This document shows, in pieces, positions 1-44,443 of a stretch of 44,443 nucleotides of DNA. The position numbers were made by a program, and so were the translations under genes. The notes beneath the pieces are model-generated. The model made no database searches. It saw only the letters and a program-made list of their open reading frames with translations, and was not told where the DNA came from. Where the stretch lies: the sequence record NC_073073.1. One strand, 5' to 3'. How positions within the stretch are numbered: the stretch's first letter is position 1; every line of letters begins with the position of its first letter. Source of the stretch: Escherichia phage mckay.

Positions 1-288
1 GAAGATGACGACGATGAAGAAGCCGAAGACGAAAAACCCGCTAAGTCTAAAAAAGCGAAAGGCAAAGGCAAGAAAGATGCCGATCCGCTGGCAGAGATGC
101 GCGACGAAATCAAACAGTATGCCGCGATTATTGCCGGTGGTGATGACGACGACGCGAACGACGAATTCGACGACCTGCTGGAATCGTTCGAGATCAAATC
201 AATCGCCAAGCTGGAAGATGACGACGTCGAAGACTTCCACACAGAGTTGAAAGAAATCGTCGAAACCTATTTCGAACTGGAAGATTAA
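1..288 (+). CDS. Acidic early protein, C-terminal part (5' part at 44293-44443; gene crosses the window end)
   Basis: Frame 1 is open from base 1 to TAA at 286-288 and is in frame with the ORF starting at 44293 once the 13-bp end overlap is counted once. Product is rich in D/E runs with K-rich patches. Confidence 0.6.
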   Translation, partial: EDDDDEEAEDEKPAKSKKAKGKGKKDADPLAEMRDEIKQYAAIIAGGDDDDANDEFDDLLESFEIKSIAKLEDDDVEDFHTELKEIVETYFELED

Positions 289-296
289 TATATTCC

Positions 297-323
297 GGCC
301 CGCTAATCTGCGGGCCTCTTTTT
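297..323 (+). terminator. Rho-independent terminator-like hairpin after the first early gene
   Basis: GGCCCGC/GCGGGCC stem followed by TCTTTTT, directly after the stop at 286-288. Confidence 0.55.
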
Positions 324-336
324 AGAGGACGAGACA

Positions 337-588
337 ATGGCACGCTTCACGCTAATCGAGGCGGTGGACTCCCGCGACCAACGCCCTTATTATTGGCTAT
401 TCGAACGCATCGGCAACTTTCAGTCACGCGTTGCCGTAATAGATAAACGCCGCAATACTCCCGCGCAAATTAAGCGCACCACCTTTATCAATCCTGACTT
501 TTATATTTGGGCTGATTCCAATCTGGAATATGTTCGCTTCGCCGTTGCATCCGAAGCAAGAACAATTGACCGCTGGGAGACAAAATAA
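337..588 (+). CDS. Hypothetical early protein (83 aa)
   Basis: ORF with GAGGA-like RBS upstream of ATG 337; stop overlaps the next start (TAATG). Confidence 0.55.
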   Translation: MARFTLIEAVDSRDQRPYYWLFERIGNFQSRVAVIDKRRNTPAQIKRTTFINPDFYIWADSNLEYVRFAVASEARTIDRWETK

Positions 589-767
589 TGAAATTCTTCG
601 TCATGGCAACATGCCACGAATTAAACGATCACACTTCTTTTATTGTTGAAAACACCAACGCAAGCAATTGCTTTGTGGACGCGCAAAATGAAGTTAAGCG
701 CCGAGTCGAAAAAGCGGGCCTGGCTAATGTGAAATATGTAATTGTCCAGTTTACACGGGTGGAATAA
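588..767 (+). CDS. Hypothetical small protein (59 aa, below the ORF-track cutoff)
   Basis: Hand-translated MKFFVMATCHELNDH...QFTRVE; start overlaps the upstream stop and its stop overlaps ATG 767, suggesting translational coupling. Confidence 0.4.
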   Translation: MKFFVMATCHELNDHTSFIVENTNASNCFVDAQNEVKRRVEKAGLANVKYVIVQFTRVE

Positions 768-2164
768 TGGCGATTAAACCAAAACGTAAAACGCAATCCG
801 GTAGCAATACGGAACACTCATTACTCGGGCCATCCGGTGCTAAAAAATGGATGGGTTGCCCTGCCGCCCTGGTGGTAGAAAAAGATATCCCGAACGAATC
901 CGGGCAAGCGGCGATTAATGGTACGAGTATGCACACCGTATCTGAAGTCGTGCTCAACCGCATTATCGCCGGTGAGAAGCTGATAACCGCGAAGACGTAC
1001 AAAGGGTGTTACGTCGAGAACGAAGGTAAGGGGCCGGTAAAGGCGCACCCGAAAGCACCGAAAGGCGGCGTGCTGGTCAACGACGACATGGTGAAACAGT
1101 GCGACGCATACATCGACCACTGGCGACCGCTCCTCGAAGTGGCGGAGTTTGTTCAGCTTGAGATGCGCGCCGATCTTACCCGCGTCCTACACTCTGGCTT
1201 CGAGATCGACGGCAACCGGGTTAAGACGTTCGGTACTGCCGATATGGTCATGGTCATGAAGAAGACCGACGGCACGTACATGCTGATTGTTGGCGACCTG
1301 AAGACGGGACGGCATAAGGTCGAGGCGAAAGAAAACAAACAACTTATGTTGTACGCGCTCGGCCTGCTGCGCAAGCTGCAAACCATGTACGACATTACGA
1401 CCGTGCGCCTGGTCATCTTCCAGCCGTATTGCGGCGGGGCGTCAGAGTGGGATATCTCAGTGGAAGCGCTGGAGATATTCGCGAAGTTTGCGGCCAAGCG
1501 TGCTATCGCCGCGCTCGATGCATACGCCCGTGGCAAGAAGGGACTGACCCGCGCTGACTTCCGACCCAGCGTTGATGCGTGCCAGTGGTGTCGATTTGCG
1601 GACCAGTGTAGTCCCCGCGCTAAGGCTGCAATCGACACGATGGCCCCACCAACGGCAACAGACGAAGACCTGGCGGACGAAGCACTGAAGCCAACCGACT
1701 GCGAAGCCCGCAAAGCAGCACGACGTGCGAAGCGAGGCAAGAAAGAAGCGGCCCCCGGCGCTATGAGCGCGGCGGAACTGCGCAAGGCATATGAAGGTCT
1801 TGACGCAATGCGCCAGCACATCAAGGCTATCGAGTACGCGGTATTCAAGGCGGTCATGGCGGGAGATGGCGAATCGCTGGGCCTCAAGATGGTTGCCGGT
1901 AAGGAAGGGATTCGCAAGTGGGCAGACGAAAGCGAAGTGATTGAAATCTTCACGAAGGCCAGGATCAAGCGCGATGTGATGTACAAAGAAACATTGCTCA
2001 GTCCTACGGATGCCGAAAAGGTACTGAAGGACGAGAAGCCGAAAGTATGGGCGAAGCTGTGTGATAAAATCACGCGCGCACCGGCAAAACCGGTATTAGC
2101 ACCAATCGACGACCCGCGCCCTGCGTGGTCTGAAGCTACTGACGAGGACTTAAGCAATGAATAA
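767..2164 (+). CDS. DUF2800-type PD-(D/E)xK nuclease with Cas4-like cysteine cluster
   Basis: 465 aa; motifs GTADMV...VGDLKTG...QLMLYALG fit a PD-(D/E)xK core; one N-terminal Cys (WMGCPA) plus C-terminal CQWCRFADQC resemble Cas4/RecB-type Fe-S ligands; sits beside a DUF2815-like gene as in many phage replication modules. Confidence 0.7.
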   Translation: MAIKPKRKTQSGSNTEHSLLGPSGAKKWMGCPAALVVEKDIPNESGQAAINGTSMHTVSEVVLNRIIAGEKLITAKTYKGCYVENEGKGPVKAHPKAPKGGVLVNDDMVKQCDAYIDHWRPLLEVAEFVQLEMRADLTRVLHSGFEIDGNRVKTFGTADMVMVMKKTDGTYMLIVGDLKTGRHKVEAKENKQLMLYALGLLRKLQTMYDITTVRLVIFQPYCGGASEWDISVEALEIFAKFAAKRAIAALDAYARGKKGLTRADFRPSVDACQWCRFADQCSPRAKAAIDTMAPPTATDEDLADEALKPTDCEARKAARRAKRGKKEAAPGAMSAAELRKAYEGLDAMRQHIKAIEYAVFKAVMAGDGESLGLKMVAGKEGIRKWADESEVIEIFTKARIKRDVMYKETLLSPTDAEKVLKDEKPKVWAKLCDKITRAPAKPVLAPIDDPRPAWSEATDEDLSNE

Positions 2165-2399
2165 AGTATTTGCAATCTTATTGATGTTTGTTATCGGCGC
2201 GCTGGGCTTTATCCTGAATTGTGTGCAAGGCGTGTTAATGGTGGCGTGGATGGTTCGACATCCGACCCGCTGGCTGGATGACGGTTATAGCGAAGCTGCC
2301 GCCGATTGGGTGGAGAAGAACATCGACCGCCCGCCGTTAAGCTGGATCGAGAACGCCACCAACTACGTGACCAGAAATCTTTTTAATGAAAATGCTTGA
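2157..2399 (+). CDS. Small hydrophobic membrane protein (80 aa)
   Basis: ORF overlapping the upstream stop; N-terminal half is a hydrophobic helix (AILLMFVIGALGFIL). Confidence 0.5.
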   Translation: MNKVFAILLMFVIGALGFILNCVQGVLMVAWMVRHPTRWLDDGYSEAAADWVEKNIDRPPLSWIENATNYVTRNLFNENA

Positions 2400-2489
2400 C
2401 CGCTTAGGCGCAACCAAGTAGATTAGCAACCAAGCCGGACGGGGTGGCTTCCAATAACCCCGATACATGTGAAAATGAGGAATTGGAAA

Positions 2490-3272
2490 ATGGCTAAAGT
2501 CAACCTGAAAAATGTGCGCGTATGTTTCCTGAAAATTTGGGAACGTGATACCCCTAAACAGGATGGGCAAAAACCGGCATACCGTGCCGTGATTCTTCTT
2601 GATAAAGAAGATCCGCAGGTGGACAAAGTGGAAGAGGCAGCGCGCGCAGTGCTCACCGACAAGCTGAAGTCCGAGAAGAACGCCGATAAGTGGATGGACC
2701 GCCACTACGCCCAGGATTCGAAGGAATGCGCAGTTCGCGACGGTGACGAGCGCGACGAAGTGACCGAAGAATTCGAAGGCATGTTGTATATCAACGCCAA
2801 ATCGTTCAAACAGCCTATCATTCAAACGTCACTCGGCGAGAAGCAGACTGAACAAGGTCTGACCATCGACGGCGACGAGATTGAAGGCCAGGAGATCTAC
2901 TCCGGTTGTTATTGCAACGTGTCCCTTGATATTTGGGCATGGAACAATACCAACGGCAAGGGTCTCGGGGCTGGCTTGCTGGGTCTGCGATTCCGTGAAG
3001 ACGGCGAAGCCTTCGGAGGTGGCGGGTCTTCTTGCTCCGATGAAGACCTGGACAACGACGACGAAGACGAAGCACCGCGCAAGTCCAAAAAGTCAAAACG
3101 TCGTGATGTCGATGATGTAGATGACAAGCCGCGCAAGTCCAAGAAATCCAAGCGCCGCGATGACGACGACGATGAGGAAGATGAAAAACCTCGCAAACGT
3201 CGTAAGCCACGCGATGACGAAGATGAGGACGACGACGAAGACGAAGCGCCACGTAAACGTCGCCGCCGTTAA
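2490..3272 (+). CDS. DUF2815-type phage ssDNA-binding protein with repetitive charged C-terminal tail
   Basis: Start chosen at ATG 2490 (MAKVNLKNVRVCF..., GAGGA RBS upstream) rather than ORF-track 2469. N-terminal region resembles DUF2815 SSBs that pair with DUF2800; C-terminus is alternating acidic/basic repeats. Confidence 0.6.
   Translation: MAKVNLKNVRVCFLKIWERDTPKQDGQKPAYRAVILLDKEDPQVDKVEEAARAVLTDKLKSEKNADKWMDRHYAQDSKECAVRDGDERDEVTEEFEGMLYINAKSFKQPIIQTSLGEKQTEQGLTIDGDEIEGQEIYSGCYCNVSLDIWAWNNTNGKGLGAGLLGLRFREDGEAFGGGGSSCSDEDLDNDDEDEAPRKSKKSKRRDVDDVDDKPRKSKKSKRRDDDDDEEDEKPRKRRKPRDDEDEDDDEDEAPRKRRRR
3050..3272 (+). repeat. Imperfect in-frame tandem repeats encoding (D/E)n-APRKSKKSKRR blocks
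   Basis: Repeated gaagacgaagc(a/g)ccgcg(c/t)aa(g/a)... units visible by eye; translate to DEDEAPRKSKKSKRRD / DKPRKSKKSKRRD / EKPRKRRKPRD / DEAPRKRRRR. Confidence 0.6.
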
Positions 3273-3291
3273 GGGCAAAGCCCACTATTCA

Positions 3292-3316
3292 AGCCCGCTT
3301 AATGCGGGCTTTTTAA
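3292..3316 (+). terminator. Rho-independent terminator after the SSB gene
   Basis: AGCCCGC-ttaat-GCGGGCT hairpin followed by TTTTT. Confidence 0.6.
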
Positions 3317-3331
3317 TAGGACAATGAAAAA

Positions 3332-3502
3332 ATGCGTATTAAAGCCAGCGAAGTAAAAGTCGGAATGAAAGTATGGTCTAAGCTACTGGGGGAGTATTTC
3401 ACAGTTGCCGAGATTCGCAACAACGGCGAAGAGATTGCCCTGTCTGACGGCATCTTCTCCATGATCGGCAGCGCTGACGCCGTAGTGAGGATAAAGCAAT
3501 GA
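3332..3502 (+). CDS. Hypothetical small protein (56 aa, below the ORF-track cutoff)
   Basis: Hand-translated MRIKASEVKVGMKVWSKLLGEYF...; stop TGA overlaps the polymerase ATG (ATGA at 3499-3502). Confidence 0.4.
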   Translation: MRIKASEVKVGMKVWSKLLGEYFTVAEIRNNGEEIALSDGIFSMIGSADAVVRIKQ

Positions 3503-5790
3503 AAGACTTCGAACGCCTGTTTCTCGATACCGAGACATTTAGCGGGGTGGACCTGAAGAAAGTTGGGGCGTACGCCTACGCAGAGCACCCAACCACCGAG
3601 ATTATGATTTGCACATACGCCATCGACGAGGGCCGCGTGCAGACATGGGATGCCACTGAATCCCCAACAATGCCGCGTGAACTGCGCAAGGCGCTTCGCC
3701 AGGTATCCCGCAAGAAAGCAAAAATCGTGATGGCTAACGGCCTCCTGTTTGACCGCCTGGTTATCCGTGAGAAGTGGGGCATCGACCTGCCGGTAAGCCA
3801 GATCGAAGACACCATGATTATGGCCTTTCGCCACGCGCTGCCCGGTAGCCTAGATATGCAGTGCCAGGTGCTGGGCGTTGACGCAGAGCACGCGAAAGAT
3901 AAGGCAGGCAAGGCGCTGATTAAACGATTCTGTAAGCCCACCCCTAAGACCTACAAAATCCGCCGCTACACACGCGAGACGCACCCCGAAGAATGGGCCA
4001 AATTCTTGCGCTATGCCGCGCTGGATATTGTTGCCATGCGTGAAGTCTACTGGCGCATACCGGACTGGGGTAATACTCAGAAGGAAGATGAAATCCTGCT
4101 CATCGACCAGTTGATTAACGACCGCGGCTTCTACGTTGACGTTGATCTGGCGAACGCCGCGATCAAAGCGGTGCAGGCGCATAAGGAAGAATTGAAGGAA
4201 GAAGCCTGGGAGCGATTTGGTGGTAAACTGACAGGCAATGACTTCCTGCCAATCCTGCGTGATATCGCCCCGGCGTTCACAATCCACAACGCGCAGAAAT
4301 CCACACTTAACGACCTGCTTGAAGACCCGGACTTCCCCGACGAAGGCAAAGCGCTTATCGAAATGCGCCTCGGAGCGTCATCAACGGCATCGACTAAGTA
4401 CAATCCGCTCGTTAACGGCCTATCCGCAGATGGTCGCCGCCGTGGGTGTCTTCAGTATGGCGGCGCAAAGCGCACGCTACGCTGGGCCGGTAAAGGCTTC
4501 CAGCCTCAAAACCTGGCACGCGGCGAGTATAGCGACGACCACGAAGGGAAGATTAAGCGCCGCGAAGGCGAGAGCGACGTCTCGTTTTGGGTCCGGTCGC
4601 ACATGCTCACCAACGGCATCAACTCCCTGTTACGCGGGACCGCACACTGGGCGTATGACATATCGAAGCTGACTGCCTCGACCGTTCGCGGGTGCATTAT
4701 CCCAGCTAAGGGTAAGAAGTTTGTCGTCGCGGACTACTCCAACGTGGAAGGGCGCGGCCTTGCCTGGATCGCTGGCGAGAAAACCGCGCTAATGGTGTTT
4801 AAGGCCGGACGCGATATCTATTGTGAGACCGCCGGTAAGATGTTCGGCCTGGACCCGGACTACATTAAAGCCAACCGCAAGGACTTACGCCAGATCGGTA
4901 AGGCGTGCGAATTGGGACTGGGCTATGGTGGCGGCGTGGCAGCGTTCTTGCAGTTCGCTAAAAACCTGGGCCTCGACCTTTACACTATGGCGGACGTGAT
5001 GAAGGGCACGTTCCCGGATCACATTTGGGCGGCGGCGAAACGCGGCTATGAGTACGCCCGCATTAACGAAGCGAAACGCCCACCGAAGCCTGGCAAGAAG
5101 GACGAGCGACCGACTTACATACTGCCGAAAAACGTATGGCTGACTTGTGACGCCATCAAACGTATGTGGCGCGAGGCTCACCCGAAGACGGTCGCCTTTT
5201 GGGCCGAGCTTGAGGACGCGGTGTTATGTGCAATACGCAATCCTGGCAAAGCATACTGGGCGGGCGCGCACGTTCGCCCGGATGGCAGGAAAGCGCTCAA
5301 AATTGTTCGAACGAAGGCGAAGCACGACCCCACCTTTGACGAGGAGCGCGACGACCCGAACGCCGCGGGGTGGTGGTTGAAAATTGAGTTGCCGTCGGGG
5401 CGCATCATGAGCTACCCCGGCATCGCGCTGTCTGTCACTACCGAGATTGACGAAGACACCGGCAAGAAGCGCACCAGCACACGCATTAAATATCAGGGCG
5501 AGAATCAGACGACGCGCCAGTGGGGATTCCAGTATACCTACGGCGGCAAACTGACGGAGAACATCGTGCAGGCGTTGTGTCGCGATATTCTCGCATGGTC
5601 TATGCCTGGCGTTGAAGCTGCGGGCTATGAAATCGTTCTATCGGTGCATGATGAATTGATCACAGAAGTGCCGGACACCGACGACTACACGACCGAGGAG
5701 CTTTGCGCGCTGATGTGCGACCTGCCTGTATGGGCGAAAGGCTTCCCACTTGCCGCCGAAGGCGATTGTATGTATCGATACCGCAAGTAG
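3499..5790 (+). CDS. DNA polymerase, family A, with 3'-5' exonuclease domain
   Basis: 763 aa; exo motif FLDTETFS; Pol A motif A DYSNVEGR, motif B RQIGKACELGLGYGGG, motif C VHDEL. Confidence 0.9.
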   Translation: MKDFERLFLDTETFSGVDLKKVGAYAYAEHPTTEIMICTYAIDEGRVQTWDATESPTMPRELRKALRQVSRKKAKIVMANGLLFDRLVIREKWGIDLPVSQIEDTMIMAFRHALPGSLDMQCQVLGVDAEHAKDKAGKALIKRFCKPTPKTYKIRRYTRETHPEEWAKFLRYAALDIVAMREVYWRIPDWGNTQKEDEILLIDQLINDRGFYVDVDLANAAIKAVQAHKEELKEEAWERFGGKLTGNDFLPILRDIAPAFTIHNAQKSTLNDLLEDPDFPDEGKALIEMRLGASSTASTKYNPLVNGLSADGRRRGCLQYGGAKRTLRWAGKGFQPQNLARGEYSDDHEGKIKRREGESDVSFWVRSHMLTNGINSLLRGTAHWAYDISKLTASTVRGCIIPAKGKKFVVADYSNVEGRGLAWIAGEKTALMVFKAGRDIYCETAGKMFGLDPDYIKANRKDLRQIGKACELGLGYGGGVAAFLQFAKNLGLDLYTMADVMKGTFPDHIWAAAKRGYEYARINEAKRPPKPGKKDERPTYILPKNVWLTCDAIKRMWREAHPKTVAFWAELEDAVLCAIRNPGKAYWAGAHVRPDGRKALKIVRTKAKHDPTFDEERDDPNAAGWWLKIELPSGRIMSYPGIALSVTTEIDEDTGKKRTSTRIKYQGENQTTRQWGFQYTYGGKLTENIVQALCRDILAWSMPGVEAAGYEIVLSVHDELITEVPDTDDYTTEELCALMCDLPVWAKGFPLAAEGDCMYRYRK

Positions 5791-5857
5791 CGGAAATGTT
5801 GCTTTTAGCGGAAACGTCAGGCAATATTGTCTGGCGTTTTCTTTTTCGGGGGTGTAT

Positions 5858-6460
5858 ATGAAACATTGTGGGCGTTGTAATACGGATAAAGATGGGTCCG
5901 CTTTCAACAAGGGTCAGTCGTGGTGTGCCAAATGCATGGCGGCATATAAGAAAGAGAGACGGGATAAGGAAAGAGGAGCGCCGCCGCGTGTAGTATGGCG
6001 AGAGTATACCGGGGAGATCGTAACATGCCGTACGTGCGGTGAGCGCAAGCGGCTCACGCCGGAAAACTTCCGGCCCGGAAACCAGGCAAGCCAGTCTCAT
6101 ATTCGTAAAGAATGCCGGTCGTGCGCTAATAAGTCTCGCCGTGAGTACAACCACCGGACACCAGAGATCCGCGCTTACTATAAGCTCTTTCAGTACCGTA
6201 AGGCGGACGAAAGGAAGGGGCTAAACACCGACCTCACCACCGAGGACGTGCTACGCCTTACTTCTCTGCCATGCGCTTACTGCGGATCCACCGGCGACAA
6301 TGGCGCGGACCGACTCGACAATGCGGTAGGCCATACGAAAGATAACTGCGTACCGTGCTGCGTAGAGTGCAACATAGCCCGCGGGGACCGGTTTACCCCG
6401 GACGAAATGAGGAAGTTTATTGGGCCGGCCATTGCTGCTGTAAGGAAAAGCCGACAATGA
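5858..6460 (+). CDS. HNH endonuclease with two N-terminal zinc-ribbon modules
   Basis: Start taken at ATG 5858 (MKHCGRC...), in frame with the ORF-track ORF that begins inside the polymerase gene. C-terminal DRLDNAVGHTKDNCVPCCVECNIARGD fits the HNH His-Me finger; two CxxC-(14-25)-CxxC modules upstream. Confidence 0.7.
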   Translation: MKHCGRCNTDKDGSAFNKGQSWCAKCMAAYKKERRDKERGAPPRVVWREYTGEIVTCRTCGERKRLTPENFRPGNQASQSHIRKECRSCANKSRREYNHRTPEIRAYYKLFQYRKADERKGLNTDLTTEDVLRLTSLPCAYCGSTGDNGADRLDNAVGHTKDNCVPCCVECNIARGDRFTPDEMRKFIGPAIAAVRKSRQ

Positions 6461-6735
6461 CACCAGAGGGCAAGGTGCAGAGTCACCTGATGAAGCGGGT
6501 TAAAGAGGTTGGAGGATTCTGCCGAAAACTGGCATGGGAGGGGCGCGCGGGTGCGCCCGACCTGATTATTATCATCAACGGCAAAATAGTGTTTGTCGAA
6601 GTGAAGCGCCCCGGTGGAAAACCGAAGCCGCACCAGGTACGTGAACATGAGCGAATGGCCCGCCGCGGTGCTGACGTTCGCGTTATCGACAACATATCCG
6701 ACTGCGATTTATTGGTTGCTGAATTGGTCGCATAG
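6457..6735 (+). CDS. VRR-NUC domain nuclease
   Basis: Start at ATG 6457 overlapping the HNH stop; GAPDLIIIINGKIVFVEVKRPGGKP...REHE matches the VRR-NUC D...E.K core. Confidence 0.75.
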   Translation: MTPEGKVQSHLMKRVKEVGGFCRKLAWEGRAGAPDLIIIINGKIVFVEVKRPGGKPKPHQVREHERMARRGADVRVIDNISDCDLLVAELVA

Positions 6736-6775
6736 CGGTATAGTGTGCAGGTTGGCACTATCGAGGATTTTAGAA

Positions 6776-6949
6776 ATGATTGAAGAAAAACGTTGTAGTA
6801 ATTGCGGATGCATCAAGCCGCTATCCCAGTTCCACAAGTACACCGGCAAGACTGCGCGAAGTCCAGACGGACATCGGGCCGAGTGCAAGTCGTGCCGCAA
6901 TAAGAAAGAGCGCGAACGGCAGCGCCGCTATCGCGCAGAACAAGAATAA
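6776..6949 (+). CDS. Stand-alone zinc-ribbon protein (57 aa), paralogous to the HNH N-terminal modules
   Basis: Start at ATG 6776 (MIEEKRCSNCGC...); CxxC-x25-CxxC followed by a K/R-rich tail, same pattern as the HNH modules. Confidence 0.45.
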   Translation: MIEEKRCSNCGCIKPLSQFHKYTGKTARSPDGHRAECKSCRNKKERERQRRYRAEQE

Positions 6950-6956
6950 TCAATAC

Positions 6957-6980
6957 GGCGGGCTTGTCCCGCCATTTTTA
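6957..6980 (+). terminator. Rho-independent terminator-like hairpin
   Basis: GGCGGG-cttgt-CCCGCC stem followed by ATTTTTA. Confidence 0.5.
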
Positions 6981-6987
6981 GAGAGAC

Positions 6988-7212
6988 ATGACGATGAAAG
7001 AACACTACCGACTCACCAAGCTGGGTGAATGTAAACCGGGCGATCGCGTGTGGTTTATCGCGGGCATGAATTACCCGCTGCCGTTGACGGTGTGCTGGCA
7101 AAAATTTAAGAGCTTCCGGGCTACCGGTGTGCACGTTGGGCACGCCACCAACTACGACGCCACAAAGAGGAACTGGGATAGTGAAACTGAAGTCTGGAAA
7201 AAGGCGGAATAA
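6988..7212 (+). CDS. Hypothetical protein (74 aa)
   Basis: ORF between terminator and helicase gene; alternative start at 6994. Confidence 0.5.
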   Translation: MTMKEHYRLTKLGECKPGDRVWFIAGMNYPLPLTVCWQKFKSFRATGVHVGHATNYDATKRNWDSETEVWKKAE

Positions 7213-7216
7213 AGAG

Positions 7217-8641
7217 ATGGCACGATTCCGACGCCGCGAATATCAGAAGTTGATTACCGCGTTCATCCTCAAGCATAAGCGATGTAATATCTGGGCGACA
7301 ATGGGGTCGGGTAAAACCGGCGCGACAATGTGGGCGCTGAATAAAATGTTCCAGACGGGCATCCTGTCCCACCAGGAGGACCGCGTACTGGTTCTGGCCC
7401 CGCTGCGCGTTGCATCCGGCACCTGGCCCCCGGAGCAGGAGAAATGGCGGTTCTCATCCCTGCTGGTCGTAGACGGCACTGGACCAGAGAAGGACCGCAT
7501 AGCCGCGCTGGAGAGTAACGCTAACGTGGTTTGTGTTAACTACGATGTGGTTGAGTGGCTGGTCGACTATTACGGCGATGCGTGGCCCTTTACGGTCGTT
7601 GTTGCCGATGAATCGACTAAGCTGAAAGGCTATCGTAGCAAGCAGGGGAGCAAGCGCGCCCGCGCACTGGCCGCGATTGCACATAAACACGTCAAGCGAT
7701 GGATTAACCTTACCGGCACACCAGCGCCAAACGGGCTAAAAGACTTATGGGGTCAGACGTGGTTTGTCGACGGTGGCGAACGCCTCGGCAGTAGCTATAA
7801 GGCATTTACCGACCGCTGGTTTATTAGCAAGCCTGTTAAGCCTGGCAGCTTCACTATGCAGATCGCCCCGCTCAAGAACTCCGAGAAAGAAATACAACAA
7901 CGCCTGTCAGACGTATCCCTTACTGTTGACGCGGCTGAATACTTCGGGTGCGACAAGCCAATATATACGCCGGTTGTTGTGGACCTACCGAAGAAAGCCC
8001 GTAAGATTTACGACCAGTTTGAAAGCGAGCTATTTGCCGAACTGGAAAGCGGAACAGTGGAAGCGGCGAACGCCGCGGCGAAGACAATTAAGTGCCTTCA
8101 GCTTGCTTCCGGCGCGGTGTATAAGGTGGACGAAGACGGCGAACGGACCGACGAGTGGGTGAAGATTCACGACGCGAAGCTGGACGCGCTGGAAAGTATC
8201 GTGGAGGAGTTGAACGGAGCGCCGTTGCTCGTTGCGTACCAATACAAACATGACCTGGCACGTCTCAAGAAGAAATTTCCGCACGGCGTTGCGCTGGGTA
8301 AAGGTAAGCAGGGCAATAAGGATATGGAAGCGTGGAACAGAGGCGAGATCCCCATCATGTTTGCGCACCCGGCATCGGCGGGCCACGGCCTTAACTTGCA
8401 GGACGGCGGTCATCACCTGGCAATCTTCTCCGATACCTGGAACTTTGAGCACTTTTCGCAGATCGTTGAACGTATCGGGCCGGTTCGCCAGATGCAAGCA
8501 GGACACCCCCGTCCGGTATTCGTCTACATTATCCAGGCGCGCGGAACACTGGACGAACTGGTCGCCGAGCGTCGCGACAGTAAGCGGGATATTCAGGACG
8601 ACTTGATGGAATACATGAAAGCTAAAAAGGCGCGCAAATGA
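7217..8641 (+). CDS. SNF2-family (superfamily 2) DNA helicase
   Basis: Start at ATG 7217 (MARFRRREYQ); Walker A ATMGSGKTGA, DExx-type VVADESTKLK, C-terminal helicase region. Confidence 0.8.
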   Translation: MARFRRREYQKLITAFILKHKRCNIWATMGSGKTGATMWALNKMFQTGILSHQEDRVLVLAPLRVASGTWPPEQEKWRFSSLLVVDGTGPEKDRIAALESNANVVCVNYDVVEWLVDYYGDAWPFTVVVADESTKLKGYRSKQGSKRARALAAIAHKHVKRWINLTGTPAPNGLKDLWGQTWFVDGGERLGSSYKAFTDRWFISKPVKPGSFTMQIAPLKNSEKEIQQRLSDVSLTVDAAEYFGCDKPIYTPVVVDLPKKARKIYDQFESELFAELESGTVEAANAAAKTIKCLQLASGAVYKVDEDGERTDEWVKIHDAKLDALESIVEELNGAPLLVAYQYKHDLARLKKKFPHGVALGKGKQGNKDMEAWNRGEIPIMFAHPASAGHGLNLQDGGHHLAIFSDTWNFEHFSQIVERIGPVRQMQAGHPRPVFVYIIQARGTLDELVAERRDSKRDIQDDLMEYMKAKKARK

Positions 8642-9273
8642 TAATCTGGTCATTGTTTGACGGCAGCGGCTTGATGATTGAGCGTGCTGCCGAGATGGGG
8701 CATAAGTGCTACTGTTTTAACTACTCCGAAGCCGATCACGGGTCGTACCTTGACTACCGGATTTATGGTCGCGGAATCCGGTATCGCAATGAGTTTATCG
8801 ATCTGGACTTTGTAGACCGTGCGATGAATGGCGATTTCGGTACGCCGGATATCATCTATGCGTTCCCTCCGTGTACGGATCTGGCAGTTAGCGGCGCGCC
8901 AGCTTTCCCGCGCAAGCGTGCAAAAGACCCCGCCTTTCAGCTTAAGGCGGTGCGCACCGCGAAGATCGCCGCTTACCTGGGTGACTTCTTCGAAGTGCCA
9001 TATATGATTGAGAATCCGCGCAGTGTGCTTTCCACCCAGTGGCGTAAGCCGGACCACTCATTCGACCCGTGGGAGTATGGGGGATATCTGCCGGAGGATG
9101 ACGTACACCCGCTCTTCCCGGAATACATCAACGCCCGCGATTCATATCCGAAGCTGACCTGCTTATGGACCGGCAACGGCTTCCGTATGCCAGAGAAGAA
9201 ACCTGTTTTCGTTGAAAAGGGTACTCTAAGCAGTATAGTCGCCTCGGAGGCAAATCAGCCCGCACAAAATTAA
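8638..9273 (+). CDS. Compact cytosine-C5 methyltransferase-like protein (211 aa)
   Basis: SLFDGSG (motif I-like), FPPCTDLAVSG (PC motif IV-like) and MIENPRS (ENV motif VI-like), but too short to hold a normal target-recognition domain; start overlaps the helicase stop. Confidence 0.45.
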   Translation: MIIWSLFDGSGLMIERAAEMGHKCYCFNYSEADHGSYLDYRIYGRGIRYRNEFIDLDFVDRAMNGDFGTPDIIYAFPPCTDLAVSGAPAFPRKRAKDPAFQLKAVRTAKIAAYLGDFFEVPYMIENPRSVLSTQWRKPDHSFDPWEYGGYLPEDDVHPLFPEYINARDSYPKLTCLWTGNGFRMPEKKPVFVEKGTLSSIVASEANQPAQN

Positions 9274-9328
9274 TCCGGTCGCTCACCCCGCGCGGCTTCG
9301 CGATAGCGGTTAACGAGGAAAATTTAAA

Positions 9329-9652
9329 ATGAACGCTACATACGAAACCATTGATTTTTCGGTCGCAATGACTAACCAGCTATTCACCTACGACAGCAAA
9401 ACCGGCGTCATCCGTCTGAAGTCCACGGGCTGCAAAATCGGCAACATCAACACTGCAGATGGCGGAACACGTATCGAATGCAACGGCAAGACGCTGTCTG
9501 GCGCACGCGTGGCGTGGATTATTGAGACGGGCAATACAATCCCTCCAGGCTTCGCCGTTGTGTGCCGCCAGCGCACTCCAGGGCACTACGGCAACCGCAT
9601 AAGCAACCTTTACCTGGTAGACGTTGCACGCGACCCGAACTTTTATGCGTAA
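9329..9652 (+). CDS. HNH_3-like (homing-endonuclease-like) protein, possibly degenerate
   Basis: ARVAWIIETGNTIPPGFAVVCRQRTPGHYGNRISNLYLVDVARDPN resembles the HNH_3 pattern, but the usual metal-binding His before DNR is not obvious. Confidence 0.4.
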   Translation: MNATYETIDFSVAMTNQLFTYDSKTGVIRLKSTGCKIGNINTADGGTRIECNGKTLSGARVAWIIETGNTIPPGFAVVCRQRTPGHYGNRISNLYLVDVARDPNFYA

Positions 9653-9653
9653 A

Positions 9654-9685
9654 TTGGTTGCATAATCATATTGGTTGCATTATAT
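9654..9685 (+). promoter_or_regulatory. Tandem TTGGTTGCA motifs forming a sigma70-like promoter (TTGCAT-17-TATATT)
   Basis: TTGGTTGCA at 9654-9662 and 9671-9679; the first supplies TTGCAT, 17 bp later TATATT (9680-9685), upstream of the gene at 9734. Confidence 0.4.
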
Positions 9686-9733
9686 TGAGGGTGTCCGGTT
9701 GGGACGCCCTTTTTAATACCTGGAGACAACACG

Positions 9734-9976
9734 ATGCGATCATTATTTTTCGACTACGACGGCGACCTTCGATTTTGGGTGATACTCACCCTCATGTTTG
9801 CCGTTTGTATTTTCGTACCTACCGCGGCTATTTACTATACGGAACGCTATGAATGCAAGACCGTATATGCCGAGCAAACAGGCCGTAATACCCAATGGCG
9901 TTTCGGAACTTGCTGGGTCGAGAAAGACGGCAAATTTATTCCGCGCAAGGAAATCCGCACTACGGAGATTAAATAA
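9734..9976 (+). CDS. Small membrane protein (80 aa)
   Basis: GGAGA RBS; hydrophobic segment FWVILTLMFAVCIFVPTAAIYY. Confidence 0.5.
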   Translation: MRSLFFDYDGDLRFWVILTLMFAVCIFVPTAAIYYTERYECKTVYAEQTGRNTQWRFGTCWVEKDGKFIPRKEIRTTEIK

Positions 9977-10441
9977 ATGAAAATTTTACAAGAAGAGAAA
10001 AATTACTGGGCCGCGCAATGCCTCGAAGCCCGCGAGCAAGCCGAACGGGCGAACGCGCTGGCGGATACCTACCTGGCGAGCTATGAAGGCGAGGAGAAGG
10101 CGCGCAAGGAATTAGAGGAGCGCTTCGATCTGCTTTTCGAATTGATGGGGATTATGCAGCGCACCGGATATACAACCAGCGTTGCACTAAACCGCGTCAC
10201 GGCTGATGCGTTGCGGGAGCACTGTAAACGTGCGGAGGAGTACGTGCGCCCGAAGGGCCGCCAGTCTTCGATCGCCAGGAAAGACCTTGTGCTTATGGCG
10301 TGGCGCAACCCTACAAACGGCAGATTCTACCCGGACGCGCGCCCGCTTAGCGCCGAGGAATCAAAGCGCGTGCAACGCGTCATCAAAAAAGGCGATAAGA
10401 TCCCACTTTATGCGATAGACACCGACCATGACGAAGAATGA
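9977..10441 (+). CDS. Hypothetical protein (154 aa)
   Basis: ORF adjacent to the upstream stop; predicted coiled-coil N-terminus; no recognisable motif. Confidence 0.55.
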   Translation: MKILQEEKNYWAAQCLEAREQAERANALADTYLASYEGEEKARKELEERFDLLFELMGIMQRTGYTTSVALNRVTADALREHCKRAEEYVRPKGRQSSIARKDLVLMAWRNPTNGRFYPDARPLSAEESKRVQRVIKKGDKIPLYAIDTDHDEE

Positions 10442-10913
10442 GCAGAAGGATGGCTGGCGCACGCCGCCAGCTTTATTTAAACCGCTTCGTCGGAAGTACC
10501 GATTCCGTTACGATATGGCGGCAAGCGATGCAAACCACCTGCTACCGCGTTACTTCACGGAGGAGCACAGCGCGCTTGATGTGGACTGGTCCGAGTTGAA
10601 AGGGTGGAAGTGGTGCAATCCGCCGTATTCCGATCCGCTGCCGTGGGTAGAGTGCGCAGCGCACGGACGCAGGACGGTCATGCTGCTGAATCAGGACACG
10701 TCGACGAAGTGGGCGAAGCTGGCCCGGAAGACTGCAAACCTGATAATTCTTCTGGACTGGCGGATTAGATTCATTCACGCCGTCACCGGCGAAGTCGGGC
10801 CGAGCAATAACAAGTGCCAGCAATTGATAATCTTCGACGAAGCGCCACCCATCGGCAGCGCACAAATTGAAATAATGAGCGAAGGAGAACTCCTTGAATA
10901 TCTTAATCGTTGA
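10428..10913 (+). CDS. Phage Dam-type DNA N6-adenine methyltransferase
   Basis: WRTPPALF...RFRYDMAASDANHLLPRYFT...WCNPPYSD matches the phage Dam family with its NPPY motif. Confidence 0.8.
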   Translation: MTKNEQKDGWRTPPALFKPLRRKYRFRYDMAASDANHLLPRYFTEEHSALDVDWSELKGWKWCNPPYSDPLPWVECAAHGRRTVMLLNQDTSTKWAKLARKTANLIILLDWRIRFIHAVTGEVGPSNNKCQQLIIFDEAPPIGSAQIEIMSEGELLEYLNR

Positions 10914-11118
10914 CCGCGACCCCGCGGTCGTAGACCAAATGCAAAGAGACTACTGTATTGATCCGCGACGCAATCGTGTAGTACGCGCGTCTCGCCCCGA
11001 ATACATCCTGGGCCTTGACCTCACCGGTTGGCTTGTCATGACTCAGCGTTGCCATTTCGTGTGCAACTCCTTTACTGCGCGAAGCGCCCGTTACACCCTT
11101 ATTGAGAGTTTAAAATGA
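10894..11118 (+). CDS. Hypothetical protein (74 aa), TTG start
   Basis: ORF starts at TTG with GAAGGAG 6 nt upstream; overlaps the Dam 3' end. Confidence 0.4.
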   Translation: MNILIVDRDPAVVDQMQRDYCIDPRRNRVVRASRPEYILGLDLTGWLVMTQRCHFVCNSFTARSARYTLIESLK

Positions 11119-11585
11119 AATTACTGATTTGCGATTTGGATGGCGTTATTAACGGTTCAAGCGATGCGCGTGCCGACCTGGTGCCGGGGATAAAAACGAA
11201 ATCAACCTTTTGGGCAAAGTGGCACAAAGCGCACGTCCGCGAAGATCTGAACATGGATATGCTGCCGCTGCTGCGCATGTACAAAGAGCAAGGCTTCGAG
11301 ATCGCGTATCTGACCAACCGGCAGCGCGAATGTTGGGACACCACCGCCGAGCAATTGGAGGTCTTCCCCGTAGGTCGATTGTTCATGCGCCACATGCTGG
11401 ACGACACCCCGCCGCCAGAGTTTAAGGCGTGCGCCGTTTTCAAAATGGTCTGCTATGCGGACGTGTCGGAACTGGTCATCATTGAAGACTGTCCGAAGAA
11501 CATCGCGGCAATTCGTCGGGCGTGTGGTGATTTGGTCCCGAAAATTTACGCAATAAACGTTGCAAAATTCACTTGCAACCAATAG
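11115..11585 (+). CDS. HAD-superfamily phosphatase-like protein
   Basis: N-terminal MKLLICDLDGVI is the HAD motif I (DxD) signature. Confidence 0.5.
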   Translation: MKLLICDLDGVINGSSDARADLVPGIKTKSTFWAKWHKAHVREDLNMDMLPLLRMYKEQGFEIAYLTNRQRECWDTTAEQLEVFPVGRLFMRHMLDDTPPPEFKACAVFKMVCYADVSELVIIEDCPKNIAAIRRACGDLVPKIYAINVAKFTCNQ

Positions 11586-11602
11586 GTTGGTTGCACTATA
11601 GT
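11574..11602 (+). promoter_or_regulatory. Inverted repeat TGCAACCAA-tagg-TTGGTTGCA overlapping a TTGCAA-18-TATAGT promoter
   Basis: Perfect 9-bp inverted repeat with 4-bp spacer at 11574-11595, followed by TATAGT; upstream of the gene at 11649. Confidence 0.4.
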
Positions 11603-11648
11603 TAACGCGTCGGGAGGCAATACGGCCTCCCCTAAACAGGACCACATA

Positions 11649-12170
11649 ATGAAAGCATACGAATACTGCAAAAACGCCGCCACCACTATGGAACATCGCG
11701 GGAAAGAAAACGGCTATGACAACGCGAAAGAAGAACGCAGCGCTAAACAGATCGCTGCCGTGTTTAATGCGCTTACCGGTCGCGACCTGACCGAGCAAGA
11801 AGCCTGGACCTTCTTGATCTGCCTGAAGCTGGTGCGCCAGCACCGTAAGCACCAGGAAGATAATATCGTTGATTTGGTAGCGTACGCCGCATTGCTGGGC
11901 GAGTCGTACATGACCGTACACGACGAGATTCAGGTTGATACAACGGCAGCGCAATACGACAGCCTTAAAGGTTGGCCCATCGCCACCGCGGGGACGTGGC
12001 ATCCTTCGTCATCGGCAGGCAAGACGGTTAAAGCCGCTAATTTCGGCGTCGTAGACCAGGACGTCCAGCCTATGGTCGTGCTCACCGGCGAGGACGGATC
12101 GAAAATCCTCATGACGCCGGAAGATTTCCGCAACATGGAAAAAACACTGGTGACTGGCGCACTTAAATAA
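11649..12170 (+). CDS. Hypothetical protein (173 aa); N-terminus possibly dATP/dGTP diphosphohydrolase-N-like
   Basis: N-terminal ~80 aa loosely recall the small alpha-helical dGTP_diPhyd_N-type phage domain; weak, by eye only. Confidence 0.5.
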   Translation: MKAYEYCKNAATTMEHRGKENGYDNAKEERSAKQIAAVFNALTGRDLTEQEAWTFLICLKLVRQHRKHQEDNIVDLVAYAALLGESYMTVHDEIQVDTTAAQYDSLKGWPIATAGTWHPSSSAGKTVKAANFGVVDQDVQPMVVLTGEDGSKILMTPEDFRNMEKTLVTGALK

Positions 12171-12212
12171 TGCTAATAGCGGGCTTCGGCCCGCATCAAT
12201 GAGGACCACACG

Positions 12213-12788
12213 ATGTACGGCGAATACGAAATATCTGGTAAACAATTCCACCTGGCGGCAATGATCGCAAGCATCGAGTTTGACCAGTGGAGATACAAGT
12301 CTGACGCGTGCAAGCAAAGCCGTCTTGTCGGTGTGCTGGGCGAGATGTTTGCGGGCATGTACCTCGAGGGTCAGGCGGGCGGGCGTAGTTGTATCCCGCA
12401 AGGCTTGCTAATGCGTACGGGCCTGTTTAGCGCCAACACCATTGACCGCGGCGATATCATCATGGTAGGCAAGCGCAAGGTTAAGTCCGGTCCAGACTTC
12501 CGCGAGCATGTGATCGATGCCGTATGGACCTACGAGGTCAAGGCCACCAGCGGCATCCGTCGTGGGCTGGTTGAGGCACGTTGCGCTCGCGAATATCTGA
12601 CCCGTCGCGTTGCCGGTGTTATCCTGGTGGGCGTATCGTTCGGGCAACATAACGCGCACGGCGTGATTGAGGATATTGCGGAACCATACGTGATTGTGAA
12701 CGACTGGCCCCTGGTGGAAGTGGAAGGAAAGGAATATTACGAAAGCCCGCTGGTGCGGCGCAAAATGGACTGGGAAAACTCAAACTAA
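12213..12788 (+). CDS. Hypothetical protein (191 aa), last gene of the + strand unit
   Basis: GAGGA RBS; possible D...EVK nuclease-like motif (GDIIMVGKRK...WTYEVKAT), unverified. Confidence 0.5.
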   Translation: MYGEYEISGKQFHLAAMIASIEFDQWRYKSDACKQSRLVGVLGEMFAGMYLEGQAGGRSCIPQGLLMRTGLFSANTIDRGDIIMVGKRKVKSGPDFREHVIDAVWTYEVKATSGIRRGLVEARCAREYLTRRVAGVILVGVSFGQHNAHGVIEDIAEPYVIVNDWPLVEVEGKEYYESPLVRRKMDWENSN

Positions 12789-12789
12789 A

Positions 12790-12812
12790 AAAGGGGCCAC
12801 TCGGCCCCTTCT
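12790..12812. terminator. Bidirectional intrinsic terminator between the convergent + and - units
   Basis: AAAAAA-GGGGCC-actc-GGCCCC-TTCTCCTTATTT: perfect hairpin with an A-run on one side and a T-rich run on the other. Confidence 0.7.
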
Positions 12813-12814
12813 CC

Positions 12815-14091
12815 TTATTTACCTTCCAGCTTCTCCACTTTATGCAACAGGTGGACGAAGGCGGCACACAGATCCATTAACAGAACGTTACTATCCAAAG
12901 ACAGCACATCGTCGGTATACCCGATCTCCTTGCGGTCGACTACAACCTCATTCCCTTCCTCGTCAACCCCCTTGACGTCCTCATAAATGGCGTAACCCGG
13001 CAGCAAATGCACGTATTCCGGGTCAATCCTTGCCAGGTCCTGCGCGATAAGGCCGTATCGCTGTACGTCCGACTCCTTATACTTGAACATTGCCGGAAGC
13101 CATTGTCGAACTCGGTTGTAGCTTTCCTCGCCGTCAGTGTATTGGATTTCTTTTTTAAGGTCGCGGTCCGATAGCGGCGCTTTCTGGAACTCGTTAACCG
13201 AAGGGTTGCCGCTGTTACCACTAATCAGCCTTTGGTCTGGCATAAAGCGGAATAGCGCCTCGGAAACACCGTCCTTCCACGTATGAATCCGGTAGTCCGA
13301 CATTTGAGTGTTACGAGAGCGAACAATGCCTGCGCGCACCCAGTCGGCGTACCATTTGTGCATGGTGAAGCCTACCCAACTGTCAGCCCCATACGATACG
13401 TTAGACAGAACTAAGCCGTTTCTTTCGACGTCATTGAATACTAATGACTCCCCACCATTCAGACGTAATGTTGCGTGTTTAACGTTACTATCATCACCAA
13501 CGCCAAGATTAGCGCGTGCCGACGATTTATCTGCGACGTCTGCCAGGTTCTGCGACTTCTTCATGAATTGCGTAGGGTCGATCGCGTTTTTGAAGTCTTC
13601 GGCCTCATTGCGAAATCCTTGCGCTGCTGCTTCAGATGCCGCGGCTTGTTGTTGCAGGTTGCGCATTTCAACGGGGTCAACTTCCTTCAGCAATTGCGAC
13701 AGATAGCCCCACGACATGCCCTGCATAACTTGCCCGTTCGGCAGCGTTACCGTGACTTCTTCTTCGTCTCCGAAGATGGCACGCCAGTTGTTTTCGTCTG
13801 CGATCATCAAGCGCAACGCTTTCTGTGCCTGTACTGTTACGCCCATCGTTGCCAGCGACATGGTATCGCGCTTAACGCCATCCCACGCGAGGTCTGTTGC
13901 CGTGGGTCCGTCGAACGGCAGCACCAGCGTAAGCGCGGTGTCGCTTTCAACTGACGCGATAGCAACAGTGTATGGGACTTGCCCTACTACCAGCGTTAAG
14001 AAGTCGCCAGCGGTAAACGCGGTAAACGTCGTGCCTACCCCGACAACCTCCTTGCTGTTATTCGTTACGGATAGTGTACCCGCTGCCATAG
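12815..14091 (-). CDS. Tail fibre protein with C-terminal intramolecular chaperone (peptidase S74-like) domain
   Basis: Start taken at ATG 14091 (MAAGTLSV, GAGGA RBS) rather than ORF-track 14116. C-terminal LSDRDLKKEIQY...YGLIAQDLARIDPEYV matches the auto-cleaving chaperone domain of tail fibres/endosialidases. Confidence 0.7.
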
Positions 14092-14106
14092 CTGAATCCT
14101 CATAAA

Positions 14107-14138
14107 TTGGTTGCATTAATGGTTAAGCAGTGCAATAC
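14107..14138 (+). promoter_or_regulatory. TTGGTTGCA-containing promoter-like element (TTGCAT-17-AATACT)
   Basis: Motif at 14107-14115 in the divergent gap between the tail-fibre gene (-) and the lipoprotein gene (+). Confidence 0.35.
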
Positions 14139-14169
14139 TAAAACTAAACCAAATATAGGAGATGATACC

Positions 14170-14388
14170 ATGAAAACTTTAATTATGATTTGTGCGGTTC
14201 TTTTGTCCGGTTGTGCCGACATGCCGTCTAAAATCTGCGACGCAACATACATGAATAGTGGTATGGAGTATTCCGTCCAGGTGTTTGGGGTCGCCGACTT
14301 TAGCGGGCACAAAATGCTCGAGGCCGGGTATCCGTTCAACTTCCAGTATGTGTCGGTCGACCACTTCAAAAGCACCACCTGCGAATAA
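14170..14388 (+). CDS. Small lipoprotein (72 aa), moron on the opposite strand to the tail genes; Cor-like candidate
   Basis: Start at ATG 14170 (AGGAG RBS); signal peptide MKTLIMICAVLLSGC with lipobox LSGC; own promoter-like motif and terminator. Confidence 0.6.
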   Translation: MKTLIMICAVLLSGCADMPSKICDATYMNSGMEYSVQVFGVADFSGHKMLEAGYPFNFQYVSVDHFKSTTCE

Positions 14389-14410
14389 GCCCCTTTCGGG
14401 GCGTTTTATA
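14389..14410 (+). terminator. Rho-independent terminator after the lipoprotein gene
   Basis: GCCCC-tttc-GGGGC hairpin followed by GTTTTATA. Confidence 0.55.
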
Positions 14411-15077
14411 TCCCATCCACGTTAATTGCGGTCAGCGCAACGCCTGTGTTTTGATACCCTGCGATGCTCCCTGACCCAGCCTGCGTAGCGACCGCGTTAA
14501 TACGAGTGCCGCTTCCGTTGTCGTAAGCCCCGGCCCCTGCCGAGATCTGGATAATCTGCGGCTGCCCTTGTACAAAGATCTGGATCAGAGTGGCGCCCAT
14601 TAACATAGGTGATACCGCGTACTTACCCGGCAGCGTCTGGTCTATGTTTATCCCGCCGTTATTGCCGAAGCTGCCAACTGTGACTAAATCGGTGAGTACC
14701 TTGCTCTCGTTGGTGAGTATGCACGTCCCGCTGGCGTCCCAAATCGCGAAGCCCCATTTTGGCAGCGGTTGCGGGAATCGCGCGAATACGTACGCCGTGA
14801 CGGTAAAATGCGGGTTATTCTTACCCTGAATGCTTCCGCTAAATATAATCCGGTTACCTGATCGTGACGCCGCCAGGACGCAACGGTTATTCGACCGCAT
14901 AAACACCATCGCCGGATAGTTCGCGGGGATATCCACTGCGCCACTCGCGGTTTTATAATACGCCCCTGCGTCCACTGAGTTTGCCGACACCTTAGCATAG
15001 AGAACGAATGGCGTTGAGTTTGGCGTGACGAATGGGTTGCCGTTGTTGTTGTCAATTAATGCTCCGAAGTTTGCCAT
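14406..15077 (-). CDS. Hypothetical G/N/S-rich protein (223 aa), possibly tail-associated
   Basis: ORF between J and the tail-fibre gene; composition typical of beta-rich structural proteins; no specific motif. Confidence 0.5.
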   Translation of the reverse strand: MANFGALIDNNNGNPFVTPNSTPFVLYAKVSANSVDAGAYYKTASGAVDIPANYPAMVFMRSNNRCVLAASRSGNRIIFSGSIQGKNNPHFTVTAYVFARFPQPLPKWGFAIWDASGTCILTNESKVLTDLVTVGSFGNNGGINIDQTLPGKYAVSPMLMGATLIQIFVQGQPQIIQISAGAGAYDNGSGTRINAVATQAGSGSIAGYQNTGVALTAINVDGI

Positions 15078-15079
15078 TT

Positions 15080-15382
15080 TTACGCTTTCTCCACAAAAAC
15101 TACTACTTCACATTCTGATGCTGGGTAGTTTCCAATACCGACGCTGTTTGCGGCAGATACTGTTATCGTGTTCCCGCTGGCACGGATCGCCCGACCGACC
15201 GTAGTGCCGCCTACGTCCAGCGTAACCGCAAAACCTACTTTCATACCTGACGGAATATCGAACGTCCACGCCCCCGATGTTTGACCTTGTGCCAGTTTAA
15301 TAATTCCGACAACCGAAACGGGCTTTATCCCGTAGTTGTTTGGGCGCCCTTGCGCGTCCCATGTTGCGACACCGAAAGCCAT
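15080..15382 (-). CDS. Hypothetical protein (~100 aa) downstream of J
   Basis: Start taken at ATG 15382 (MAFGVATW, GTGAGG RBS) after a hairpin, rather than the ORF-track start at 15445 that overlaps J. Confidence 0.45.
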   Translation of the reverse strand: MAFGVATWDAQGRPNNYGIKPVSVVGIIKLAQGQTSGAWTFDIPSGMKVGFAVTLDVGGTTVGRAIRASGNTITVSAANSVGIGNYPASECEVVVFVEKA

Positions 15383-15390
15383 GCTATACC

Positions 15391-15416
15391 TCACTAAGAA
15401 AGGGGCCGAAGCCCCT
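15391..15416 (-). terminator. Terminator/attenuator-like hairpin after gene J
   Basis: On the - strand AGGGGC-ttcg-GCCCCT followed by TTCTT; GC stem with TTCG loop. Confidence 0.4.
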
Positions 15417-15419
15417 GTG

Positions 15420-18400
15420 TTACCAATAACCTGTGATTTCACCAATTTGCACGCGGAGCACGCCGTTTCCGTCCCTAACGCTGATTTGCGTGTTTGTCTG
15501 TTTCATCCCGCCACCGTTACCGGTTCCCAGGTTGATAAACGTTCCGTCTTTCCCTAAGCGCCAACCACGCGAGTAGCCGTCATAGTTATTCGATTGCAAC
15601 GTGTCCGTAATCTGCGCGAAGTTGATAGTCGCGTCTTTGATGCGTGCCGTGTCAATATACACCGCGCCGCCGTCTACGATAAACGCGGACGAAAGCGACC
15701 CGTTAGATGGGTGCATGATGTAGAACTGGTCCGCTTTGAATGCGATGCGGGATTTAACCGCGCCGCCTTCCGCCACGACGGAAAGCTGCATACCGGCATC
15801 ATAGTAAGTCCCGTTATACGTCACGCCCGCCTTAAGGCTGTACGTGGCGTTGCCACCAGCATGGTTAAACGTGGACGTCATCTTCTGCTCGATAGCTGCG
15901 GACTGCTGACCGAACTGTGCCGCGACCTGGGTCTTGTACTCCGCCAGCGCGCCCGCTACGTCTGCCGTTGCCGTTTGTACCTGCTGGATGGCAGCTTCCT
16001 GTTCCCCGAACTTAGCGGCAACAGTTTGCTGGTACTGGGCGAAGGCTTGCTCGTGCGTGCTTTGCGCTGTCTGCAACGTGTGGATCGCCGCTTCCGCATC
16101 GTCAAGTCGCGTGCCGATCAACGTCTCCAGTTGAGCGACCGCCTTGTGGGCGTCCGCCGCCACGTTATACGCCACCTTGATTTCCGCATAAATGCCCTTG
16201 TACTCGGCGCGGGCGTTGAACAATTGCTGCGCGTCGGTGAGCATCGCCTCGTAAATACCCTGCGGGATCGTGTCGATTGCTTCCTGGAAGCGTTTACCAT
16301 CCTCGGAAGTCAAGAACTCGTCATCAAGCCCCTTCATGTACTCGTCAACTTTGTCACTCACCTGCCCTTCAAACGGGGCCGACCAGTCCGACAGGTTGCC
16401 GATTTTATCCGCTACACGGGCGCGCAACTGCTGGTAAATTCCGAACTCCAGCGACGTTTGCGCATACTCCGCCCCCGGATATGGGACGTTGGTTAAGAAC
16501 TTCCATTCCGTTTCGCCCGTCTTGCGGACCTCAAGCTCGGTATACGAAATATCCGTCGCGGCGTTGTTGTGGTTCCACTTCCACAAAATTTGGTGAAGGC
16601 CCGAAATCGCGTTGGTGATGATAGGCGCGTTAAGCCCGCCGAGACGACCTTCCACCGGCGTGATAGCGGACGATACCCACGGGGACGAAATCTCGCCCAT
16701 ACCTATTGCGCGGACGCGTGCCTGGTAGTTACCGGAGAACACGTTAGGGATGTGTGCGCCATTCGACGCCGTGCGCGGGATATTCACCCAGTCGTTACCC
16801 CACTGGATTTCCATATTCTGCAGGCTAGTACGCCTCCACTGGATTTCATACACCACGGCATCTTTCACCGGCGGGAAAACAATATCCACGTTGGTGATTA
16901 GCTGGCCTTGCGATGAAATCTGCGACGGAGTTATAGTCACGGACTCCGGCCCCTTCATTACACCGTCTGGTACTTGCGTAAAGATTCCAGGGTCAAGGCG
17001 AGCGCCATTATCAACGGCATCATATTTGCTATCGTTGTACTCGATCCCGCGCACCGAGAAAGTGCTGGTAGAGTCGTCATATTCCAGGTCGGTGATGCGG
17101 AATTTCTGCAACTGGATATCGTTGCCATCCACGCAAAACGGTTGATCGGGGATCGGGTCGGCATCCAGTGCGGTTTTTAGCGTAACCTTGTTGCCGTTGA
17201 CGCTGGCGATCTCGCGAGTCTCCACATTACCGCTATCGGTGCGTACCAGGAATTTATCACCGGGGCGGAACGTGATTTCGCTGTCCGTGTTCAGCACAGT
17301 ACGCGTCCCCGGATCAGACAACAGACGTCCGCCGCGTGTCTCGAAGCCGCCAGAAATATTAGTATCCGCGATCGCGACTACGCTACCAGGAATAAAGAAT
17401 AACCCTTCCATGCCAACTTTAAAGCTAACTTGCTGGTCAAGCTGGTTGGAAATTAGCGCCCAGTGCCCGCGGCGTTGCGCTTCAGATTCACGCGTACAGC
17501 CGATCGCCGTAATATCGAGGCGGTTAATCTTATGGCGGCGCACCAGTTCGACGCGCTGGCCCGTTGCAATGGCGTCCTCGTAGTGGTTCTTCGGGTTGCC
17601 GTATGCTACCGCGAATGTTGAGTACCGAGTTTTCTGGCTTCCCGAGGCATAGTCGAATCGCCCATCAATGACCGAGGCGTTGGTGATAGTGTGCGACACC
17701 GCGGCGACCGGCTGGTCACTGACGATATTTAACATCTGATTGCCCCACCAGGTCATTCCGGCGAAGATGGCAGCCAAATCCTTAAGCACGGTCCAGGCGT
17801 CGGTCTGCGACTGAATGTACATATCATTCTTAAATCGGATCTCCCGCCCGCCGTTGCCGTCACTGACCAGCTGATCGCAGCGCTGCGCAATCTGGTAAAG
17901 CGCGTATCGGTTTAGCATTTGCGGTTTGATACGACGACCGAGGCCAAAGCGCTCAGTAATACAAATATCGTACCAGTGCCACGCAGGGTTATCCGTCCAT
18001 GCGCGTTTAAACGTGCCGTCCCAGTCCCCGGAATAAGTATGATTAATCGGGTCGTAGTTGTTCGGTATTAGAACTTTGCGGCCTTTGCACTTGATGGACA
18101 CGCGCGGGATGTTCTGGAACGCTTTGGCGTCGAACTCCACAAACAACAGCGCGGTTAGCGGGTAACGCAGGCGGGCGTCGATAATCTCAGTGATGGACTG
18201 CACCCGGATATCATTAACCACTTTCGCCGATGTGGAGTCTGCCGTTATGCGGTGCACCTCCACGCGCCAGCCGGTGTTAACGTTCGGAGGTAATTCGATG
18301 CGGTGGTCGCGCTCATACAGCGACATTGTTTTACCAACGGCGGCGAATCTGAACTCACGCGGGTCCGCGTTATCCGTATACACAACGATCTTATAGTCGA

Positions 18401-18839
18401 TGCGCCCGCCCACCAGGTCGCCATTATCTTCGTTAGTGTACAGGGCCGGAATGCCGATTCGAATGCGCACGGCGTCAAGACTGGTGTCATTAATCTGGCG
18501 CACCCACGGCGTGCCGTTTTCCAGTTTTACGCCGACAGATTGTTCACTTTCCACCGCTGAAAATCCGTGGATCACATCCTGGTGCTGTGTGCCCGGACGG
18601 AACTCCACGCGAGCGCCCGGGAAGTTTTCCGACAGGTCGGCGTTCTGGATCGGTGTTCCGTCCAGGTAGACGCGCTGCCGTAATTCGCTGGCGCTCGTAA
18701 TACTTTCGAACTCCCCTTCGCCCAGTGCGAGCAAGATGCGGATTTTAGCCAGCGAATGCAGGCTGTCTGGCGTCTCCTGTGGGGTGTGCTGTTTGCCGCC
18801 GCCGCCTTTATGGCCCGTGACGTCGTAGATAATCGTCAT
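15420..18839 (-). CDS. Tail tip / host-specificity protein (lambda gpJ-like)
   Basis: 1139 aa; position after I/K/L; N-terminal MTIIYDVTGHKGGGGK...ILLALGEGEFE typical of J-like central tail fibre proteins. Confidence 0.85.
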   Translation of the reverse strand: MTIIYDVTGHKGGGGKQHTPQETPDSLHSLAKIRILLALGEGEFESITSASELRQRVYLDGTPIQNADLSENFPGARVEFRPGTQHQDVIHGFSAVESEQSVGVKLENGTPWVRQINDTSLDAVRIRIGIPALYTNEDNGDLVGGRIDYKIVVYTDNADPREFRFAAVGKTMSLYERDHRIELPPNVNTGWRVEVHRITADSTSAKVVNDIRVQSITEIIDARLRYPLTALLFVEFDAKAFQNIPRVSIKCKGRKVLIPNNYDPINHTYSGDWDGTFKRAWTDNPAWHWYDICITERFGLGRRIKPQMLNRYALYQIAQRCDQLVSDGNGGREIRFKNDMYIQSQTDAWTVLKDLAAIFAGMTWWGNQMLNIVSDQPVAAVSHTITNASVIDGRFDYASGSQKTRYSTFAVAYGNPKNHYEDAIATGQRVELVRRHKINRLDITAIGCTRESEAQRRGHWALISNQLDQQVSFKVGMEGLFFIPGSVVAIADTNISGGFETRGGRLLSDPGTRTVLNTDSEITFRPGDKFLVRTDSGNVETREIASVNGNKVTLKTALDADPIPDQPFCVDGNDIQLQKFRITDLEYDDSTSTFSVRGIEYNDSKYDAVDNGARLDPGIFTQVPDGVMKGPESVTITPSQISSQGQLITNVDIVFPPVKDAVVYEIQWRRTSLQNMEIQWGNDWVNIPRTASNGAHIPNVFSGNYQARVRAIGMGEISSPWVSSAITPVEGRLGGLNAPIITNAISGLHQILWKWNHNNAATDISYTELEVRKTGETEWKFLTNVPYPGAEYAQTSLEFGIYQQLRARVADKIGNLSDWSAPFEGQVSDKVDEYMKGLDDEFLTSEDGKRFQEAIDTIPQGIYEAMLTDAQQLFNARAEYKGIYAEIKVAYNVAADAHKAVAQLETLIGTRLDDAEAAIHTLQTAQSTHEQAFAQYQQTVAAKFGEQEAAIQQVQTATADVAGALAEYKTQVAAQFGQQSAAIEQKMTSTFNHAGGNATYSLKAGVTYNGTYYDAGMQLSVVAEGGAVKSRIAFKADQFYIMHPSNGSLSSAFIVDGGAVYIDTARIKDATINFAQITDTLQSNNYDGYSRGWRLGKDGTFINLGTGNGGGMKQTNTQISVRDGNGVLRVQIGEITGYW

Positions 18840-19453
18840 TCGTTCAAGTCCTCGGTTACGATTCCGGCGGAAATAATAGCGCCGCCGATCTCACGCTCGC
18901 CCCATAATACACCAAGTGCCGTGCCTTGCGCGGTTGTGTTTACCGGTCCGCCGAACGCATACGACGCTTTGTTATCCACGTCCTGCCGTGTCTGCAATCC
19001 TTTCGGCTGTGGGGACAGCAATTGCATAGCACCGCCCAGCGCAAGCGACATGCCGAACGAAAATGTAGCCGTACCGATAGCGGCAGCGGTTGCAGCCGAA
19101 GCCCCGAAAGCGGCAGTAGCAAGTCCGCCAGTATAGAACGACGCCACTACAATCGCGACACCCGCCAGCAATTGGCCCAATCCTCTTTTTGCGCCAGTCA
19201 TAACCGGCGCGATGGTAACGACGCGGTTGCCGTGAAACTCGCCTAGCTCATCGTAGCCGGTCATTGTGTGGTTGCCTTTGCGCACCTTGAACATAATGTT
19301 GTCCAGGTGTGCCGACATTAAAAAGTCTTGTAGCCCTGGCAACTTCACACACAAGCCGGTGATGCCTTCGCCCGGTGTGAAGCAGTCCAGCTTATGCACT
19401 TTACCGAATCGACGCCCTAATACGCCGTACAATTTAAACGTTGTCATTGCCAT
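18836..19453 (-). CDS. Tail assembly protein (lambda gpI-like)
   Basis: 205 aa; position between K and J; G/A-rich hydrophobic C-terminal half; stop overlaps J start (ATGA). Confidence 0.7.
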   Translation of the reverse strand: MAMTTFKLYGVLGRRFGKVHKLDCFTPGEGITGLCVKLPGLQDFLMSAHLDNIMFKVRKGNHTMTGYDELGEFHGNRVVTIAPVMTGAKRGLGQLLAGVAIVVASFYTGGLATAAFGASAATAAAIGTATFSFGMSLALGGAMQLLSPQPKGLQTRQDVDNKASYAFGGPVNTTAQGTALGVLWGEREIGGAIISAGIVTEDLNE

Positions 19454-20184
19454 TCTGTGATATTCCCCGGTAGGTCTTTATGACGTACCCATTTAACCAC
19501 ATTGTCGCGGAAAAATCCTGACCGGAAGGGTATCACACTCGACAGACTGCCGTAGATATGGTGTAGAAGTTGGTTGCCCGGAAGAAATATCCCGGCATGG
19601 TTAGGTACTGGCGCGCTGATTTGCATAATTACCATTGCCCCCGGCGTATTTTCCTCACACTCCCTGAAGCCCGCGCCGTACCAATTATCCATATACAGAT
19701 TCTCGCCTGTCTCCCACCAGTTATACGGCACGCGGAAGTCAGGCAGGCTTACTCCCTGCTTTTTGTGCCAGTCCATGACGAGGCCGTAACAATCCGTAAT
19801 TCCGAGAACAAATCGACGCCCCACCAGCGGAGGATCTTCAGGGTCGATCTCGATAAAGTCGCCATATTCGTTAGTGATGGCCCAGACTACGCCGCTGCCG
19901 TTGCATCCGTTAACGTCGCCCAGTGATGGGGTAAGCTCTCGCTGGCCTGGGTGCGAGTGGACTACGCGCACGACGTCGCCCATATCCTCCGCATCCATCC
20001 AGGCCATATCACTAATCGTGAACGCGTCTTTGCGTGAGCGCACGCCGGTAGGGTCTTCGAATACGTTCGTGCACGGGACGAATACTTGCTTACGTCCCAC
20101 CATGACGACCAACCCACAGGCTTCTTCCGGCAGACATGCCGCAACGTGCGCGGCGATATCGCTTTTAACCTTTTTCGTTAACAT
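19444..20184 (-). CDS. Tail assembly protein (lambda gpK-like; JAB/MPN plus NlpC/P60 domains)
   Basis: HSHP (JAMM-like) motif in the N-terminal half and DCYGLV...H (NlpC/P60-like Cys-His) in the C-terminal half. Confidence 0.8.
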   Translation of the reverse strand: MLTKKVKSDIAAHVAACLPEEACGLVVMVGRKQVFVPCTNVFEDPTGVRSRKDAFTISDMAWMDAEDMGDVVRVVHSHPGQRELTPSLGDVNGCNGSGVVWAITNEYGDFIEIDPEDPPLVGRRFVLGITDCYGLVMDWHKKQGVSLPDFRVPYNWWETGENLYMDNWYGAGFRECEENTPGAMVIMQISAPVPNHAGIFLPGNQLLHHIYGSLSSVIPFRSGFFRDNVVKWVRHKDLPGNITEWQ

Positions 20185-20186
20185 GG

Positions 20187-20975
20187 CTACCCCTTAATCA
20201 ATTTGGACCCTGGAAAACCACCGAAGTCCAGCACCGCAGCTTTCGGGTCGGCAAGCCCCTGACCAAAACGAAGATAACAATCTGACAAACAGCCACCGCA
20301 TCTGTCCATATTCATTGCGATGACTTCGTTTCCGCGTTCGTCGTAATACTTGATGCCTGGCTGCGCAAGGTTCCAAGTGCAACCGTCCCCGCTGGCGTAC
20401 TTCCCGTTGAGCGCCCATTCGCACATGTTCATGATTTGGCGACGTGGAACGACCTGCCCTTCCATATCCGCAGGTGAGGATAGTGCGAAGGTGATTTGCT
20501 TGCCCGGATTGCGCCCGACCTGCGAGTCGATGTAATACTCCTGGACTCGTTTCTGCGTCGGGTCTGGGTCTGTCCCGTTGTCCAGGAACTTCGCGAACGT
20601 ATCGATTATTTCAACCTTCGCGCCCAGTAGCTGGTCGTGGTTCAGCGACAGCCGGGTGATTATGCCGCCAATATCGACAATGGTCAGCTGCGGTTCCGCT
20701 GCCGTTGACGTGGAGAAGTTGAGGCCGGACAAATCAAAGGGCCAAAATTCGAACTCCTGCCCGCCGAAGAAGATGGATTTAGGCTTCAGCTTGTCCTCGT
20801 CACCCCCAGCGGCAGCAATATCCTCGGCAGTGTGCGGAATAAAGCAGTAGTGGAAATAGTGATGGCCCGCGCCGATCGCGCCGTCGCCTGGTTCCACGTC
20901 CTGCGCGTCAATATGAATCAGGCGAACGCGACCCGATGGGTCAAAGCGCGTCGCCTCACGATATAATTTATTCAT
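20187..20975 (-). CDS. Minor tail protein (lambda gpL-like) with C-terminal cysteine cluster
   Basis: 262 aa; C-terminal CGGCLSDC cysteine cluster as in gpL Fe-S proteins; position between M and K. Confidence 0.75.
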   Translation of the reverse strand: MNKLYREATRFDPSGRVRLIHIDAQDVEPGDGAIGAGHHYFHYCFIPHTAEDIAAAGGDEDKLKPKSIFFGGQEFEFWPFDLSGLNFSTSTAAEPQLTIVDIGGIITRLSLNHDQLLGAKVEIIDTFAKFLDNGTDPDPTQKRVQEYYIDSQVGRNPGKQITFALSSPADMEGQVVPRRQIMNMCEWALNGKYASGDGCTWNLAQPGIKYYDERGNEVIAMNMDRCGGCLSDCYLRFGQGLADPKAAVLDFGGFPGSKLIKG

Positions 20976-21571
20976 CTTACAAATCCGATAGCAGTTTTAA
21001 GGGTGGCGGATACCGTTGCCGTGTAGTGCCCGTTGTCCGTGTACGACAAGCTCGAACGCTCGACCACGAATAAACCTGTTTCGCCATCCGGCGCGGTGAC
21101 GACAAACGGCTTGACGAAGTGCCCGCGAAGGAAGTTGTAAACTAGTTTGGGGTTGCACCACCTGTCGGTAGTCAGTCCTATGAATTGCACGGGGAACTGT
21201 TTCGTTTCGGCGTTCGGGCCGTCCGCGATGTTCTGTCCATAGCCATTACCGAATTGCAATTCCTCCGACCGGAAAGCTAACTGAACGTCGCCGCCGCCCT
21301 GCAATTGCATGTGCCAGTAATAGGGCCATTCATTTGACCGCGGGTCGTGTGCTTCGATTAGCTCATATACCGCACCGGATTTCGTTGGACCGGCCCAGTT
21401 ATCCGCCAGGGTGATGACGGTGTTAGAGTTGAATGCCGCAATTTTTCCGGTGTAGTCGTTGCCGTTGATGCGGGCGAATACGCGGACCTTCCCGACCTCG
21501 CTCAAGAACGCCGTCCCCGCGCCCGTGACGGTCTTACTTCCGTTCGTTAGAGTGATTGTACCTTGTGCCAT
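20972..21571 (-). CDS. Minor tail protein (lambda gpM-like C-terminal half) with extra N-terminal domain
   Basis: C-terminal half (FGNGYGQNIADGPNAETKQFPVQF...) resembles gpM; N-terminal MAQGTITLTNGSKTVTGAGTAF resembles the tail-fibre N-terminus. Confidence 0.6.
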   Translation of the reverse strand: MAQGTITLTNGSKTVTGAGTAFLSEVGKVRVFARINGNDYTGKIAAFNSNTVITLADNWAGPTKSGAVYELIEAHDPRSNEWPYYWHMQLQGGGDVQLAFRSEELQFGNGYGQNIADGPNAETKQFPVQFIGLTTDRWCNPKLVYNFLRGHFVKPFVVTAPDGETGLFVVERSSLSYTDNGHYTATVSATLKTAIGFVR

Positions 21572-21607
21572 GAAAAAGCCCCCACGTTGTATGTGAGGGC
21601 CATTTTA

Positions 21608-24250
21608 TCATCGTTTGTAAAGTACACCACCCGGTTTGGTCGCTTTCACAATCTCAGCCTTTACCGACTCGGTGATTTGCTTTCCGAACGCCTGCGCGGT
21701 GCGAGGGTCCGGTCCGCTAACACTGGTGTCCGTCTTACCGGTCCCCATGTTAACGTTGGTCGTTACAATCATCCCACCGCCCACACCGGCAGCGGCAACG
21801 CCCAGTTTCCCGTCTGGCCCGCGCTTCAGTGGCATGATGGCCTCGGGTCCGGCCTCACCCATCAATCCTGCGCCCTTAGCGAACGCCTGAACGCCATAAC
21901 TGAAAAAGGTAGGCTGGCTTACCACTTTCCCCGAATAGGCCGCCAGATTGCCTCCTGCGTACGCTCCGCCGTCCGCATTCTTAGTGAGGCCCGAGAAGAT
22001 AGCGCCGAACAATCCGTTTTTGCCGCCGTCGCCACCGAAAGCGCTAACGATCGACTTGAACGCCTGCGAGGTAGCCAGCTTGATTAACTCGCTCAGGATG
22101 GATTTGACCATATCCTTCGCGTTAATCTTGCCCGTCTCGAAAAATTCGTTCATCGTGTCCTGCATAGCGCTGAACGTGAATTTTGTGAGTGACGTCATCT
22201 GCGTATATCCGTTACCCATCTCATCCACGCTATCCTTAAGCCCGCGACTGAATCCATCCCATAGCGAGGCGTTAGCGCCGGTCTGCGCCTCCTGCACTTC
22301 CCGCAGCTTAGACACCGCCTTGTCTATATCGGTATCGTTAGCGCCAACCCTCTTCAGACGGTCGATTAGCTGCAATTCTTCGCGCAGGTTAGCCGCTTCG
22401 CGCGTAGACAGTGCGTAGCCCGCAGCGGTGGCTTTTATCTCGGCGTTCTGATTCTTGAGGAAAGCGTCGACCTGCGCGTGGGCTTTGATCTGCTTCTCTT
22501 TCGCATCCAGCAATTTGGCTTCTTCGACGATCTGCTCGCGGACTTCCTTCACGCGTCCAAATTCGACCATCTGCTGCTTTTCGGCTGCCGTTAGTGCTCT
22601 TTCTTTGCTCGCAGCGATTAACTGCTCATTATCCGCGATCAGCTTGTTTAGGGCCGCTTGAGCGCGTTGCGTGCGGGTCTGCGTCGATGCATTGGCTTCG
22701 ATCTGCTTGCCAGACTCACGAAGCTGGGCTAATTCGCTTCGCGCGACTTCCAGCATTTTCAGACCGGCATCGACTCGAATTGCCGCGGCCTTTTTCGGTG
22801 CGGGGTCTTTGTAGCGTTCGTTGACCTGCTTCACCGCCTCGGCTAGTTCTTTCTCGTTAATAACACCGCGCTTATTCAGCAAATTGAGGCGGGCGATCTC
22901 GTCGGCTCGCCGCTTCGCGTTGGTTGCGTACTCCTTCTCAAACGCGGCGCGGTCGCGGGCGGTGCGGTTTGCCTCCTCGTTCGCCTTTGCTGCTTCATCC
23001 GCGGCGCTGGCGCTGTCTCGCTCTGCACGGTTGCGCAGGGTGAGCGACGCCACTACCTTTTCCTGGGCGACCAGTTCGCTGTAAAGCATGTTAATACGCG
23101 CTTTCTGCGCTTCGGTCATCACCCCACCGGCAGCGTTTACCGCTTTCATCTCGGCATAGTACGCCGTGGTCATGCGCTGCAAGGACTCACGCGCTTTCAT
23201 CTCGGACTCATTCGAGGACTGCGCGCGGCCCACATCAAGGATTGCATCCCACATAGATTTAGCTGCCGATGTGACGACGTTCATCGAACGCTCAAGCGTA
23301 CCCATGTTGGACTTAATATCGTTGGTCATAGTGGTAAACGACGCTGCGGCTGTTTTGTTAGCCAGCGCGACCGCGTCTGTCTCGCGACCCATATCCACAA
23401 GCGACTGAACCTGCTGGATCTGCGCTTCGTTTACGACGTGATACTTATCTGCCAGTGCGCGCAAACCGCCTACTGGGTCAGTTGACAGCTTCGCTACCGC
23501 CGCGACAACATCTTCGATCGGCTGGCCCGACGTCTTTGCAAAGTCATTAACCACCTTTGCTAACCCGCCGAAATCCGCTCCGGCTTTAACCCCAGCCGCC
23601 GCCAGTGACTGAATTGTGTCACGCGTCTTGCGGAATGATCCGCCCATGCGCTCGGCGTTCTCGGATAGCACCAGGATCTGGTTTGCAGTGAGGCCGGAAA
23701 TGTTACCTGACAGCGCCAGCGTCTTGTTAAGCGCTGCGACCTGGTTCTCTGCGCGGGACGTAATTGCCACCCCTACGCCTAACGTTGCCGTTAGTGCTGC
23801 AATGCCGATCCCTACCGGACCGAGGACGCCCGCAACATAACGCAGCGTGTTACCAAATCCGCCGAACGCCCCAGTTAACTGCGGTAACTGCTGAAGCATA
23901 ACGCGGTGTACTGGCATCCCCATCTCAAGCGTAACTGCGATATCCTGTAACTGGAATGCGGCGTTACGCGAGGCAAAGCCCAGGTTTTTGGTCGACATGC
24001 CTAACCTGTTGGCAAGTCGCTCCTGTTTCGTCATGCCATCGGCTGCGCGCTGCGATTCAGTCGCCAGCTTTTCCATTCCGCCCGCGGCGTCACTCGTCAC
24101 CTTTTTGGATTTGCCGAGGGTGTCGTTTAATTTCTTAACCTTGTTTTCTGTGTTCTCGGATTTCTGTGCGAAGGAGTCCAGCACAGTATTCGCCGTTCTG
24201 ATTTGTGCAACATCAGCCTTTAGCGTGATGCCTGCTGCCTGATCTGCCAT
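21608..24250 (-). CDS. Tail tape measure protein
   Basis: 880 aa, alpha-helical A/Q/K/E-rich with central hydrophobic segments; follows the G/G-T chaperone gene. Confidence 0.85.
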   Translation of the reverse strand: MADQAAGITLKADVAQIRTANTVLDSFAQKSENTENKVKKLNDTLGKSKKVTSDAAGGMEKLATESQRAADGMTKQERLANRLGMSTKNLGFASRNAAFQLQDIAVTLEMGMPVHRVMLQQLPQLTGAFGGFGNTLRYVAGVLGPVGIGIAALTATLGVGVAITSRAENQVAALNKTLALSGNISGLTANQILVLSENAERMGGSFRKTRDTIQSLAAAGVKAGADFGGLAKVVNDFAKTSGQPIEDVVAAVAKLSTDPVGGLRALADKYHVVNEAQIQQVQSLVDMGRETDAVALANKTAAASFTTMTNDIKSNMGTLERSMNVVTSAAKSMWDAILDVGRAQSSNESEMKARESLQRMTTAYYAEMKAVNAAGGVMTEAQKARINMLYSELVAQEKVVASLTLRNRAERDSASAADEAAKANEEANRTARDRAAFEKEYATNAKRRADEIARLNLLNKRGVINEKELAEAVKQVNERYKDPAPKKAAAIRVDAGLKMLEVARSELAQLRESGKQIEANASTQTRTQRAQAALNKLIADNEQLIAASKERALTAAEKQQMVEFGRVKEVREQIVEEAKLLDAKEKQIKAHAQVDAFLKNQNAEIKATAAGYALSTREAANLREELQLIDRLKRVGANDTDIDKAVSKLREVQEAQTGANASLWDGFSRGLKDSVDEMGNGYTQMTSLTKFTFSAMQDTMNEFFETGKINAKDMVKSILSELIKLATSQAFKSIVSAFGGDGGKNGLFGAIFSGLTKNADGGAYAGGNLAAYSGKVVSQPTFFSYGVQAFAKGAGLMGEAGPEAIMPLKRGPDGKLGVAAAGVGGGMIVTTNVNMGTGKTDTSVSGPDPRTAQAFGKQITESVKAEIVKATKPGGVLYKR

Positions 24251-24314
24251 TATGCAGTCCCCTTTTTTATGCAGTTGCCGATTGATATTGTATCAGCGAT
24301 TTCAAAACAAACCT

Positions 24315-24487
24315 TATTCAGTCTCAGACGAGGGGGGCCATTGACCCCCGTCTAGTCTGAAAGACTGGGGTGCTGTCCCGCTGTCCCGATCGGCTGAAAA
24401 CCGCGGCAGCACTGGCGGGGACGGGGTGCTGTCCCGTTTTGTCCCGCCCCTTGTTTGTCCCGCTTTCTGTCCCGCTTACTTTATGCA
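24315..24487. repeat. Copy A of a ~175-bp noncoding element (imperfect hairpin plus TGTCCCGC iterons)
   Basis: ttattcagtctcagacgaggggggccaTtgacccccgtctagtctgaaagactggg and ggtgctgtcccgTtttgtcccgccccttgtttgtcccgctttCtgtcccgcttaCtttatgca recur nearly identically at 40963-41136. Confidence 0.7.
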
Positions 24488-24637
24488 ATAAAACTGCATA
24501 GGTATGCACATTTACAGGGCGTGACAAAACGGGACGTCCCGCCTGTCCCGCTTTGAGTTTATGCAATGAAAGTGATTAGATATGCGGTTTTACAGAGGCG
24601 GGACAAAACGGGACGTCCCGCCTGTCCCGCTTCATTA
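24480..24637. repeat. Two tandem ~79-bp direct repeats, each ending in the 12-bp palindrome CGGGACGTCCCG plus CCTGTCCCGCTT
   Basis: Palindrome at 24530-24541 and 24609-24620; each unit begins with tttatgcaat(a/g)aaa and contains ttacag(g/a)g. Confidence 0.65.
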
Positions 24638-24958
24638 TGCGGGGTTCTGCTGCGCCATCTCATCAAGCGCGATTCGTTCCATTAGCTTGATATCTTTAAA
24701 CGCGCGCTGCTCGTTTTCGATACCGTGCATCTTAAATAACCACTCCAGCACGCCGTAGTCGATGCCGTATGCGCCACCAAATCCGGTGCGCCATTGCGTG
24801 GAGCAATCTGTGAAGACTGCGACTACCTTCGCGTTGTCGGGCCATAGCGCAACAGGTGGACAAACATCTTCGGGGGCCGCACCCCATAAACTTGCGGCTA
24901 AATCTTCGGAGGGTGGCGGCGGGCCATAAAAGCGTCGCGCCGCCTCAATTAGTTTTTT
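24635..24958 (-). CDS. gpT-like extension reached by programmed -1 frameshift from the chaperone gene (G-T fusion)
   Basis: Slippery heptamer A_AAA_AAC (+ strand gtttttt, 24952-24958) lies just before the chaperone stop; the -1 frame is then open for ~105 codons to TAA at 24635-24637 and has no start codon of its own. Confidence 0.6.
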   Translation of the reverse strand, partial: KKLIEAARRFYGPPPPSEDLAASLWGAAPEDVCPPVALWPDNAKVVAVFTDCSTQWRTGFGGAYGIDYGVLEWLFKMHGIENEQRAFKDIKLMERIALDEMAQQNPA

Positions 24959-25311
24959 TCACGCAATCCCATCAGTTCGAGATAGTACGACGTGTGGAAC
25001 ACACCGAACGCGCGTGGGTAGTTGACCACCAGGCGGCGGACGTTCTCCGAGTTAAATTCGTCTGGCAGATTCCAGCCTTCCGCGACGTGCATGATGGCCT
25101 CGACCATAACGTTAAAGCCGTCCGGGTCATTGTCGTCATATTCCGACAGCTTTCGTTCGGTGTCCTGCATGGTTTGCGAAAATTCGTCGATCGGGCGGTG
25201 GCGGACGGTAAAAGTCATCTTGCCTGGTTCGTTCTCACCTGGGCGCGGGATCTCAATCGGCAGCTTAAAGGTCGGCTTAGGGTCAAGTGTAAAGAGTGGT
25301 GCTTTAGCCAT
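24949..25311 (-). CDS. Tail assembly chaperone (lambda gpG-like)
   Basis: Start taken at ATG 25311 (MAKAPLFTL, GGAG RBS) rather than the ORF-track TTG at 25326; sits between the major tail protein and tape measure genes with a slippery site at its 3' end. Confidence 0.7.
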   Translation of the reverse strand: MAKAPLFTLDPKPTFKLPIEIPRPGENEPGKMTFTVRHRPIDEFSQTMQDTERKLSEYDDNDPDGFNVMVEAIMHVAEGWNLPDEFNSENVRRLVVNYPRAFGVFHTSYYLELMGLREKN

Positions 25312-25326
25312 TGTAGTATTCTCCAA

Positions 25327-25350
25327 TAAAAAAGGGGCCGTGCTGGCCCC
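25327..25350 (-). terminator. Rho-independent terminator/attenuator after the major tail protein gene
   Basis: On the - strand GGGGCCAGCACGGCCCC hairpin followed by TTTTTTT. Confidence 0.6.
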
Positions 25351-25380
25351 ATATTAACACTCGCTATTTAAGCGACCAAA

Positions 25381-26106
25381 TCAAGACAATGCCTCGACCA
25401 GATCCTTACGGTAGATAACCATATCTGACTGCATGGTCAGAGTGGATTGTACCGTTTCCACGTTGTTTACTTCAGCGGACGGAATCTTCTGGAAAGATAC
25501 CTTAGCCGGGTAAATACGAATTTCACCTTTGCCGCTTGCTGCCGCTGGGTTAGTGAACTTGATCACAGTGGTTTTCTGTGTGTCGTCCAGGTCTTCCAGG
25601 ATTGGGCGGATCGGGTCTTCTTCGTCGTGGGTGAAAGTGTAAGTCTGTACCAACGGGTTTTTCGTGGTGTTAAGACTGATTGCGGTGTTCACCTGCAACG
25701 GCTGGAATGTAGTCGTCTGCTGGTCGCCACCAGACACGGCAACGTTAGTAATGAAAGGGAAGTCGATAAAGCCCGACACCTTCACCACTTCGCCCGGAGT
25801 GCCTACGCTGAAAGCGCCGGTCGGGTATTTTGTGACGTCTTCGGTGTCGAAGCGCGCCAGCGTAACGTCGTTGGTGTCCACTTTACCCACGATGAATGCG
25901 CGGTTAAGCGCTCGGACCCACGGGGTTTTAGTGAACATAACAACGTCGCCAACAACCAGACCATGCGAAGCCGCACAAGTAATTACGCAACCTTGCGTAA
26001 GGTCAGAGATTGATGCGGCGGCGTTGGTAGCTGCCGTAACAGCGATGCCGCTACCCAGTACGGACCCAATCTGGACGCTGGACCCGTTAGGAAGTTGATA
26101 ACCCAT
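25381..26106 (-). CDS. Major tail (tube) protein, putative
   Basis: 241 aa; position just upstream of the G/G-T chaperone; followed by a terminator, as is usual for abundant structural genes. Confidence 0.55.
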   Translation of the reverse strand: MGYQLPNGSSVQIGSVLGSGIAVTAATNAAASISDLTQGCVITCAASHGLVVGDVVMFTKTPWVRALNRAFIVGKVDTNDVTLARFDTEDVTKYPTGAFSVGTPGEVVKVSGFIDFPFITNVAVSGGDQQTTTFQPLQVNTAISLNTTKNPLVQTYTFTHDEEDPIRPILEDLDDTQKTTVIKFTNPAAASGKGEIRIYPAKVSFQKIPSAEVNNVETVQSTLTMQSDMVIYRKDLVEALS

Positions 26107-26166
26107 AATGACGCTCCTGTTTAGATATACGGATTAATGATACCGCACGCATAGAATTGCGCCAAA

Positions 26167-26589
26167 TCAGGCGCAACAGGTGTAGGGGACTGTGACCACG
26201 ATGCGGGCACGATCAACATCCTCAATCACCGAACTGGTGTATGGCGCGTCCTGAAGCTGGAACGCGGCACCGGTAAGTCTTACGGCCCGCCACTTATCAG
26301 ACGTCGCGATGGCGTCCGCCAGTTCGCTCGCGTACTGTGTGCCCGTGCCCGCGGGAAATACCACGGCGACCTGATACACGCCTGCATAGATCCGGCCCTT
26401 CTGCTGGAAGCCCACAAACTGGGTCGGGGCCGGAAGCAGATATGGTTCCAGGTAGACACCGCTGCCGTTTGCGTGGTCCCCTTGCACGTTCTCCCAGTTA
26501 ACAAGGATCGGTCGCTGGCTGGTGCTCAGGCTTACCGATAAATCTTCTACCACGCGGTTAAGCGCCTTGCGGATTAGAGTATTGCTCAT
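26167..26589 (-). CDS. Tail completion / tail terminator-like protein, putative
   Basis: 140 aa; position between the head-tail joining genes and the major tail protein gene; call is by position only. Confidence 0.45.
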   Translation of the reverse strand: MSNTLIRKALNRVVEDLSVSLSTSQRPILVNWENVQGDHANGSGVYLEPYLLPAPTQFVGFQQKGRIYAGVYQVAVVFPAGTGTQYASELADAIATSDKWRAVRLTGAAFQLQDAPYTSSVIEDVDRARIVVTVPYTCCA

Positions 26590-27182
26590 TATTTCACCTT
26601 CGAATTGATTTCTGCCGCTACGACGCGAACAATCCCCGCGGGCGCTTGTTTACTCCAGCCATACTCAAGTCGCTGCGCGTATGGCACGTTGTTAGTAAAC
26701 CAGATCGACCCGTATTCACTGGAATCGTAATGTGCCAGCACTTCACGCCCAGCGGCTAATGTTGCCGTTCCGGCCTTGTCAACGCGGTCAATAGCGCCAA
26801 CAGCCGGGCGGTCGAACGTCACCTGCCAGTTTCCCCGGAAGCGTCCGCCGGTGTAATTCTTCGCGGCCCAGCCACGCTGGCGGAACGTGACGTTGCCGTT
26901 TTTAGTTTTGAATGAGATAAGCACACTGGCGTGCTTCTTCTGCCCGCGCTTCAGTTTGCCGCCATTCTTGCGGCGCTGTGCAGCGTTCACCTTGTTTGCG
27001 TGCTGGCGGGCCATCGCATAAGCCCGGTTAATCTTCCACCGCTTCGGGTCGCCCACCGGCGAGAACTCAATAAGGCGTCCGAGTATTTGCATCCCGTACG
27101 CCCGCACCGCCTTATCGTTGTTCTCCTTCGTCTTATCCACCCACGTAGCAATAGTGGCGGCGAATGAGTAGACTTCAGCCAC
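26589..27182 (-). CDS. Head-tail joining protein (HK97 gp10-like), putative, GTG start
   Basis: 197 aa; GGRFRGNWQVTF recalls the gp10-family motif; GTG start with GAGGGG RBS. Confidence 0.5.
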   Translation of the reverse strand: MAEVYSFAATIATWVDKTKENNDKAVRAYGMQILGRLIEFSPVGDPKRWKINRAYAMARQHANKVNAAQRRKNGGKLKRGQKKHASVLISFKTKNGNVTFRQRGWAAKNYTGGRFRGNWQVTFDRPAVGAIDRVDKAGTATLAAGREVLAHYDSSEYGSIWFTNNVPYAQRLEYGWSKQAPAGIVRVVAAEINSKVK

Positions 27183-27183
27183 G

Positions 27184-27537
27184 TTAGCCCCTCAGCTGTA
27201 GTTGAAACAGCATGGTAGTGCCCGCCGGTTGCAGTGGGTTAGGGTTAACGACCCGGTAGTCAGTGCCGTCCAGGTTAACCAGGTCGCCCACCCGCAATTG
27301 CTCAACCGCCCGACATAAAAACTTCACATCACCGGCAACGATCCGCGTTCCGTCGATCTCGCTAGGCTTGTACTCCTCGCGAAGACCGATGACGTCAAAC
27401 GACGTTGGCGGGATTACCACTTCGTCGCCGTCTACACGGTCGACCGATCCCGGACGCGTAACCTTAACGGTCATGCCGAATTTTTTAATCAGCGGATTCA
27501 CTTTCCGCTTTAATCCTGCGTAATTAAAGCCCGCCAT
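27184..27537 (-). CDS. Hypothetical head-tail region protein (117 aa)
   Basis: Start taken at ATG 27537 (MAGFNYAGLKRK); in the ORF-track start the preceding 26 codons overlap the small ORF upstream. Confidence 0.45.
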   Translation of the reverse strand: MAGFNYAGLKRKVNPLIKKFGMTVKVTRPGSVDRVDGDEVVIPPTSFDVIGLREEYKPSEIDGTRIVAGDVKFLCRAVEQLRVGDLVNLDGTDYRVVNPNPLQPAGTTMLFQLQLRG

Positions 27538-27643
27538 CTTCTTCACTCTCCTGTGCCGGTGGTACTGGTTCTGGCTCCGGTTCTTGTTCCGGCGGCTGTT
27601 TAGTATTTGCAGCAATAATAGCCGCGAGTAATGCTGGATTCAT
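27524..27643 (-). CDS. Small Pro/Glu-rich ORF (39 aa), uncertain
   Basis: Hand-translated MNPALLAAIIAANTKQPPEQEPEPEPVPPAQESEEDGGL; AGGGGG RBS 5 nt upstream; stop overlaps the next start. Confidence 0.3.
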   Translation of the reverse strand: MNPALLAAIIAANTKQPPEQEPEPEPVPPAQESEEDGGL

Positions 27644-27644
27644 A

Positions 27645-28145
27645 TTACCCCCTGAATACGTCGAAATTGCCTGCGGCGTTGCCGCCAGAATCAACCCAGT
27701 GGCCTAACAAGCCACCCCACCACGGGAACGATACCCCGCTACCAATCGACGCCGGGTCATACTCCATCGTGATCGGGCCAACAGTTTCGCGGATAGTCTC
27801 CTTACCGCTGCCCACAGGAGAAATATCGACCTCGTCCGCCACCAACATCGCCAACCTGTAAACGGCTTGCTCAACGGCAACGGGGATTGATGCGAAGTCT
27901 ACGATTTGCCCCGCAGGCACTACTGCCAAAACTTCAGTGAGCGTGTCGCGCACCGGCTTACCGTCAGATGGGTAATTGATGCGGGGCCATGCGTCGATGC
28001 CTGTCTGGTCCGCTGGTTCTCCGATCCAGTTGATGCCGTTAAGGAAGTCATTAACGACGGTAAGGTGTCGCGTTGCATCGATCAGCGTGACTTCAACGCC
28101 TCGCGCGGCGGCATAATCAATAAAGGTTTGTGGGTCGCCATACAT
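27645..28145 (-). CDS. Head-tail adaptor / head completion protein, putative
   Basis: Start taken at ATG 28145 (MYGDPQTF, AGGAG RBS 8 nt upstream) rather than the ORF-track GTG at 28154; first gene after the capsid terminator. Confidence 0.45.
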   Translation of the reverse strand: MYGDPQTFIDYAAARGVEVTLIDATRHLTVVNDFLNGINWIGEPADQTGIDAWPRINYPSDGKPVRDTLTEVLAVVPAGQIVDFASIPVAVEQAVYRLAMLVADEVDISPVGSGKETIRETVGPITMEYDPASIGSGVSFPWWGGLLGHWVDSGGNAAGNFDVFRG

Positions 28146-28160
28146 TTCATTCACTCCTAT

Positions 28161-28184
28161 AAAAAAGGCGGGAATAAGCCCGCC
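28161..28184 (-). terminator. Rho-independent terminator/attenuator after the major capsid gene
   Basis: On the - strand GGCGGGCTTATTCCCGCC hairpin followed by TTTTTT. Confidence 0.6.
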
Positions 28185-28203
28185 CCTTTGGGATGTGCGC
28201 CTG

Positions 28204-29313
28204 TTAGGACGCTGTGGTCGCAGTCAGCGTAACCAGTACGCCCGCCGTTTCCTTGATGTGACGGGTCGGCACTGCCTGTGCGGCCTGTGCGGCCTGGGTC
28301 TTACGACGGCCTTTAGTATCGCCATCACCAACAGCGCCAACGTCCTGCACGGTTGCCGGTGCGTTGTCTACCTGGCCCTGGTCCAGTTCCCAGTTAGCGG
28401 AAGTGGTAATATCGTCCAGTTTGAACGAGCGAACACCTTCGATCGGAGTACGAGCGGACGCCTTCAGACGATAGCCTTTAACAGCCACGTTGAAGTCGAA
28501 CTCGCCCTGCCACCAGCGCTCAATGTTCTCGTTACCGCCTTTTTCTTGCGCCAGCATATCAAGGCCGTTGGTGGTAACTGCAACCGCGCCAGGGACCAGA
28601 CCCAGCATTTTACCAGCGCCCATTGCATCGGCAGCGGCATCGGAGATGATGAAACGGCGGCCCAGGCCATCGCCCATTACTTGCAGATCTCCGATCGCGA
28701 ATACCTGCTCGGCAGATGGAAGCGCCTGGTACGCAATGAAGTTTGCCCAGGTAACGCCGTCCATAAACCAGGATTTAATCAAAGACGCCTGGTCGCCGAA
28801 CTTGGAAGCCGCCAGCGGGAAGTCAGCCAGGGTCGGGAAGGTACGACCGCCAACGCCGTCAACGCGCGCCGGTTGGGTGTAGTTTGCCGCTGCGTTGCTT
28901 TCGATAGCCGCTTTACCCGCGCCGATACCAGCTTTCAGATAGTGCAGCATAATCGCTTGAGTTGCCTGTGCCGCAATCTCAGCCGCAACGCTGTTAACGT
29001 TGGTTTCGATTTTAGCCATCATGGCCTTCGTGATCGCAACCGGACCCACTTTAGCGGAAAGGTTTACCGAGTTGGTCAGCATACGCGCCAGCACTTTTGC
29101 GGTCGCCGGAGTACCGACAGGGGCGTAGGCGTTACGGTCGGTAACGAGGTTGGCGATCAAGCCTACGGACATTTTCTCAACAACATCCTTCAGCACTTCA
29201 CCAGTACCGAGAACAACAGCGCCATTTGCGGCAGCGTTGAAAACATTCAGGTTGTCGGGGATCATTTGCGTAACCGCGGTAACGAGTTTACGCTGGAACA
29301 CTGTTAAAGACAT
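28204..29313 (-). CDS. Major capsid protein, putative
   Basis: 369 aa; position after the scaffold gene and before a strong terminator; A/G/V-rich composition typical of capsid proteins. Confidence 0.65.
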   Translation of the reverse strand: MSLTVFQRKLVTAVTQMIPDNLNVFNAAANGAVVLGTGEVLKDVVEKMSVGLIANLVTDRNAYAPVGTPATAKVLARMLTNSVNLSAKVGPVAITKAMMAKIETNVNSVAAEIAAQATQAIMLHYLKAGIGAGKAAIESNAAANYTQPARVDGVGGRTFPTLADFPLAASKFGDQASLIKSWFMDGVTWANFIAYQALPSAEQVFAIGDLQVMGDGLGRRFIISDAAADAMGAGKMLGLVPGAVAVTTNGLDMLAQEKGGNENIERWWQGEFDFNVAVKGYRLKASARTPIEGVRSFKLDDITTSANWELDQGQVDNAPATVQDVGAVGDGDTKGRRKTQAAQAAQAVPTRHIKETAGVLVTLTATTAS

Positions 29314-29376
29314 ATCGAAATCCTTTGAGTTGTGAGCATTCGCCCAGTGACGTTAATGTTACCTTAGATTTACGCG

Positions 29377-29396
29377 CTCGCAAAATTGCCCGCTTT
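29377..29396 (-). other. GC-rich hairpin between scaffold and capsid genes
   Basis: TTGCCCGC-gaaa-GCGGGCAA perfect stem followed by TTTTG on the - strand; possible attenuator or mRNA processing/stability element. Confidence 0.3.
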
Positions 29397-29410
29397 CGCG
29401 GGCAATCTGC

Positions 29411-30115
29411 TTACTCGTCGTCGCCCATCTTAGCGATGATTTCACCTGCCTGTTTCGTAAGGTCAGTGATACCGAAGCTGTGGCCCATCGTGATTTTCGA
29501 CTTCACATCTTCGACAACCTGCGTCGGTTTGCTAGGCGCGCCACCCGCTGGCGTGCCAGCCAGGACGGATGCAAAATCGGCGTTATTACGGAACTCTTTT
29601 TCAAGCTCTTCCATAGTCAGCGCGGACGGTTTGCCATCCTGCAAGACACGCACTTTCAAGCTGCCGTCTTCGCCGTCTTCCAGCGTGAGGCGGTCCATTA
29701 CGTGGCGTTGCATGATGCCCGCATTCTTACCGAACAGCTTCGACGCCAGGTCTTTGGCAGCGCTGCCGATAGTAAGGTCGTGGATCTGCTTGCGGTAGGC
29801 TTCGATTTTCCCCGATGTGTCTGCTTCGTGTTTTGCAAACTTATCCTTCCAGGATTTATCGATCGCTTCGAGGTCGCCATTTTTGCGCGCAGCGGCTTCC
29901 TCTTTCTCTTTCGCAAGTCGCTCGGCTTCGGCGCGGCGTTCAGCTTCTGCTTTCTTCTCGCTCACCAGCTTCGCGTTGTTGTCTTTCAGACCCTTGATTT
30001 CCGCCTGTACTTCTTCTGCGGTCATGAAAGTTGATTTATACCCGTCGCCATCGGCAACAAAAAGCGCCTTCATACCTTCCGGCAACGCGTTATATTCTGC
30101 TTTAGTAAGTTTCAT
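29411..30115 (-). CDS. Head scaffolding protein, putative
   Basis: Start taken at ATG 30115 (MKLTKAEYNALPEG); acidic, coiled-coil-rich (AEAERRAEAERLAKEKEEAAARK); sits immediately upstream of the capsid gene. Confidence 0.6.
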   Translation of the reverse strand: MKLTKAEYNALPEGMKALFVADGDGYKSTFMTAEEVQAEIKGLKDNNAKLVSEKKAEAERRAEAERLAKEKEEAAARKNGDLEAIDKSWKDKFAKHEADTSGKIEAYRKQIHDLTIGSAAKDLASKLFGKNAGIMQRHVMDRLTLEDGEDGSLKVRVLQDGKPSALTMEELEKEFRNNADFASVLAGTPAGGAPSKPTQVVEDVKSKITMGHSFGITDLTKQAGEIIAKMGDDE

Positions 30116-30205
30116 GCTATCCCCCTGGGATTGTGGCAGAGCAGGCCACCCGCTCGACTTCACGCTTCTAATATTATCAGCGATAAAAATAATCGCAAAA
30201 TTCGC

Positions 30206-30250
30206 TTGCAATCCGCGTATTGGTTGCACTATATTGGTTGCACACCAACA
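30206..30250 (+). promoter_or_regulatory. Promoter-like element with tandem TTGGTTGCA (TTGCAA-18-TATATT) upstream of the + strand moron
   Basis: TTGGTTGCA at 30220-30228 and 30234-30242; the 22-mer ctatattggttgcacaccaaca (30229-30250) recurs in reverse complement at 40765-40786 upstream of a - strand gene. Confidence 0.45.
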
Positions 30251-30264
30251 ACTAGGACACACAA

Positions 30265-31029
30265 ATGAGACTGACGAAAGACATTAAAAACCAGATTCTG
30301 GCTAACATCCTGCGCGACCATGAAATCGCGACCGAAGCCAAATCCATCATGATGGACTCTCGCAACCTTGCGTACGCCATTACGCTGGACTGTATGCCGG
30401 AAGGCATTCGCACTTTCGCCGAGCTACTCGCGCGCATTAAATCAATCGGCGATGACCCGTCGCAGATGTACGGAGTACGCGTATACACCAACAAGGCGAC
30501 GTATAGTTATAACGCTGACCGCCCGTATGGTATCGGCCACGTTTATGACGCCACTTTCGAAATCAACGCCGGCGGAAACGTCCGTACCGTGTCATTGAGC
30601 GGAGACGGACACCGATTCCGAGTACATCGCGGATACTGGGAATATAAATACATGAATAAGCTGTCTCCCGATCTCGGCGATATTGTGCCAGGGTATGAGG
30701 AAATTTTGTTAGCGTCAGTGTGCGAAGTGGACGAGGATGGGAAAGCGCTGCCGATCTATAAGCCGCGCTGTCGTGCAGATTTCCCGGCAGATCATGACTT
30801 CTGCAAGCGCCTGGACCGTAACGACAAGGCCCGCCGCGAGTTGCGTGCTAAGTATGACGCGTTCAAACTAACTGTTACCGGCGTGCTGGATATGCACAAT
30901 ACCGATAAGAAGCTGATCAAGGCGTGGCCTGAAGTTGAACAGTTTATTCCATACCCGGATAAGCCGAAGTCCACGGCGGTGGCGCTGGACGTGAAGACGT
31001 TAAACGAAATCTGCGGTATTCCGCGTTAA
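30265..31029 (+). CDS. Hypothetical protein (254 aa); opposite-strand moron inside the head module
   Basis: Complete ORF with AGGA RBS, own promoter-like element upstream and a hairpin terminator downstream, transcribed against the late operon; no motif I can name. Confidence 0.6.
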   Translation: MRLTKDIKNQILANILRDHEIATEAKSIMMDSRNLAYAITLDCMPEGIRTFAELLARIKSIGDDPSQMYGVRVYTNKATYSYNADRPYGIGHVYDATFEINAGGNVRTVSLSGDGHRFRVHRGYWEYKYMNKLSPDLGDIVPGYEEILLASVCEVDEDGKALPIYKPRCRADFPADHDFCKRLDRNDKARRELRAKYDAFKLTVTGVLDMHNTDKKLIKAWPEVEQFIPYPDKPKSTAVALDVKTLNEICGIPR

Positions 31030-31034
31030 CAAAA

Positions 31035-31060
31035 GGGGGCCATTATGGCCCCCGAATTAT
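31035..31060. terminator. Bidirectional terminator hairpin
   Basis: GGGGGCC-atta-TGGCCCCC with T-rich tracts on both sides (TTTTGTT on the - strand, GAATTATTTT on the + strand). Confidence 0.55.
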
Positions 31061-31273
31061 TTTCTGCAACTCCAGCACTTGCGCCCTTAGCTTCGCGCCG
31101 CATTCCATATTTTTCACGTCAATCATCAAATCTTCGTCGGGATCCGCGGACGGGTTATCGAACTTGCACGGCGGTCGCAGTGCCGACTCCGTTAGCGGCA
31201 TCAACGGCACGTTGCTTGATCCGCACGCGCTCAGCATCAAAACTACAATCAGGGCGGTTAGGGCGCGTAACAT
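31043..31273 (-). CDS. Outer-membrane spanin (Rz1-like lipoprotein), putative
   Basis: Start taken at ATG 31273: MLRALTALIVVLMLSAC has signal peptide plus lipobox LSAC; short Pro-containing mature part; lies in a second frame overlapping the 3' half of the i-spanin gene. Confidence 0.55.
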   Translation of the reverse strand: MLRALTALIVVLMLSACGSSNVPLMPLTESALRPPCKFDNPSADPDEDLMIDVKNMECGAKLRAQVLELQKIIRGP

Positions 31274-31484
31274 ATTTAACAACCTCTTTCGTGATAGTCC
31301 GGTATTCTACGTCGCGGGCTTGTTCGGCCTGCACGGAGCGCTCAATAACTTTAGTTTGCTGCCGTTGGGCTTCTGCTTGCGCTTCTTGCGCTGCTCTCGC
31401 CTCAACGCCAGCGCGGTAGGAATCACCCAGCCAGAAGCCAACCGCCAGGCCGATAACCAGCCCAATCGCTGCATATTTAATCAC
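31155..31484 (-). CDS. Inner-membrane spanin (Rz-like), putative
   Basis: Start taken at GTG 31484 (GGGGGC RBS); N-terminal transmembrane helix IKYAAIGLVIGLAVGFWLG, then coiled-coil (RAAQEAQAEAQRQQ) and a C-terminal Cys; overlaps the o-spanin gene. Confidence 0.5.
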   Translation of the reverse strand: MIKYAAIGLVIGLAVGFWLGDSYRAGVEARAAQEAQAEAQRQQTKVIERSVQAEQARDVEYRTITKEVVKYVTRPNRPDCSFDAERVRIKQRAVDAANGVGTATAVQVR

Positions 31485-32580
31485 GCCATAGCCCCCGGTT
31501 TTTAAGCTGTGCAATAGTCATCAGTTCGCCGGAATCGGTGAACATCTTTGGCACTTTCACACCGCGCATAATCTGGTCGGCGCGTTGCACCCCGTATAAT
31601 TCTTCCAGGATATGGCGCGGCTGGCGCTGCACCCAGGAGAAGAAATCAGTCTGCGCGTCGACCTGCTCACTCAGCAACCGACCCGCGTCAGCCTTCAGTG
31701 CCGGACGCTTACCACTGGGCCAGTCTTCCATGCCCTTAACTTTCCACGTCTCCGTCGAACGGCAGCAATAATGCAGCTTGCCCGGACCAGCGCCATATTG
31801 TGATCCCGCCACCACTTTCCCGCCGCGTTTTCCTTTGGTGTCGGGAGTGACGTCAACAGGATAAAACAGGCGATCGCGTAGCTGGCACATAGGGGAAGTA
31901 TGAGTGTCCAATGTGGCCAACCATTGGCGACCTTCGAGAATATCGTCATTAGCTTTCACCATTAATTCGCGGGCGGTCGCCGCATAGTGGTTGACAGCGG
32001 ACTTAACAACGCTTGAGATTGCTTGCGCACTACGACCGCCGAGCGCGCGCCTCACGTCCGCGATAATTTCCATAGTCGGCTTGCCCTGGATGAATCCGGC
32101 GCGCACCTGATTGCCGATCTGCGTCCTTGTCCACTCTGAAAGTGAATCCGGCCATTGCATCATGGTGTTACCCTGGAACGGGTTTTTCATCGCAGTCGCT
32201 GCGATCTGCGCGCCTGTTACTACACCCACCACCTCGACCGCAGGTACGGCGACCACCGGCTGGATCACTGCCGTTAATGTGTCGGCGAGATAATCGGCCT
32301 CGATGTCGGCAAACTCCTGAAGGCTTTCAGCCAGCGCCTTAAACTCGGTGCGCAGTTCTGTTTTAACGGTCTTGTCGAGTTGCGTTAACAGTGTGGTAAG
32401 TGCCTTGTTGCTCATGGACTTTTTGCCATCAAGTAACTCGGTCAGCTTACCAAGTAAAGTGGGCCGGAACTTCTCCCACATAGCCAGCACCCTCCGCGCC
32501 TGATCATTGCTCAGGCGCTGGGTGAAGATGTGACGGCGAATCATTCGATCCGCCAAATGTTGATTAATTGTCTTCGCCAT
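31477..32580 (-). CDS. Head morphogenesis protein (Mu F / SPP1 gp7-like minor head protein)
   Basis: 367 aa; ATLDTHTSPMCQ...DG is the characteristic Mu F-like motif; follows the portal gene. Confidence 0.75.
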   Translation of the reverse strand: MAKTINQHLADRMIRRHIFTQRLSNDQARRVLAMWEKFRPTLLGKLTELLDGKKSMSNKALTTLLTQLDKTVKTELRTEFKALAESLQEFADIEADYLADTLTAVIQPVVAVPAVEVVGVVTGAQIAATAMKNPFQGNTMMQWPDSLSEWTRTQIGNQVRAGFIQGKPTMEIIADVRRALGGRSAQAISSVVKSAVNHYAATARELMVKANDDILEGRQWLATLDTHTSPMCQLRDRLFYPVDVTPDTKGKRGGKVVAGSQYGAGPGKLHYCCRSTETWKVKGMEDWPSGKRPALKADAGRLLSEQVDAQTDFFSWVQRQPRHILEELYGVQRADQIMRGVKVPKMFTDSGELMTIAQLKNRGLWRD

Positions 32581-34084
32581 TGTCCGCTACCTTGTCCGGG
32601 TCTTCTTTGGTAGATTCTACCGCATCAGGGGACATTTGAGGCAATGGATTCTGATTTCGCAATTCGTCTTCAACCTGCTCGACGGTTTGCGAGTCGTCGA
32701 TGACGCCCTGCGCCATCATCCACTTGATGAAGTCAGCCAGGCGGACCGTGCCAGTCTGCACCCCCGACATCATAGCGGTCATAAGCTGCGCATCAACCGT
32801 GATCTCGGTGTAGAACTTATTCAGCGTCACACGCTGGTCGGCGGTGTCTCCCGTGAATAGCTGGACGATTTGCAACGCGCGGTTGAAAGCCTTCTCAACG
32901 TTACCGGCAATAAGCGACAGGATACTGTTATCAGTCTGCGCATCGTAGGCCGCCTCGGTTGCCGTCTTAGGTGCGGTCCCCTTCTCTACTAGGGCCGCGC
33001 CAAGTTTAGCCATTTGCAGTTCGCGACGCTCACACAGTGCAACCGACAAGTTGCGCTCCTCGGCCTGAATCAGTTTAGCGTCCATGTTCTGGCCCAAGAT
33101 AACGCCCTTAGTCGCACCGAGAGCAATGCCGCCCTTCAGGTTCTTGTCAGCCCATGATTGAGTCAAGCCAGTTGCCACTAGGGTAGGCTGACCCACGATG
33201 TGCGCAATCTCGGCGACGTCCGCTTCGGCGTTGTAGTGCTTAATGTTGATGGATGCGATATCCGCCAGCGGAGCGGCGTCAGGCGTTGCGTTGTTGTCCA
33301 CCGCGCCACACCAGCAAAACGGAAGCTGTGTCAGCGCCTTACCGGCAGCATCCACCAGCGGCACAAGGTCGGTGCGGGTAAATCCACGCGGCAAGTCCAT
33401 TTGCACCTCGGATGTGTCCGCGTTATAAAACCAGCGGCGGGCGTGTGCCGCACCGTTAATCATGCGAAGCTCGGTCCAAATGGTTACTTCGTGGTTTGCG
33501 AAGTCGTCCGGGTCTTCGGTGCTGATTTCGTCCGTTTCCTTCAGCACGATTAGCGTGTCAACACCGTGGGTCTGCCGCCAGTTGATGATCTGTTCTGCCG
33601 TATACAGGCGGATAAGCGGGCGGTGTGTAGCCATCTCGGCGGCGGTCTGTGGCACTACGTTACCCAGTTCGTCAAAGTTAGCCTGGCGGTCGTAGTCCAC
33701 CATAAAGCCCGCACGGCCTGATTGCAGAACTTCAGACATAGCACCGCGCAGGAGTTGCGGCAGCGGCATGCCACTGCCGTCTACATCGTCAATCAGGTCA
33801 GCCATCGCCCCGGAAAGGTCCAGACTTACCGGTTTAGCAAAGGCAACGCCTAACAGCGCGTTAAGTGTGCGGGCGGTGGCGTTCAGGAATACAGCGCGTT
33901 GCTTATACGCCTTATATCGCGCCCGTGCTTTCGGGTCAGTATTGTCGCCACTGGCAGGATGAGGCAGGTACAAAGGGCCGCACGCCTTCACGGCGCGCTC
34001 CCCTGCTACACAATCGCGGATCATCTTCCACTCTGGCGCGATGCGCGCATAGAGCGGGTGCTGGTTGTCAACGTTAACGGTCAT
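32564..34084 (-). CDS. Portal protein
   Basis: 506 aa; immediately downstream of TerL in transcription order; N-terminal YARIAPEWKMIRDCVAGERAVK...YLP resembles DUF4055-type portals. Confidence 0.75.
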   Translation of the reverse strand: MTVNVDNQHPLYARIAPEWKMIRDCVAGERAVKACGPLYLPHPASGDNTDPKARARYKAYKQRAVFLNATARTLNALLGVAFAKPVSLDLSGAMADLIDDVDGSGMPLPQLLRGAMSEVLQSGRAGFMVDYDRQANFDELGNVVPQTAAEMATHRPLIRLYTAEQIINWRQTHGVDTLIVLKETDEISTEDPDDFANHEVTIWTELRMINGAAHARRWFYNADTSEVQMDLPRGFTRTDLVPLVDAAGKALTQLPFCWCGAVDNNATPDAAPLADIASINIKHYNAEADVAEIAHIVGQPTLVATGLTQSWADKNLKGGIALGATKGVILGQNMDAKLIQAEERNLSVALCERRELQMAKLGAALVEKGTAPKTATEAAYDAQTDNSILSLIAGNVEKAFNRALQIVQLFTGDTADQRVTLNKFYTEITVDAQLMTAMMSGVQTGTVRLADFIKWMMAQGVIDDSQTVEQVEDELRNQNPLPQMSPDAVESTKEDPDKVADNGEDN

Positions 34085-34094
34085 GGTCGTTTCC

Positions 34095-35480
34095 TTAGTA
34101 GAAGTCTACAGTTGGAACAACGGCGATTGGGCGAATCACTGGGAACAGGTGCGCAATTGGATAGCCCGCGGCATCGTTCATGTGGTCCACACCGGCGGTT
34201 TTATCCGGCTCGCCTTTCTTCAGGTCGTAAACCTGCTGTTCCAGACATTTCGCTAGTGTAGGGCATTTATCCAGGTTGACAAAATACTGGCGCACACCCT
34301 TCGAGTTGCACATCATCGTATTCATCGCGATCAATCGGTCTTTCACAGGTGGGTTAACGCTGTCGTATTCCACCTCGAAGCCCGCGTCTTCCAGTTGCGC
34401 AATATCGGACGACGATGCGTTAACAGTCTTACGAGACTTGCCACTGCTATCCGGGTAAACGACGACCCGACCGGCAGCACAATGATCGGGGTAGCGCTCC
34501 TCGATCGCCTCAATCATAGCCGGGGTGTCGAACAGGTCTACGAATTCATCCACTGCGTGAATCTCGTCGCGGAACTCCTTGTTTTCGGTGATGCGCTGCC
34601 GTCTGACGTACACGACCGCCGCCATCTTCGTGACGTTAAAGTCCATACCGATAATCAGCGTGTCGTCCGGTTGCACTTCTTCGGTGCTGGCGTTCTCCTC
34701 GCGGTTGAACATCTTGTACACCGCGCCCGACGTAAGGTTAACAAACAGGCCGTTCAGGTACGCATCAATCAGGTTAGCCGGGTACTGACTGCGCAGCGTG
34801 TCGATAAAGTCCGCCGGTAAATGGTGGTTGTCCGTGGTCTTCGCCCGGATCAAGCGTTTCTGGTTGTCTTTCTCCACCTCGAAAATTTGGTACATCGCCC
34901 GGTAGCCTTCAGGCGTTGACACGATGACAAACTGGCGGACGAAGCCAGCACGCAGACGACCGAGCAATTTGTGATATGCCGCCAGCGCGACGTCTTGCTT
35001 AGTAGTGTCGAATTCATCGGCAACAATCCACGCGGCGTTGACCCCGATCAGGCGGGTATAATTCTCCATTGATTCACAGATAACGCGGGTCCATTTGCCT
35101 TTCACCAGCACGTTATAGATCTTGTCCTGCTTATTGAACTTCCACCGGAATCCAGCCTCATCAAACGCCTTTTCCAATTCCGGGTACATGATTTTGACCA
35201 GGAGTGGAATAGTCGGTTCGGTCACAATGCCGTCATAACCAGGGTTAAGTGTCAGAAGCTGGATTACCTTACGGGCTGCGACCCACGACTTTCCACCACC
35301 GAAGCCGGAACACAGGCCGAGGATTTTAGTCTTCGTGTCACGCAGTAGTTCGACCTGGTGAGGAAGGCAATCAGGTTGGTAAAGGCGGACGGCCTGCGCA
35401 ACGCGTGTCGGTCGCGGCGGTCGGTTTCGCTTTGCGATCGCGCGTTCAAGGGCGCGATGTTCTGCCGCATAGTTACGCAT
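34095..35480 (-). CDS. Terminase large subunit
   Basis: 461 aa; Walker A GLCSGFGGGKS, Walker B-like VADEFD, C-terminal nuclease-like region; start overlaps the TerS stop. Confidence 0.9.
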   Translation of the reverse strand: MRNYAAEHRALERAIAKRNRPPRPTRVAQAVRLYQPDCLPHQVELLRDTKTKILGLCSGFGGGKSWVAARKVIQLLTLNPGYDGIVTEPTIPLLVKIMYPELEKAFDEAGFRWKFNKQDKIYNVLVKGKWTRVICESMENYTRLIGVNAAWIVADEFDTTKQDVALAAYHKLLGRLRAGFVRQFVIVSTPEGYRAMYQIFEVEKDNQKRLIRAKTTDNHHLPADFIDTLRSQYPANLIDAYLNGLFVNLTSGAVYKMFNREENASTEEVQPDDTLIIGMDFNVTKMAAVVYVRRQRITENKEFRDEIHAVDEFVDLFDTPAMIEAIEERYPDHCAAGRVVVYPDSSGKSRKTVNASSSDIAQLEDAGFEVEYDSVNPPVKDRLIAMNTMMCNSKGVRQYFVNLDKCPTLAKCLEQQVYDLKKGEPDKTAGVDHMNDAAGYPIAHLFPVIRPIAVVPTVDFY

Positions 35481-36030
35481 TAATCACCCTGGCCTTTGCC
35501 GGCAGGTTCCACTACGACGTCGCCGTTATCATCTTCGTCGTCATCCAGCGGCACATCGTCGCGGACTCCGTGGTTTGCTTTAAGCAGGAACGTAGCGAAG
35601 CCAGCCGCGATGGTCACGCCGCCAGCTTCCATCAGGAAAGTTTTCTGCAACTCCATAGCATCCGCCATCGCCTCGGCGAACTCCTCATGTGCTCGCGCCC
35701 AGCGATACAGGCAAGCTACGCCCACACCGATTTCCGCGGCAAATCGACCGAAGGTTGGCATTTTGTTGCGGGGGATTACTTGCGCAGCGCCTTTATCGGA
35801 GTAGTTGACCTGCCAGGCGTCGGCGTCGGCAAAATAGCGGCGAAGCTGGTCGCAGTAAACGGATCTGTAGTCAGTAGGGCGTCCACATTTGCCGCCTTTA
35901 CGGCGCTTGCCGTACTCGATTTCAGGTCCGAGATTGGTATGCTCGGTTTGCTCTCCTGGTTTACGGCGCGGGGTAACTGCTACTCGTCCGTCCAGTTTGG
36001 CGCGTCGGCCCTTAACTTTGATTTCTGCCA
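35480..36030 (-). CDS. Terminase small subunit, putative
   Basis: Start taken at ATG 36030 (MAEIKVKGRR); GRPTDYRSVYCDQ...PTFGRFAAEIGVGVACLYRWARAHEEFAEA resembles small-terminase HTH regions; acidic C-terminus; directly upstream of TerL. Confidence 0.6.
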
Positions 36031-36101
36031 TGATATATGCCCTTTTGTTCATATGCGCCGACCATCGGCAACATAGGAGACGGCCCTGCCATCTAAGGGG
36101 G

Positions 36102-36132
36102 ATTATAACAGGCACAAAAAAGCCCACCAAAT
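36102..36132 (-). promoter_or_regulatory. Sigma70-like promoter upstream of the terminase genes (perfect -10 TATAAT)
   Basis: On the - strand TTTGGT-17-TTATAAT, about 70 nt upstream of the TerS start. Confidence 0.35.
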
Positions 36133-36148
36133 CGGCAGGCTATGCGGT

Positions 36149-36361
36149 TTAAACGTCGCGCCCGTAGTATCGGGTTAACATGCTTTGTACTTCGCTTATC
36201 GCGCCTTCTGTGTAGCGTATTTGCGACAGTATCTCGATCCTCTCGTCCATCGACATTCCGACTGCCGCTGCCGTTCGTTCAAATCGGCGCAAGCCTTCGA
36301 GTTGTTTGCGTAGTTCTTTCAGGCGGGTGGCCTGCGTGCTCATGAATACTTGTCTGATCAT
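36149..36361 (-). CDS. Hypothetical small protein (70 aa)
   Basis: ORF whose start overlaps the upstream stop (ATGA). Confidence 0.5.
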   Translation of the reverse strand: MIRQVFMSTQATRLKELRKQLEGLRRFERTAAAVGMSMDERIEILSQIRYTEGAISEVQSMLTRYYGRDV

Positions 36362-37500
36362 TTCAACATTTCCGGGCTAATGGTTAAGCGCGCTACTTCT
36401 CCGTAGTTGGCGCTATAGGTGATGACGTTTGCGCTGCGACCGGACATCCAACCGCCACGACTGGCGTAGGCGTCTTTCGCTGCGAGCGTCCTGTGCTGTT
36501 CAACAATCATGTTGCGGGATTCAACAATCTTCTGGTGGTGCAAATGGCCTACGTGAGCGTAGCTGTATTCGCTCGACCCGAACGCCTGTCTGAATTTAGC
36601 GATCATAACCTGCTCGATAGCATCGAATCGCGCTTTGTGCCCGTGGTGGAAGAATAGAGTTGTCTTACCGTGCTGCACCATTTTGTAGACGTCCGGGGAC
36701 GTATCCACATCGACGCGCGGATCGTTCTCGTACAGAGTATTGAACATCTCAGCCAGCCAAATCATACCCGACTCGTCATGATTTCCCTGGACGATTAGCA
36801 GTTTGACTTTGTGGTGTTTTTGCAGCGCCAGTTCGACGACGTTGCGCACCATGCGAATCATGTAGCGGACCAACTTCTGGTATCGGGTATCTGCGTCCAG
36901 GATATGACCACTGGCTGGGGTGACGGCATCGAGGCTATCAAAATGCGCCATATCACCGAGGATATTGATTACGGCAGTTCCTGCGTCTGGTGCGCGGGCG
37001 AAGGCTTCGACAAACCAGCGGTAAAACAGGTCTTCGGCAATCGCCATATCCCAGTCTTCGCCAGTCTCCTCGCCCCAGGCCAACATGCCCAGGTGGAAGT
37101 CGGACACGGTATACAGGTTGAGCAAGTCGAGCGCCTTGATCGGTACTGGCGGGGCGTTTACTGGCGCTGCCGGTGTGATTTCGCTGTTCATACCCTCGAC
37201 AACAGCGCGCATAGCTTCGAGTTGGCGCTCCTTGTCCTGCTCGGTGATGACCCATGACATGACCTCCTCGCCATTGCCGCGCACCAGGGCGGAGACACGC
37301 TTAACGCCAAAACCATCGGCAACGCGCTTACGGATTACGGCATCGTTACCGTGACCAATACCTTTTTTCGATAGGCGGGCTTTGCGCATGTAGACATTTC
37401 GGAGGGATAGGCCGTACTTCTTCGCAATATCTTTCGATGTAGTGCCGGATTGCAACTCGGCGATCAATTGCTCGTCGGTGATTTTAGTTTGCGGGTGCAT
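36358..37500 (-). CDS. HTH-fused calcineurin-like metallophosphoesterase
   Basis: 380 aa; N-terminal HTH-like TSKDIAKKYGLSLRNVYMRKARL; metallophosphoesterase motifs DFHLG, GDMAHFD, GNHDE, HHGH, GHLHH in canonical order. Confidence 0.7.
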   Translation of the reverse strand: MHPQTKITDEQLIAELQSGTTSKDIAKKYGLSLRNVYMRKARLSKKGIGHGNDAVIRKRVADGFGVKRVSALVRGNGEEVMSWVITEQDKERQLEAMRAVVEGMNSEITPAAPVNAPPVPIKALDLLNLYTVSDFHLGMLAWGEETGEDWDMAIAEDLFYRWFVEAFARAPDAGTAVINILGDMAHFDSLDAVTPASGHILDADTRYQKLVRYMIRMVRNVVELALQKHHKVKLLIVQGNHDESGMIWLAEMFNTLYENDPRVDVDTSPDVYKMVQHGKTTLFFHHGHKARFDAIEQVMIAKFRQAFGSSEYSYAHVGHLHHQKIVESRNMIVEQHRTLAAKDAYASRGGWMSGRSANVITYSANYGEVARLTISPEMLK

Positions 37501-37705
37501 ATTAATTCACTTCCAGATTATGGGATCGAAGACAATATACCACTGTCCCTATGGCGGCGGGCTATAGCAATTCGCAAATAACCATACCGATGAATGCTGA
37601 GGCGGACCAGATCGCCAATACCCAAATATCATTACGTGCCATAGTGTAATACTCCTCTTGTTGATTGGTCGCAGTATGGTCAGATTGTTGGTTGCAAGTC
37701 AAGCA

Positions 37706-37731
37706 ATAAAAAGCCCGGATAGTTCCGGGCT
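37706..37731 (-). terminator. Rho-independent terminator after the lysis cassette
   Basis: On the - strand GCCCGGA-acta-TCCGGGC hairpin followed by TTTTTATT. Confidence 0.6.
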
Positions 37732-37738
37732 TGCGAGG

Positions 37739-37907
37739 TTAGGCCGCTGGGCCGGGTTCTTCCGGCGGTGGCGGGCTAGGCAGCTTCGCGTCGAATACCC
37801 CCGCATGACTGATAGTGTCAGCGATGATAGCGCGTGCGCCTGGGTCTTCGGTTTTAGCCAGCGCGGCGAGCGCGTCGGCGTTATGATCAAGAATGCTTTT
37901 TAACATA
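37739..37907 (-). CDS. Small Pro-rich protein (56 aa), function unknown
   Basis: Start taken at ATG 37907 (MLKSILDHNADAL..., GAGGGGA RBS); C-terminal PSPPPPEEPGP tract; no signal peptide or lipobox. Confidence 0.4.
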
Positions 37908-37922
37908 CGGTGTCCCCTCGTA

Positions 37923-38414
37923 TTATGCTGCGTTTCGCCCGATTCTCTCGGCAACGTCCCACTGCTTACCATCGAATAGCGCCTGTCTGCCGATTGCACG
38001 ACGGACAAGCCCCTTGAGCACTACCCCGCCTTGCTTGCGGAATTGTGGCAGTGTAGCCCGTACCTTCGCCCAGTCACCCAGGCGGATCGCATCGTCGAAA
38101 TCACCCGCGACGTCGTCCGGCATGATCGGACCTGGACCAGCATTGATAACCAGGTCCACCAGCGCGTCGAATTGCGCCTGATTGATGCTCGGGTGTGCGT
38201 ACTTGTTCACCCAGTTTTCGGCATACGCCACGTCGCGCTTGAGTAGCTCCAGTGCTTCCGCACGGGTAATGCTCCGCGGCGGATTAGTGCCGGTGTGACC
38301 ATAGCCCCAGGTATACAGGCCGCGGGCCTGCTCTTTCTTAGTCGCGAAATACGGCACTGGGCTGAATTGCTCCCATGCTGCCGTAAATCTTAGACCGTTG
38401 TCACTGAATCGCAT
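37923..38414 (-). CDS. Endolysin (phage lysozyme, GH24-like)
   Basis: 163 aa; N-terminal region with E...TWGYGHT(G) resembles the GH24 lysozyme signature; adjacent to holin-like genes. Confidence 0.7.
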   Translation of the reverse strand: MRFSDNGLRFTAAWEQFSPVPYFATKKEQARGLYTWGYGHTGTNPPRSITRAEALELLKRDVAYAENWVNKYAHPSINQAQFDALVDLVINAGPGPIMPDDVAGDFDDAIRLGDWAKVRATLPQFRKQGGVVLKGLVRRAIGRQALFDGKQWDVAERIGRNAA

Positions 38415-38646
38415 GCTTTACCCCATTCAAAACAGCATTACGCAGCGTGCGCAATGCAAACAGCCAGATTAACGCGGTCCAGGTGGTGTCTGATACGTCT
38501 CCTGTTTGCAACAATCCGATAACGCAGACCATCGCCGTTAGCAGATATAACACCCGGCCTAAAATGCCATCCTGGACGGACGGCGCATACACGTTAAACA
38601 GGGACGAAGCCCCTATGATAACAAACAACAGGACGGAGATAATCAT
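38401..38646 (-). CDS. Small membrane protein (holin/antiholin-like)
   Basis: 81 aa with two predicted TM helices; start overlaps the upstream holin stop (ATGA). Confidence 0.5.
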   Translation of the reverse strand: MIISVLLFVIIGASSLFNVYAPSVQDGILGRVLYLLTAMVCVIGLLQTGDVSDTTWTALIWLFALRTLRNAVLNGVKHAIQ

Positions 38647-38933
38647 TTTGCGCCCCCCGGAAGTCGGAACGACTCAATAGTCTCCCTGATCCGGGCGGCT
38701 ATTGGCATCCAGAAGATGGCAGTTACGAAGCCCAACCCGGCAACAGTGCGCTCGCCAGATAAGCCAGCCCACTCGGCAATAGCTGGCGCACCAAATATGG
38801 CACACAAGAAGCCGACCACGATATATAAAACGAAGTTTAGCGGCCCTTTCGTAGCCTCGCCATGAATGCGAGCGCCAACGAAGCCCCCCGCGAGACACGC
38901 GAGGGCGAATAGCCACTCGTTTAGCTTATCCAT
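38643..38933 (-). CDS. Holin, putative
   Basis: 96 aa; multiple hydrophobic helices with charged C-terminus; first gene of the lysis cassette. Confidence 0.55.
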   Translation of the reverse strand: MDKLNEWLFALACLAGGFVGARIHGEATKGPLNFVLYIVVGFLCAIFGAPAIAEWAGLSGERTVAGLGFVTAIFWMPIAARIRETIESFRLPGGAK

Positions 38934-38939
38934 AAAAAA

Positions 38940-38967
38940 GTCCCAGTAAGTTTTATCTCACTGGGAC
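38940..38967 (-). terminator. Terminator-like hairpin just upstream of the holin start
   Basis: On the - strand GTCCCAGT-gagataaaactt-ACTGGGAC followed by TTTTTT then the holin ATG. Confidence 0.45.
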
Positions 38968-38985
38968 TATATCACGCTTGCATAA

Positions 38986-39273
38986 TTAATCGAAAATAGA
39001 CCACTTGCCGACGCCTTTCCACTCCCATCCACTCGACCGGACGGCCTCGAATGTTCGCCCGCCTATCATATCCCGATACCACAGCCACCACATGCGCAAC
39101 CTGGTCGGGTGCTCCGTGATCCCGCGGCGCTTGTATACCTCGAACGTCATGCGGGTAATACTGGCGGCTTCCACTGCAGGCCATACGACGAACATCAGGA
39201 TGCCCAACAGCACCGCGGTAAGCAGGCATAGCCCGCAGATCAAACCAAACCAATAAATCACATCGTGTAGCAT
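38986..39273 (-). CDS. Small membrane protein (95 aa)
   Basis: Start taken at ATG 39273 (MLHDVIYWFGLICGL...); one strong TM segment. Confidence 0.45.
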   Translation of the reverse strand: MLHDVIYWFGLICGLCLLTAVLLGILMFVVWPAVEAASITRMTFEVYKRRGITEHPTRLRMWWLWYRDMIGGRTFEAVRSSGWEWKGVGKWSIFD

Positions 39274-39394
39274 CGAATTGCCCCTTCCGGTTTGCCAATA
39301 TGGCGCGCCCATGCACGCGCCACGAAGTAATTGCGAAACACCCGACCGCCTATCTCAAAGCGGTTGTGCATGAGCATATCACGGATAGACGCAC

Positions 39395-39955
39395 TCATTT
39401 CAGAATCACCGAGCGCGGGTCGATGGCCTTCATGCTGCCGTCTGGTTCGACACGGATAAACCCGACGCCGTAGCTCTTCGCGTCGTCGTTAGCCTGGCGA
39501 ACAGCATACTGCTTGTCAATCAGGTCGCGCATGGCGGCATTCATGCGCGCGTTAACCTGACTGGCATCGTATTTGGTATATGGGTGCTCCGTACGGGTAA
39601 GATCTTTCGCCACGACGCCAGGGCGCTTGAACTGCTTAAGCAAATAGTTCCGGCCTACGCGAGTGAAGTTAATTAAGCCTTCGGGCGGTACGACGCGCTG
39701 TGTATTGCGGCTTTGCAGTATAACGCTGACAGTACTAACGCGCTGGGCAACGAACAGTTTGCCGTCGTTGCTATCACGCAGCACATCCCCGACCCGCACG
39801 TCGTGATGCACAACCTGCAAATGTTTATGTAGGCCGGATTTCTTGTACCAGAATACGCGGTCGCTCGGCTCATGGTACATGCGCACATAGTTCGGCAGCA
39901 CTTCGATCGGGGTAAGGAATCGCCCATTATGTTTATTGCGGAATATCAGTTTCAT
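39395..39955 (-). CDS. Hypothetical protein (186 aa)
   Basis: ORF overlapping the upstream stop by 4 nt; no recognisable motif. Confidence 0.5.
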   Translation of the reverse strand: MKLIFRNKHNGRFLTPIEVLPNYVRMYHEPSDRVFWYKKSGLHKHLQVVHHDVRVGDVLRDSNDGKLFVAQRVSTVSVILQSRNTQRVVPPEGLINFTRVGRNYLLKQFKRPGVVAKDLTRTEHPYTKYDASQVNARMNAAMRDLIDKQYAVRQANDDAKSYGVGFIRVEPDGSMKAIDPRSVILK

Positions 39956-40221
39956 TTCGCCAGTCTCCAGTGTTTGCCTACCCGCTCAACGGCGGGCTTC
40001 CGGCGTAATGTAATACGGATCCCCATTGGTTGCAAGGAGGTCCGCACCCTGAAATCGTGTTGTGCTGCGAACTGGTGCAAGTAGCTAGTCTGCGTCAACG
40101 GCTTCACGTCATCGCGATAGCTCCAGAATATAGATTCGCCCTCAACCGCATTCTTAGCCCATATTCGTATGCAATGCAGGGGAATATGCCACGAAAGCTG
40201 TTTGGCGCGCCTACGGCTCAT
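39952..40221 (-). CDS. Hypothetical basic protein (89 aa)
   Basis: ATG 40221 with AAGAGG RBS; Arg-rich. Confidence 0.45.
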   Translation of the reverse strand: MSRRRAKQLSWHIPLHCIRIWAKNAVEGESIFWSYRDDVKPLTQTSYLHQFAAQHDFRVRTSLQPMGIRITLRRKPAVERVGKHWRLAK

Positions 40222-40230
40222 TTTGGCCTC

Positions 40231-40557
40231 TTATTTCGCAAGCTGGGCGAATAGTTCGCGCTGGGCTTTAATCCGGGCGACGTTTGTCACTGCCGTCTCG
40301 CCGATCCCGAAGCGATACGCCAGGCGCTCACGGGCAAATGCCAGCGCGTAGTCCTGGATGGCGTTCGCCAACGGCTGGATCTCCGCCATCGTGTCGAAGC
40401 GGCGCTCCAGCATACAGGCGATGGCCTGCTGCGTGACGCGAACAATGGACCACGCTGCCGATAGTCTTTCGACCGCTTCCGCTCCTTCACCGGCGAACTC
40501 TGCCGCCTCTTGTGCCGCCGCCATAGCCATTGCGTAATTCCAGATAATCGCTTTCAT
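40231..40557 (-). CDS. Hypothetical protein (108 aa)
   Basis: Ala-rich helical ORF; start overlaps the upstream stop. Confidence 0.5.
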   Translation of the reverse strand: MKAIIWNYAMAMAAAQEAAEFAGEGAEAVERLSAAWSIVRVTQQAIACMLERRFDTMAEIQPLANAIQDYALAFARERLAYRFGIGETAVTNVARIKAQRELFAQLAK

Positions 40558-40751
40558 TGTTCAGTCCTCTTCGTGATAGTTACGCTGTCCAGGAATTGCA
40601 GCAATGCCTCTTGCGCCTTTACCCGCAATCCGGCGTAGTGGCGCGATTTCTTAATGTTGCCGACCATGTACGCTGCGCGTGCTTGCAAATCAGCTTTGTT
40701 CTCGGCCTCAATCAGTTCTAACAGTTCGTCGACCAGGTCTTCGTGTTCCAT
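40554..40751 (-). CDS. Hypothetical small acidic protein (65 aa)
   Basis: Start taken at ATG 40751 (MEHEDLVDELLELIEAENK), which sits ~20 nt downstream of the conserved TATATTGGTTGCACACCAAC element. Confidence 0.45.
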   Translation of the reverse strand: MEHEDLVDELLELIEAENKADLQARAAYMVGNIKKSRHYAGLRVKAQEALLQFLDSVTITKRTEQ

Positions 40752-40764
40752 TGTTCGGTCCTCA

Positions 40765-40820
40765 TGTTGGTGTGCAACCAATATAGCAAGGTGCCAGGCT
40801 GAATGCAACCAATATCAAAC
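40765..40820 (-). promoter_or_regulatory. Promoter-like element for the leftward middle genes (TTGCAT-17-TATATT with TTGGTTGCA motifs)
   Basis: On the - strand ATTGGTTGCAT...TATATTGGTTGCACACCAAC, the same arrangement and near-identical sequence as upstream of the + strand moron at 30229-30250. Confidence 0.45.
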
Positions 40821-40962
40821 ATGCGCATGAAAAAGTTGATCGCTATCTGCTGCAGCTGCAAACTGCATTTTTCACTCAGCATAATACAACTCGCATTGGT
40901 TGCCTAGTTCATCAACGACCGCAATTCACATCATGTTGCCGTGTATTATGCAATCCCGGATT

Positions 40963-41136
40963 TTATTCAGTCTCAGACGAGGGGGGCCACTGACCCCCGT
41001 CTAGTCTGAAAGACTGGGCTTTGTCCCGCCTGTCCCGCCCCTCTGGAAGCCGCGCCATCCGGGCGGGACATGGGGTGCTGTCCCGCTTTGTCCCGCCCCT
41101 TGTTTGTCCCGCTTTTTGTCCCGCTTAGTTTATGCA
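40963..41136. repeat. Copy B of the ~175-bp hairpin-plus-TGTCCCGC-iteron element, next to the primase gene
   Basis: Near-identical to 24315-24487; holds about six TGTCCCGC iterons at roughly 10-13 bp spacing plus an inverted GCGGGACA. Confidence 0.7.
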
Positions 41137-41169
41137 GTTTTAGTGCATAACTATTCATTATATTCACAC

Positions 41170-41284
41170 TACACGGCAACCAATACGACCAGATAAAAAC
41201 ACCTAAAATGGCAACCAATGCGCGCAAAATTTAATCTTTTAGCAATAGGGGAATCCCCACATCGGCAACCAATACGCGCAAAAT
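41170..41284. repeat. Tandem direct repeats: 3x GCAACCAAT and 2x CGCGCAAAATTTAATCTTT
   Basis: GCAACCAAT at 41176, 41211, 41265; CGCGCAAAATTTAATCTTT at 41221-41239 and 41275-41293 (the second copy runs 9 bp past the feature end into the primase stop region); lies between the primase stop and copy B. Confidence 0.55.
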
Positions 41285-43549
41285 TTAATCTTTCAGGTCG
41301 TCATCGGTCGCCGAAAGCGTGATGGGTATACTCGTTTTGATGACGATATTCGACGACCCATAGATGGCCCCGGTGTGCGGATCTGTATAAAAACCAAGTA
41401 CGCCGCGCTCAACCATATCGTCGATTGCCTTCGTCGATGTGCCACCTTTTGCCAATCCCGCCTGGCGGACAATTGCCGATTTACTGAATCCGGTATGGTC
41501 CGGGTTTTCTTCCATCAGTTTTTCCAGCGCCGCATAAAGCACTTTCTCTTTTTCGTTGCGCGGTCCTGCGGCATTCTCCTCCTTAACTGCGGCCTTGCCC
41601 GCGGCCTTCGCCTGTTCGATGGCGAACGGTGCCAGGGCGACCGGTACGAGATACAGGGTCTCGTCGCGCGGCGTGGATGCGATCGGCTTGACGTCCCAAC
41701 CGGCAACGACGTCACCGAAGTCTGGCCCGGTGCTGGTGGACTGGTGTGCTTCGAACGCTTCGGACTTGCGGAGATCAACCTTAACCTTGCACTTGAGCAG
41801 GACGAATCCGCGCGGCGCTTGCTTGATGCCGTTACGTGCCTTTTCGTGATACAGGTTCAATTGGCCTGGCTGGTTGTCGTCAGGCTGTTCCAGGAAGAAC
41901 GCAGAATCGACAGCACCATGCAGCGCGCCGGACCCACGGGGAGATCTGCTGCCGTTTGCACCTTTCGCTGGGTGGTGGATGACGCCCGCACTGCCGCCTG
42001 TGTTTTCCGCAATGGCCTTCAGCGCTTTGACCACTTCGCCCATATCGCTGGCGTTGTTCTCGTCGAACGGTTTAGCATCGGCGGACCGCAACGCAACAGT
42101 CTGGTTGAGTGAGTCGAACGCCACCAGGCCAACCGGTTCGCCGTTGGCGGTGCGGTTGATAAAGCTGATAACTTCACGCAAGCCCGACTTGCTGGTGATA
42201 TCCCAGCCGCGTGATTGCAGGTCGATAATGTGCAGCTTGTCCAGGTCGTGCTCATATTTGATCTGCAGTGCTTCCTTACGCTGGTTGGAGGCTTCTCCGC
42301 CTTCCGCATCGAAATAGAAACAATGAGACTGGACGACCTTCGCACCGCCGAACGGAATACCCGCGGCAACCGCACCCATTTGACCCAGCACGTAGAACGA
42401 TTTACCGATGTTCGATTCGCCAGCCATATACCAGGTCGATTTAAAGTTAATCAGGCCTTCGATGATCGGGTCGTGTTTACTGAATAGTGCGACCGGTTCG
42501 TTATCCAGGTCAGCGTCGGTACATACGCCGTACTCGTCGCCGTCTCCGACCGCATCAACAATGTGGTCATATAAGGATTCGACTTCCTCGTCGTCCAGAC
42601 CTGGCAGGATGGCGGCGATTTGCTTACGCGACATGTTGTGCGGCTCGACGTTCAGGTGGTCCGGTATCCCGATAAGACGTAGCGCCAGGTGCTGGTGTCT
42701 GTTCAGTTCCGAGCAACACTCGTTGCCGGTATGCATACACTTGAAACGGATCTCGCCATCCTTGACCATGATAGCCGTCGACCCTTCGCCGCTGTGCAGA
42801 TGTTCGTTAGGACACGGCACTTCATAACCACGACCGGACGACAGCGGTTCGAATCCTGCCTGGAAGCACCAGTCCAGAATGCCGTCCGCCACGCCGTCAT
42901 CGCCCTGGGTCAGTTCGCGTCGTACTTCCTCTTTTTCCACTCCCAGCTTATCAGCCAGGCGAAGCAGACGACGGACGCGGGCACGTTTGCCGTAGTGACA
43001 CTTAACAACCGATTGCTGGTGAGGCAGGTACATAAGGCGGTTTGTGTCTTTCGTGCAATCATCGAAGTCCACATCTGACAGGCCCAGTTGGTGTAATAGT
43101 GCATACTGTACGCGGCCCAGGTCTTCCGCCGGTACAGGCTTATCGGTGAGCACCAGGAAACGGGCGCAACGCGTGCCGCCCTTCAGCGGGTGGCGGTCGC
43201 CGGTGGTGGTGTGAAATACATGTTCCAGTCCCGCGTCGATGAACGCCTTACGGCAGCGGCGCAGGGTGCGGGTGTCGGTGCGGTCAATATCAAAGAACAG
43301 GATCGAGCGGTCCACCGCACTGGTCTTGCGGCGTAAGCCGTCACTGGTATAAGCCACAATGCCATCGGCCTTACGCTTGCGGCGCGCATACTCCGCTTTA
43401 TCTTCCGTCTTGTTGATATGCACCGAGGATATTTCTTTCGCATCATTGATAAATTCGAAAAACTCTTCGGTAGTCATCCGGAAGTTTTCCGCCCTGGCTT
43501 TTTCGCCTTTTTTAGCGGGTCGTGTTACAGCGAATTTAATTAAGCTCAT
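41285..43549 (-). CDS. DNA primase-helicase (primase-polymerase-like N-terminus, RecA/DnaB-like ATPase, C-terminal wHTH-like)
   Basis: 754 aa; N-terminal ILFFDIDRTD (DxD) with CPNEHLH...C...C zinc-binding-like region; central Walker A GESNIGKS; adjacent to iteron-like repeats. Confidence 0.7.
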   Translation of the reverse strand: MSLIKFAVTRPAKKGEKARAENFRMTTEEFFEFINDAKEISSVHINKTEDKAEYARRKRKADGIVAYTSDGLRRKTSAVDRSILFFDIDRTDTRTLRRCRKAFIDAGLEHVFHTTTGDRHPLKGGTRCARFLVLTDKPVPAEDLGRVQYALLHQLGLSDVDFDDCTKDTNRLMYLPHQQSVVKCHYGKRARVRRLLRLADKLGVEKEEVRRELTQGDDGVADGILDWCFQAGFEPLSSGRGYEVPCPNEHLHSGEGSTAIMVKDGEIRFKCMHTGNECCSELNRHQHLALRLIGIPDHLNVEPHNMSRKQIAAILPGLDDEEVESLYDHIVDAVGDGDEYGVCTDADLDNEPVALFSKHDPIIEGLINFKSTWYMAGESNIGKSFYVLGQMGAVAAGIPFGGAKVVQSHCFYFDAEGGEASNQRKEALQIKYEHDLDKLHIIDLQSRGWDITSKSGLREVISFINRTANGEPVGLVAFDSLNQTVALRSADAKPFDENNASDMGEVVKALKAIAENTGGSAGVIHHPAKGANGSRSPRGSGALHGAVDSAFFLEQPDDNQPGQLNLYHEKARNGIKQAPRGFVLLKCKVKVDLRKSEAFEAHQSTSTGPDFGDVVAGWDVKPIASTPRDETLYLVPVALAPFAIEQAKAAGKAAVKEENAAGPRNEKEKVLYAALEKLMEENPDHTGFSKSAIVRQAGLAKGGTSTKAIDDMVERGVLGFYTDPHTGAIYGSSNIVIKTSIPITLSATDDDLKD

Positions 43550-43559
43550 TGCCGTTGCC

Positions 43560-43889
43560 TTACTTAGAAGTTTTATTATTGCGTACCCAGGAGCGCACTG
43601 TGCTCTGATTAATTCCGGTCAACTCGGCAATCATCGCCCAGGATTTGCCCTCGGCGCGCAAACGGATAACCTGTTTTTTGTATTCTTCCATTTCTTCATT
43701 GTGCTTTTGCAGCTTGCTTGCTGCCGTGCCGTTGAGCAATTCCAGCCTGGCGCGTAATTCTTTTTCGGTAAGTCGCAGACGTTCGATTTCAAATAGCACC
43801 GCACCCACGGCATCGGTATACGCCCAAGACCGGCTTGTCTCACTGCAAACAGTCTTAGTTAACATTTCGATTGCGTCGTCGATATTCAT
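43560..43889 (-). CDS. HTH DNA-binding protein, putative transcriptional regulator
   Basis: 109 aa; C-terminal HTH-like GKSWAMIAELTGINQSTVRSWVRNN; first gene of the leftward unit, immediately downstream of a palindrome. Confidence 0.55.
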   Translation of the reverse strand: MNIDDAIEMLTKTVCSETSRSWAYTDAVGAVLFEIERLRLTEKELRARLELLNGTAASKLQKHNEEMEEYKKQVIRLRAEGKSWAMIAELTGINQSTVRSWVRNNKTSK

Positions 43890-43902
43890 TTTTCTGTCTC
43901 CG

Positions 43903-43919
43903 GTTGGTTAATGACCAAC
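43903..43919. promoter_or_regulatory. Operator-like palindrome GTTGGT-taatg-ACCAAC beside the regulator gene start
   Basis: Perfect 6-bp inverted repeat with 5-bp spacer, ~14 nt upstream of the regulator ATG; a TTGACA-17-TAGTTT promoter-like pair lies just upstream on the - strand. Confidence 0.4.
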
Positions 43920-43962
43920 GAAACTACACCTAAAACCGCAGGGTGTCAACTTCTTTGGAATA

Positions 43963-44055
43963 TTGAAACGGGCGCGCACGCGTGTAATAATACTCCCGTC
44001 TCATTGTCTCTTATTGGTTAGCGCCGTCGCATTTTGCTTCGGCGCTTTTTTTTTT
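43963..44055 (+). ncRNA. Candidate small RNA (promoter TTGAAA-16-TAATAA, ~60 nt transcript, strong intrinsic terminator)
   Basis: -35 TTGAAA (43963-43968) and -10 TAATAA (43985-43990) flank the palindrome CACGCGTG; GCGCCG...CGGCGC hairpin (44021-44045) followed by ten T (44046-44055); no ORF in between. Confidence 0.3.
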
Positions 44056-44066
44056 GAAATTAGTTG

Positions 44067-44096
44067 TTGACACCCATCCTGCAACCAATCTATTAT
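44067..44096 (+). promoter_or_regulatory. Early rightward promoter (TTGACA-18-TATTAT)
   Basis: Consensus -35 TTGACA at 44067-44072, 18-bp spacer containing GCAACCAAT, -10 TATTAT at 44091-44096; ~200 nt upstream of the first + strand gene. Confidence 0.5.
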
Positions 44097-44292
44097 TCAC
44101 CCCGTCGACAGGATGCAGGACGCAAACTGGAGAGGGGCAACGCAGGGGCCGGATCGAAGTGTCAGGATTCCCAACCGTGATTATATAACCCGGTCCACTA
44201 CCCGAACGGGAGAACGCGCAACCGGGCAATATGTTAAGGCCACCGACGAAGTTAACTGCCGACACCTAAACTTAACCAATCGGAGATATACC

Positions 44293-44443
44293 ATGTTTGA
44301 GCAAATCGTAAACCTGATCACTCGCGGCGTAGTAGCACTGGAAACCATCGCTAAGCATTATGAAACCGTTGGCGCTGCCGTTGGTAAACAGGAAGATAAG
44401 AAGCCGTCTAAGGCGAAAAAAGAAGTCGTAGAAGATGACGACG
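44293..44443 (+). CDS. Acidic early protein, N-terminal part (continues at 1-288 across the window end)
   Basis: ATG 44293 with GGAGA RBS; open to the window end and in frame with 1-288 through the 13-bp overlap. Confidence 0.6.
   Translation, partial: MFEQIVNLITRGVVALETIAKHYETVGAAVGKQEDKKPSKAKKEVVEDDD

Follow-up and report, generated by a model that had tools for sequence, protein, structure and literature searches.

Downstream of the polymerase gene (pol) of Escherichia phage mckay, two neighboring gene products, a predicted HNH endonuclease and a 57-aa protein, appear to carry the same cysteine-based zinc module. This arrangement raises the question of whether the two proteins work together, as a nuclease and its immunity factor or regulator on one mobile element, or whether they are independent genes that happen to use a common module. 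We addressed this question in the window, the entire 44,443-nt stretch of DNA that was analyzed (NC_073073.1), which represents a Dhillonvirus with ~94% identity to Sodalis phage SO-1 and phage Envy. The relevant genes all lie on the (+) strand in the order pol, nuclease gene, VRR-NUC, 57-aa protein gene:

5858..6460, + strand: 200-aa PacI-like beta-beta-alpha-metal (variant HNH) endonuclease, predicted from a PacI motif alignment
6457..6735, + strand: VRR-NUC, a 92-aa nuclease (Pfam VRR_NUC, 6.5e-06; phrog_93, 5.4e-31)
6776..6949, + strand: 57-aa stand-alone zinc-module protein (C7, C10, C37, C40)

The evidence presented below makes it likely that these are two separate genes which share one common zinc module, with the nuclease likely to be a homing enzyme and the small protein independent of it.

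The initial annotation described the 200-aa protein as an HNH finger preceded by two zinc ribbons. The ORF and its two N-terminal CxxC...CxxC modules were confirmed. Module 1 (aa 1-40) has the arrangement C4xxC7...C23xxC26, with 15 residues between the Cys pairs, and module 2 (aa 52-103) has the arrangement C57xxC60...C85xxC88, with 24 residues between them; aa 104-200 form a helical linker and the nuclease core. Both are indeed Cys4 modules, but the second CxxC starts a helix in structural models, an arrangement that we take to be a treble clef and not a classical zinc ribbon. A third Cys4 site, C139xxC142...C168xxC171, lies inside the nuclease domain, where it brackets the predicted catalytic core:

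6308..6373, + strand: predicted catalytic core with D151 (6308-6310), R152, H159 (6332-6334) and N172 (6371-6373)

[quoted passage not shown] Its place is taken by R152, as it is by R93 in PacI, and the result is a D-R...H...N variant that follows the PacI-like pattern D-R...Y...N, with Arg for His and an aromatic or His base on strand 2. In a phmmer alignment, D151, R152, H159 and N172 pair with D92, R93, Y100 and N113 of PacI (residues 90-133), the nuclease motif GADRLDNAVGHTKDN..C..CN lines up with GVDRSDSFEGYSPQN..C..CN, and the N-terminal CxxC...CxxC of PacI pairs with module 1, so that both enzymes have Cys4 architecture ahead of the core. D151, R152 and N172 are unchanged in 12 homologues, as are C139xxC142 and C168xxC171-N172, which constitute the structural Cys4 site, and position 159 switches between His and Tyr. 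The catalytic site of PacI is given as H42-R93-Y100-N113 (PMC3765158), and its Asp and Asn residues are described as metal ligands and its Tyr as the general base (PMC4081073).

The correspondence is not complete. PacI (PDB 3LDY / 3M7K) has one N-terminal module, compared with two in the nuclease, shares 23% sequence identity with it, and has Tyr100 where the nuclease has His159. PacI, a homodimer that cuts a palindrome, is also the enzyme of a bacterial R-M system, whereas the phage nuclease is encoded by a sporadic cassette with no cassette-linked methyltransferase and does not fit the model of an R-M pair. A Dcm-like gene at 8638-9273 was considered as the methyltransferase of such a pair and rejected, as it is a core gene that non-carriers of the nuclease cassette have too.

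Searches of Pfam (including HNH, HNH_3-5 and Endonuclease_7) and NCBIfam identified no family for the nuclease at E<=1, and its catalytic competence therefore rests on the PacI analogy; a PADLOC scan of the nuclease and the small protein returned nothing usable. The PHROG family of the nuclease is labeled 'endonuclease VII', and T4 endonuclease VII (PF02945) does belong to the same broad beta-beta-alpha-metal superfamily, but the nuclease lacks endo VII-type catalytic histidines. Although the PHROG families labeled endonuclease VII and Lar match strongly, Pfam Endonuclease_7 and Lar give no match at E<=1, and both labels appear to be inherited annotation and not tested function. The nuclease ORF is under purifying selection (pN/pS 0.11). 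By analogy, then, the 200-aa protein is a PacI-like beta-beta-alpha-metal endonuclease with a predicted cleavage activity.

Comparison with relatives that lack the insertion, as the initial annotation had recommended, places the insertion point where the pol stop codon meets the start of VRR-NUC and delimits the inserted DNA as follows:

5791..6456, + strand: optional 666-bp cassette containing a leader with a hairpin, a ribosome-binding site and the nuclease ORF

The cassette takes up precisely the interval from the pol stop codon to the VRR-NUC start codon, with the nuclease stop overlapping the latter (ATGA), and the same two boundaries (pol stop codon, VRR-NUC ATG) were found in 7/7 sampled carriers. 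The nuclease gene is present in 24-26 of ~159 related phage records. Sponge, EP23 and other phages lack it, and 6 of the 19 sampled loci have an empty junction at which the pol TAA overlaps the VRR-NUC ATG (TAATG). Other occupants of the slot include a 63-aa ORF in 55 records (192 nt in PaulFeyerabend), a 333-nt HExxH ORF in HK578 and, in Salmonella-phage-like contigs, a different gene, of the HNH_3 type. Phage bob carries a nuclease-dead recombinant derivative which has lost the core and kept the zinc modules, and homologues of the nuclease occupy unrelated positions in Webervirus, Murrayvirus and Bas74. A mobile cassette between polymerase and helicase, as proposed at the outset, is supported by the sporadic occurrence of the nuclease gene, its precise site, its short linked flanks and its unrelated contexts elsewhere. 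The proposal does not extend to the cluster as a whole, since VRR-NUC and the small gene are also found in empty-site relatives. VRR-NUC, present at 19/19 Dhillonvirus loci and 80 further viral loci, is a core gene that lies outside the cassette.

Flanking polymorphism was examined by comparing 7 cassette-plus with 11 cassette-minus loci, which are phylogenetically non-independent, and the strongest association was with the 3' end of pol:

5766..5790, + strand: last eight codons and stop of pol, cassette-linked haplotype (GAT TGY ATG TAT CGM TAC CGC AAG TAG)

Within the last 1200 nt of pol, 8 of the 11 strongly separating sites sit in this 25-nt interval. The changes are synonymous, except for I/V -> C at one codon, and the stop codon is TAG in 7/7 carriers and TAA in all non-carriers. 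Three further separating sites lie ~90-100 nt upstream and three at nt 41-51 of VRR-NUC; the rest of the region (approximately 2.8 kb) has two isolated separating sites, and the small gene contains a single strongly carrier-associated one. Linkage to the cassette therefore reaches just ~25-110 nt of flank. Because EP23 (L018) has a carrier-type pol end and yet an empty slot, and because the pol ends of L011 and L012 are mosaic, the haplotype is linked but not exclusive to the cassette. We regard it as a candidate for either a recoded target site or a co-conversion tract. A search of the region for repeats produced short two-copy matches only, among them a direct repeat of 12 nt where the cassette begins on the left and an 11-nt stretch shared by the KKE codons of the small gene and of module 1; we take all of these to be chance or unexplained.

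Sporadic occurrence among close relatives, always at one exact position flanked by conserved genes, together with linked polymorphism nearby (in a small sample, with L018, L011 and L012 as exceptions), is the pattern expected of a homing gene, and the nuclease gene is an optional insert that is probably self-mobile. Its organization resembles that of the T4 mobE and seg genes, which mediate intronless homing and are likewise stand-alone nuclease ORFs, sporadic, located between conserved genes and accompanied by degenerate derivatives, and short linked flanking polymorphism is shared with free-standing homing genes in general (for background on such genes in phages, see PMC2790892, PMC2988022 and PMC10448857). 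It differs from mobE and seg in having a PacI-type variant catalytic motif and a Cys4 DNA-binding part, and in that cleavage and homing are predicted here from sequence.

A different account of the same gene is that it serves an accessory function, such as degradation of host or competitor DNA, restriction-like exclusion or junction resolution, and is distributed by ordinary recombination and not by homing. That its closest solved structure is a restriction enzyme, that its PHROG label is 'endonuclease VII' and that non-nuclease cargo (the 63-aa ORF, the HExxH ORF) can fill the slot, as in a general accessory-gene hotspot, would all be in keeping with this account. We nonetheless consider it unlikely: a cognate methyltransferase is absent, Pfam Endonuclease_7 is unmatched, and the very short linked flanks and the presence of different HNH genes in the slot are better suited to homing. 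Even so, ordinary recombination at a mosaic boundary could account for the pattern with no homing enzyme at work, and the 7 and 11 loci on which the flank comparison depends are kin to each other.

The cassette also contains a potential regulatory element, and a second hairpin follows the small gene:

5810..5846, + strand: intrinsic-terminator-like hairpin and T-run, inside the cassette (terminator scan)
6957..6978, + strand: GC-rich hairpin and T-run directly 3' of the small gene (terminator scan)

The first of these, with a 14-bp stem and a 4-nt loop, is located just 5' of the nuclease ribosome-binding site, and the predicted RNA fold of 5788-5875 has an energy of -26.9 kcal/mol (z=-2.9). 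Among 8 carrier loci, the stem shows C-G -> U-G and A-U -> G-U changes only. The hairpin at 6957..6978 is also a terminator when read on the minus strand. The small gene has a Shine-Dalgarno sequence, GAGGA, at 6763-6767; a sigma-70-like site at 6752-6780 was rejected as its promoter because it overlaps the start codon. An Rfam scan of 5500-7400 yielded a chance sub-threshold snoRNA match and nothing else.

From the observed fold, motif correspondence, cassette boundaries, distribution, selection and module family, we infer the following course of events for the nuclease. The two Cys4 modules, each with a basic helix, would place the enzyme on DNA, and the core would cleave by means of a single metal ion bound by D151 and N172, using H159 (Tyr in PacI and many homologues) as general base instead of the canonical HNH histidine, which is R152 here. 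The cassette would most likely spread as a free-standing homing endonuclease gene. During mixed infection, the enzyme would cleave genomes that lack the cassette, at the pol/VRR-NUC junction or close to it, and the break would be repaired off the carrier genome, which would bring in the cassette along with a few tens of flanking bases. The terminator-like hairpin may hold nuclease expression low, and the ATGA overlap could bring back translational coupling to VRR-NUC. A terminator directly 5' of core genes is awkward for this scheme unless read-through is substantial.

We next consider the small protein, which the initial annotation had characterized as consisting of that module and a basic tail. 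This is confirmed: C7xxC10...C37xxC40 is followed by a basic tail, 16 of the 57 residues are K or R, and the conserved features include KPL..F, DG[HY]R and a basic C-terminal helix (38-56). Alignment of the three modules, the check suggested for this claim, showed significant resemblance of the small protein to modules 2 and 1. BLASTP gave 40% identity to module 2 over 45 aa (E=0.001), and Smith-Waterman comparison against Cys-fixed shuffles gave p=0.002 for module 2 and p=0.03 for module 1; by the same test, the similarity of modules 1 and 2 to each other was not significant (p=0.87). An HMM built from small-protein homologues only, with the window sequences left out, scored the small protein at 67 bits, module 2 at 24.2 bits and module 1 at 13.9 bits, scores that were reached by 0/2000, 0/2000 and 1/2000 Cys-fixed shuffles, respectively, and all three thus match the profile beyond cysteine spacing. 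Against this HMM the zinc site of the nuclease domain scored 0 bits. The small protein also matches positions 62-109 of the PHROG profile phrog_1035 (3.5e-10). Its identity to the modules of the neighboring nuclease (37% and 33%) is comparable to its identity to modules of unrelated metagenomic proteins (34-44%), and at the level of sequence it is no nearer to the former than to the latter.

The module, with the consensus C-x2-C-x3-KPL-x2-F ... DG-x-R-x2-CK-x-C and a basic helix, belongs to a family whose size is visible only by full HMMER scan, word-based homologue searches having found few relatives. It is matched by 69,096 protein-cluster representatives (E<=1e-3), the top ones with 4-12 tandem copies, and cluster look-up of multi-module proteins returned metagenomic entries only. 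Pfam families that co-occur among 100 multi-module proteins include Stc1 (60), DUF6510 (27), HNH (12), HNH_5 (11) and Endonuclease_7 (4), and many viral structure matches, from phages and giant viruses, are proteins whose annotation is HNH, EndoVII or another endonuclease. The family is partly covered by Pfam Stc1 (PF12898) and DUF6510: a single module matches the Stc1 profile over its C-terminal half, and the module profile and the small protein find their best solved-structure match in the S. pombe Stc1 tandem zinc finger (PDB 2LUY, chain A; E 0.0012). Stc1 is, however, a eukaryotic protein that acts as a protein-protein adaptor, and its tandem zinc finger mediates contacts between proteins, a point against DNA binding by the small protein; the phage proteins in the window fall below all Pfam thresholds (best DUF6510 E 0.081). 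Weak Pfam matches of the small protein are limited to DUF5637, DUF6510 and Zn_ribbon_RPB9. It also matches phrog_5558, labeled Lar-like restriction alleviation protein, but a Lar-like identity was rejected, as Pfam Lar_restr_allev gives no match at E<=1. One could read the ~50-aa module as a nucleic-acid-recognition unit of which as many as 12 copies may be lined up on HNH, EndoVII and helicase proteins, so that viruses and bacteria would have their own equivalent of zinc-finger arrays, and the one-module protein as a trans factor that may guide a replication or recombination enzyme (VRR-NUC, the SNF2 helicase or the polymerase) to particular DNA sites. This reading seems to us improbable.

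The distribution of the small gene sets it apart from the nuclease. It is present at >=90% identity in ~156 Dhillonvirus records, with or without the nuclease (26 records), and ~130 of the records that have it are nuclease-free. The protein encoded in the window is identical to copies in nuclease-free phages, and the gene is under strong purifying selection (pN/pS 0.05). Orthologues also follow VRR-NUC in Eiauvirus, a Guernseyvirinae phage and several metagenomic lineages from which this nuclease is absent. The small gene is a separate core Dhillonvirus gene and no accessory of the cassette.

A possible origin of the small protein, as the initial annotation had also suggested, is as a remnant of a homing endonuclease. 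It is not a remnant of the present nuclease gene, and the strong purifying selection that acts on it shows that it is not now decaying. A tentative alternative, which we hold to be improbable on balance, is that the nuclease domain of an ancient homing endonuclease was lost here and that the domesticated targeting module left behind became fixed for a phage function. The module occurs overwhelmingly with nucleases, phage bob illustrates loss of the core with retention of the zinc modules at the same locus, in eiAU a canonical HNH gene lies directly 3' of the small ORF, and the module is patchy outside the genus, with none near VRR-NUC in ~52/80 wider loci. This scenario speaks to origin and not to present function, however, and no intermediate forms were found.

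The small protein might, alternatively, be a DNA-targeting subunit that acts in trans for the minimal 92-aa VRR-NUC. All lineages with the small gene have it immediately 3' of VRR-NUC, the ORFs of both overlap in L022, L023, L024, L025 and Otaku in a manner suggestive of translational coupling, and the module is fused to nucleases in other proteins. Adjacency can be accounted for by common ancestry of gene order, though, and ~52/80 related VRR-NUC loci have no module within 3 kb, a result that led us to downgrade the idea of an obligatory partner. At L050 and L070 the order is pol-VRR-NUC-64aa-helicase, and a VRR_NUC fusion is absent from the families listed for the 100 multi-module proteins. 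We consider such a partnership doubtful.

Least probable by far is the proposal that the 57-aa paralogue occupies the target site of the nuclease or binds the nuclease, and thereby confers immunity or regulates cleavage: the two proteins do have the zinc module in common, and stand-alone zinc-ribbon proteins beside phage HNH nickases have been proposed as regulators or specificity subunits (Xu and Gupta 2013; PMC3592412), but the small gene is found in ~130 nuclease-free records and kept in nuclease-free genera, its product is the same in carriers and non-carriers, it has one strongly carrier-associated site, and it shows no specific likeness to the neighboring modules. The enzymes of Xu and Gupta resemble the present one in having an extra zinc domain, an HNH domain and a small zinc-ribbon protein nearby. 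They differ in that they have canonical H-N-H motifs and are found beside cos and terminase genes; moreover, VRR-NUC separates the small protein from the nuclease here, and the small protein persists without the nuclease. The nuclease and the small protein are an ordinary pair and not a nuclease/immunity system. Most likely, the small protein binds nucleic acid as a factor that belongs to the replication/recombination gene block, and it is possibly a long-domesticated nuclease-targeting module, for which DNA binding is predicted.

Nothing in these results is surprising in kind, as homing endonuclease polymorphism and nuclease-attached zinc modules are both well known. They do clear up a region whose annotation is inconsistent across more than 150 public phage genomes, in which the nuclease is variously called endonuclease VII, restriction endonuclease or hypothetical, and the small gene, which is translated in the wrong frame in some records, is labeled Lar-like, kilA anti-repressor, meiotic segregation protein or HNH endonuclease. 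They also draw attention to a very large zinc-module family that is without a dedicated curated model. For tests of homing, the locus offers a natural system in a coliphage genus that has been sampled well and is represented in the BASEL collection; the alleles on hand are an empty site, a nuclease-dead recombinant and three alternative cargos. Finally, the correspondence with PacI suggests that the odd active site of that enzyme, with Arg for His and a Tyr or His base, is no one-off and belongs to a wider family of phage nucleases.

The 3-kb stretch around the nuclease is 91-94% identical to Sodalis phage SO-1 and to Escherichia phages Envy, Gluttony and SECphi18, and likewise to ~150 other Dhillonvirus records. 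Two GenBank entries are odd, and mislabelling or assembly artefact is likely: MG065648, labelled Campylobacter phage A144, shares 92% identity with Dhillonvirus DNA across the query, and PQ843332 (P-GXEC-L2P5), at 88.6 kb, is ~2x the usual genome length. Gene order was read from the ORF listing and profile searches.

Genes around the nuclease, in window coordinates.
3499-5790, family-A DNA polymerase
5858-6460, 200-aa 'HNH' protein (the nuclease)
6457-6735, 92-aa VRR-NUC nuclease
6776-6949, 57-aa cysteine-rich protein (the small protein)
6988-7212, 74-aa protein, phrog_9291, function unassigned
7217-8641, SNF2-type helicase
8638-9273, Dcm-like methyltransferase

The protein 5′ of the polymerase (2469-3272) has a long repetitive tail of acidic runs alternating with PRKSKKSKRR-like basic repeats, and related contigs have the ssDNA-binding gene (Pfam Enc34_ssDNA-bd) at the equivalent position. 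Phage Teewinot (locus L004) has a truncated or rearranged version of the 74-aa gene that separates the small zinc protein from the helicase (2979-3136), and an annotated HNH gene lies past the helicase, beyond a 61-aa ORF; in other phages the methyltransferase directly follows the helicase.

The initial annotation described two CxxC...CxxC modules in the nuclease and a third in the small protein. Its coordinates and cysteine patterns were confirmed, and the likeness it had seen was significant by alignment, by shuffling and by profile. The small protein is 40% identical to module 2 over 45 residues (BLASTP, E 0.001). Because cysteines dominate such alignment scores, we used shuffles that held every Cys in place, and these gave p=0.002 for the small protein against module 2, a marginal p=0.03 against module 1, and no significant pairwise similarity between modules 1 and 2. 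Against a profile made from small-protein homologues, with window sequences excluded, module 2 scored 24.2 bits (reached by 0 of 2000 Cys-fixed shuffles) and module 1 scored 13.9 bits (1 of 2000), while the zinc site of the nuclease catalytic domain did not match. By these scores, modules 1 and 2 and the small protein are therefore copies of one module family. The signature they conserve is K-x-C-x2-C-x3-KPL-x2-F ... DG-[HYF]-R-x2-C-K-x-C followed by a basic helix, and AlphaFold models (pLDDT 85.7 and 87.4) show each module as a few short strands and a helix beginning at the second CxxC.

Pfam and NCBIfam scans recognised no family in the nuclease; PHROGs assigned it to phrog_1035, labelled 'endonuclease VII' (3.7e-39), and a sequence search of the PDB returned PacI as a weak match. 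In the alignment the nuclease motif GADRLDNAVGHTKDN..C..CN pairs with PacI GVDRSDSFEGYSPQN..C..CN, and module 1 with the PacI N-terminal CxxC...CxxC. PacI is the known HNH enzyme with arginine in place of the canonical histidine, and its catalytic residues are H42-R93-Y100-N113 (PMC3765158); Asp and Asn hold the metal with tyrosine as the general base (PMC4081073), the metal-binding Asn being N113 (PMC3996161). Nuclease residues D151, R152, H159 and N172 align with PacI D92, R93, Y100 and N113. Across 12 homologues D151, R152 and N172 are invariant and position 159 is His or Tyr. Within the HNH enzymes the nuclease is a new member of the PacI-like branch; by analogy it would be catalytically active in the PacI manner, with His159 serving as base. 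Purifying selection acts on its ORF (pN/pS 0.11).

What lies between the polymerase stop and the VRR-NUC start varies among relatives. In the empty form (6 of 19 sampled loci, e.g. Sponge and EP23) the two genes overlap as TAATG. Comparison with such insertion-free relatives, which the initial annotation had proposed, places the cassette, a 654-666 bp segment present in 7 sampled loci, the window included, exactly between that stop codon and that start codon. An unrelated 192-nt ORF (63 aa) takes its place in 5 sampled loci. HK578 carries an HExxH-motif ORF of 333 nt, whose homologues fill the slot in more distant phages, and the slot of a Salmonella-phage-like lineage holds a different, HNH_3-family nuclease gene. 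Among ~159 records in the phage collection, 24-26 carry the nuclease cassette, 55 the 63-aa ORF and 2 the HExxH ORF. The junction (window 5790/6457) is an accessory-gene hotspot with several alternative contents: empty, PacI-like nuclease, 63-aa ORF, HExxH ORF of 110-133 aa (HK578 and distant relatives) or HNH_3 endonuclease. Examples from related phages are L002 1796-1987, L012 2168-2500, L020 2155-2517, L023 1351-1866 and 2110-2511, and L024 3206-3694.

The cassette has a leader of its own, in which a T-run comes after a hairpin of 14 bp (5810-5846), with a fold of -26.9 kcal/mol over an 88-nt stretch (z -2.9); carriers differ in the stem only by pairing-preserving changes. A GGGGG ribosome-binding site lies 3′ of the hairpin, and at the other end the nuclease stop codon and the VRR-NUC ATG overlap, re-establishing the coupling broken by the insertion. 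At the left edge is a 12-nt direct repeat, TAGCGGAAA[T/C]GT (5788-5799 and 5806-5817), whose first copy takes in the polymerase stop codon.

Flanks of 7 carriers and 11 non-carriers were compared. Over the last 1200 nt of the polymerase gene, 8 of the 11 strongly separating sites fall in the final 25 nt and the remaining 3 about 90-100 nt 5′ of the stop codon. On the other side, 3 such sites occupy nt 41-51 of VRR-NUC, with essentially none in the next 1.7 kb downstream. Carriers end the polymerase gene with TAT CGM TAC CGC AAG TAG and most non-carriers with TAC AGG TAC AGG AAR TAA, a difference that is mostly synonymous recoding. The linkage is not exclusive: EP23 has a carrier-type end yet an empty slot, and two phages have mosaic ends. 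The pattern looks like short co-conversion tracts or target-site immunity polymorphisms. Nuclease homologues in other genera (35-48% identity) occupy quite different genomic places: one follows the polymerase in Bas74, one lies among small ORFs in a Webervirus, and one in a Murrayvirus is immediately 5′ of the portal gene. Escherichia phage bob (NC_073072, locus L033) matches the first 518 nt of the window's cassette at 100% identity and carries a chimera (L033 213-818; window 5858-6308) in which nuclease residues 1-150 run, across the 7-nt microhomology GGCGCGG, into the 3′ portion of the 63-aa ORF, so that both zinc modules are retained and the whole catalytic core is gone. Taken together, the evidence fits a free-standing homing endonuclease gene, for which we infer cleavage, target and homing. 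The mobile cassette suggested in the initial annotation survives as a mobile nuclease gene in the polymerase-helicase interval, but not as a three-gene cassette with an immunity paralogue.

The small protein occurs at ≥90% identity in ~156 records (tblastn), essentially every Dhillonvirus. In 18 sampled loci its gene has a pN/pS of 0.05, equally low in the helicase, and of its variable sites 5 fall at first, 2 at second and 29 at third codon positions; read in either of the other two frames, the ratio exceeds 2. It is therefore a translated gene under selection, which answers, as far as sequence allows, the doubt whether the ORF is expressed. Many GenBank records annotate a wrong-frame ORF over it (window 6776-7212), e.g. 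a 143-aa CDS in Sponge. Orthologues follow VRR-NUC, often overlapping it, in Eiauvirus, a Guernseyvirinae phage and several metagenomic lineages, all without this nuclease. In about 52 of 80 further related loci the protein is missing near VRR-NUC, and thus it is not an obligatory VRR-NUC partner. In the Edwardsiella phage eiAU (L019 3062-3764; L031 2435-3137) the orthologue is unannotated and a canonical HNH endonuclease gene (gp20) directly follows it, overlapping its 3′ end; the arrangement could be a zinc protein and an HNH gene paired side by side, or a further insertion.

The window's small protein is identical to that of nuclease-free phages, and it matches the neighbouring modules at 37% and 33%, no closer than it matches modules of unrelated proteins. 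This distribution, identity and non-specific similarity therefore leave unsupported both the proposal that it regulates the nuclease or gives immunity to it and the proposal of a single cassette spanning the whole cluster.

A search of 1.84 billion cluster representatives with a profile of the stand-alone proteins matched 69,096 proteins at E≤1e-3, the top matches having 4-12 tandem copies. Pfam families on the best 100 were Stc1 (60), DUF6510 (27), HNH (12), HNH_5 (11) and Endonuclease_7 (4). The C-terminal half of the Stc1 model corresponds to one module, and the best sequence match among solved structures is the zinc-finger domain of S. pombe Stc1 (2luy, E 0.0012). Unrelated names given to the small gene in GenBank are kilA anti-repressor, Lar-like restriction alleviation, HNH endonuclease and meiotic chromosome segregation protein, the last because of the Stc1 likeness. 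Some metagenomic proteins among P0054-P0203 have 4-12 tandem modules, and one, of 2046 aa, also has ResIII/DEAD helicase and HEAT-repeat regions. Among predicted viral structures the module matches many phage and giant-virus proteins labelled HNH, EndoVII or other endonucleases. Xu and Gupta (PMC3592412) described HNH nickases of the zinc-ribbon type that have stand-alone zinc-ribbon proteins close by, leaving open what the latter do. From the tandem arrays, Pfam co-occurrence, structure matches and this precedent we therefore take the module to be a common unit associated with nucleases, and one that most likely binds nucleic acid.

The initial annotation is thus confirmed in its observation and partly supported in its interpretation. 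The nuclease fits a role of a familiar kind, that of a free-standing homing endonuclease which would cleave and home. The small protein, as yet uncharacterised, belongs to a very large zinc-module family and is fixed in Dhillonvirus in a single-module version; it could serve the replication/recombination block as a DNA-binding accessory, be a domesticated homing-endonuclease module or, by analogy with Stc1, act as a protein adaptor.

Follow-up and report, generated by a model that had tools for sequence, protein, structure and literature searches.

We consider it likely that the open reading frame (ORF) at positions 8638-9273 of Escherichia phage mckay (NC_073073.1; the window analysed here is the whole stretch of 44,443 nucleotides) represents a frameshift-truncated allele of a compact, 231-aa C5-cytosine methyltransferase of the Dhillonvirus type, the product of which is most likely inactive. 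The frameshift is the point that had previously gone unnoticed, the gene being otherwise annotated already. The deposited 211-aa protein (QHR73458.1/YP_010741566.1) is named 'C-5 cytosine-specific DNA methylase [Escherichia phage mckay]' in GenBank, the gene is annotated across the genus, and the family has been characterised, with an activity published for one relative.

The methyltransferase gene of mckay and its frameshift

The features on which the analysis is based are the following:

7217..8641, + strand: SNF2-related DNA helicase gene, upstream and translationally coupled (474 aa as aligned to relatives)
8638..9273, + strand: truncated C5-cytosine methyltransferase ORF of the compact 'Dcm-like' Dhillonvirus type, ATG start, 211 aa; residues 1-194 are native and residues 195-211 (GTLSSIVASEANQPAQN) are out-of-frame
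8656..8670, + strand: motif I, FDGSG, SAM-binding loop, residues 7-11
8866..8877, + strand: motif IV, PPCT, residues 77-80; Cys79 is the counterpart of the catalytic C82 of the K42/KarlJaspers Dcm
9010..9018, + strand: motif VI, ENP, residues 125-127; Glu125 is the counterpart of E128 of the K42/KarlJaspers Dcm
9215..9218, + strand: A4 run where one nucleotide has been deleted compared with the A5 of relatives, with flanks A_AAG_GGT
9219..9332, + strand: orphaned 3' end in frame +3, 37 codons and TGA, encoding GYSKQYSRLGGKSARTKLIRSLTPRGFAIAVNEENLK
9329..9652, + strand: HNH/homing-endonuclease-like gene, 107 aa
10428..10913, + strand: Dam-type N6-adenine methyltransferase gene, intact, 161 aa (PF05869, E 2.9e-36)

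A reading made from the sequence alone had proposed a cytosine-C5 methyltransferase-like protein at 8638-9273, with FDGSG, PPCT and ENP-like motifs, and a Dam-type enzyme at 10428-10913. The Pfam match bears out the latter, and the three motifs are present where that reading had placed them. Across an alignment of 44 family sequences, which are 57-83% identical to the first of them, the F, G, S and G of motif I as well as P-P-C and E-N-P are all invariant; judged by this alignment, FDGSG, PPC and ENP are no chance matches. The start codon of the ORF overlaps the helicase stop as ATGA, and mckay shares the Dhillonvirus synteny consisting of helicase, methyltransferase, HNH, ORF and Dam.

In PaulFeyerabend (gp36), slur05 (gp02), SO-1 (gp32) and SM_S24, the gene comprises 696 nt and encodes 231 aa, and the HNH gene that follows has its ATG overlapping the methyltransferase stop (ATGA). 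The mckay gene is short of one A of an A5 run, GTTGAAAAAGGG having become GTTGAAAAGGG at 9215-9218; in the nucleotide alignment, PaulFeyerabend, slur05 and SO-1 read GTTGAAAAAGGGTAC (A5) and mckay reads GTTGAAAAGGGTAC (A4, 9215-9218). This 1-nt loss leads to a premature stop and leaves the C-terminal block out of frame: beyond Lys194 the mckay ORF continues for 17 unrelated residues to a stop at 9271-9273, and the native C-terminus GYSKQYSRLGGKSARTKLIRSLTPRGFAIAVNEENLK is found intact in frame +3, from 9219 to a TGA at 9330-9332 that overlaps the ATG of the HNH gene. As a result, the HNH gene of mckay begins 55 nt past the premature stop, whereas in the relatives the two genes are coupled at the methyltransferase stop. 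No in-frame ATG, GTG or TTG start was found within 9219-9332, and the segment can therefore not be translated by itself.

Joining the two frames yields a repaired mckay sequence of 231 aa. The intact orthologues, PaulFeyerabend gp36 (annotated 'Dcm-like C5 cytosine methyltransferase'), SO-1 gp32, slur05 gp02 and that of SM_S24, are 99-100% identical to it at the amino acid level and are encoded in a synteny identical to that of mckay. Regarding the part displaced by the frameshift, the C-terminal block LGGKS..TK.IRSLTPRGFA.A ranks among the best-conserved parts of the protein in the 44-sequence alignment, 13 of its residues (L, G, G, K, T, K, R, S, L, P, R, G and A) being invariant.

Status of the deletion

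The alternative that holds up best is an error of sequencing or assembly at the A run, in which case the phage would truly have an intact 231-aa gene and methylate cytosine as its relatives presumably do; we regard it as unlikely. The loss of one base from a homopolymer is a classic type of error, and the downstream frame is perfectly kept, without more damage and with the usual ATGA overlap at its end, although such an undamaged frame is equally expected after a recent mutation. The deletion was moreover present in no other record or contig searched. When the 1.1-kb region 8400-9500 was compared with phage genomes, 156 records matched, nearly all from Escherichia phages of the genus Dhillonvirus (HK578/SO-1-like siphoviruses); 147 of these spanned at least 80% of the region, and identity over all 156 ranged from the 80-90% band to 96.4%. 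A sample of 60 records spread over the 153 matching Dhillonvirus records was then surveyed for the deletion. Full-length matches were obtained for 56 of them, each spanning exactly one base more than the mckay query, and the A4 deletion was found in none of these 56. Neither a scan of IMG/VR with the exact pattern of the A4 allele nor a look-up of the exact 211-aa product in assemblies gave a match.

Other observations argue against an error. The 64 annotated proteins of PaulFeyerabend were translated and compared with the mckay genome by tblastn (about 60 could be compared). The methyltransferase alone was split across two frames, the other matching proteins keeping one frame per locus; most matched full length, the partial matches being the lateral tail fibre and the gene spanning the sequence ends. 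Since no second broken frame occurs among these approximately 60 genes, the mckay assembly is not generally indel-prone. The run is merely 4-5 bases long, and the likely source project used Illumina NextSeq. The sister phages bob (NC_073072), jat and rolling, whose taxids and accession series neighbour those of mckay, have E. coli MG1655 as host of isolation, and Danish wastewater is given as source in the record of bob. The phages of the Danish wastewater study were sequenced on Illumina NextSeq, and from the neighbouring taxids and accession series we infer that mckay comes from this study. A 5-base homopolymer is seldom miscounted by Illumina NextSeq. Finally, genuine loss alleles of the methyltransferase gene exist in other Dhillonviruses, as described below. 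On balance, the deletion is better taken as a real mutation than as a consensus error.

If the mutation is real, the allele might still be leaky, a -1 ribosomal slip at A_AAG_GGT (9216-9222) giving a low level of the wild-type 231-aa protein. The sequence formally fits X_XXY_YYZ, A_AAG is a slip-prone lysine codon context in E. coli, and reading on in the -1 frame (...E-K then GGG-TAC...) yields the native C-terminus with zero substitutions. However, no stimulatory RNA structure is predicted downstream (MFE -15.4 kcal/mol, z +0.48 versus shuffles), no Shine-Dalgarno-like element was seen upstream by eye, and the slip site was born of the deletion and is not conserved in the sampled records. 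Slippage would thus amount to basal leakage at most, and we think it very unlikely that it maintains the enzyme in mckay.

Family, fold and activity of the intact enzyme

The frameshift-truncated ORF of mckay matches PHROG 757 'DNA methyltransferase' over residues 1-193 (E 1.4e-67). The assignment to a methyltransferase fold, as proposed in the sequence-only reading, is correct. A Pfam scan of the 211-aa protein returned no match at E<=1, PF00145 included, an NCBIfam search returned none, and PDB chains yielded nothing relevant either by sequence or by profile; a kinase match in the PDB search (E 0.45-1.9) is spurious. Among the 44 relatives, 26 matched PF00145 weakly. Three of them (P0021, P0026 and P0058) passed its gathering score (24.7-28.5 bits for a cut-off of 22), these passes being confined to profile positions 4-94, which correspond to motifs I-IV. 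Ties to canonical C5 methyltransferases are thus weak at the level of sequence. The designation 'E. coli Dcm orthologue' was dropped because an hhalign comparison with E. coli K-12 Dcm aligned the family profile over no more than 25 columns, those around motif IV (E 0.26), the PPC of the mckay ORF falling on the PC of E. coli Dcm.

The family itself is large. An exhaustive profile search retrieved 1966 representatives at 50% identity, the best 150 of which are mostly 200-260 aa long and match the profile end to end; at 90% identity, 2886 clusters match at E<=1e-3, those listed being mostly of 225-250 aa. Relatives occur in 1510 phage records, which include Drexlerviridae, rV5-like and PVP-SE1-like myoviruses, many Klebsiella siphoviruses and phage 9NA. 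Some family members are longer, and Pfam scans of those with extra N- or C-terminal regions revealed no domains.

The best structural matches of the modelled fold are the DNA methyltransferases DNMT3B and DNMT3A, and the intact enzyme amounts to a minimal C5-methyltransferase catalytic domain. Beyond its last core strand (179-184), the model has a loop and two short helices, then a C-terminal helix (224-234); the basic stretch separating that strand from this helix (185-223) comprises about 40 residues (P0001 numbering). The target-recognition domain of canonical C5 methyltransferases comprises roughly 80-130 residues, and the recognition region of DNMT3A and DNMT3B is small. No separate target-recognition domain was found in the family alignment or in the model. 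The earlier remark that the protein has no room for such a domain is therefore essentially right for the whole family, the members of which are 200-260 aa long with approximately 40 residues at that place, and compactness is a family trait and not an effect of the truncation. The protein had also been described as unusually small; it is indeed far below canonical C5 methyltransferases in length even at 231 aa, but the length of 211 aa is a product of the frameshift. Comparison of the family alignment and the model revealed no recognisable motif VIII (QxRxR), and a conserved YPK(K)TCLWTG strand occupies what looks to be the equivalent place. The C-terminal helix corresponding to motif IX/X is invariant in the family and is out of frame in the mckay ORF (9219..9332).

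Evidence on activity comes from a relative. Phage K42, which is related to KarlJaspers, carries a 711-bp dcm gene reported to be the trigger of retron Ec86/Retron-Eco1 (Wang et al., 10.1101/2023.08.16.553469; the published version is cited in later papers as Cell Rep 2024;43:114857). In that work, expression of the K42 Dcm increased 5mC in msDNA as measured by LC-MS, and no such rise was seen with a C82A/E128A/K175A/K176A mutant (10.1101/2023.08.16.553469). The 'Dcm-like' gene of KarlJaspers (Bas06, MZ501090) is 711 bp long and encodes C82, E128, K175 and K176 at exactly the published positions. The KarlJaspers/K42 Dcm and the repaired mckay protein (236 versus 231 aa) are 54% identical over the full length (E 1e-86), and the catalytic Cys, the Glu of ENP and the invariant C-terminal block align with those of the mckay-type protein; K176 of the K42 Dcm corresponds to Leu173 in mckay. 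Given the 5mC result and this identity, the intact Dhillonvirus enzyme is best read, by analogy, as an active SAM-dependent DNA C5-cytosine methyltransferase. It is highly improbable that the fold has been repurposed away from methylation of DNA cytosine, whether towards another substrate (Dnmt2, for instance, acts on RNA) or another transferred group (carboxymethyl in the case of 8yf3), since the K42 enzyme, which is 54% identical, increased the 5mC of msDNA by LC-MS in a manner requiring its catalytic residues and the top structural matches are the DNA methyltransferases DNMT3B and DNMT3A.

Regarding specificity, CCWGG was assigned to the K42 Dcm by analogy with the host Dcm and from msDNA stem mutants (10.1101/2023.08.16.553469), and a literature search for a direct determination of target specificity in the compact phage Dcm-like family found none. 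Counts of CCWGG and GATC sites were tried as a clue. The mckay genome contains 151 CCWGG sites compared with 68 expected from dinucleotide shuffles (2.2-fold), and the counts were rejected as evidence because this excess vanishes under a tetranucleotide-based expectation (observed/expected = 0.97).

By analogy with characterised C5 methyltransferases, the intact Dhillonvirus enzyme would bind SAM through the FDGSG of motif I, Cys79 of PPC would attack C6 of the cytosine and Glu125 of ENP would protonate N3, and the basic segment of about 40 residues together with the C-terminal helix would take the place of a separate target-recognition domain. In mckay, the loss of one A from the A5 run would have exchanged the last 37 residues, including LGGKS..TK.IRSLTPRGFA, for 17 unrelated ones. 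Because the frameshift deprives the protein of its invariant block as well as of all three helices modelled at its C-terminus, the 211-aa product, judging from conservation, is most likely inactive. That it works as an extra-small methyltransferase is scarcely credible: residues 1-194 still supply the entire beta-sheet core together with motifs I, IV and VI, but the segment that is replaced carries the 13 invariant residues and the three helices modelled at the C-terminus, the motif-X helix of C5 methyltransferases helps to form and complete the cofactor site, and the mckay deletion is seen in none of the 56 full-length sampled records.

With the methyltransferase read as a truncated and probably inactive allele, the Dam-type enzyme (10428..10913) is most likely the sole intact methylase of mckay, and the phage probably relies on it alone. 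The proposal that mckay modifies its DNA in more than one way, or carries a reduced or repurposed fold, is thus to be divided: the C5-methyltransferase fold and the compact family stand, and a second modification is not expected, as the C5 copy is frameshifted and probably inactive.

Loss of the gene in Dhillonviruses and comparison with known systems

Disruption of the methyltransferase gene is not confined to mckay and was seen in about 6 of 153 Dhillonvirus records, taking coverage below 80% as the criterion. In vB_EcoS_PS2, an in-frame deletion of 109 aa has removed PPC and ENP, and what is left of the gene in Teewinot and Shigella phage 1b is its final 162 nt; assemblies hold more in-frame deletions and fragments. 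Dcm is encoded by 34 of 35 Ec86-sensitive phages, and four phages escaping Ec86 carried dcm lesions, one of which is a 1-bp deletion causing a frameshift (10.1101/2023.08.16.553469). Given that retron Ec86/Eco1 responds to the activity of phage Dcm, dcm losses may plausibly be driven, by analogy, by escape from defences that sense methylation, and loss of the gene in mckay may be tolerated or even favoured.

It is tempting to combine these observations in a single, tentative proposal, which we hold to be possible and no stronger than that: (a) a minimal C5 methyltransferase would read its target either through its basic stretch of about 40 residues or by DNMT3-like oligomerisation, with a specificity that is maybe not CCWGG, and (b) the mckay frameshift together with the in-frame deletions and remnants in other Dhillonviruses would reflect recurrent dcm loss under host defences that sense methylation, such as retron Eco1 or type IV restriction.

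The discovery value of the present analysis is small, as the gene is annotated and both an activity and a role as trigger of retron Ec86/Eco1 have been published for a close family member. Its practical consequences are twofold. The deposited 211-aa mckay protein is a frameshift product and should carry a 'disrupted' flag. In addition, mckay constitutes a ready-made natural dcm-null Dhillonvirus, for which bob, jat and rolling, wastewater isolates from the same host, are isogenic-like intact relatives; comparing it with them would be a convenient test of the Dhillonvirus Dcm as a trigger of retron Eco1 or as a liability towards Mcr-type restriction. It should be noted that the sister phages from the same host retain an intact methyltransferase gene, so that the comparison gives no sign of specific selection for loss.

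Compared with known systems, the mckay-type protein differs from M.HhaI and M.HaeIII (PF00145) and from E. coli Dcm, which are 327-472 aa long and possess a large target-recognition domain. The genetic context differs as well, E. coli dcm adjoining vsr whereas the phage methyltransferase gene adjoins an HNH gene. The catalytic domains of mammalian DNMT3A and DNMT3B show 12-17% identity to the phage model with a TM-score of about 0.5; they comprise about 280 aa, form tetramers with DNMT3L and recognise CpG. The K42/KarlJaspers Dcm, to which the repaired protein aligns from end to end, belongs to another phage family (Drexlerviridae) and lies in another gene neighbourhood, and it is the mckay copy that is frameshifted.

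Disrupted copies of the methyltransferase gene and annotation of its neighbours

In several other Dhillonviruses the same methyltransferase gene carries in-frame internal deletions or N-terminal truncations, or persists as bare remnants. The disrupted copies are as follows.

601..930, copy in L008, the record of vB_EcoS_PS2
P0004, P0011, P0113 and P0015, methyltransferase proteins of relatives
copies in Teewinot and in Shigella phage 1b

The recurrence of such deletions, truncations and remnants suggests that the gene is dispensable and has been lost more than once among Dhillonviruses. The record PQ843332.1 (Escherichia phage P-GXEC-L2P5) at 88,607 bp is about twice the size of a Dhillonvirus genome and matches the methyltransferase region as three to four pieces over a longer span. 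Given this doubled size and piecewise match, the assembly may be chimeric or concatenated; alternatively, the gene may bear an insertion in this record.

Two neighbouring ORFs were also considered.

7127..8641, SNF2-related DNA helicase as called mechanically (GTG start at 7127, 504 aa)
9977..10441, 154-aa ORF named 'DNA ligase' in SO-1 and slur05

In tblastn, alignment of the relatives' 474-aa helicase to the window begins at 7217, so the true start codon is probably located there and not at 7127. The 'DNA ligase' name looks unsupported, as the 154-aa ORF has no match in NCBIfam and the SM_S24 record describes its own copy as 'putative DNA ligase but no evidence'.

Motif counts

Counts over the whole window were compared to a tetranucleotide-based expectation. 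Deamination of methylated CCWGG yields CTWGG/CCWAG, which were found at 0.48 of expectation; GGCC stood at 0.69, GATC at 0.78 and CCWGG at 0.97, and the PaulFeyerabend genome displays the same pattern. Avoidance of CTAG may account for part of this pattern.

Genome ends, a duplicated gene and the tail fibre

The homologue of PaulFeyerabend gp48 is divided in tblastn between the window ends (aa 1-110 at 44113..44442, aa 160-229 at 76..285); the window is therefore the complete genome, opened within this gene. About 49 residues between the two matched parts are unmatched, yet just 76 nt are available there.

Three further features match PaulFeyerabend proteins in tblastn.

24327..24509, - strand, small ORF
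40976..41158, - strand, paralogous small ORF
12818..14089, - strand, lateral tail fibre homologue

Each small ORF matches both gp18 and gp52 with 70-80% identity, and the pair is one small gene duplicated in two far-apart genome regions. Conservation of the lateral tail fibre is limited to the N-terminal 195 aa (85% identity), the remainder being replaced or strongly diverged; a conserved N-terminus followed by a variable rest is the usual pattern of a host-range cassette.

Follow-up and report, generated by a model that had tools for sequence, protein, structure and literature searches.

A Cor-family lipoprotein gene in the receptor locus of the virulent Dhillonvirus Escherichia phage mckay

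Which protein is encoded by the small gene at positions 14170-14388 of Escherichia phage mckay (NC_073073.1), and what might it do for a virulent phage? The original prediction, made from the letters of the DNA, described a lipoprotein "moron" between the tail genes and the tail fibre and proposed that it is a Cor-like exclusion protein, as in T1-like and lambdoid phages. The window, meaning the whole stretch of 44,443 nucleotides that was analysed, holds a Dhillonvirus genome in full (about 44.4 kb), and its first 25 kb are 91-92% identical to ZCEC10, PaulFeyerabend (BASEL Bas15) and others. The phage is thus a relative of the T1-like Drexlerviridae and not itself T1-like in the strict sense. 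Rfam and tRNA scans over the whole window returned nothing. We consider it highly probable that the gene encodes the Cor-family superinfection-exclusion lipoprotein of a virulent, FhuA-dependent Dhillonvirus, the exclusion itself being predicted from sequence.

The cor gene and its expression signals

The gene and the elements around it are listed below.

12815-14116 as listed, or 12815-14089, minus strand: lateral tail fibre gene (phrog_1980 and Peptidase_S74), divergent from cor
14111-14139, plus strand: promoter-like element, with -35 TTGCAT at 14111-14116, a 17-nt spacer, TG at 14131-14132 and -10 AATACT at 14134-14139
14157-14161, plus strand: Shine-Dalgarno sequence AGGAG, read from the sequence and kept as AGG(A/G)G in relatives
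14170-14388, plus strand: cor, from ATG 14170 to TAA 14386-14388, encoding the 72-aa precursor of a predicted Cor-family superinfection-exclusion lipoprotein (open reading frame, NF047972, phrog_1119, identity and dN/dS)
14389-14407, plus strand: intrinsic terminator GCCCC-TTTC-GGGGC plus GTTTT, with the hairpin at 14389-14402 (terminator scan, folding and conservation)

The program-made list of open reading frames extends the cor frame to a TTG at 14107, which gives 93 aa. We placed the start at ATG 14170, because AGGAG lies 8 nt 5' of this codon and the homologues align from that Met. The product starts MKTLIMICAVLLSGCADMPSK, and the full 72-codon translation is MKTLIMICAVLLSGCADMPSKICDATYMNSGMEYSVQVFGVADFSGHKMLEAGYPFNFQYVSVDHFKSTTCE. 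The dN/dS of the cor frame against five Dhillonvirus relatives was 0.12-0.17, the lowest of the six frames. The antisense mirror frame of cor gave 0.16-0.25, and the other four frames gave 0.64-2.3, with one pair undefined. The cor frame is a genuine one, kept by purifying selection. As had been claimed, cor runs on the opposite strand from its neighbours, since the lateral tail fibre gene on one side and the 223-aa gene on the other are both on the minus strand. The true start of the lateral tail fibre gene is likely 14089, which would leave an intergenic region of 80 nt before cor; of six relatives, four lack the ATG at 14116 and all have the 80-nt gap.

The promoter-like motif attributed to cor is present as a conserved match of the extended -10 type, and it is weaker than the prediction implied, being below the threshold of the consensus scan. 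It is absent from the list of that scan because its -35 hexamer matches at three of six positions. TTGCA, TG and AATAnT are kept in six Dhillonviruses, with one variable column per hexamer, and 7 of the 17 spacer positions vary. The element is also conserved in the LptD-type phage TheodorHerzl. The matches that the consensus scan did report (14162-14189 on the plus strand and 14209-14182 on the minus strand) lie on or inside the gene start and are no more than shuffles give. The minus-strand match was treated as unproven because it is not kept in SM_A8.

The terminator expected after cor was found by the scan. It sits between the convergent cor and 223-aa genes, and its T-run overlaps the stop codon of the latter (14406-14408). 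Its stem pairs in 100% of cells across seven distinct sequences of Dhillonvirus, T1 and Hanrivervirus. Three compensatory pairs (G-C to C-G) occur in Hanrivervirus aaroes and count as one event. Conservation of the pairing is the stronger argument for this terminator, because the folding energy of -10.5 kcal/mol has a z of only -1.7 and the pair swap is a single event.

Family membership and predicted structure of the protein

The reading of the product as a Cor-like exclusion lipoprotein was supported by an equivalog model, by phrog_1119, by identity to named Cor proteins and by the gene cassette described below. The NCBIfam model NF047972, "phage exclusion lipoprotein Cor" (equivalog), scored mckay Cor at 61.2 bits against a cut-off of 31. 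As controls, T1 Cor (55.8 bits) and phi80 Cor (140.9 bits) both passed. The model gave no match on T5 Llp or on the lipoproteins of PTXU06 and JL1. The latter two carry the same or a near-identical signal peptide as mckay Cor, yet they fail NF047972. The match to phrog_1119, "Cor superinfection exclusion protein", was full length with E = 4e-27; PHROGs are less discriminating than NF047972 here, as T5 Llp is also in phrog_1119. A tblastn search of phage genomes gave 242 records. The identity was 49% to T1 Cor (6e-14), 42% to N15 Cor (4e-10) and 39% to phi80 Cor (3e-9), each at a query coverage of at least 97%. It was 98.6% to the annotated exclusion protein of phage bob and 85-97% to other Dhillonviruses. 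By these sequence comparisons, the gene clearly belongs to the known Cor family, outer-membrane lipoproteins with which phages shut down FhuA, their own receptor, on cells that they have infected. A word-indexed homologue search gave six near relatives with the single protein and 200 with an alignment as the query. An exhaustive search of representatives gave 17 matches, three of them long; two of these three (968 and 1359 aa) are repeat-rich and were taken as compositional false positives. The Pfam search assigned neither Cor nor the two proteins encoded upstream to a family.

The Cor proteins of T1, phi80, N15 and HK022 resemble that of mckay in their size of 72-78 aa, the lipobox, two further invariant cysteines and the AGYPF motif. 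The cor genes of phi80 and N15 are co-directional with the tail genes, whereas cor is inverted in mckay and T1. The phage mckay is virulent, and its Cor has Glu51 in place of Arg; relative to the Cor proteins of temperate phages, the mature N-terminal stretch is shorter by three residues. The closest relatives are the Cor proteins of bob, SECphi18, B2, Bas15 PaulFeyerabend, Bas16 GeorgBuechner and Envy, with 85-98.6% identity. They share the locus, the promoter region and the terminator, and there are point differences only.

Three stretches of the gene carry the protein features discussed here.

14170-14214, plus strand: signal peptide (aa 1-14) and lipobox L12-S13-G14-C15, with the Cys15 codon at 14212-14214, read from the sequence
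14236-14238, plus strand: Cys23, invariant in the family; its presumed disulfide partner Cys71 is at 14380-14382
14320-14337, plus strand: E51-A-G-Y-P-F, the most conserved motif of the family, normally (R/K)-AGYPF, from the homologue alignment

The lipoprotein signal with LSGC is as described in the original prediction. It consists of Lys2, the hydrophobic stretch TLIMICAVLL and Cys15, and the predicted cleavage site lies between MKTLIMICAVLLSG and C. The mature protein would begin with Cys15 in lipidated form. A lipobox was found in 127 of 132 short homologues, and LSGC was its commonest form (76). With mature numbering from Cys15, residue +2 of Cor is Ala and residue +3 is Asp. Among the 127 lipobox homologues, residue +2 was Ala in 78, Ser in 44, Val in two, and Thr, Gly and Lys in one each; it was never Asp. 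Because residue +2 is Ala and the family never has Asp there, the +2 rule established for E. coli lipoproteins predicts sorting of Cor to the outer membrane.

Met1, Cys15, Cys23, Ala52, Gly53, Pro55 and Cys71 were invariant in 40 aligned homologues, and Tyr54 and Phe56 were nearly so. Exactly three cysteines were present in 124 of 127 mature homologue chains. By analogy with the Cys11-Cys58 disulfide of T5 Llp (PMC9586334), Cys23 and Cys71 would form an intramolecular disulfide. The cysteine spacing is similar, from mature residue 9 to 57 in Cor and from 11 to 58 in Llp.

Cys23, Cys71 and AGYPF are all present in mckay Cor, and the basic residue ahead of AGYPF is replaced by Glu51. The residue at this position in 126 homologue representatives was Arg (102), Lys (16), Gln (4), Leu (2), His (1) or Met (1), and none was acidic. 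Here bob carries Arg and Bas15 carries Met. The cor genes of mckay and bob differ only within 14310-14328, R51E being among the changes, and the two proteins otherwise agree in full. Glu51 could mark an altered interaction with FhuA, a point that we did not find stated in the literature and that may be implicit in the BASEL figures.

An AF2 model of mckay Cor, made with 40 homologues, gave a small beta sheet with pLDDT 94-95 over residues 21-70. Its best PDB match in Foldseek was 8A60_B, T5 Llp bound to FhuA, with TM 0.54/0.61, an rmsd of 3.0 Å over 59 columns, 24% identity and a Foldseek E of only 0.047. In BFVD, the first match was a 97%-identical Dhillonvirus Cor, followed by small coliphage proteins (two phages), one with a lipoprotein annotation. 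The best PDB sequence match of the Cor profile was again 8A60_B (E 0.0076). Comparison of Cor with Llp by hhalign gave 89% probability, with only the N-terminal 42 columns aligned. A profile search was needed for this link, because phmmer with the single protein put gamma-crystallins first, through a chance stretch of 26 residues, and gave Llp at E 0.13. The fold of Cor is thus predicted to be Llp-like, the Foldseek E and the sequence link each being weak on their own. AF2 models of free Llp were reported to be inaccurate (PMC9586334).

Llp is a periplasmic lipoprotein of the outer membrane. Its binding partner is the FhuA plug in a non-native state; on binding, the extracellular loops 7 and 8 fold inward and the receptor-binding protein is blocked (PMC9586334). 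The Llp segment Ile39-Trp46 stands in for the FhuA switch helix (PMC9586334), and by manual alignment the E/R-AGYPF-N-F stretch of Cor would lie opposite this segment. Both are small lipoproteins of the outer membrane (by prediction for Cor), with a disulfide that ties the termini (presumed in Cor) and FhuA as the target (presumed for mckay Cor). Unlike Cor, Llp fails the Cor equivalog model, and the identity is about 24%; T5 is without genes like gp22 and gp23. The divergent neighbour of T5 llp is the receptor-binding protein gene pb5, whereas that of mckay cor is the lateral tail fibre gene. Like cor, T5 llp is divergent from a tail gene over a gap of about 80 nt, and T5 has annotated overlapping promoters there. 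We rejected classing mckay Cor as an Llp, given the 24% identity, the 42-column hhalign alignment, the phmmer E of 0.13 and the different neighbours.

The receptor cassette and its exchange among Dhillonviruses

The genes next to cor form a receptor locus on the minus strand, and the whole can be treated as one module.

14184-15583, no strand assigned: exchangeable receptor module with no DNA similarity to the LptD-type phage TheodorHerzl (blastn break points; maps of TheodorHerzl, PTXU06 and JL1)
14406-15077, minus strand: 223-aa gene of the FhuA-type receptor locus (phrog_425 at 7e-67), homologue of T1 ST31 and N15 gp23
15080-15382, minus strand: 100-aa gene of the receptor locus (phrog_557), homologue of T1 ST32 and N15 gp22
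15420-18839, minus strand: J-like tail tip protein of 1139 aa, head of the cassette J / 100 aa / 223 aa / cor (open reading frame list and annotation of relatives)

The 121-aa TTG reading frame listed for the 100-aa gene is probably too long, because the phrog_557 match starts at residue 22 and relatives annotate 303 nt. The order J, a protein of about 100 aa (phrog_557), a protein of about 225 aa (phrog_425) and cor is common to mckay, T1, phi80 and N15. The 100-aa protein is 48% identical to T1 ST32, and the 223-aa protein is 46% identical to T1 ST31. The full cassette is present in BASEL Drexlerviridae and Dhillonvirus phages, all of them FhuA users (2026 paper, PMC13164509). Alleles of the receptor locus matched receptors "without exception" (Maffei et al., PMC8594841), and the terminal receptor of Bas15 and Bas16 is FhuA (S5 table, PMC8594841). 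We strongly infer that FhuA is the receptor of mckay, and hence would be the target of Cor, because the 223-aa protein is 96% identical to that of the FhuA-dependent Bas15 PaulFeyerabend and because phage bob was reported to be FhuA-dependent (PMC10373560). The Dhillonviruses JLBYU37, JLBYU60 and Teewinot need loop 8 of FhuA (PMC10373560); this loop is one of the two that Llp moves. In HK022, N15 and phi80, Cor inactivates FhuA and so shields lysogens from phages that depend on this receptor; it also lowers ferrichrome uptake (PMC3594210, citing Uc-Mass 2004). In the literature, we found no report of a Dhillonvirus Cor tested experimentally.

Comparison with TheodorHerzl by blastn gave similarity through J to 15584, none from 15583 to 14184, and similarity again from 14183. 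The similar part after 14183 holds the first 14 nt of cor, the Shine-Dalgarno sequence, the promoter and the 5' part of the tail fibre gene. The module spans the C-terminal ~55 aa of J, both genes that follow it (100 aa and 223 aa) and cor from roughly its fifth codon. In TheodorHerzl, the slot is occupied by another lipoprotein (MKTLIKSAII...VGC, phrog_4281), followed by a 311-aa protein on the same strand. In JL1, it carries MKTLIVICAVLLSGC fused to another phrog_4281 domain. In the BtuB-dependent PTXU06, exactly MKTLIMICAVLLSGC is fused to a distant Cor-like domain (hhalign 95.9%), which fails NF047972. By megablast, the 99-nt region 14085-14183 is present in 154 phage records and the cor gene in 114. 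Dhillonviruses with different receptors thus share the promoter, the 5'UTR and the first codons of the slot; two of the three examples share the entire signal peptide as well, identical or nearly so.

Because the slot is shared while the module sequences differ, we regard cor as the exclusion half of an exchangeable module that sits behind a conserved promoter and leader. The term "moron" therefore needs correction: cor is less a free-standing moron than a part of a receptor module that is swapped as a block among FhuA-, LptD- and BtuB-type Dhillonviruses. The exclusion lipoproteins of the LptD-dependent small siphophages (Rtp45 and those of Oekolampad, TheodorHerzl and JL1, phrog_4281) follow the same logic, in which a periplasmic lipoprotein alters the receptor (PMC12685063). 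In Dhillonvirus they use the same slot, promoter and 5'UTR as cor, and JL1 has a near-identical signal peptide. In contrast, their mature domain is unrelated to that of Cor and targets LptDE, and their receptor-binding protein gene follows on the same strand.

A more speculative extension, which we hold only tentatively and think rather doubtful, is that the slot is a fixed "socket" for expression and export. It would comprise the promoter, the 5'UTR, the Shine-Dalgarno sequence and the start of the coding region, at most the whole signal peptide MKTLIMICAVLLSGC, and recombination would plug receptor modules into it. These modules may be Cor with the FhuA genes, a distant Cor-like protein with the BtuB genes (PTXU06), and a phrog_4281 protein with an LptD receptor-binding protein (JL1, TheodorHerzl). 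That would put one break point within the signal-peptide coding region or at its end. We did not find this idea stated in the literature, where it may be implicit in figures of BASEL work.

Proposed mechanism and alternative explanations

We propose that a weak extended -10 promoter of its own would drive cor and that transcription would end at the hairpin directly after the stop codon. After export, Cys15 of the precursor would be lipidated and signal peptidase II would remove the signal peptide. The mature protein, a beta-sheet domain of 58 residues whose ends would be tied by Cys23-Cys71, would bind the periplasmic face of FhuA. As for T5 Llp, the bound FhuA would be locked, and its extracellular loops would no longer accept the receptor-binding protein of a phage. 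Further FhuA-dependent phages, and the phage's own progeny at cell debris, would then be unable to adsorb irreversibly. The same view of allosteric closure has been put forward for other Cor proteins (PMC13164509; 10.64898/2026.03.26.714494).

It is quite possible, if in our judgement somewhat short of probable, that this same protein with this same target was selected mainly because it protects progeny. FhuA would be blocked on debris and vesicles, useless DNA ejection would be avoided, and the exclusion of competitors would be secondary. Preventing adsorption to fragments of lysed cells is a named role of exclusion proteins (PMC9586334), and the same is said of Cor and Llp (PMC13164509). A virulent phage has no lysogeny to protect. 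The promoter slot in LptD-type Dhillonviruses also carries a receptor-binding protein gene on the same strand; therefore, the slot need not be strictly early. However, progeny protection and superinfection exclusion are compatible, as both rest on the same molecular act, and the sequence separates neither benefit from the other.

Within the preferred reading of cor as an exclusion gene, the direct contact of Cor with FhuA can be questioned. The title of Arguijo-Hernandez et al. (2018) suggests a part for other outer membrane proteins, so that Cor, unlike Llp, might act through or need such proteins and alter FhuA indirectly, and a 2026 preprint calls the molecular mechanism of Cor not yet elucidated (10.64898/2026.03.26.714494). 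We think this unlikely. The predicted fold of Cor is that of Llp, likewise in PMC13164509 and 10.64898/2026.03.26.714494. An AF3 model docks KanT1 Cor on the periplasmic side of FhuA with an ipTM of 0.84, and the cassette co-varies strictly with FhuA use (both PMC13164509).

The charge reversal from Arg to Glu at residue 51 raises the question of whether the mckay allele is weakened or inactive. Arg or Lys occupies the position in 118 of the 126 representatives, with no acidic residue among them, and the motif would correspond to Llp Ile39-Trp46. On the other hand, the position is not invariant, as Gln, Leu, His and Met occur and the FhuA-dependent Bas15 has Met; moreover, the reading frame is intact and otherwise encodes the protein of bob. 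A weakened or inactive allele is improbable in our view.

A target other than FhuA, for example the TonB-dependent transporter BtuB, is very improbable. Cor-like lipoproteins do occur in BtuB-dependent phages (PMC13164509), and the BtuB-dependent Dhillonvirus PTXU06 has a distant lipoprotein of the Cor superfamily in the same slot. However, the PTXU06 protein fails the Cor equivalog model that mckay Cor passes, and mckay has the full FhuA-type cassette, including a 223-aa protein 96% identical to that of an FhuA phage.

That the product is an o-spanin or the frame a chance one can be practically dismissed: Cor does combine small size with a lipobox and a predicted outer-membrane location, but it is not Pro-rich, no i-spanin adjoins it, and a separate i-spanin/o-spanin pair lies at 31155-31514 and 31043-31282, so that this real pair (31043-31514) and the Cor family assignment rule out the o-spanin, while clear family membership and purifying selection exclude a chance open reading frame. 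The spanin pair lies far from the endolysin and two holin-like reading frames at 37923-38933 (holin and endolysin are named in SECphi18).

As a discovery, the analysis adds little, because this kind of gene is already known and annotated as Cor in dozens of near-identical genomes and the link between the cassette and FhuA has been published; it mainly confirms an existing kind of annotation. Any well-behaved Cor, the natural Glu51 variant of mckay included, could serve for a structure of Cor with FhuA. The prediction of the receptor may be useful for the composition of phage cocktails or for the choice of resistant production strains. For the biology of the phage itself, cor and the two genes upstream of it predict that FhuA is the terminal receptor of mckay and that infected cells would be refractory to T1-, T5- and phi80-type phages.

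Shared leader and exchangeable receptor module

Dhillonviruses with differing receptors have in common the putative promoter, 5'UTR and Shine-Dalgarno site that precede the exclusion lipoprotein gene, together with its first codons. The shared leader region was located in the window and in three other Dhillonviruses:

14085-14214, mckay (window)
7546-7686, minus strand, TheodorHerzl stretch
1801-1930, PTXU06 stretch
1801-1930, JL1 stretch

The signal peptide MKTLI(M/V)ICAVLLSGC is also common, whole or nearly so, to the window, PTXU06 and JL1. The mature domains behind this leader diverge: Cor (FhuA) in the window, a distant Cor-like domain in the BtuB-type PTXU06, and phrog_4281, a lipoprotein family unrelated to Cor in its mature domain, in TheodorHerzl (LptD) and JL1. 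The recombination break points of the receptor module lie at 14183/14184 and at about 15584, within the tail tip gene J.

Codon 51 of cor (14320-14322) is GAG, which places Glu instead of Arg/Lys just before the AGYPF motif. Among 126 homologue representatives, none carried an acidic residue at this place. All nucleotide differences between the cor genes of the window and phage bob cluster in 14310-14328.

The ORF list gives one further gene of the receptor locus differently:

15080-15445, minus strand, 121-aa TTG-initiated ORF

This ORF runs 26 nt into the end of J. Judging by the family match and by how relatives are annotated, the product is more probably a 100-aa protein with its start at 15382.

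Spanin pair

Between the head-morphogenesis gene and a nucleotide-modification gene, a spanin pair was found (31043-31514, minus strand):

31155-31514, minus strand, i-spanin-like 119-aa ORF with an N-terminal membrane helix
31043-31282, minus strand, o-spanin lipoprotein (lipobox LSAC), in another frame and overlapping the former

The endolysin, together with two holin-like ORFs, is encoded about 6.5 kb away (37923-38933).

Lateral tail fibre gene and its neighbour

12213-12788, plus strand, uncharacterised 191-aa protein matching phrog_10558 (E 1e-119)
12820-13503, minus strand, distal part of the tail fibre gene, with a C-terminal Peptidase_S74 chaperone domain
14116 (listed) or 14089, minus strand, tail fibre ORF start
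14182-14209, minus strand, promoter-like match CGGACA-16-CATAAT

The 191-aa gene is the final plus-strand gene ahead of the tail fibre, a position kept in relatives. The ATG at 14116, which shares bases with the -35 hexamer of the putative cor promoter, is present only in the window and SECphi18; relatives begin at the Met equivalent to 14089, which is preceded by GAGGA. The promoter-like match lies within the first codons of cor and is directed at the tail fibre gene; it was not above chance and is absent from SM_A8. In T5, overlapping divergent promoters are annotated between llp and oad (pb5) (2421-2521 of the compared region). The tail fibre gene may have its own promoter or may be transcribed by read-through in antisense orientation to cor.

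Across 12820-13503 the window shows no similarity to TheodorHerzl DNA, and megablast-level matches to 13000-13590 occurred only in SSL-2009a and UAE_MI-01. The distal tail fibre is the usual mosaic host-range region.

Follow-up and report, generated by a model that had tools for sequence, protein, structure and literature searches.

Why would a phage keep a block of tandem repeats between two of its tail genes? The question is raised by Escherichia phage mckay (NC_073073.1), whose whole 44,443-nucleotide stretch is referred to here as the window; it is a Dhillonvirus, and the 501 bases around its repeats are 100% identical to those of Escherichia phage bob. Few coliphages are isolated more often than Dhillonviruses, which are found in the BASEL collection and in many therapy and biocontrol panels. 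Our search of the literature found no description of the element or of a Dhillonvirus replication origin. An earlier note on this DNA had picked out two head-to-tail units of about 79 bp, each ending in a perfect 12-bp palindrome, and had proposed either paired sites for a dimeric DNA-binding protein or structures in the late transcript.

A repeat-bearing spacer between tail chaperone and tape-measure genes

The repeats occupy the upstream end of a 385-bp non-coding spacer that separates T, the frameshift extension of the tail chaperone, from the tape-measure gene, with the genes at this locus on the minus strand (Table 1). We call this spacer region A and its paralogue region B, names taken from the GenBank record of Sodalis phage SO-1 (NC_013600); the portion of that record considered here lists a 'region A', starting at the end of gp16, and a 'region B' as mutually similar regions of direct, inverted and palindromic repeats. 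Along the direction of transcription, our region A consists of palindromic block 1, AT box 1, palindromic block 2 and AT box 2, and continues with an iteron array, a short spacer, two further iterons, a hairpin, a -10-like element and the tape-measure 5' UTR. It is transcribed within late transcripts or placed between them, and a conserved promoter-like element follows it.

Tandem Repeats Finder reported a single array here (24467-24632; period 79, 2.1 copies, 85% matches, score 239), by far the strongest in the window. One copy of the palindrome, CGGGACGTCCCG, falls in each unit and the 36-nt ends of the units are 97% identical to each other, so the two tandem units of the earlier note are real. 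They also stand where it had placed them, directly after the stop of the G-T frameshift product: the first iteron begins 3 nt past the stop codon.

The palindrome itself occurs exactly twice in 44.4 kb, 79 bp apart, and further matches in the window appear only at two mismatches, which is chance level. Each copy is the centre of a 34-bp block with four GGGAC half-sites and is therefore two iterons placed head to head. In block 1, two half-sites are direct and two inverted, and the AT fraction is 26%; the AT boxes of regions A and B, by comparison, are 69-72% AT against 45% for the window. AT box 1 is related to the TGAATAGTTATGCA box of region B, and AT box 2 corresponds to the box at 41124-41170 in region B.

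The half-sites are heavily concentrated at the two loci. Fourteen GGGAC pentamers lie in 24375-24628 and seven in 41023-41122, so that 21 of the 68 in the window sit in 354 bp, or 0.8% of its length. TGTCCCG occurs 18 times in the window, against 6.1 expected, and 16 of the 18 copies are within regions A and B. The idea of a protein-binding site thus fits, but the paired dimer sites of the earlier note are not an isolated pair: they are GGGAC pairs belonging to a set of about 21 pentamers distributed over two paralogous loci.

Table 1 Features of region A, region B and their neighbouring genes.
Feature	Position	Strand	Details
Tail chaperone G	24949-25326	-	Pfam Phage_TAC_4 match
T, frameshift extension of G	24638-24952 (open)	-	translation ends ...DEMAQQNPA
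T stop codon, TAA	24635-24637	-	upstream boundary of region A
Palindromic block 1 (unit 1)	24597-24630	-	GCGGGACAGGCGGGAC / GTCCCGTTTTGTCCCGCC; palindrome at 24609-24620
AT-rich box 1 (unit 1)	24552-24596	-	69% AT; ...GCATA..CTA...TTGCATAAA
Palindromic block 2 (unit 2)	24518-24551	-	palindrome at 24530-24541; one half-site degenerate (GTCAC)
AT-rich box 2	24476-24517	-	69% AT; TATGCA-N9-TGCATA inverted repeat
Core iteron array	24418-24475	-	four direct GCGGGACA, one inverted GGGAC (24418-24422)
Two further direct iterons	24374-24388	-	CGGGACAGCGGGACA
Composite hairpin (nested palindrome)	24319-24367	-	CAGTCT TTC AGACT AGACGGGGG TCAATGG CCCCCCTCGTCT GAGACTG
Extended -10 promoter-like element	24287-24295	-	TGATACAAT; ~37 nt upstream of the tape-measure ATG
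CGGCAAC heptamer	24274-24280	-	after TGATACAAT
Tape-measure gene, 880 aa	ATG at 24250	-	
Region B	40963-41170	-	paralogue of region A; directly after the helicase-primase gene; predicted primary origin
Region B hairpin module	40968-41016	-	
Region B iterons	41022-41037 and 41079-41123	-	inverted iteron at 41064-41070
Region B AT box with TGAATAGTTATGCA	41145-41158		reads TGCATAACTATTCA on the + strand
Helicase-primase gene, 754 aa	41285-43549	-	Pfam AAA_25 (RepA-like helicase core); PHROG replicative helicase-primase

A paralogous locus next to the helicase-primase gene

The second locus, 16.6 kb from the first, adjoins the end of the helicase-primase gene. A 195-nt segment of region A (24314-24508) is repeated there at 40963-41157 with 82-85% identity, and GCGGGACA iterons, AT-rich boxes and the composite hairpin are common to both. 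The iterons form a near-helically spaced cluster of four direct GCGGGACA copies, two more copies and inverted copies: the direct copies start at 24475, 24463, 24447 and 24437 in region A (spacing 12/16/10), and those at 41079, 41089, 41105 and 41117 in region B are spaced identically. At both loci an AT-rich region adjoins the iterons. Region A, kilobases away from region B, is a second iteron locus of tandem repeats (2 x 79 bp, four half-sites each).

A 20-mer from the hairpin module, TCTTTCAGACTAGACGGGGG, was present in two copies in 14 of the 16 Dhillon-type viral contigs that it matched in IMG/VR; of the two single-copy contigs, one ends within region A and the other belongs to a 68%-identity lineage (L187/L240) in which region B was within reach and region A outside. 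In Dhillonviruses, A and B hold distinct spacer sequences, each stable within lineages.

The spacer is under purifying selection

The earlier note had held that absence from all related genomes would speak against its proposal; the element is in essentially all Dhillonvirus records, region A being carried by about 157 of them. In the 14 Dhillonviruses that we aligned, the alignment runs across the whole spacer and both 79-bp units are present in every genome. Invariant columns make up 62% of the spacer, against 23-44% at the third codon positions of the flanking genes, and reach 76% in the GGGAC columns and 85% in the hairpin module, which is level with first and second codon positions. Region A is under purifying selection.

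What is conserved is the set of half-sites and not the exact 12-mer. Unit 1 keeps GGGACGTCCC in 13 of the 14 genomes, and this palindrome was also located in region B of the lineage whose helicase-primase is 69% identical. Unit 2, by comparison, reads GGGACAGGGGTGCTGTCCC in 8 of the 14, an inverted pair with a 7-nt spacer; block 2 is there replaced by GGGACAGGGGTGCTGTCCCGATCTGTCCC (8/14), so that the spacer has changed and the half-sites have been kept.

Several records annotate small 'hypothetical protein' ORFs over the spacer. Indels of 1 nt and 11 nt among relatives, inside the 80-aa ORF at 24324-24566, rule these out as protein-coding; conservation within that ORF follows the motifs, and codon periodicity is absent. 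A host-derived dispersed repeat of the REP or MITE kind was likewise rejected: a search in distant mode of host genomes (20,395 records, 5,426 complete E. coli genomes) found no match to the element.

Region A folds strongly as RNA (z -7.6), which bears on an alternative that we regard as rather unlikely, namely that the spacer is a terminator or attenuator plus promoter cassette that sets the chaperone:tape-measure ratio in the late operon. The palindromes and hairpin would stop or pause transcription after T, or be processed there, and TGATACAAT would restart transcription of the tape-measure and distal tail genes. Besides the fold, this is favoured by the records of HK578 and vB_EcoS_WFI, in which the palindrome is labelled a rho-independent terminator, by a TTTTG that follows CGGGACGTCCCG on the sense strand, by the invariant extended -10-like element downstream (CTGATACAAT is identical in 14/14 aligned genomes), and by the location of A and B, both at operon junctions with promoter-like sequences after each. 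The -10-like element was recognized by eye; our consensus scan, which requires a -35, omitted it. However, a terminator scan of 23800-25200 lists none on the minus (sense) strand, its matches being on the opposite strand; the stem beside the T-run is only 4-6 bp, the T-run of unit 2 is lost in 8 of the 14 genomes, and no U-tract adjoins the large hairpin module at either locus. An Rfam search of the whole window at gathering thresholds returned 0 matches. A terminator would also leave unexplained both the roughly 20 pentamer copies, in two orientations and at fixed spacing, and the lineage-specific motifs, described below, that track the DNA-binding domain of a replication protein. The terminator reading in the GenBank records is weakly supported. 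A terminator or promoter role could coexist with a role in replication, and a transcriptional role for region A, in addition or instead, is possible.

Related phages keep the architecture and change the iterons

The same architecture is found 3' of the helicase-primase gene in relatives at 37-69% protein identity; carriers at 37-49% are Enterobacter phage phiEap-2, Salmonella phage St162, Klebsiella phage VLCpiS11a and several uncultivated contigs. It starts with the 14-mer TGAATAGTTATGCA, repeated or half-repeated 21 bp on (a 21-bp period), continues with three to four direct iterons, an inverted iteron, a spacer, more iterons and a three-part hairpin, and ends with an ACGGCA(A/G)C motif and a sigma-70-like promoter. 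A scan of viral contigs with the 14-mer gave mostly chance matches and about eight real elements. After the helicase-primase genes of Kagunavirus and Jerseyvirus proper we found no such element, and the large intergenic regions there look different.

Within this constant frame, the iterons take at least eight different sequences. The lineages carry CGGACA (the iteron of phiEap-2), (T)CCGACA, AGGGATA, GGGGAGA, GGGGATG or TTGCGAG (that of VLCpiS11a), and Edwardsiella phage eiAU has CGCCCC; the 69%-identity lineage has GGGACA iterons in common with Dhillonviruses. We had considered a CsrA/Rsm-type sponge sRNA, given the GGA motifs, and rejected it: both orientations of the motifs are present, a promoter and terminator pair is absent, and TTGCGAG and CGCCCC of other lineages have no GGA.

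The hairpin modules of ten lineages also differ in sequence, and all fold as single strands, with z from -2.1 to -4.4 (the Dhillonvirus module at -4.4) and only 0-6 of 200 shuffles folding as well. In several lineages the central hairpin loop carries an inverted iteron.

Iteron class tracks the winged helix of the helicase-primase

The 754-aa helicase-primase combines primase, helicase and a C-terminal winged helix, the last ~90 residues, in one chain. In a comparison of nine relatives that differ in their iterons, identity is 78-80% in the primase and helicase parts and 57-59% in the linker plus winged helix; the winged helix is the most divergent domain of the protein, at 57% identity. The start of its predicted recognition helix sorts with the iteron class: KGGTSTK is found with CGGGACA, DGGRRRPA with CCGACA (three lineages), GGGN[QS]RRR with CGGACA (two lineages), KGGDRYKIL with GGGGAGA (three lineages), KGGGRYAAL with GGGGATG and AGGNRRPAM with AGGGATA. 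A homologue search with the C-terminal 170 aa only returned one fragment.

In these relatives a gene for a Cro/CI-like HTH protein lies just upstream of the helicase-primase gene and is discordant with the iteron class: one identical HTH protein occurs with GGGGAGA, CGGACA and CCGACA, and a second, near-identical one with CGGACA, GGGGATG and CCGACA. Because the iteron class tracks the winged helix and not the HTH gene, the comparison suggests that the iterons are read by the winged helix of the helicase-primase. The iterons lie 50-300 bp from the end of the winged-helix coding sequence and the HTH gene is 2.3 kb away, so linkage alone would give some concordance. The earlier note had envisaged a generic dimeric DNA-binding protein; the comparative data favour instead the winged-helix end of the helicase-primase, and with it a role in replication.

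These comparisons also bear on the proposal, in our judgement an unlikely one, that a phage transcription factor encoded elsewhere uses the GGGAC repeats as operators, with A and B as regulatory regions of the promoters downstream. Direct and inverted repeats are typical of operator arrays, A and B lie upstream of promoter-like elements that head gene blocks, and Dhillonviruses and the 69%-identity lineage encode an HTH_23/sigma-70 region-4-like protein beside the helicase-primase gene. In the Cornell-like relatives, however, the adjacent HTH protein is excluded as the reader by its identity across three iteron classes. The sites, moreover, reach from 60 to 340 bp upstream of the promoter-like element, a distance and a number that are unusual for an activator, and a place 3' of a replication gene, together with an AT-rich box and a hairpin, is classical origin anatomy.

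Region B as a candidate replication origin

Iterons, an AT box and a hairpin, all 3' of a replication gene, are the grounds on which we read region B as an origin. On balance we lean towards region B being a replication origin and region A a second origin, or an enhancer resembling crr of satellite phage P4, that binds the same protein. The C-terminal winged helix of the helicase-primase would bind the iterons, the adjoining AT box would melt, and the hairpin module would serve as a loading or priming structure at region B. Region A, a diverged duplicate of region B, would then be a second initiator-binding locus, either another origin or a cis-acting enhancer; its two extra units, each a palindrome plus an AT box, are symmetric sites that could seat initiators in both orientations. 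We infer the binding by the helicase-primase, the initiation at these loci and what A contributes beyond B.

GC skew in the window follows gene orientation and gives no origin signal, and the over-represented CGGCARC heptamer, taken as a marker of replication direction, shows no strand switch. DnaA, IHF and CRP sites were considered for the TGAATAGTTATGCA box and rejected, the resemblance being partial, by inspection, and not conserved across lineages. The phiEap-2 paper gives no mapped termini.

The nearest precedent in working is P4. Its crr is a second iteron locus of two tandem repeats that is required in cis, and its iteron is the 8-mer TGTTCACC. Here, too, short 8-mer iterons (GCGGGACA) are found at two loci kilobases apart, and one locus, region A like crr, is made of tandem direct repeats with several iterons each; by analogy, crr would be the closest functional counterpart of region A. 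In the P4 alpha protein, a primase and a helicase are joined to a winged helix at the C terminus that binds the origin (PMC2777425), and the helicase-primase studied here is likewise one polypeptide with a primase, a hexameric helicase and a C-terminal winged helix. The helicase core differs, being AAA_25/RepA-like here and SF3/D5-like in P4; the iteron sequence differs, and the second locus here is inside the tail-gene operon of a virulent siphovirus. Pfam gave only AAA_25 for our protein, with no D5/SF3 match, and a PDB sequence search found nothing significant. Lacking homology to alpha and having a different iteron, the system would be P4-like in its working and outside the P4 family.

The location of region B also has a parallel. 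As at origins of the pRN1 and phage BIP-1 type, the candidate lies directly downstream of a multifunctional replication gene that ends in a winged helix, and the stem-loop just 3' of the pRN1 replication gene is likewise conserved in structure across relatives and divergent in sequence (PMC4234260). In contrast, an iteron array is absent from pRN1, whose protein is a prim-pol plus SF3, whereas the hairpin here is part of a larger iteron and AT-box module present in two copies per genome.

Iteron-type theta origins include lambda ori, the IncQ oriV of RSF1010 (RepA/RepB'/RepC) and SaPI ori. They resemble our loci in setting direct repeats beside an AT-rich unwinding box and a palindrome or ssi-type hairpin, and in a specificity that varies between related replicons; RSF1010 RepA belongs to Pfam AAA_25, the family that the helicase core here also matches. 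Their binder, however, is a separate initiator (O, RepC or Rep), whereas here it appears to be fused to the helicase-primase, and to our knowledge no structural operon contains a paralogue of the lambda, RSF1010 or SaPI origin. The 79-bp units have an analogue further afield in the SV40 and papillomavirus core origins, in which a central palindrome, with an AT tract and an imperfect palindrome on its flanks, contains four pentanucleotides as inverted pairs. The layout of each unit matches this one as an analogy only, since helicase class, host domain and sequences are all different.

A second locus in other lineages

The eiAU genome has paralogous stretches after the helicase-primase gene and just upstream of the tape-measure gene, the same pair of positions as in Dhillonviruses; the two loci have 52 nt in common at 88% identity, with eiAU's own CGCCCC motif and a related hairpin. 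In VLCpiS11a, a second TTGCGAG cluster is found in the head region (35.65-35.94 kb), between head-morphogenesis and spanin genes, and matches that phage's own region B over 74 nt at 81% identity. The two-locus layout, with lineage-specific iterons at both loci, is thus a recurring design. phiEap-2 and St162 have one iteron cluster each, and the second locus is therefore not required by the replication module. In eiAU and VLCpiS11a the iterons have changed in concert at both loci of the genome; together with the distinct, stable A and B spacers of Dhillonviruses, this is better explained by a binding protein that constrains both loci than by recent copying.

Could region A simply be a by-product? 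It might be a functionless or selfish ectopic origin copy that arose by illegitimate recombination, was followed by the 79-bp duplication and has been tolerated, or it might be a packaging signal; we consider both quite improbable. Tandem duplications do arise easily at palindromes, the position of the second locus varies between lineages (with none in phiEap-2 and St162), and several GenBank records are linearized in or beside A or B. Yet about 157 records retain region A with both units, it is markedly more conserved than synonymous sites, and neither the separate, lineage-stable spacers of A and B nor the concerted iteron change fits a recent or idle copy. As for packaging, the terminase genes are about 11 kb away, two pac sites per genome would be unusual, and record ends near repeated sequence are an expected assembly artefact.

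Extending the origin reading beyond Dhillonviruses is a more tentative step. We hold it possible, with some doubt, that Dhillonviruses, Eiauvirus and part of Guernseyvirinae may have in common a self-contained initiator-origin module, its helicase-primase recognizing the iterons of its lineage by a swappable C-terminal winged helix of at least eight specificities, and that a second functional copy of the origin may have been placed independently in the morphogenesis operon of several lineages. Region A would on this view be a genuine second origin or an enhancer of the crr kind; its firing might be coupled to late transcription, and the specificity classes might act among co-infecting phages much as incompatibility groups do among plasmids.

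If A and B do bind the initiator, the sites where replication starts could be tested directly across a whole group of enterobacterial siphoviruses. The same reading, if true, would supply winged helices and iterons in naturally matched pairs of differing specificity, in which to follow the evolution of initiator-origin recognition, and components for engineering phages, for example with orthogonal replicons or conditional replication. With a second origin-type element between the tail chaperone and tape-measure genes, replication and late transcription would moreover use a common stretch of DNA, which is unusual.

Existing annotations

Repeat regions had been seen by the annotators of SO-1, and systems of this kind, in which an iteron origin goes with a fused initiator-helicase-primase and the layout has two loci as in P4, are known; this family, its at least eight specificities and the placing of the second locus inside a morphogenesis operon are new. 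The records of bob and jat carry bare repeat_region features only. As far as their consulted portions go, the GenBank annotations of SO-1, HK578, WFI, bob and jat are descriptive, and none ties the repeats to a winged helix or to lineage-specific iterons. The origin reading, if true, would account for the trouble that assemblers and annotators have had at this spacer, where ORFs have been falsely called, a 'terminator' has been annotated and records break at the repeat.

Origin-like elements in other genomes

A second locus of TTGCGAG iterons, paralogous to the first, was found in Klebsiella phage VLCpiS11a between a head-morphogenesis gene and a spanin gene, a genomic site that differs from that of region A, the iteron-bearing spacer between the tail chaperone T and tape-measure genes of the Dhillonviruses. 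In Cornell-like relatives, the entire origin-like element is bracketed by a 10-bp direct repeat, ATGTTGGCTG, whose two copies lie approximately 260 bp apart. An unrelated 55-kb viral contig, IMGVR_UViG_3300037153_000557, carries TGAATAGTTATGCA, the 14-mer that opens the origin-like element in relatives, and, after it, TGGACA/CGGACA repeats together with a palindrome; just downstream is an ORF whose Cys-rich start, read by eye, is zinc-finger-like.

Motifs across the mckay genome

The 44 kb outside the iteron regions (24370-24630 and 41020-41125) hold 47 copies of GGGAC, against approximately 77 in whole-window dinucleotide shuffles; the shortfall might arise because stray initiator sites are avoided.

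GCAACCAA is over-represented in the window (21 observed, 1.9 expected); most sites are intergenic, paired or palindromic, and beside TATA-like boxes. Three copies, all in a 54-bp tandem repeat, fall between the helicase-primase stop and region B, the paralogue of region A, and in Edwardsiella phage eiAU the motif flanks both iteron loci. GCAACCAA looks like an operator for a conserved regulator.

The top over-represented 7-mer of the genome is the heptamer family CGGCA[AG]C, with 51 copies of CGGCAGC where 15 are expected and 49 of CGGCAAC where 20 are expected, or 11 by shuffles. The excess recurs in phages phiEap-2, St162, eiAU and SO-1. The approximately 100 copies in the window are split evenly between strands, and no polarity switch was found among them along its length. 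In both region A and region B, the hairpin module is followed by one copy of the heptamer.

Table. Coordinates of repeats and motifs, by genome
Feature	Genome	Position
TTGCGAG iteron locus	VLCpiS11a (L242)	5030-5290
Second TTGCGAG iteron locus	VLCpiS11a (L242)	35650-35935
ATGTTGGCTG direct repeat	L204	3531 + 3788
ATGTTGGCTG direct repeat	St162 (L153)	12706 + 12977
ATGTTGGCTG direct repeat	L214
ATGTTGGCTG direct repeat	L196
TGAATAGTTATGCA element	Viral contig (L092)	~7239-7420
GCAACCAA sites	mckay	2410/2426; 9654/9671; 11575/11587; 30220/30234; 40774/40805; 41176/41211/41265
54-bp tandem repeat	mckay	41210-41296
GCAACCAA stretches at the iteron loci	eiAU (L173)	26868-27152; 42932-43000
CGGCA[AG]C, example copies	mckay	24274-24280; 40935-40941
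CGGCA[AG]C excess	phiEap-2 (L152); St162 (L153); eiAU (L173); SO-1 (L003)
GAAGAYGAC-type runs (families D2, D3, D6)	mckay	1-240; 3040-3250

Ends of deposited genomes and early-region repeats

Many GenBank records of relatives are linearised within or immediately beside region A or B (PNS1, BEK2-2, CHD5UKE2, UAE_MI-01, Maverick, Kente, eiAU, phiEap-2 and SaI_NFG_5579). Real ends at these positions are possible; probably, the records were broken during assembly or arbitrarily started at a repeat. In early-region ORFs, runs of GAAGAYGAC-type repeats encode Asp/Glu-rich acidic stretches.

Follow-up and report, generated by a model that had tools for sequence, protein, structure and literature searches.

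We propose that the word R-TTGGTTGC-A, built into sigma-70-like promoters, works as a cis-regulatory element specific to the Dhillonvirus and Eiauvirus lineages and most likely acts as an asymmetric, multi-copy operator for one sequence-specific DNA-binding protein, a reading to which we would assign a probability of about 0.55. The word sits in nearly every promoter-like site of the phage under study and of its relatives, in sigma-70-like registers, alignments show that it is under purifying selection across genera, and its most likely role is that of an operator for a regulator of phage gene timing. The operator reading is based on the retention of both sequence and register of the word where non-coding DNA is otherwise unalignable, together with the presence of conserved copies that are unable to be a -35 element.

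The window, by which we mean the whole stretch of DNA that was analyzed, is the complete, circularly permuted 44,443-bp genome of a Dhillonvirus, an HK578/SO-1-like virulent siphophage of E. coli with 92-94% nucleotide identity to SECphi4, bob and slur05. More distant points of comparison were two divergent sister lineages, namely L187, whose helicase-primase gene has ~70% nucleotide identity to that of the window, and L189, which was found via a remote homologue of the helix-turn-helix (HTH) protein listed below and whose proteins mostly share 45-85% identity with their window counterparts (HTH protein 44%, helicase-primase 68%), together with Edwardsiella phage eiAU-183 of the genus Eiauvirus, whose helicase-primase is 47% identical. 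A tblastn map made with the proteins of phage bob, supplemented for the candidate binder by Pfam matches and a model, gives the following arrangement:

~44293, across the window ends, to 12788, plus strand: early/replication block
Bulk of the remaining genome, minus strand: tail, head, terminase, lysis and small genes
12815-14116, minus strand: tail-fibre gene, outside the main pattern
14170-14388, plus strand: cor-like exclusion gene, outside the main pattern
30265-31029, plus strand: Nmad5 gene, outside the main pattern
41285-43549, minus strand: helicase-primase gene
43560-43889, minus strand: candidate binder of 109 aa, predicted to consist of a long helix and, at the C-terminus, a three-helix HTH
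43890-44292: divergent early control region, between the HTH gene (minus strand) and the early block (plus strand)

Non-coding DNA makes up 6.5% of this genome, and an Rfam scan of the window gave no match. No sigma factor or RNA polymerase was detected or annotated (41 of the ~62 window proteins, along with bob gp51, scanned with Pfam), and the annotations of bob, HK578, SO-1 and TheodorHerzl contain no integrase or CI-like immunity cassette. Our literature search on Dhillonvirus, HK578, SSL-2009a, EP23 and eiAU recovered nothing relevant on promoters, transcription starts, binding or the word itself, and no published account of Dhillonvirus gene timing. Dhillonviruses (SECphi4/18, Bas14-18, HK578) are now routine test phages for bacterial defence systems and phage engineering; the analysis yields a map of about ten promoter-like units, one conserved 10-bp control word and a few candidate readers, which makes the regulatory circuit directly testable and its promoter parts portable and possibly switchable.

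The word and its distribution

The word is ten bases long, (A)TTGGTTGC(A). Its information is confined to R-TTGGTTGC-A, beyond which no position is conserved; the base at -1 is A at 15 of 21 window sites. Its frequency lies far above what composition would produce: on both strands together there are 12 exact copies of TTGGTTGCA, where 100 dinucleotide-preserving shuffles average 0.31 and never exceed 3; its matches with at most one mismatch number 25 against 11.6 expected; and no 10-mer of the genome is more over-represented than ATTGGTTGCA, which stands at 81 times the order-2 Markov expectation. The initial annotation had placed the motif nearly always between genes, and the core behaves in this manner, with 15 of the 21 copies of TTGGTTGC touching the small non-coding fraction (binomial 6e-14). 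Of the six copies that fall in coding sequence, four are found at the end of a gene or within an internal promoter-like site, and those at 19570 and 22920 look like chance occurrences.

All of the sites listed in that annotation exist, but four of them are variants or were given one base off. The copies at 2409-2417 and 2425-2433 read TTGGTTGCG and TTGGTTGCT, respectively, on the minus strand, those between 40896 and 41272 are all TTGGTTGCC, and the last exact copy, earlier given one base off, spans 44080-44088. Variant copies at 6712-6720 (TTGGTTGCT), 6724-6732 (TTGGTCGCA) and 37665-37673 (TTGGTCGCA) had been missed. The perfect inverted repeat at 11574-11595 (9+9 with a 4-nt loop), the 22-mer common to 30229-30250 and 40765-40786, and the half-site palindrome at 43903-43919 (GTTGGTtaatgACCAAC) all proved to be real.

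The word does not correspond to several well-known elements with which we compared it. The sigma-54 consensus has its GG and GC elements 12 nt apart (TGGCAC-N5-TTGCA), whereas the two are 4 nt apart in the word, and no pair of copies fits. A DnaA box (TTWTNCACA) is matched at 5 of 9 positions. The lambda CII site, taken here as TTGC-N6-TTGC, was rejected on spacing or conserved positions, and the CytR octamer, taken as GTTGCATT, was rejected because the positions after GCA are not conserved. For a PdhR/UxuR operator (ATTGGT-N2/3-ACCAAT), a search of spacings N4 to N6 found palindromes with N5 only, in three copies. As for a replication iteron, the repeat GCGGGACA (AATCGCCCCG in eiAU and GGGGGTGCCA in L189) co-varies with the C-terminus of the helicase-primase, whereas TTGGTTGC is constant and dispersed. 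A search for targets complementary to a putative small RNA showed no enrichment.

Anatomy of the promoter-like units

Placed on the gene map, the copies of the word and its half-site define the following units, all promoters among them being predicted from consensus:

2396-2433, plus strand: TTGACC-17-TAGATT upstream of the Gp2.5-like SSB/annealing gene, with reverse-complement copies at 2409-2417 (spacer, 1 nt before the -10) and 2425-2433 (directly after the -10); invariant in nine genomes, with the same layout in L189
6712-6744, plus strand: -35 TTGCTG from TTGGTTGCT (6712-6720) and -10 TATAGT (6739-6744), upstream of the Lar-like gene and helicase operon, with the TTGGTCGCA copy (6724-6732) in the spacer; orthologues in eiAU-183 (18147/18115) and L189 (3542)
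9654-9686, plus strand: tandem exact copies at 9654-9662 (-35 TTGCAT) and 9671-9679 (1 nt before the -10 TATATT, 9681-9686)
11573-11602, plus strand: perfect inverted pair of a minus-strand copy (11574-11582, -35 TTGCAA) and a plus-strand copy (11587-11595, 1 nt before TATAGT)
14107-14139, plus strand: single copy as -35 TTGCAT, 17 nt, then AATACT, upstream of the cor-like exclusion gene (14170-14388); LM40P1 carries a two-copy version
30206-30250, plus strand: TTGCAA-18-TATATT upstream of the Nmad5 gene, with copy 30220-30228 ending 1 nt before the -10 and copy 30234-30242 overlapping the 3' end of the -10 to form TTGGTtgcacACCAA
37665-37702, minus strand: TTGACT-18-CATACT preceding a 26-aa ORF and the HTH-phosphoesterase and terminase genes, with one reverse-complement copy immediately behind the -35 (37688-37696) and another, with 1 mismatch, immediately behind the -10 (37665-37673); the L189 orthologue is TTGACG-18-TATAGT
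40007-40035, minus strand: internal promoter-like site with copy 40026-40034, ~70 nt upstream of the next gene (39395-39955)
40773-40812, minus strand, upstream of the lysis cassette and of small variable genes: copy 40804-40812 as -35 TTGCAT, 17 nt, then -10 TATATT (40785-40780), with which copy 40773-40781 overlaps, together with ACCAAC
40896-41272: four TTGGTTGCC variants, at 40896-40904 (plus strand) and at 41175-41183, 41210-41218 and 41264-41272 (minus strand), flanking the iteron block (GCGGGACA) that lies immediately downstream of the helicase-primase gene
43903-43949, minus strand: predicted HTH-gene promoter, TTGACA (43949-43944), 17 nt, TAGTTT (43926-43921), with GTTGGTcattaACCAAC, the half-site palindrome (43919-43903), placed 1 nt behind the -10
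44067-44096, plus strand: near-consensus early promoter-like TTGACA-18-TATTAT, where the HK578 GenBank record annotates a predicted promoter; its spacer holds a reverse-complement copy (44080-44088) that stops 2 nt short of the -10, and the corresponding spacer holds two copies in L187 and one in L189

The copies stand in a few fixed registers. At 6712, 9654, 14107 and 40804 the 3' TTGCA(T/A) of the word would serve as the -35, with 18 nt between the word and the -10, and the same register recurs in reverse orientation, as TTGCAACCAA, at 11574 and 40026. Elsewhere the word ends 1 nt before the -10, as TTGGTTGCA-N-TATAKT (9671, 11587, 30220), or overlaps the last two -10 bases, as TATATTGGTTGCACACCAAC, forming TTGGT-N5-ACCAA (30234, 40773). 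Reverse-complement words occupy the spacer of, or directly follow the -10 of, TTGACx promoters at 2396 and 37702, with two copies each, and at 44067, and the four TTGGTTGCC variants at 40896-41272 are without a canonical promoter register. Against a background of 1.2% per position, a -10-like hexamer stands exactly 18 nt after the 9-mer at 4 of 26 sites and 1 nt after it at 5 of 26, and the former excess upholds the earlier statement that the motif supplies a -35-like hexamer 17-18 bp before a -10. The gap-18 register, present at four window sites as well as in eiAU, L187 and L189, belongs to promoters most of which carry further copies elsewhere, and most promoter-like units hold two copies, direct or inverted, at centre-to-centre spacings of 12, 13, 14, 16, 17, 23 or 31 bp. 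Since the coding strand at 40026-40034 reads TTGCAACCAA, 17 nt before TACATT, this copy, previously set apart as intragenic, is better viewed as part of an internal promoter-like site.

Units 2396, 11573, 30206, 37702 and 44067 pass a 9/12 sigma-70 consensus scan, and those at 6716, 9658, 14111, 40808 and 40035 present TTGCWN or TTGCTG 17 nt from TATATT, TATAGT, AATACT or TACATT. The units combine a -35-like hexamer, a spacer of 16-18 nt and a -10-like hexamer with A2 and T6 and, on the tblastn map and the list of intergenic regions, lie upstream of and are oriented toward a gene or operon. Some of them are paralogous, as seen in the shared 22-mer (30229-30250 and 40765-40786) and in the resemblance of 11560-11602 to 30193-30235. 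A generic promoter scan showed no genome-wide enrichment, and the promoter of the long structural operon at 30116-30200 does not contain the word. The earlier description of a promoter family is nonetheless well supported by this anatomy, namely few fixed registers to good -10 hexamers, correct orientation and retention at orthologous promoters. Promoter activity of the units, binding of a protein to the word and the direction of regulation are inferred.

Because most units carry two copies that bracket or overlap the -35, the spacer, the -10 or +1, an occupied site would compete with RNA polymerase or reposition it. That the word doubles as a binding site, as the initial annotation suggested, is a reasonable reading of the equally conserved copies in spacers, over the -10/+1 and in the promoter-less cluster, which are unable to serve as a -35. 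At the TTGACx promoters (44067, 2396 and 37702), reverse-complement copies in the spacer or after the -10 would give shut-off. At the gap-18 promoters, where the word itself makes a weak -35 (TTGCAT or TTGCAA) that is combined with strong -10s, it may tune or activate instead.

Conservation and taxonomic range

In eight further Dhillonvirus genomes, motif columns are 94% identical and 84% invariant, as against 83% and 56% for other intergenic columns (Mann-Whitney p = 5e-11), and in the alignments of all nine genomes, the window included, the words form invariant islands between spacers and flanks that change. The word at 40026 is invariant though the nearby coding sequence diverges strongly in Gluttony and LM40P1, and downstream genes are often replaced right after the motif promoters at 9654, 30220 and 40790. 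In both L187 and L189 the word is found in the same registers at orthologous promoters. In eiAU-183, TTGGTTGC occurs in 23 copies, usually as GTTGGTTGCA, and is the top k-mer of the genome; the gap-18 and -10-overlap layouts are shared, with TTGGTTGCA-18-TATAGTTGGTTGCA upstream of the Lar-like gene as the orthologue of the 6712 unit, and seven copies in its region B occupy a place equivalent to the 40896-41272 cluster. The early control region of eiAU-183 itself is without the word. Copies that cannot be a -35, namely those in spacers, overlapping or following a -10, in the 40896-41272 cluster and in eiAU region B, are equally conserved. The base at -1 is G at 15 of 22 eiAU-183 sites; this concerted difference from the A seen in the window is what a changed preference of a trans-acting factor would produce.

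The word is absent from Cornellvirus FSL SP-031, from 13 metagenomic relatives at a similar distance, from Pectobacterium phage Pappous and Klebsiella phage EKq1, and from T1, which has its own over-represented words. In searches of IMG/VR, one genome per GTDB species and JGI metagenomes with the -35/-10-overlap pattern, the architecture was recovered only in Dhillonvirus and eiAU-183; the remaining matches, with only 2-5 copies each, showed no similarity at the protein level, and L077, the single one looked at more closely, is a coding repeat. The same searches of IMG/VR, GTDB and JGI found no prophage relative. Tandem ATTGGTTGCA pairs in IMG/VR occur in 14 Dhillonvirus loci, and the rest are mostly coding tandem repeats in unrelated viruses; one locus among the tandem matches, L009, has iteron-like copies. 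The motif had been described as phage-specific; its restriction to a lineage stands, but the range should read Dhillonvirus plus Eiauvirus. Its retention across two genera with differing early-region regulators constitutes a modest evolutionary puzzle, which might be accounted for by an unrecognised shared factor or by non-orthologous replacement of the reader.

Candidate readers, alternative explanations and known parallels

The variable spacing of the copies and their occurrence in both orientations call for a binder that is monomeric or very flexible. The best phage-encoded candidate within Dhillonvirus is the 109-aa HTH protein (43560-43889), which the initial annotation had already singled out. 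It scores above the Pfam cut-offs for HTH_23, Sigma70_r4_2 and HTH_28, is the only Pfam-detectable HTH, and the sole detectable sequence-specific DNA-binding domain, among the 41 window proteins scanned and bob gp51, and is modeled as one helix of ~58 residues with a terminal three-helix HTH. One can envisage a coiled-coil dimer with two flexibly linked HTH heads that would engage pairs of 9-mers of variable spacing and orientation; as the product of the first gene of the leftward early operon, it would repress its own and the early promoters and time the others. The gene accompanies the word in all 24 Dhillonvirus-like loci examined, the divergent L187 and L189 among them, and the near-invariance of its C-terminal 60 residues (47-106), kept beneath unrelated N-termini, parallels that of the word, as does the recognition helix I-N-x-S-T-(V/I)-(R/K)-x-W, which is kept in the HK578 and L189 alleles (44-49% identical). 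In most lineages its own promoter region has the half-site palindrome or a full copy beside the -10, L187 having a full reverse-complement copy in the leader in place of the palindrome, but the HK578/CHD5UKE2 allele carries neither. Foldseek and PDB sequence searches returned generic HTH matches only (IstA, resolvase, LuxR/NarL), and a profile search of 1.84 billion representatives found three full-length members of the family, the rest being generic HTH matches.

The circumstantial case for this protein, from co-occurrence and the near-invariant HTH, is set against eiAU-183, in which the 23 copies stand in the same registers while neither tblastn nor blastp of all ORFs detected a homologue. 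An XRE-type gene occupies the position of the HTH gene there, as it does in relatives devoid of the motif, and the sole other small HTH protein of eiAU-183, gp54, is Hin/resolvase-like, unalignable to the 109-aa protein and driven by a typical motif promoter. The 109-aa protein therefore cannot be the universal binder, and as the binder within Dhillonvirus we regard it as possible rather than probable.

Profiling for proteins present in Dhillonvirus and eiAU-183 and absent from FSL SP-031 yielded no convincing transcription factor; the only non-structural proteins left were Dam, an HNH_3-like protein whose catalytic residues are degenerate, and a DUF6378 protein from a family with a homologue annotated in Pappous, which lacks the motif. 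The HTH-phosphoesterase encoded at 36358-37500 (SO-1 gp58, "putative transcriptional regulator") was likewise rejected as the binder, being absent from eiAU-183 and of a product type ("DNA repair exonuclease", PHROG 704) that is also annotated in the word-less T1. There are thus three possibilities for the binder: a shared factor that escaped detection, a reader replaced non-orthologously, which fits the A/G difference at -1, and a host protein.

A different view would dispense with a dedicated binder altogether and see in the units a sigma-70 promoter family, spread by duplication or cassette exchange and kept as a good promoter for host polymerase. The word contains TTGCA and, TGCA being palindromic, offers a -35-like hexamer in either orientation; the gap-18 register amounts to a 17-nt spacer; several promoters are clearly paralogous (the shared 22-mer, and 11560-11602 versus 30193-30235); and gene replacements start right after motif promoters, as expected of mobile promoter cassettes. 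However, the invariant part is TTGGTTGC and not the -35 hexamer, the 5' TTGG lying beyond what sigma region 4 reads, and the copies in spacers, at the -10/+1, after the -10 and in the promoter-less cluster are just as conserved from genus to genus, although no -10 lies at a suitable distance from them. That the base at -1 differs in concert between the lineages, A in one and G in the other, is also hard to reconcile with one and the same host polymerase, and we consider this view rather unlikely.

We think it quite unlikely that the phages exploit a host protein conserved in Enterobacterales that binds the word, an idea that draws on the fact that phages infecting E. coli/Shigella and Edwardsiella share the word but not a candidate regulator. 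The half-site ATTGGT resembles the boxes of GntR-family regulators (PdhR, ATTGGT-N3-ACCAAT; UxuR/ExuR), and GTTGCA resembles the CytR octamer GTTGCATT. Yet the palindromes found here, in the search of N4 to N6, have N5 rather than N2/N3 spacing, and the conserved block spans TGC while the CATT of the CytR octamer is not conserved. The word is moreover absent from the same-host phages T1, FSL SP-031 and Klebsiella EKq1, its architecture-specific pattern was not found in enterobacterial genomes, and the preference at -1 differs between the two phage lineages.

The match of the 109-aa protein to Sigma70_r4_2 above threshold, together with its long helix, also raises the prospect that it is a class II-type factor or a stand-in for sigma region 4, and that Eiauvirus has exchanged it for a reader without homology to it. 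In this role the protein would recognize TTGGTTGCA at gap-18 promoters as a substitute for the -35 and would occlude polymerase at the spacer and +1 copies; we deem this very unlikely, though if true it would make the protein a one-protein early-to-middle switch of a virulent siphophage. Least probable of all is a role of the word in replication or recombination, as accessory origin sites or hot-spots of module exchange: clusters of it do adjoin iteron blocks downstream of the helicase-primase gene (four copies here, seven in eiAU-183) and mosaic junctions coincide with motif-bearing promoters, but most copies are scattered promoter by promoter and keep a fixed register relative to -10 hexamers, co-variation with the initiator, which true iterons show, is not seen for the word, and exchange at promoters may follow from conserved sequence rather than function.

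The multi-copy operator that we favor appears to have no earlier description in the literature we searched and to resemble familiar kinds of lineage-specific phage promoter words, among which are stoperators, P1 C1 operators and T4 MotA boxes. The closest analogue, the stoperators of Cluster A mycobacteriophages, bound by L5 gp71-type repressors, are short asymmetric sites of 13-14 bp, present in tens of intergenic, lineage-conserved copies oriented with transcription; they block elongation in a temperate phage, and their reader is one small HTH repressor, which controls the early promoter as well (PMC9283540). The word is likewise a single asymmetric site with many copies in intergenic DNA, but it occurs in both orientations in both transcription blocks and inside core promoters, and is therefore not strictly stoperator-like; furthermore, the phage studied here is virulent, with no annotated integrase or immunity cassette and with a candidate binder only. 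The C1 operators of the temperate phage P1 are 17-bp, asymmetric, genome-scattered sites, single or paired, each overlapping the promoter of a separate operon and bound by a monomeric repressor. The word is like them in asymmetry, scatter and promoter overlap, but differs in that no C1-like protein is found here.

The MotA box of the virulent phage T4, a 9-bp asymmetric site centred near -30 and present once per promoter, stands in for a poor -35 in many promoters, always equally far from a good -10, and requires MotA plus AsiA. The gap-18 register, with the word at about -39 to -31, is analogous, whereas the additional copies in the spacer and over the -10/+1 are a point of difference; no Pfam match to MotA or AsiA was obtained among 30 window proteins and bob gp51. 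Short asymmetric sites that occur direct, inverted or singly at variable spacing near promoters are also known in the heptamers read by the three/four-helix HTH domains of NarL and GerE. A fold search with the 109-aa protein matched the HTH domains of NarL, GerE, SdiA and TraR, indicating a generic fold only (Foldseek E > 0.6), and the protein differs in having no receiver or ligand domain. Finally, T4-like phages possess promoter-early stem-loop cassettes, in which an early promoter is joined to a stem-loop terminator and which are thought to promote shuffling. Conserved promoter units here similarly flank variable genes and coincide with mosaic junctions, but the conserved unit is the 10-bp word and a hairpin is not obligatory.

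Gene replacement at motif promoters

Alignments of nine Dhillonvirus genomes, the window included, were inspected around the genes that follow motif promoters, i.e. promoter-like units carrying the conserved ten-base operator-like word.
9734, 30265, 40751 and 39955: start positions of genes preceded by motif promoters
Across these genomes the genes directly 3' of motif promoters are swapped for unrelated ones, the alternatives being Nmad5, a DNA polymerase III beta-like moron or others, and the small genes in this position occur as several alleles. Thus, mosaic junctions coincide with conserved promoter units.

A putative small RNA and paired repeat blocks

The promoter scan pointed to a compact unit between the divergent early promoters.
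43963-44056, + strand: promoter match and intrinsic terminator
The promoter match (TTGAAA-17-AATAAT with a TG extension) is the second-best genome-wide, at 10/12, and about 30 nt downstream lies a strong intrinsic terminator, comprising a hairpin at 44020-44046 (-16.2 kcal/mol, z = -3.7) and a T-run. From this succession of signals we predict an RNA of ~55-60 nt. The unit is conserved across the nine genomes, and the 5' GTCTCATTGTCTCTT of the predicted RNA is retained in L189, a divergent sister lineage; the RNA would also include ATTGGTTAGC, a near-match to the word that has one base inserted. The predicted RNA had no match in Rfam, and no enrichment of complementary targets was recovered.

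Two non-coding blocks share ~210 bp at roughly 85-90% identity.
24300-24660, - strand: repeat block
40940-41170, - strand: repeat block
The block at 24300-24660 is situated upstream of the tape-measure gene and that at 40940-41170 downstream of the helicase-primase gene; both are already marked in the GenBank record of the relative SO-1, as repeat regions A and B. They carry a strong hairpin (CAGTCTTTCAGACTAGACGGGGGTCAnTGGCCCCCCTCGTCTGAGACTG) and 7+7 copies of GCGGGACA. The repeat unit varies with the helicase-primase lineage, being GCGGGACA in the window, AATCGCCCCG in Edwardsiella phage eiAU-183 and GGGGGTGCCA in L189, a lineage-linked change as would be expected of initiator iterons arranged as a P4 ori/crr-like pair. 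Because both blocks are on the transcribed strand, they may also have a cis-acting RNA role.

Phosphoesterase gene, window ends and other words

36358-37500, - strand: calcineurin-like phosphoesterase ('DNA repair exonuclease', PHROG 704)
This protein displays an N-terminal HTH-like segment (residues ~8-45), not called by Pfam. Its homologue in SO-1 is named a putative transcriptional regulator; the T1 annotation includes this product type, and eiAU-183 lacks a homologue.

1-288 / 44293-44443, spanning the window ends: first early gene (bob gp51 homologue)
The middle part of its product is unalignable with the protein of the related phage bob, which suggests that an indel or assembly break may be hidden at the window junction.

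A further word, GTTGCCG/CGGCAAC, is over-represented 4.4-fold in the window (49 copies genome-wide; 22 copies for GTTGCCGT).
430, 13896, 15036, 17190, 21015: example sites
Its copies are mainly intragenic, with a weak coding-strand bias (25 sense vs 19 antisense), and related words show enrichment in several relatives, among them eiAU-183 and the Cornellvirus FSL SP-031. In T1, other words are strongly over-represented, namely AACCAGTCAGG (13 copies in the form ACCAGTCAG) and AATAGCAC (14 copies).

Follow-up and report, generated by a model that had tools for sequence, protein, structure and literature searches.

The open reading frame (ORF) at positions 30265-31029 on the plus strand of the Escherichia phage mckay genome is nmad5, a gene already described in the Dhillonvirus phages of E. 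coli. Its product belongs to a known Pfam family, and the published Dhillonvirus gene has a defense-related phenotype. The analysis presented here adds a description of the cassette that contains nmad5, the variants of that cassette, an early-class promoter, a comparison with phages in which the corresponding slot of the early replication operon is occupied, and the location of a published escape residue in the core motif of the family. On balance, Nmad5 is probably expressed early and serves phage DNA metabolism as a binding or adaptor protein without catalytic activity, although we infer all three elements of this reading: when the gene is expressed, that its role is one of non-enzymatic binding, and what partner it binds.

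Identity of the gene between the spanin and scaffold genes

The whole stretch of DNA that was analyzed, referred to here as the window, is 44,443 nt long, comes from a Dhillonvirus (an E. coli siphovirus), and is probably a complete, circularly permuted genome, because both of its ends cut one gene, a homolog of BF9 gp35 (~44293-44443 joined to 1-288, plus strand). BF9 gp35 has 172 aa, with repeats that alternate between acidic and basic; relative to BF9, a simple join of the mckay ends gives a gp35-like gene that is out of frame or has a different number of repeats.

An earlier note on the window had described a complete, opposite-strand ORF of 254 aa at 30265-31029, and this description is exact: the ORF starts with ATG, encodes 254 aa followed by a stop codon, and has all of its neighbors on the minus strand. 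These neighbors are the genes for the major capsid protein (28204-29313), the scaffold (29411 to ~30115), the o-spanin with its lipobox (31043-31282), the i-spanin (31155-31514), a head morphogenesis protein (31477-32580), the portal, and the large terminase (TerL). The o-spanin gene overlaps the 3' part of the i-spanin gene in another frame, an overlapped spanin architecture. A Shine-Dalgarno-like AGGA (30254-30257) lies 7 nt before the nmad5 ATG. An in-frame stop codon four codons 5' of the ATG rejects the longer N-terminus that is annotated in phage SM_S22.

The earlier note could name no motif in the protein, and in this it was mistaken. Nmad5 matches the Pfam family Nmad5 (PF18757) with an E-value of 9.2e-55 and a score of 186.3 bits, against a curated gathering cut-off of 27, and the alignment is full length, covering residues 1-253 of the protein and all 206 positions of the profile. 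The protein also matches PHROG 1965 (E 1.4e-60); searches of NCBIfam and PADLOC returned no meaningful match. The nmad5 region is 90-95% identical to ~135 phage records, and the protein is 96.5% identical to that of KS_S9 and 93% identical to that of SM_S22. Orthology with the Dhillonvirus nmad5 is evident from the shared spanin-scaffold locus, from identity above 90%, and from the lysine at residue 216, encoded in mckay by the wild-type AAG codon at 30910-30912.

Across 12 distinct alleles from the genus, dN/dS for nmad5 is 0.11, and the gene is therefore under purifying selection and more than a chance ORF. By region, dN/dS is 0.07 for residues 1-45, 0.21 and 0.13 in the middle of the protein, and 0.01 for residues 178-254 at a dS of 0.64. 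With a regional peak of 0.21, diversifying selection in the variable middle is rejected as an average property. The GC content between 30 and 31 kb is 0.511, a small difference from the 0.53-0.57 of the adjacent kilobases. Elsewhere in the window, annotations of related phages conflict for a 380-aa product (36358-37500, minus strand): BF9 labels it “HTH luxR-type” and SM_S22 “DNA repair exonuclease”, and its only Pfam matches are weak ones to calcineurin-like phosphoesterases.

Mutations in nmad5 and escape from Tmn

The phenotype of nmad5 comes from a study of the defense system Tmn, in which mutants of SM_A8 and SM_S22 that had escaped Tmn independently carried the substitution K216E (Yamashita et al. 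2025, Commun Biol, PMC11846954). The same substitution is K296E in SM_S22 numbering (PMC11846954), a difference that arises because the 334-aa annotation in SM_S22 is over-extended and overlaps the scaffold gene. Reverting K216E brings back sensitivity to Tmn, and K216E introduced alone suffices for escape (PMC11846954). In the same study, deletion of nmad5 was viable and did not confer escape, cloning of nmad5 failed, apparently through toxicity, and wild-type phages with nmad5 stayed sensitive to Tmn (PMC11846954). The nmad5 genes of SM_S22, SM_A8, and KS_S9 are the same gene at the same locus with lysine at 216, and nothing substantive differs in mckay. By orthology, the mckay gene should share the viable deletion, the toxicity on cloning, and the escape through K216E. 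The suggestion of the earlier note that the gene has a host-interaction function such as anti-defense or exclusion is thus partly supported: there is a published link to Tmn, but phages that carry wild-type nmad5 remain sensitive to that system.

One reading of these data is that Nmad5 is the phage trigger sensed by Tmn, with K216E abolishing recognition. The literature gives no trigger for Tmn, only synergy with NTP-sensing ATPases. The same residue changed independently in escapers of two phages, reversion restored sensitivity, and K216 is on a conserved surface, all of which are consistent with recognition of Nmad5. However, a phage lacking nmad5 is still sensitive to Tmn, so that Nmad5 cannot be the sole trigger, and Tmn also blocks T1, whereas no Tunavirus is present among the 341 records with tblastn hits to Nmad5. 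We therefore regard this reading as very unlikely.

Two further genes of the window have a bearing on defense systems. The plus-strand ORF at 9977-10441 encodes a 154-aa protein that has no Pfam match and is 90% identical to SM_S22 CDS0035, which is probably the published anti-Tmn “ORF35”, assuming that the numbering matches. Given this similarity, mckay probably carries an anti-Tmn homolog alongside wild-type nmad5. Small sequence differences decide whether homologs of ORF35 work against Tmn (PMC11846954). A relationship between Nmad5 and the published anti-Tmn protein is rejected, since Nmad5 has no similarity to SM_S22 CDS0035. The second gene is a plus-strand ORF of 74 aa with a TTG start (10894-11118), located between the genes for a Dam methyltransferase (10428-10913) and a HAD phosphatase (11115-11585). 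Its position and length are those of Ksap1, a Dhillonvirus protein that activates KpAvs2 (PMC11564622), which makes it a candidate Ksap1 homolog. The possibility that nmad5 is itself Ksap1 is rejected, since Ksap1 is the product of a 74-aa gene between methyltransferase and phosphatase genes.

A predicted self-contained transcription unit with an early-class promoter

The earlier note had credited the gene with its own promoter-like element and terminator, and both are found in the sequence, at 30206-30235 and 31035-31053, and are conserved in the genus. The promoter-like site is of the sigma-70 type and at consensus level, with a −35 element TTGCAA (30206-30211), an 18-nt spacer, and a −10 element TATATT (30230-30235) on the plus strand, and it is kept in all variants of the cassette and in every aligned relative, including one with 64% protein identity. 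Two direct copies of ATTGGTTGCAC, at 30219 and 30233 on the plus strand (together spanning 30219-30243), flank the −10 hexamer, and the second copy runs on into a short palindrome, TTGGT-TGCAC-ACCAA. The 10-mer TTGGTTGCAC, allowing at most one mismatch, occurs 16 times against an expectation of 3.7, and none of 100 shuffles reaches 16. It is possible that the ATTGGTTGCAC/TTGGTTGCAC repeats are a candidate regulator site or a signature of the promoter class.

The pattern of the class consists of TTGCA(A/T), a spacer of 17-18 nt, and TATA(T/G)T, with TTGGTTGCAY in or beside the spacer. Apart from the nmad5 copy, sites of this class are found only in non-structural regions, at 9658-9686 (plus strand), 11573-11602 (plus strand), and 40808-40780 (minus strand), and the site at 40808 also has the downstream GGTTGCACACCAAC in common with nmad5. 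At 11573-11596 the motif of the class is arranged as an inverted repeat (TTGCAACCAA...TTGGTTGCA), possibly an operator. Because nmad5 shares its promoter class with sites in non-structural regions, host RNA polymerase would be expected to transcribe it along with the early or middle genes rather than the late genes that surround it.

At the other end of the unit, a GC-rich hairpin, GGGGGCCATTATGGCCCCC (31035-31053), has a predicted folding energy of -18.2 kcal/mol on the plus strand and -20.3 kcal/mol on the minus strand, with the better U-tract on the minus strand. Strong folding on both strands, together with this U-tract, gives the hairpin the shape of a bidirectional intrinsic terminator, which would end nmad5 on the plus strand and the spanin block on the minus strand. 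The hairpin overlaps the stop codon of the o-spanin gene and is kept in all variants of the locus, including those without nmad5. Since this terminator precedes the scaffold-capsid operon, that operon must restart transcription. The ~90 bp that separate the nmad5 promoter from the start codon of the scaffold gene (30116-30205) are almost invariant across the genus, and may contain a late promoter, or a site for an activator, from which the scaffold-capsid operon is transcribed; a promoter scan found no sigma-70-like promoter on the minus strand of this segment.

Variation of the cassette across Dhillonvirus

Among ~155 records with the terminase of the genus, ~148 have Nmad5, counted at no less than 60% identity. 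Sequence comparison gives the order of the cassette as an early-class sigma-70 promoter-like site, an optional extra gene, nmad5, and the predicted bidirectional terminator. In mckay, KS_S9, and BF9 the cassette contains only nmad5; in PTXU06, EP23, and others, an extra gene of 135-170 aa lies between the promoter and nmad5; in HK578, and also in SO-1 and JLBYU27 (the last two by coverage only), the extra gene is present and nmad5 is absent; and Teewinot has neither gene. The extra gene is of two types. That of EP23 (EP23p08, 170 aa; 1165-1677 of record L037) belongs to PHROG 3007, which is in the DNA-metabolism category and carries the label “RusA-like”, and it has a weak match to the central domain of the DNA polymerase III beta subunit. 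The HK578/PTXU06 type (135-140 aa; HK578_006 at 1156-1578 of L036, and 1173-1580 of L039) has no family match.

The records that lack nmad5 retain pieces of it. In HK578, the first five codons (ATGAGACTGACGAAA) are fused to the terminator (L036, 1622-1637), and in Teewinot, codon 33 is followed directly, in a different frame, by the final few codons of the gene (L038, 1165 to ~1290), so that codons 1-33 are retained. The Teewinot record annotates the region of the scar within an over-long “gp7”. Judged by these scars, the losses in HK578 and Teewinot are at least two independent secondary deletions and not an ancestral absence. As to presence and absence in related phages, a check that the earlier note had proposed, the gene is nearly fixed in the genus, the absences seen are secondary deletions, and a second gene has been gained or lost beside it.

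Genomic contexts of Nmad5 homologs

An exhaustive profile search at E ≤0.001 places 811 clusters (50% identity) in the Nmad5 family, with members found in phages of Escherichia, Pseudomonas, Bordetella, Vibrio, and Serratia and in an alphaproteobacterial phage. Genomic contexts were examined for about a dozen lineages out of these 811 clusters. One comparison is with a sister clade of 40-49 kb phages, whose PolA, SNF2, DUF2800, and primase-helicase proteins are 48-67% identical to those of mckay. In the sister clade, a helicase gene and an HTH gene on the minus strand are followed on the other strand by a gp35-like gene, Nmad5, a homolog of the mckay ORF at 337-588, and DUF2800, and then by genes for an Enc34-type SSB, PolA, SNF2, and Dam. 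The order in mckay is the same, but nothing lies between the gp35-like gene and the ORF at 337-588. This empty slot in the early replication operon of mckay suggests that nmad5 was relocated from there. Between Dhillonvirus and the sister clade, Nmad5 itself is only 23-27% identical.

Other lineages place the gene in similar company. Nmad5 lies directly after DUF2800 and PolA in lineage L003. In L034 it is flanked by a DEAD helicase on one side and a VRR-NUC nuclease on the other, with SSB and primase genes close by. It occurs with a PD-(D/E)XK nuclease and a RecT-like protein in L027, with a primase-helicase, PolA, and a 5'-3' exonuclease in L028, and with RNR, ThyX, and a 2OG-Fe(II) oxygenase in L030. 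In L005, where the protein is 34% identical, the gene is one of a group of small plus-strand genes that converge with the spanin, MuF, and portal genes, and in L035 no family matches were found among its neighbors. The oxygenase of L030 is AlkB-like and is encoded two genes upstream of Nmad5 (7846-8613); L034 encodes a MazZ-like dATP/dGTP pyrophosphohydrolase (PF04447; 14578-15477) 6 kb from Nmad5. In the lambdoid phage HK542, gp33 comes immediately after N in the pL operon and ahead of cIII, Erf, and Abc2, an early and non-essential-looking position beside recombination and anti-RecBCD genes. HK542 gp33 scores 243 bits on the Nmad5 model, the best of any member seen, and has homologs in many Stx-converting phages; it differs from mckay Nmad5 in its length of 207 aa, in lacking the Dhillonvirus insertions, and in belonging to a temperate phage that uses the host replication machinery.

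The Yuavirus (M6-like) homolog, which matches the family over its full length (112 bits) and likewise has an early nucleotide-metabolism and replication context, lies between genes for a 5-hmdU DNA kinase and a thymidylate-synthase-like protein, upstream of PolA, and has been listed in a thymidine hypermodification cassette (PMC9476957). Among the contexts examined, Yuavirus is the only one in which Nmad5 adjoins genes for hypermodification enzymes. In contrast, the mckay genes that were checked include neither a 5-hmdU DNA kinase nor a thymidylate-synthase-like gene, and no aGPT-Pplase, hydroxymethylase, or radical-SAM enzyme was found among them, only the Dam methyltransferase (10428-10913). 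As read from gene neighborhoods, the common denominator of the Nmad5 contexts is an early replication, recombination, or nucleotide-metabolism module and not the chemistry of base modification.

These contexts bear on the view of the earlier note that the gene is a moron. Like classic morons in the lambda/HK97 sense, nmad5 is a dispensable promoter-gene-terminator unit between late blocks, self-contained and with a content that varies within the genus. Unlike them, it is nearly fixed in its genus (~148/155 records), which does not fit sporadic recent acquisition, it belongs to a virulent phage and so has no role in lysogenic conversion, and its homologs are regular members of early operons in other phages. 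Its near fixation and the early replication and recombination operons of its homologs point to a displaced early gene as a better description than a classic moron.

A related proposal is that nmad5 is a dedicated anti-defense or superinfection-exclusion moron, the wild-type protein of which inhibits some other immune system, with K216E retargeting or broadening the inhibition to Tmn. Such a role would fit a cassette that is insulated, varies in content, and brings a promoter and terminator of its own, and it would also fit the dispensability of the gene, the resemblance of K216E escape to a gain of function, and a divergence much faster than that of the replication core (23-27% versus 48-67% identity). 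The position of the lambdoid homolog just after N fits as well, the lambda region just after N being one that holds accessory host-interaction genes. Nevertheless, wild-type Nmad5 gives no protection from Tmn, the family is found consistently in replication and recombination modules rather than accessory islands, there is no positive selection on average (highest regional dN/dS 0.21), and the conserved base of the protein, described below, is maintained over a wider range of hosts than is typical of inhibitors of a single defense. We consider this proposal doubtful.

The surroundings of nmad5 in mckay, between the spanin and head-morphogenesis genes on one side and the scaffold and capsid genes on the other, could also be taken to mean that Nmad5 is a structural or virion-assembly protein. 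The opposite strand, the early-class promoter, and the early replication operons of the homologs argue against this, as do the dispensability of the gene, its natural deletions, and the lack of a structural family match in Pfam or PHROG, and a structural role appears extremely improbable. The statement of the earlier note that the gene is not part of the usual head and tail set is borne out by the same observations.

Conservation and predicted structure of the family

Members of the Nmad5 family typically have 190-230 aa, with conservation concentrated in the first ~40 and last ~90 residues. The Dhillonvirus branch differs from the rest of PF18757 by ~60 extra residues in the middle of the protein (roughly 75-95 and 118-165), and by the location of its gene, which stands alone and apart from genes for nucleotide modification or replication. 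Conservation was assessed in 159 members, each representing a cluster at ≤50% identity. The conserved positions are R2, L3, T4, G104, T213, L217, W221, P222, E223, P229, L246, N247, G251, and P253; all are present in mckay Nmad5, and their frequencies among the representatives are 0.67-0.99. The escape residue K216 is inside T213-x-x-K-L217-x-x-x-W221-P222-E223, the most conserved motif of the family. The column of K216 contains K in 92 representatives, Q in 30, R in 19, and A in 10, and is never D or E; one of K, Q, or R is thus found in 141/159. No constellation of conserved residues of a catalytic type was found among the 159 representatives; most of the conserved set is L, W, P, and G.

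Two AlphaFold2 models of the protein were obtained, with pLDDT values of 73.6 and 78.2 and pTM values of 0.73 and 0.75; the deeper alignment behind the second gained only ~12 diverse sequences, and the rise in pLDDT was modest. In both models, long helices predicted at residues 5-42 and 178-209 form an antiparallel stalk, at one end of which are a small beta-sheet (roughly residues 79-110, plus 171-173) and the lineage-specific insertions. Short helices predicted at 214-227 bear the K-L...W-P-E motif, and residue 2 forms a beta-bridge with residue 213, so that the invariant N-terminus would pack against the motif containing K216. Model confidence is low in the middle of the protein and in the strongly conserved C-terminal tail, and we interpret the latter as a segment that may become ordered upon contact with a partner. 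A fold search with these moderately confident models detected no known fold, enzyme or other. Homology searches, structure prediction, and the fold search, which the earlier note had named as checks, thus assigned no standard virion-assembly function.

Another reading takes the family name literally: Nmad5 would modify the bases of DNA, or nucleotides, as an enzyme whose fold may be new, and Tmn would sense the modification or be affected by it. The name has been traced to Iyer et al. 2013 (according to PMC11846954), and Yamashita et al. assume DNA modification by Nmad5 in their reading of Tmn (PMC11846954). Besides the name, this reading draws on the Yuavirus neighbors, which include genes for a 5-hmdU DNA kinase, an aGPT-Pplase, and a thymidylate-synthase-like protein, on the constant presence of the family among genes of DNA or nucleotide metabolism, and on a few conserved polar residues (R2, T213, E223, and N247). 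It is difficult to reconcile with the absence of partner modification enzymes in Dhillonvirus, the sister clade, the lambdoid pL operon, and most other contexts, or with a conserved set made up mostly of L, W, P, and G in a protein for which no known enzyme fold was detected. Dhillonviruses that carry nmad5 are sensitive to restriction-modification (PMC8594841, PMC11990801). Moreover, deletion of nmad5 leaves Tmn sensitivity unchanged, so loss of the putative modification would have no effect on Tmn. Overall, an enzymatic role seems unlikely.

An early binding protein as the preferred explanation

The preferred explanation is that Nmad5 would be expressed early from a host-type promoter and would act by binding. 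Its predicted architecture is a helical stalk (5-42 and 178-209) with a variable beta-sheet “head” at one end and a conserved “base”, consisting of R2-L3-T4, the T213-K216-L217-W221-P222-E223 motif, and the C-terminal tail L246-N247...G251-x-P253. The base would contact a partner that is conserved across proteobacterial hosts or across phage replication modules. Such contact would explain why the gene is toxic when cloned, and why the outcome of Tmn defense is altered by reversing the charge of residue 216 but not by deleting the gene. A binding role would also account for the breadth of hosts together with the constancy of the module contexts, for conservation that is hydrophobic or structural, and for dispensability in the laboratory. 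Several observations count against a non-catalytic role: R2, T213, E223, and N247 are conserved polar residues, the Yuavirus gene is inside a thymidine hypermodification cassette, and MazZ-like and AlkB-like genes occur in other contexts.

A broader version of this explanation can be put forward more tentatively, as a possibility that we do not regard as the probable one. “Nmad5” may be a misnomer, and the 811 clusters may make up a widespread group of early proteins in phages that share a distinct fold. Their base would dock on a conserved component of DNA or nucleotide metabolism, of the bacterium or of the phage; the single substitution K216E would suffice to neutralize the KAP-NTPase defense Tmn, and the Dhillonvirus copy would be a gene of the early replication operon that was captured by an autonomous cassette within the head module.

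Implications for the Nmad5 family

As a gene, nmad5 has already been named and was used in 2025 for engineering phages against Tmn, and one more Dhillonvirus copy is ordinary. What the family name says about function derives from gene neighborhoods and not from a tested activity. Because most contexts are free of modification enzymes, no enzyme fold was detected, conservation is of a structural kind, and the phages are sensitive to restriction-modification, the comparison suggests that the label “DNA modification enzyme” is guilt by association from one phage group. If the binding model is correct, the Tmn-escape mutation would be an altered protein-protein interface of an early accessory protein of DNA metabolism. 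Experiments would then shift toward interactors and toward K216E supplied in trans, and away from nucleoside chemistry, and a large uncharacterized family of phage proteins would be opened to study.
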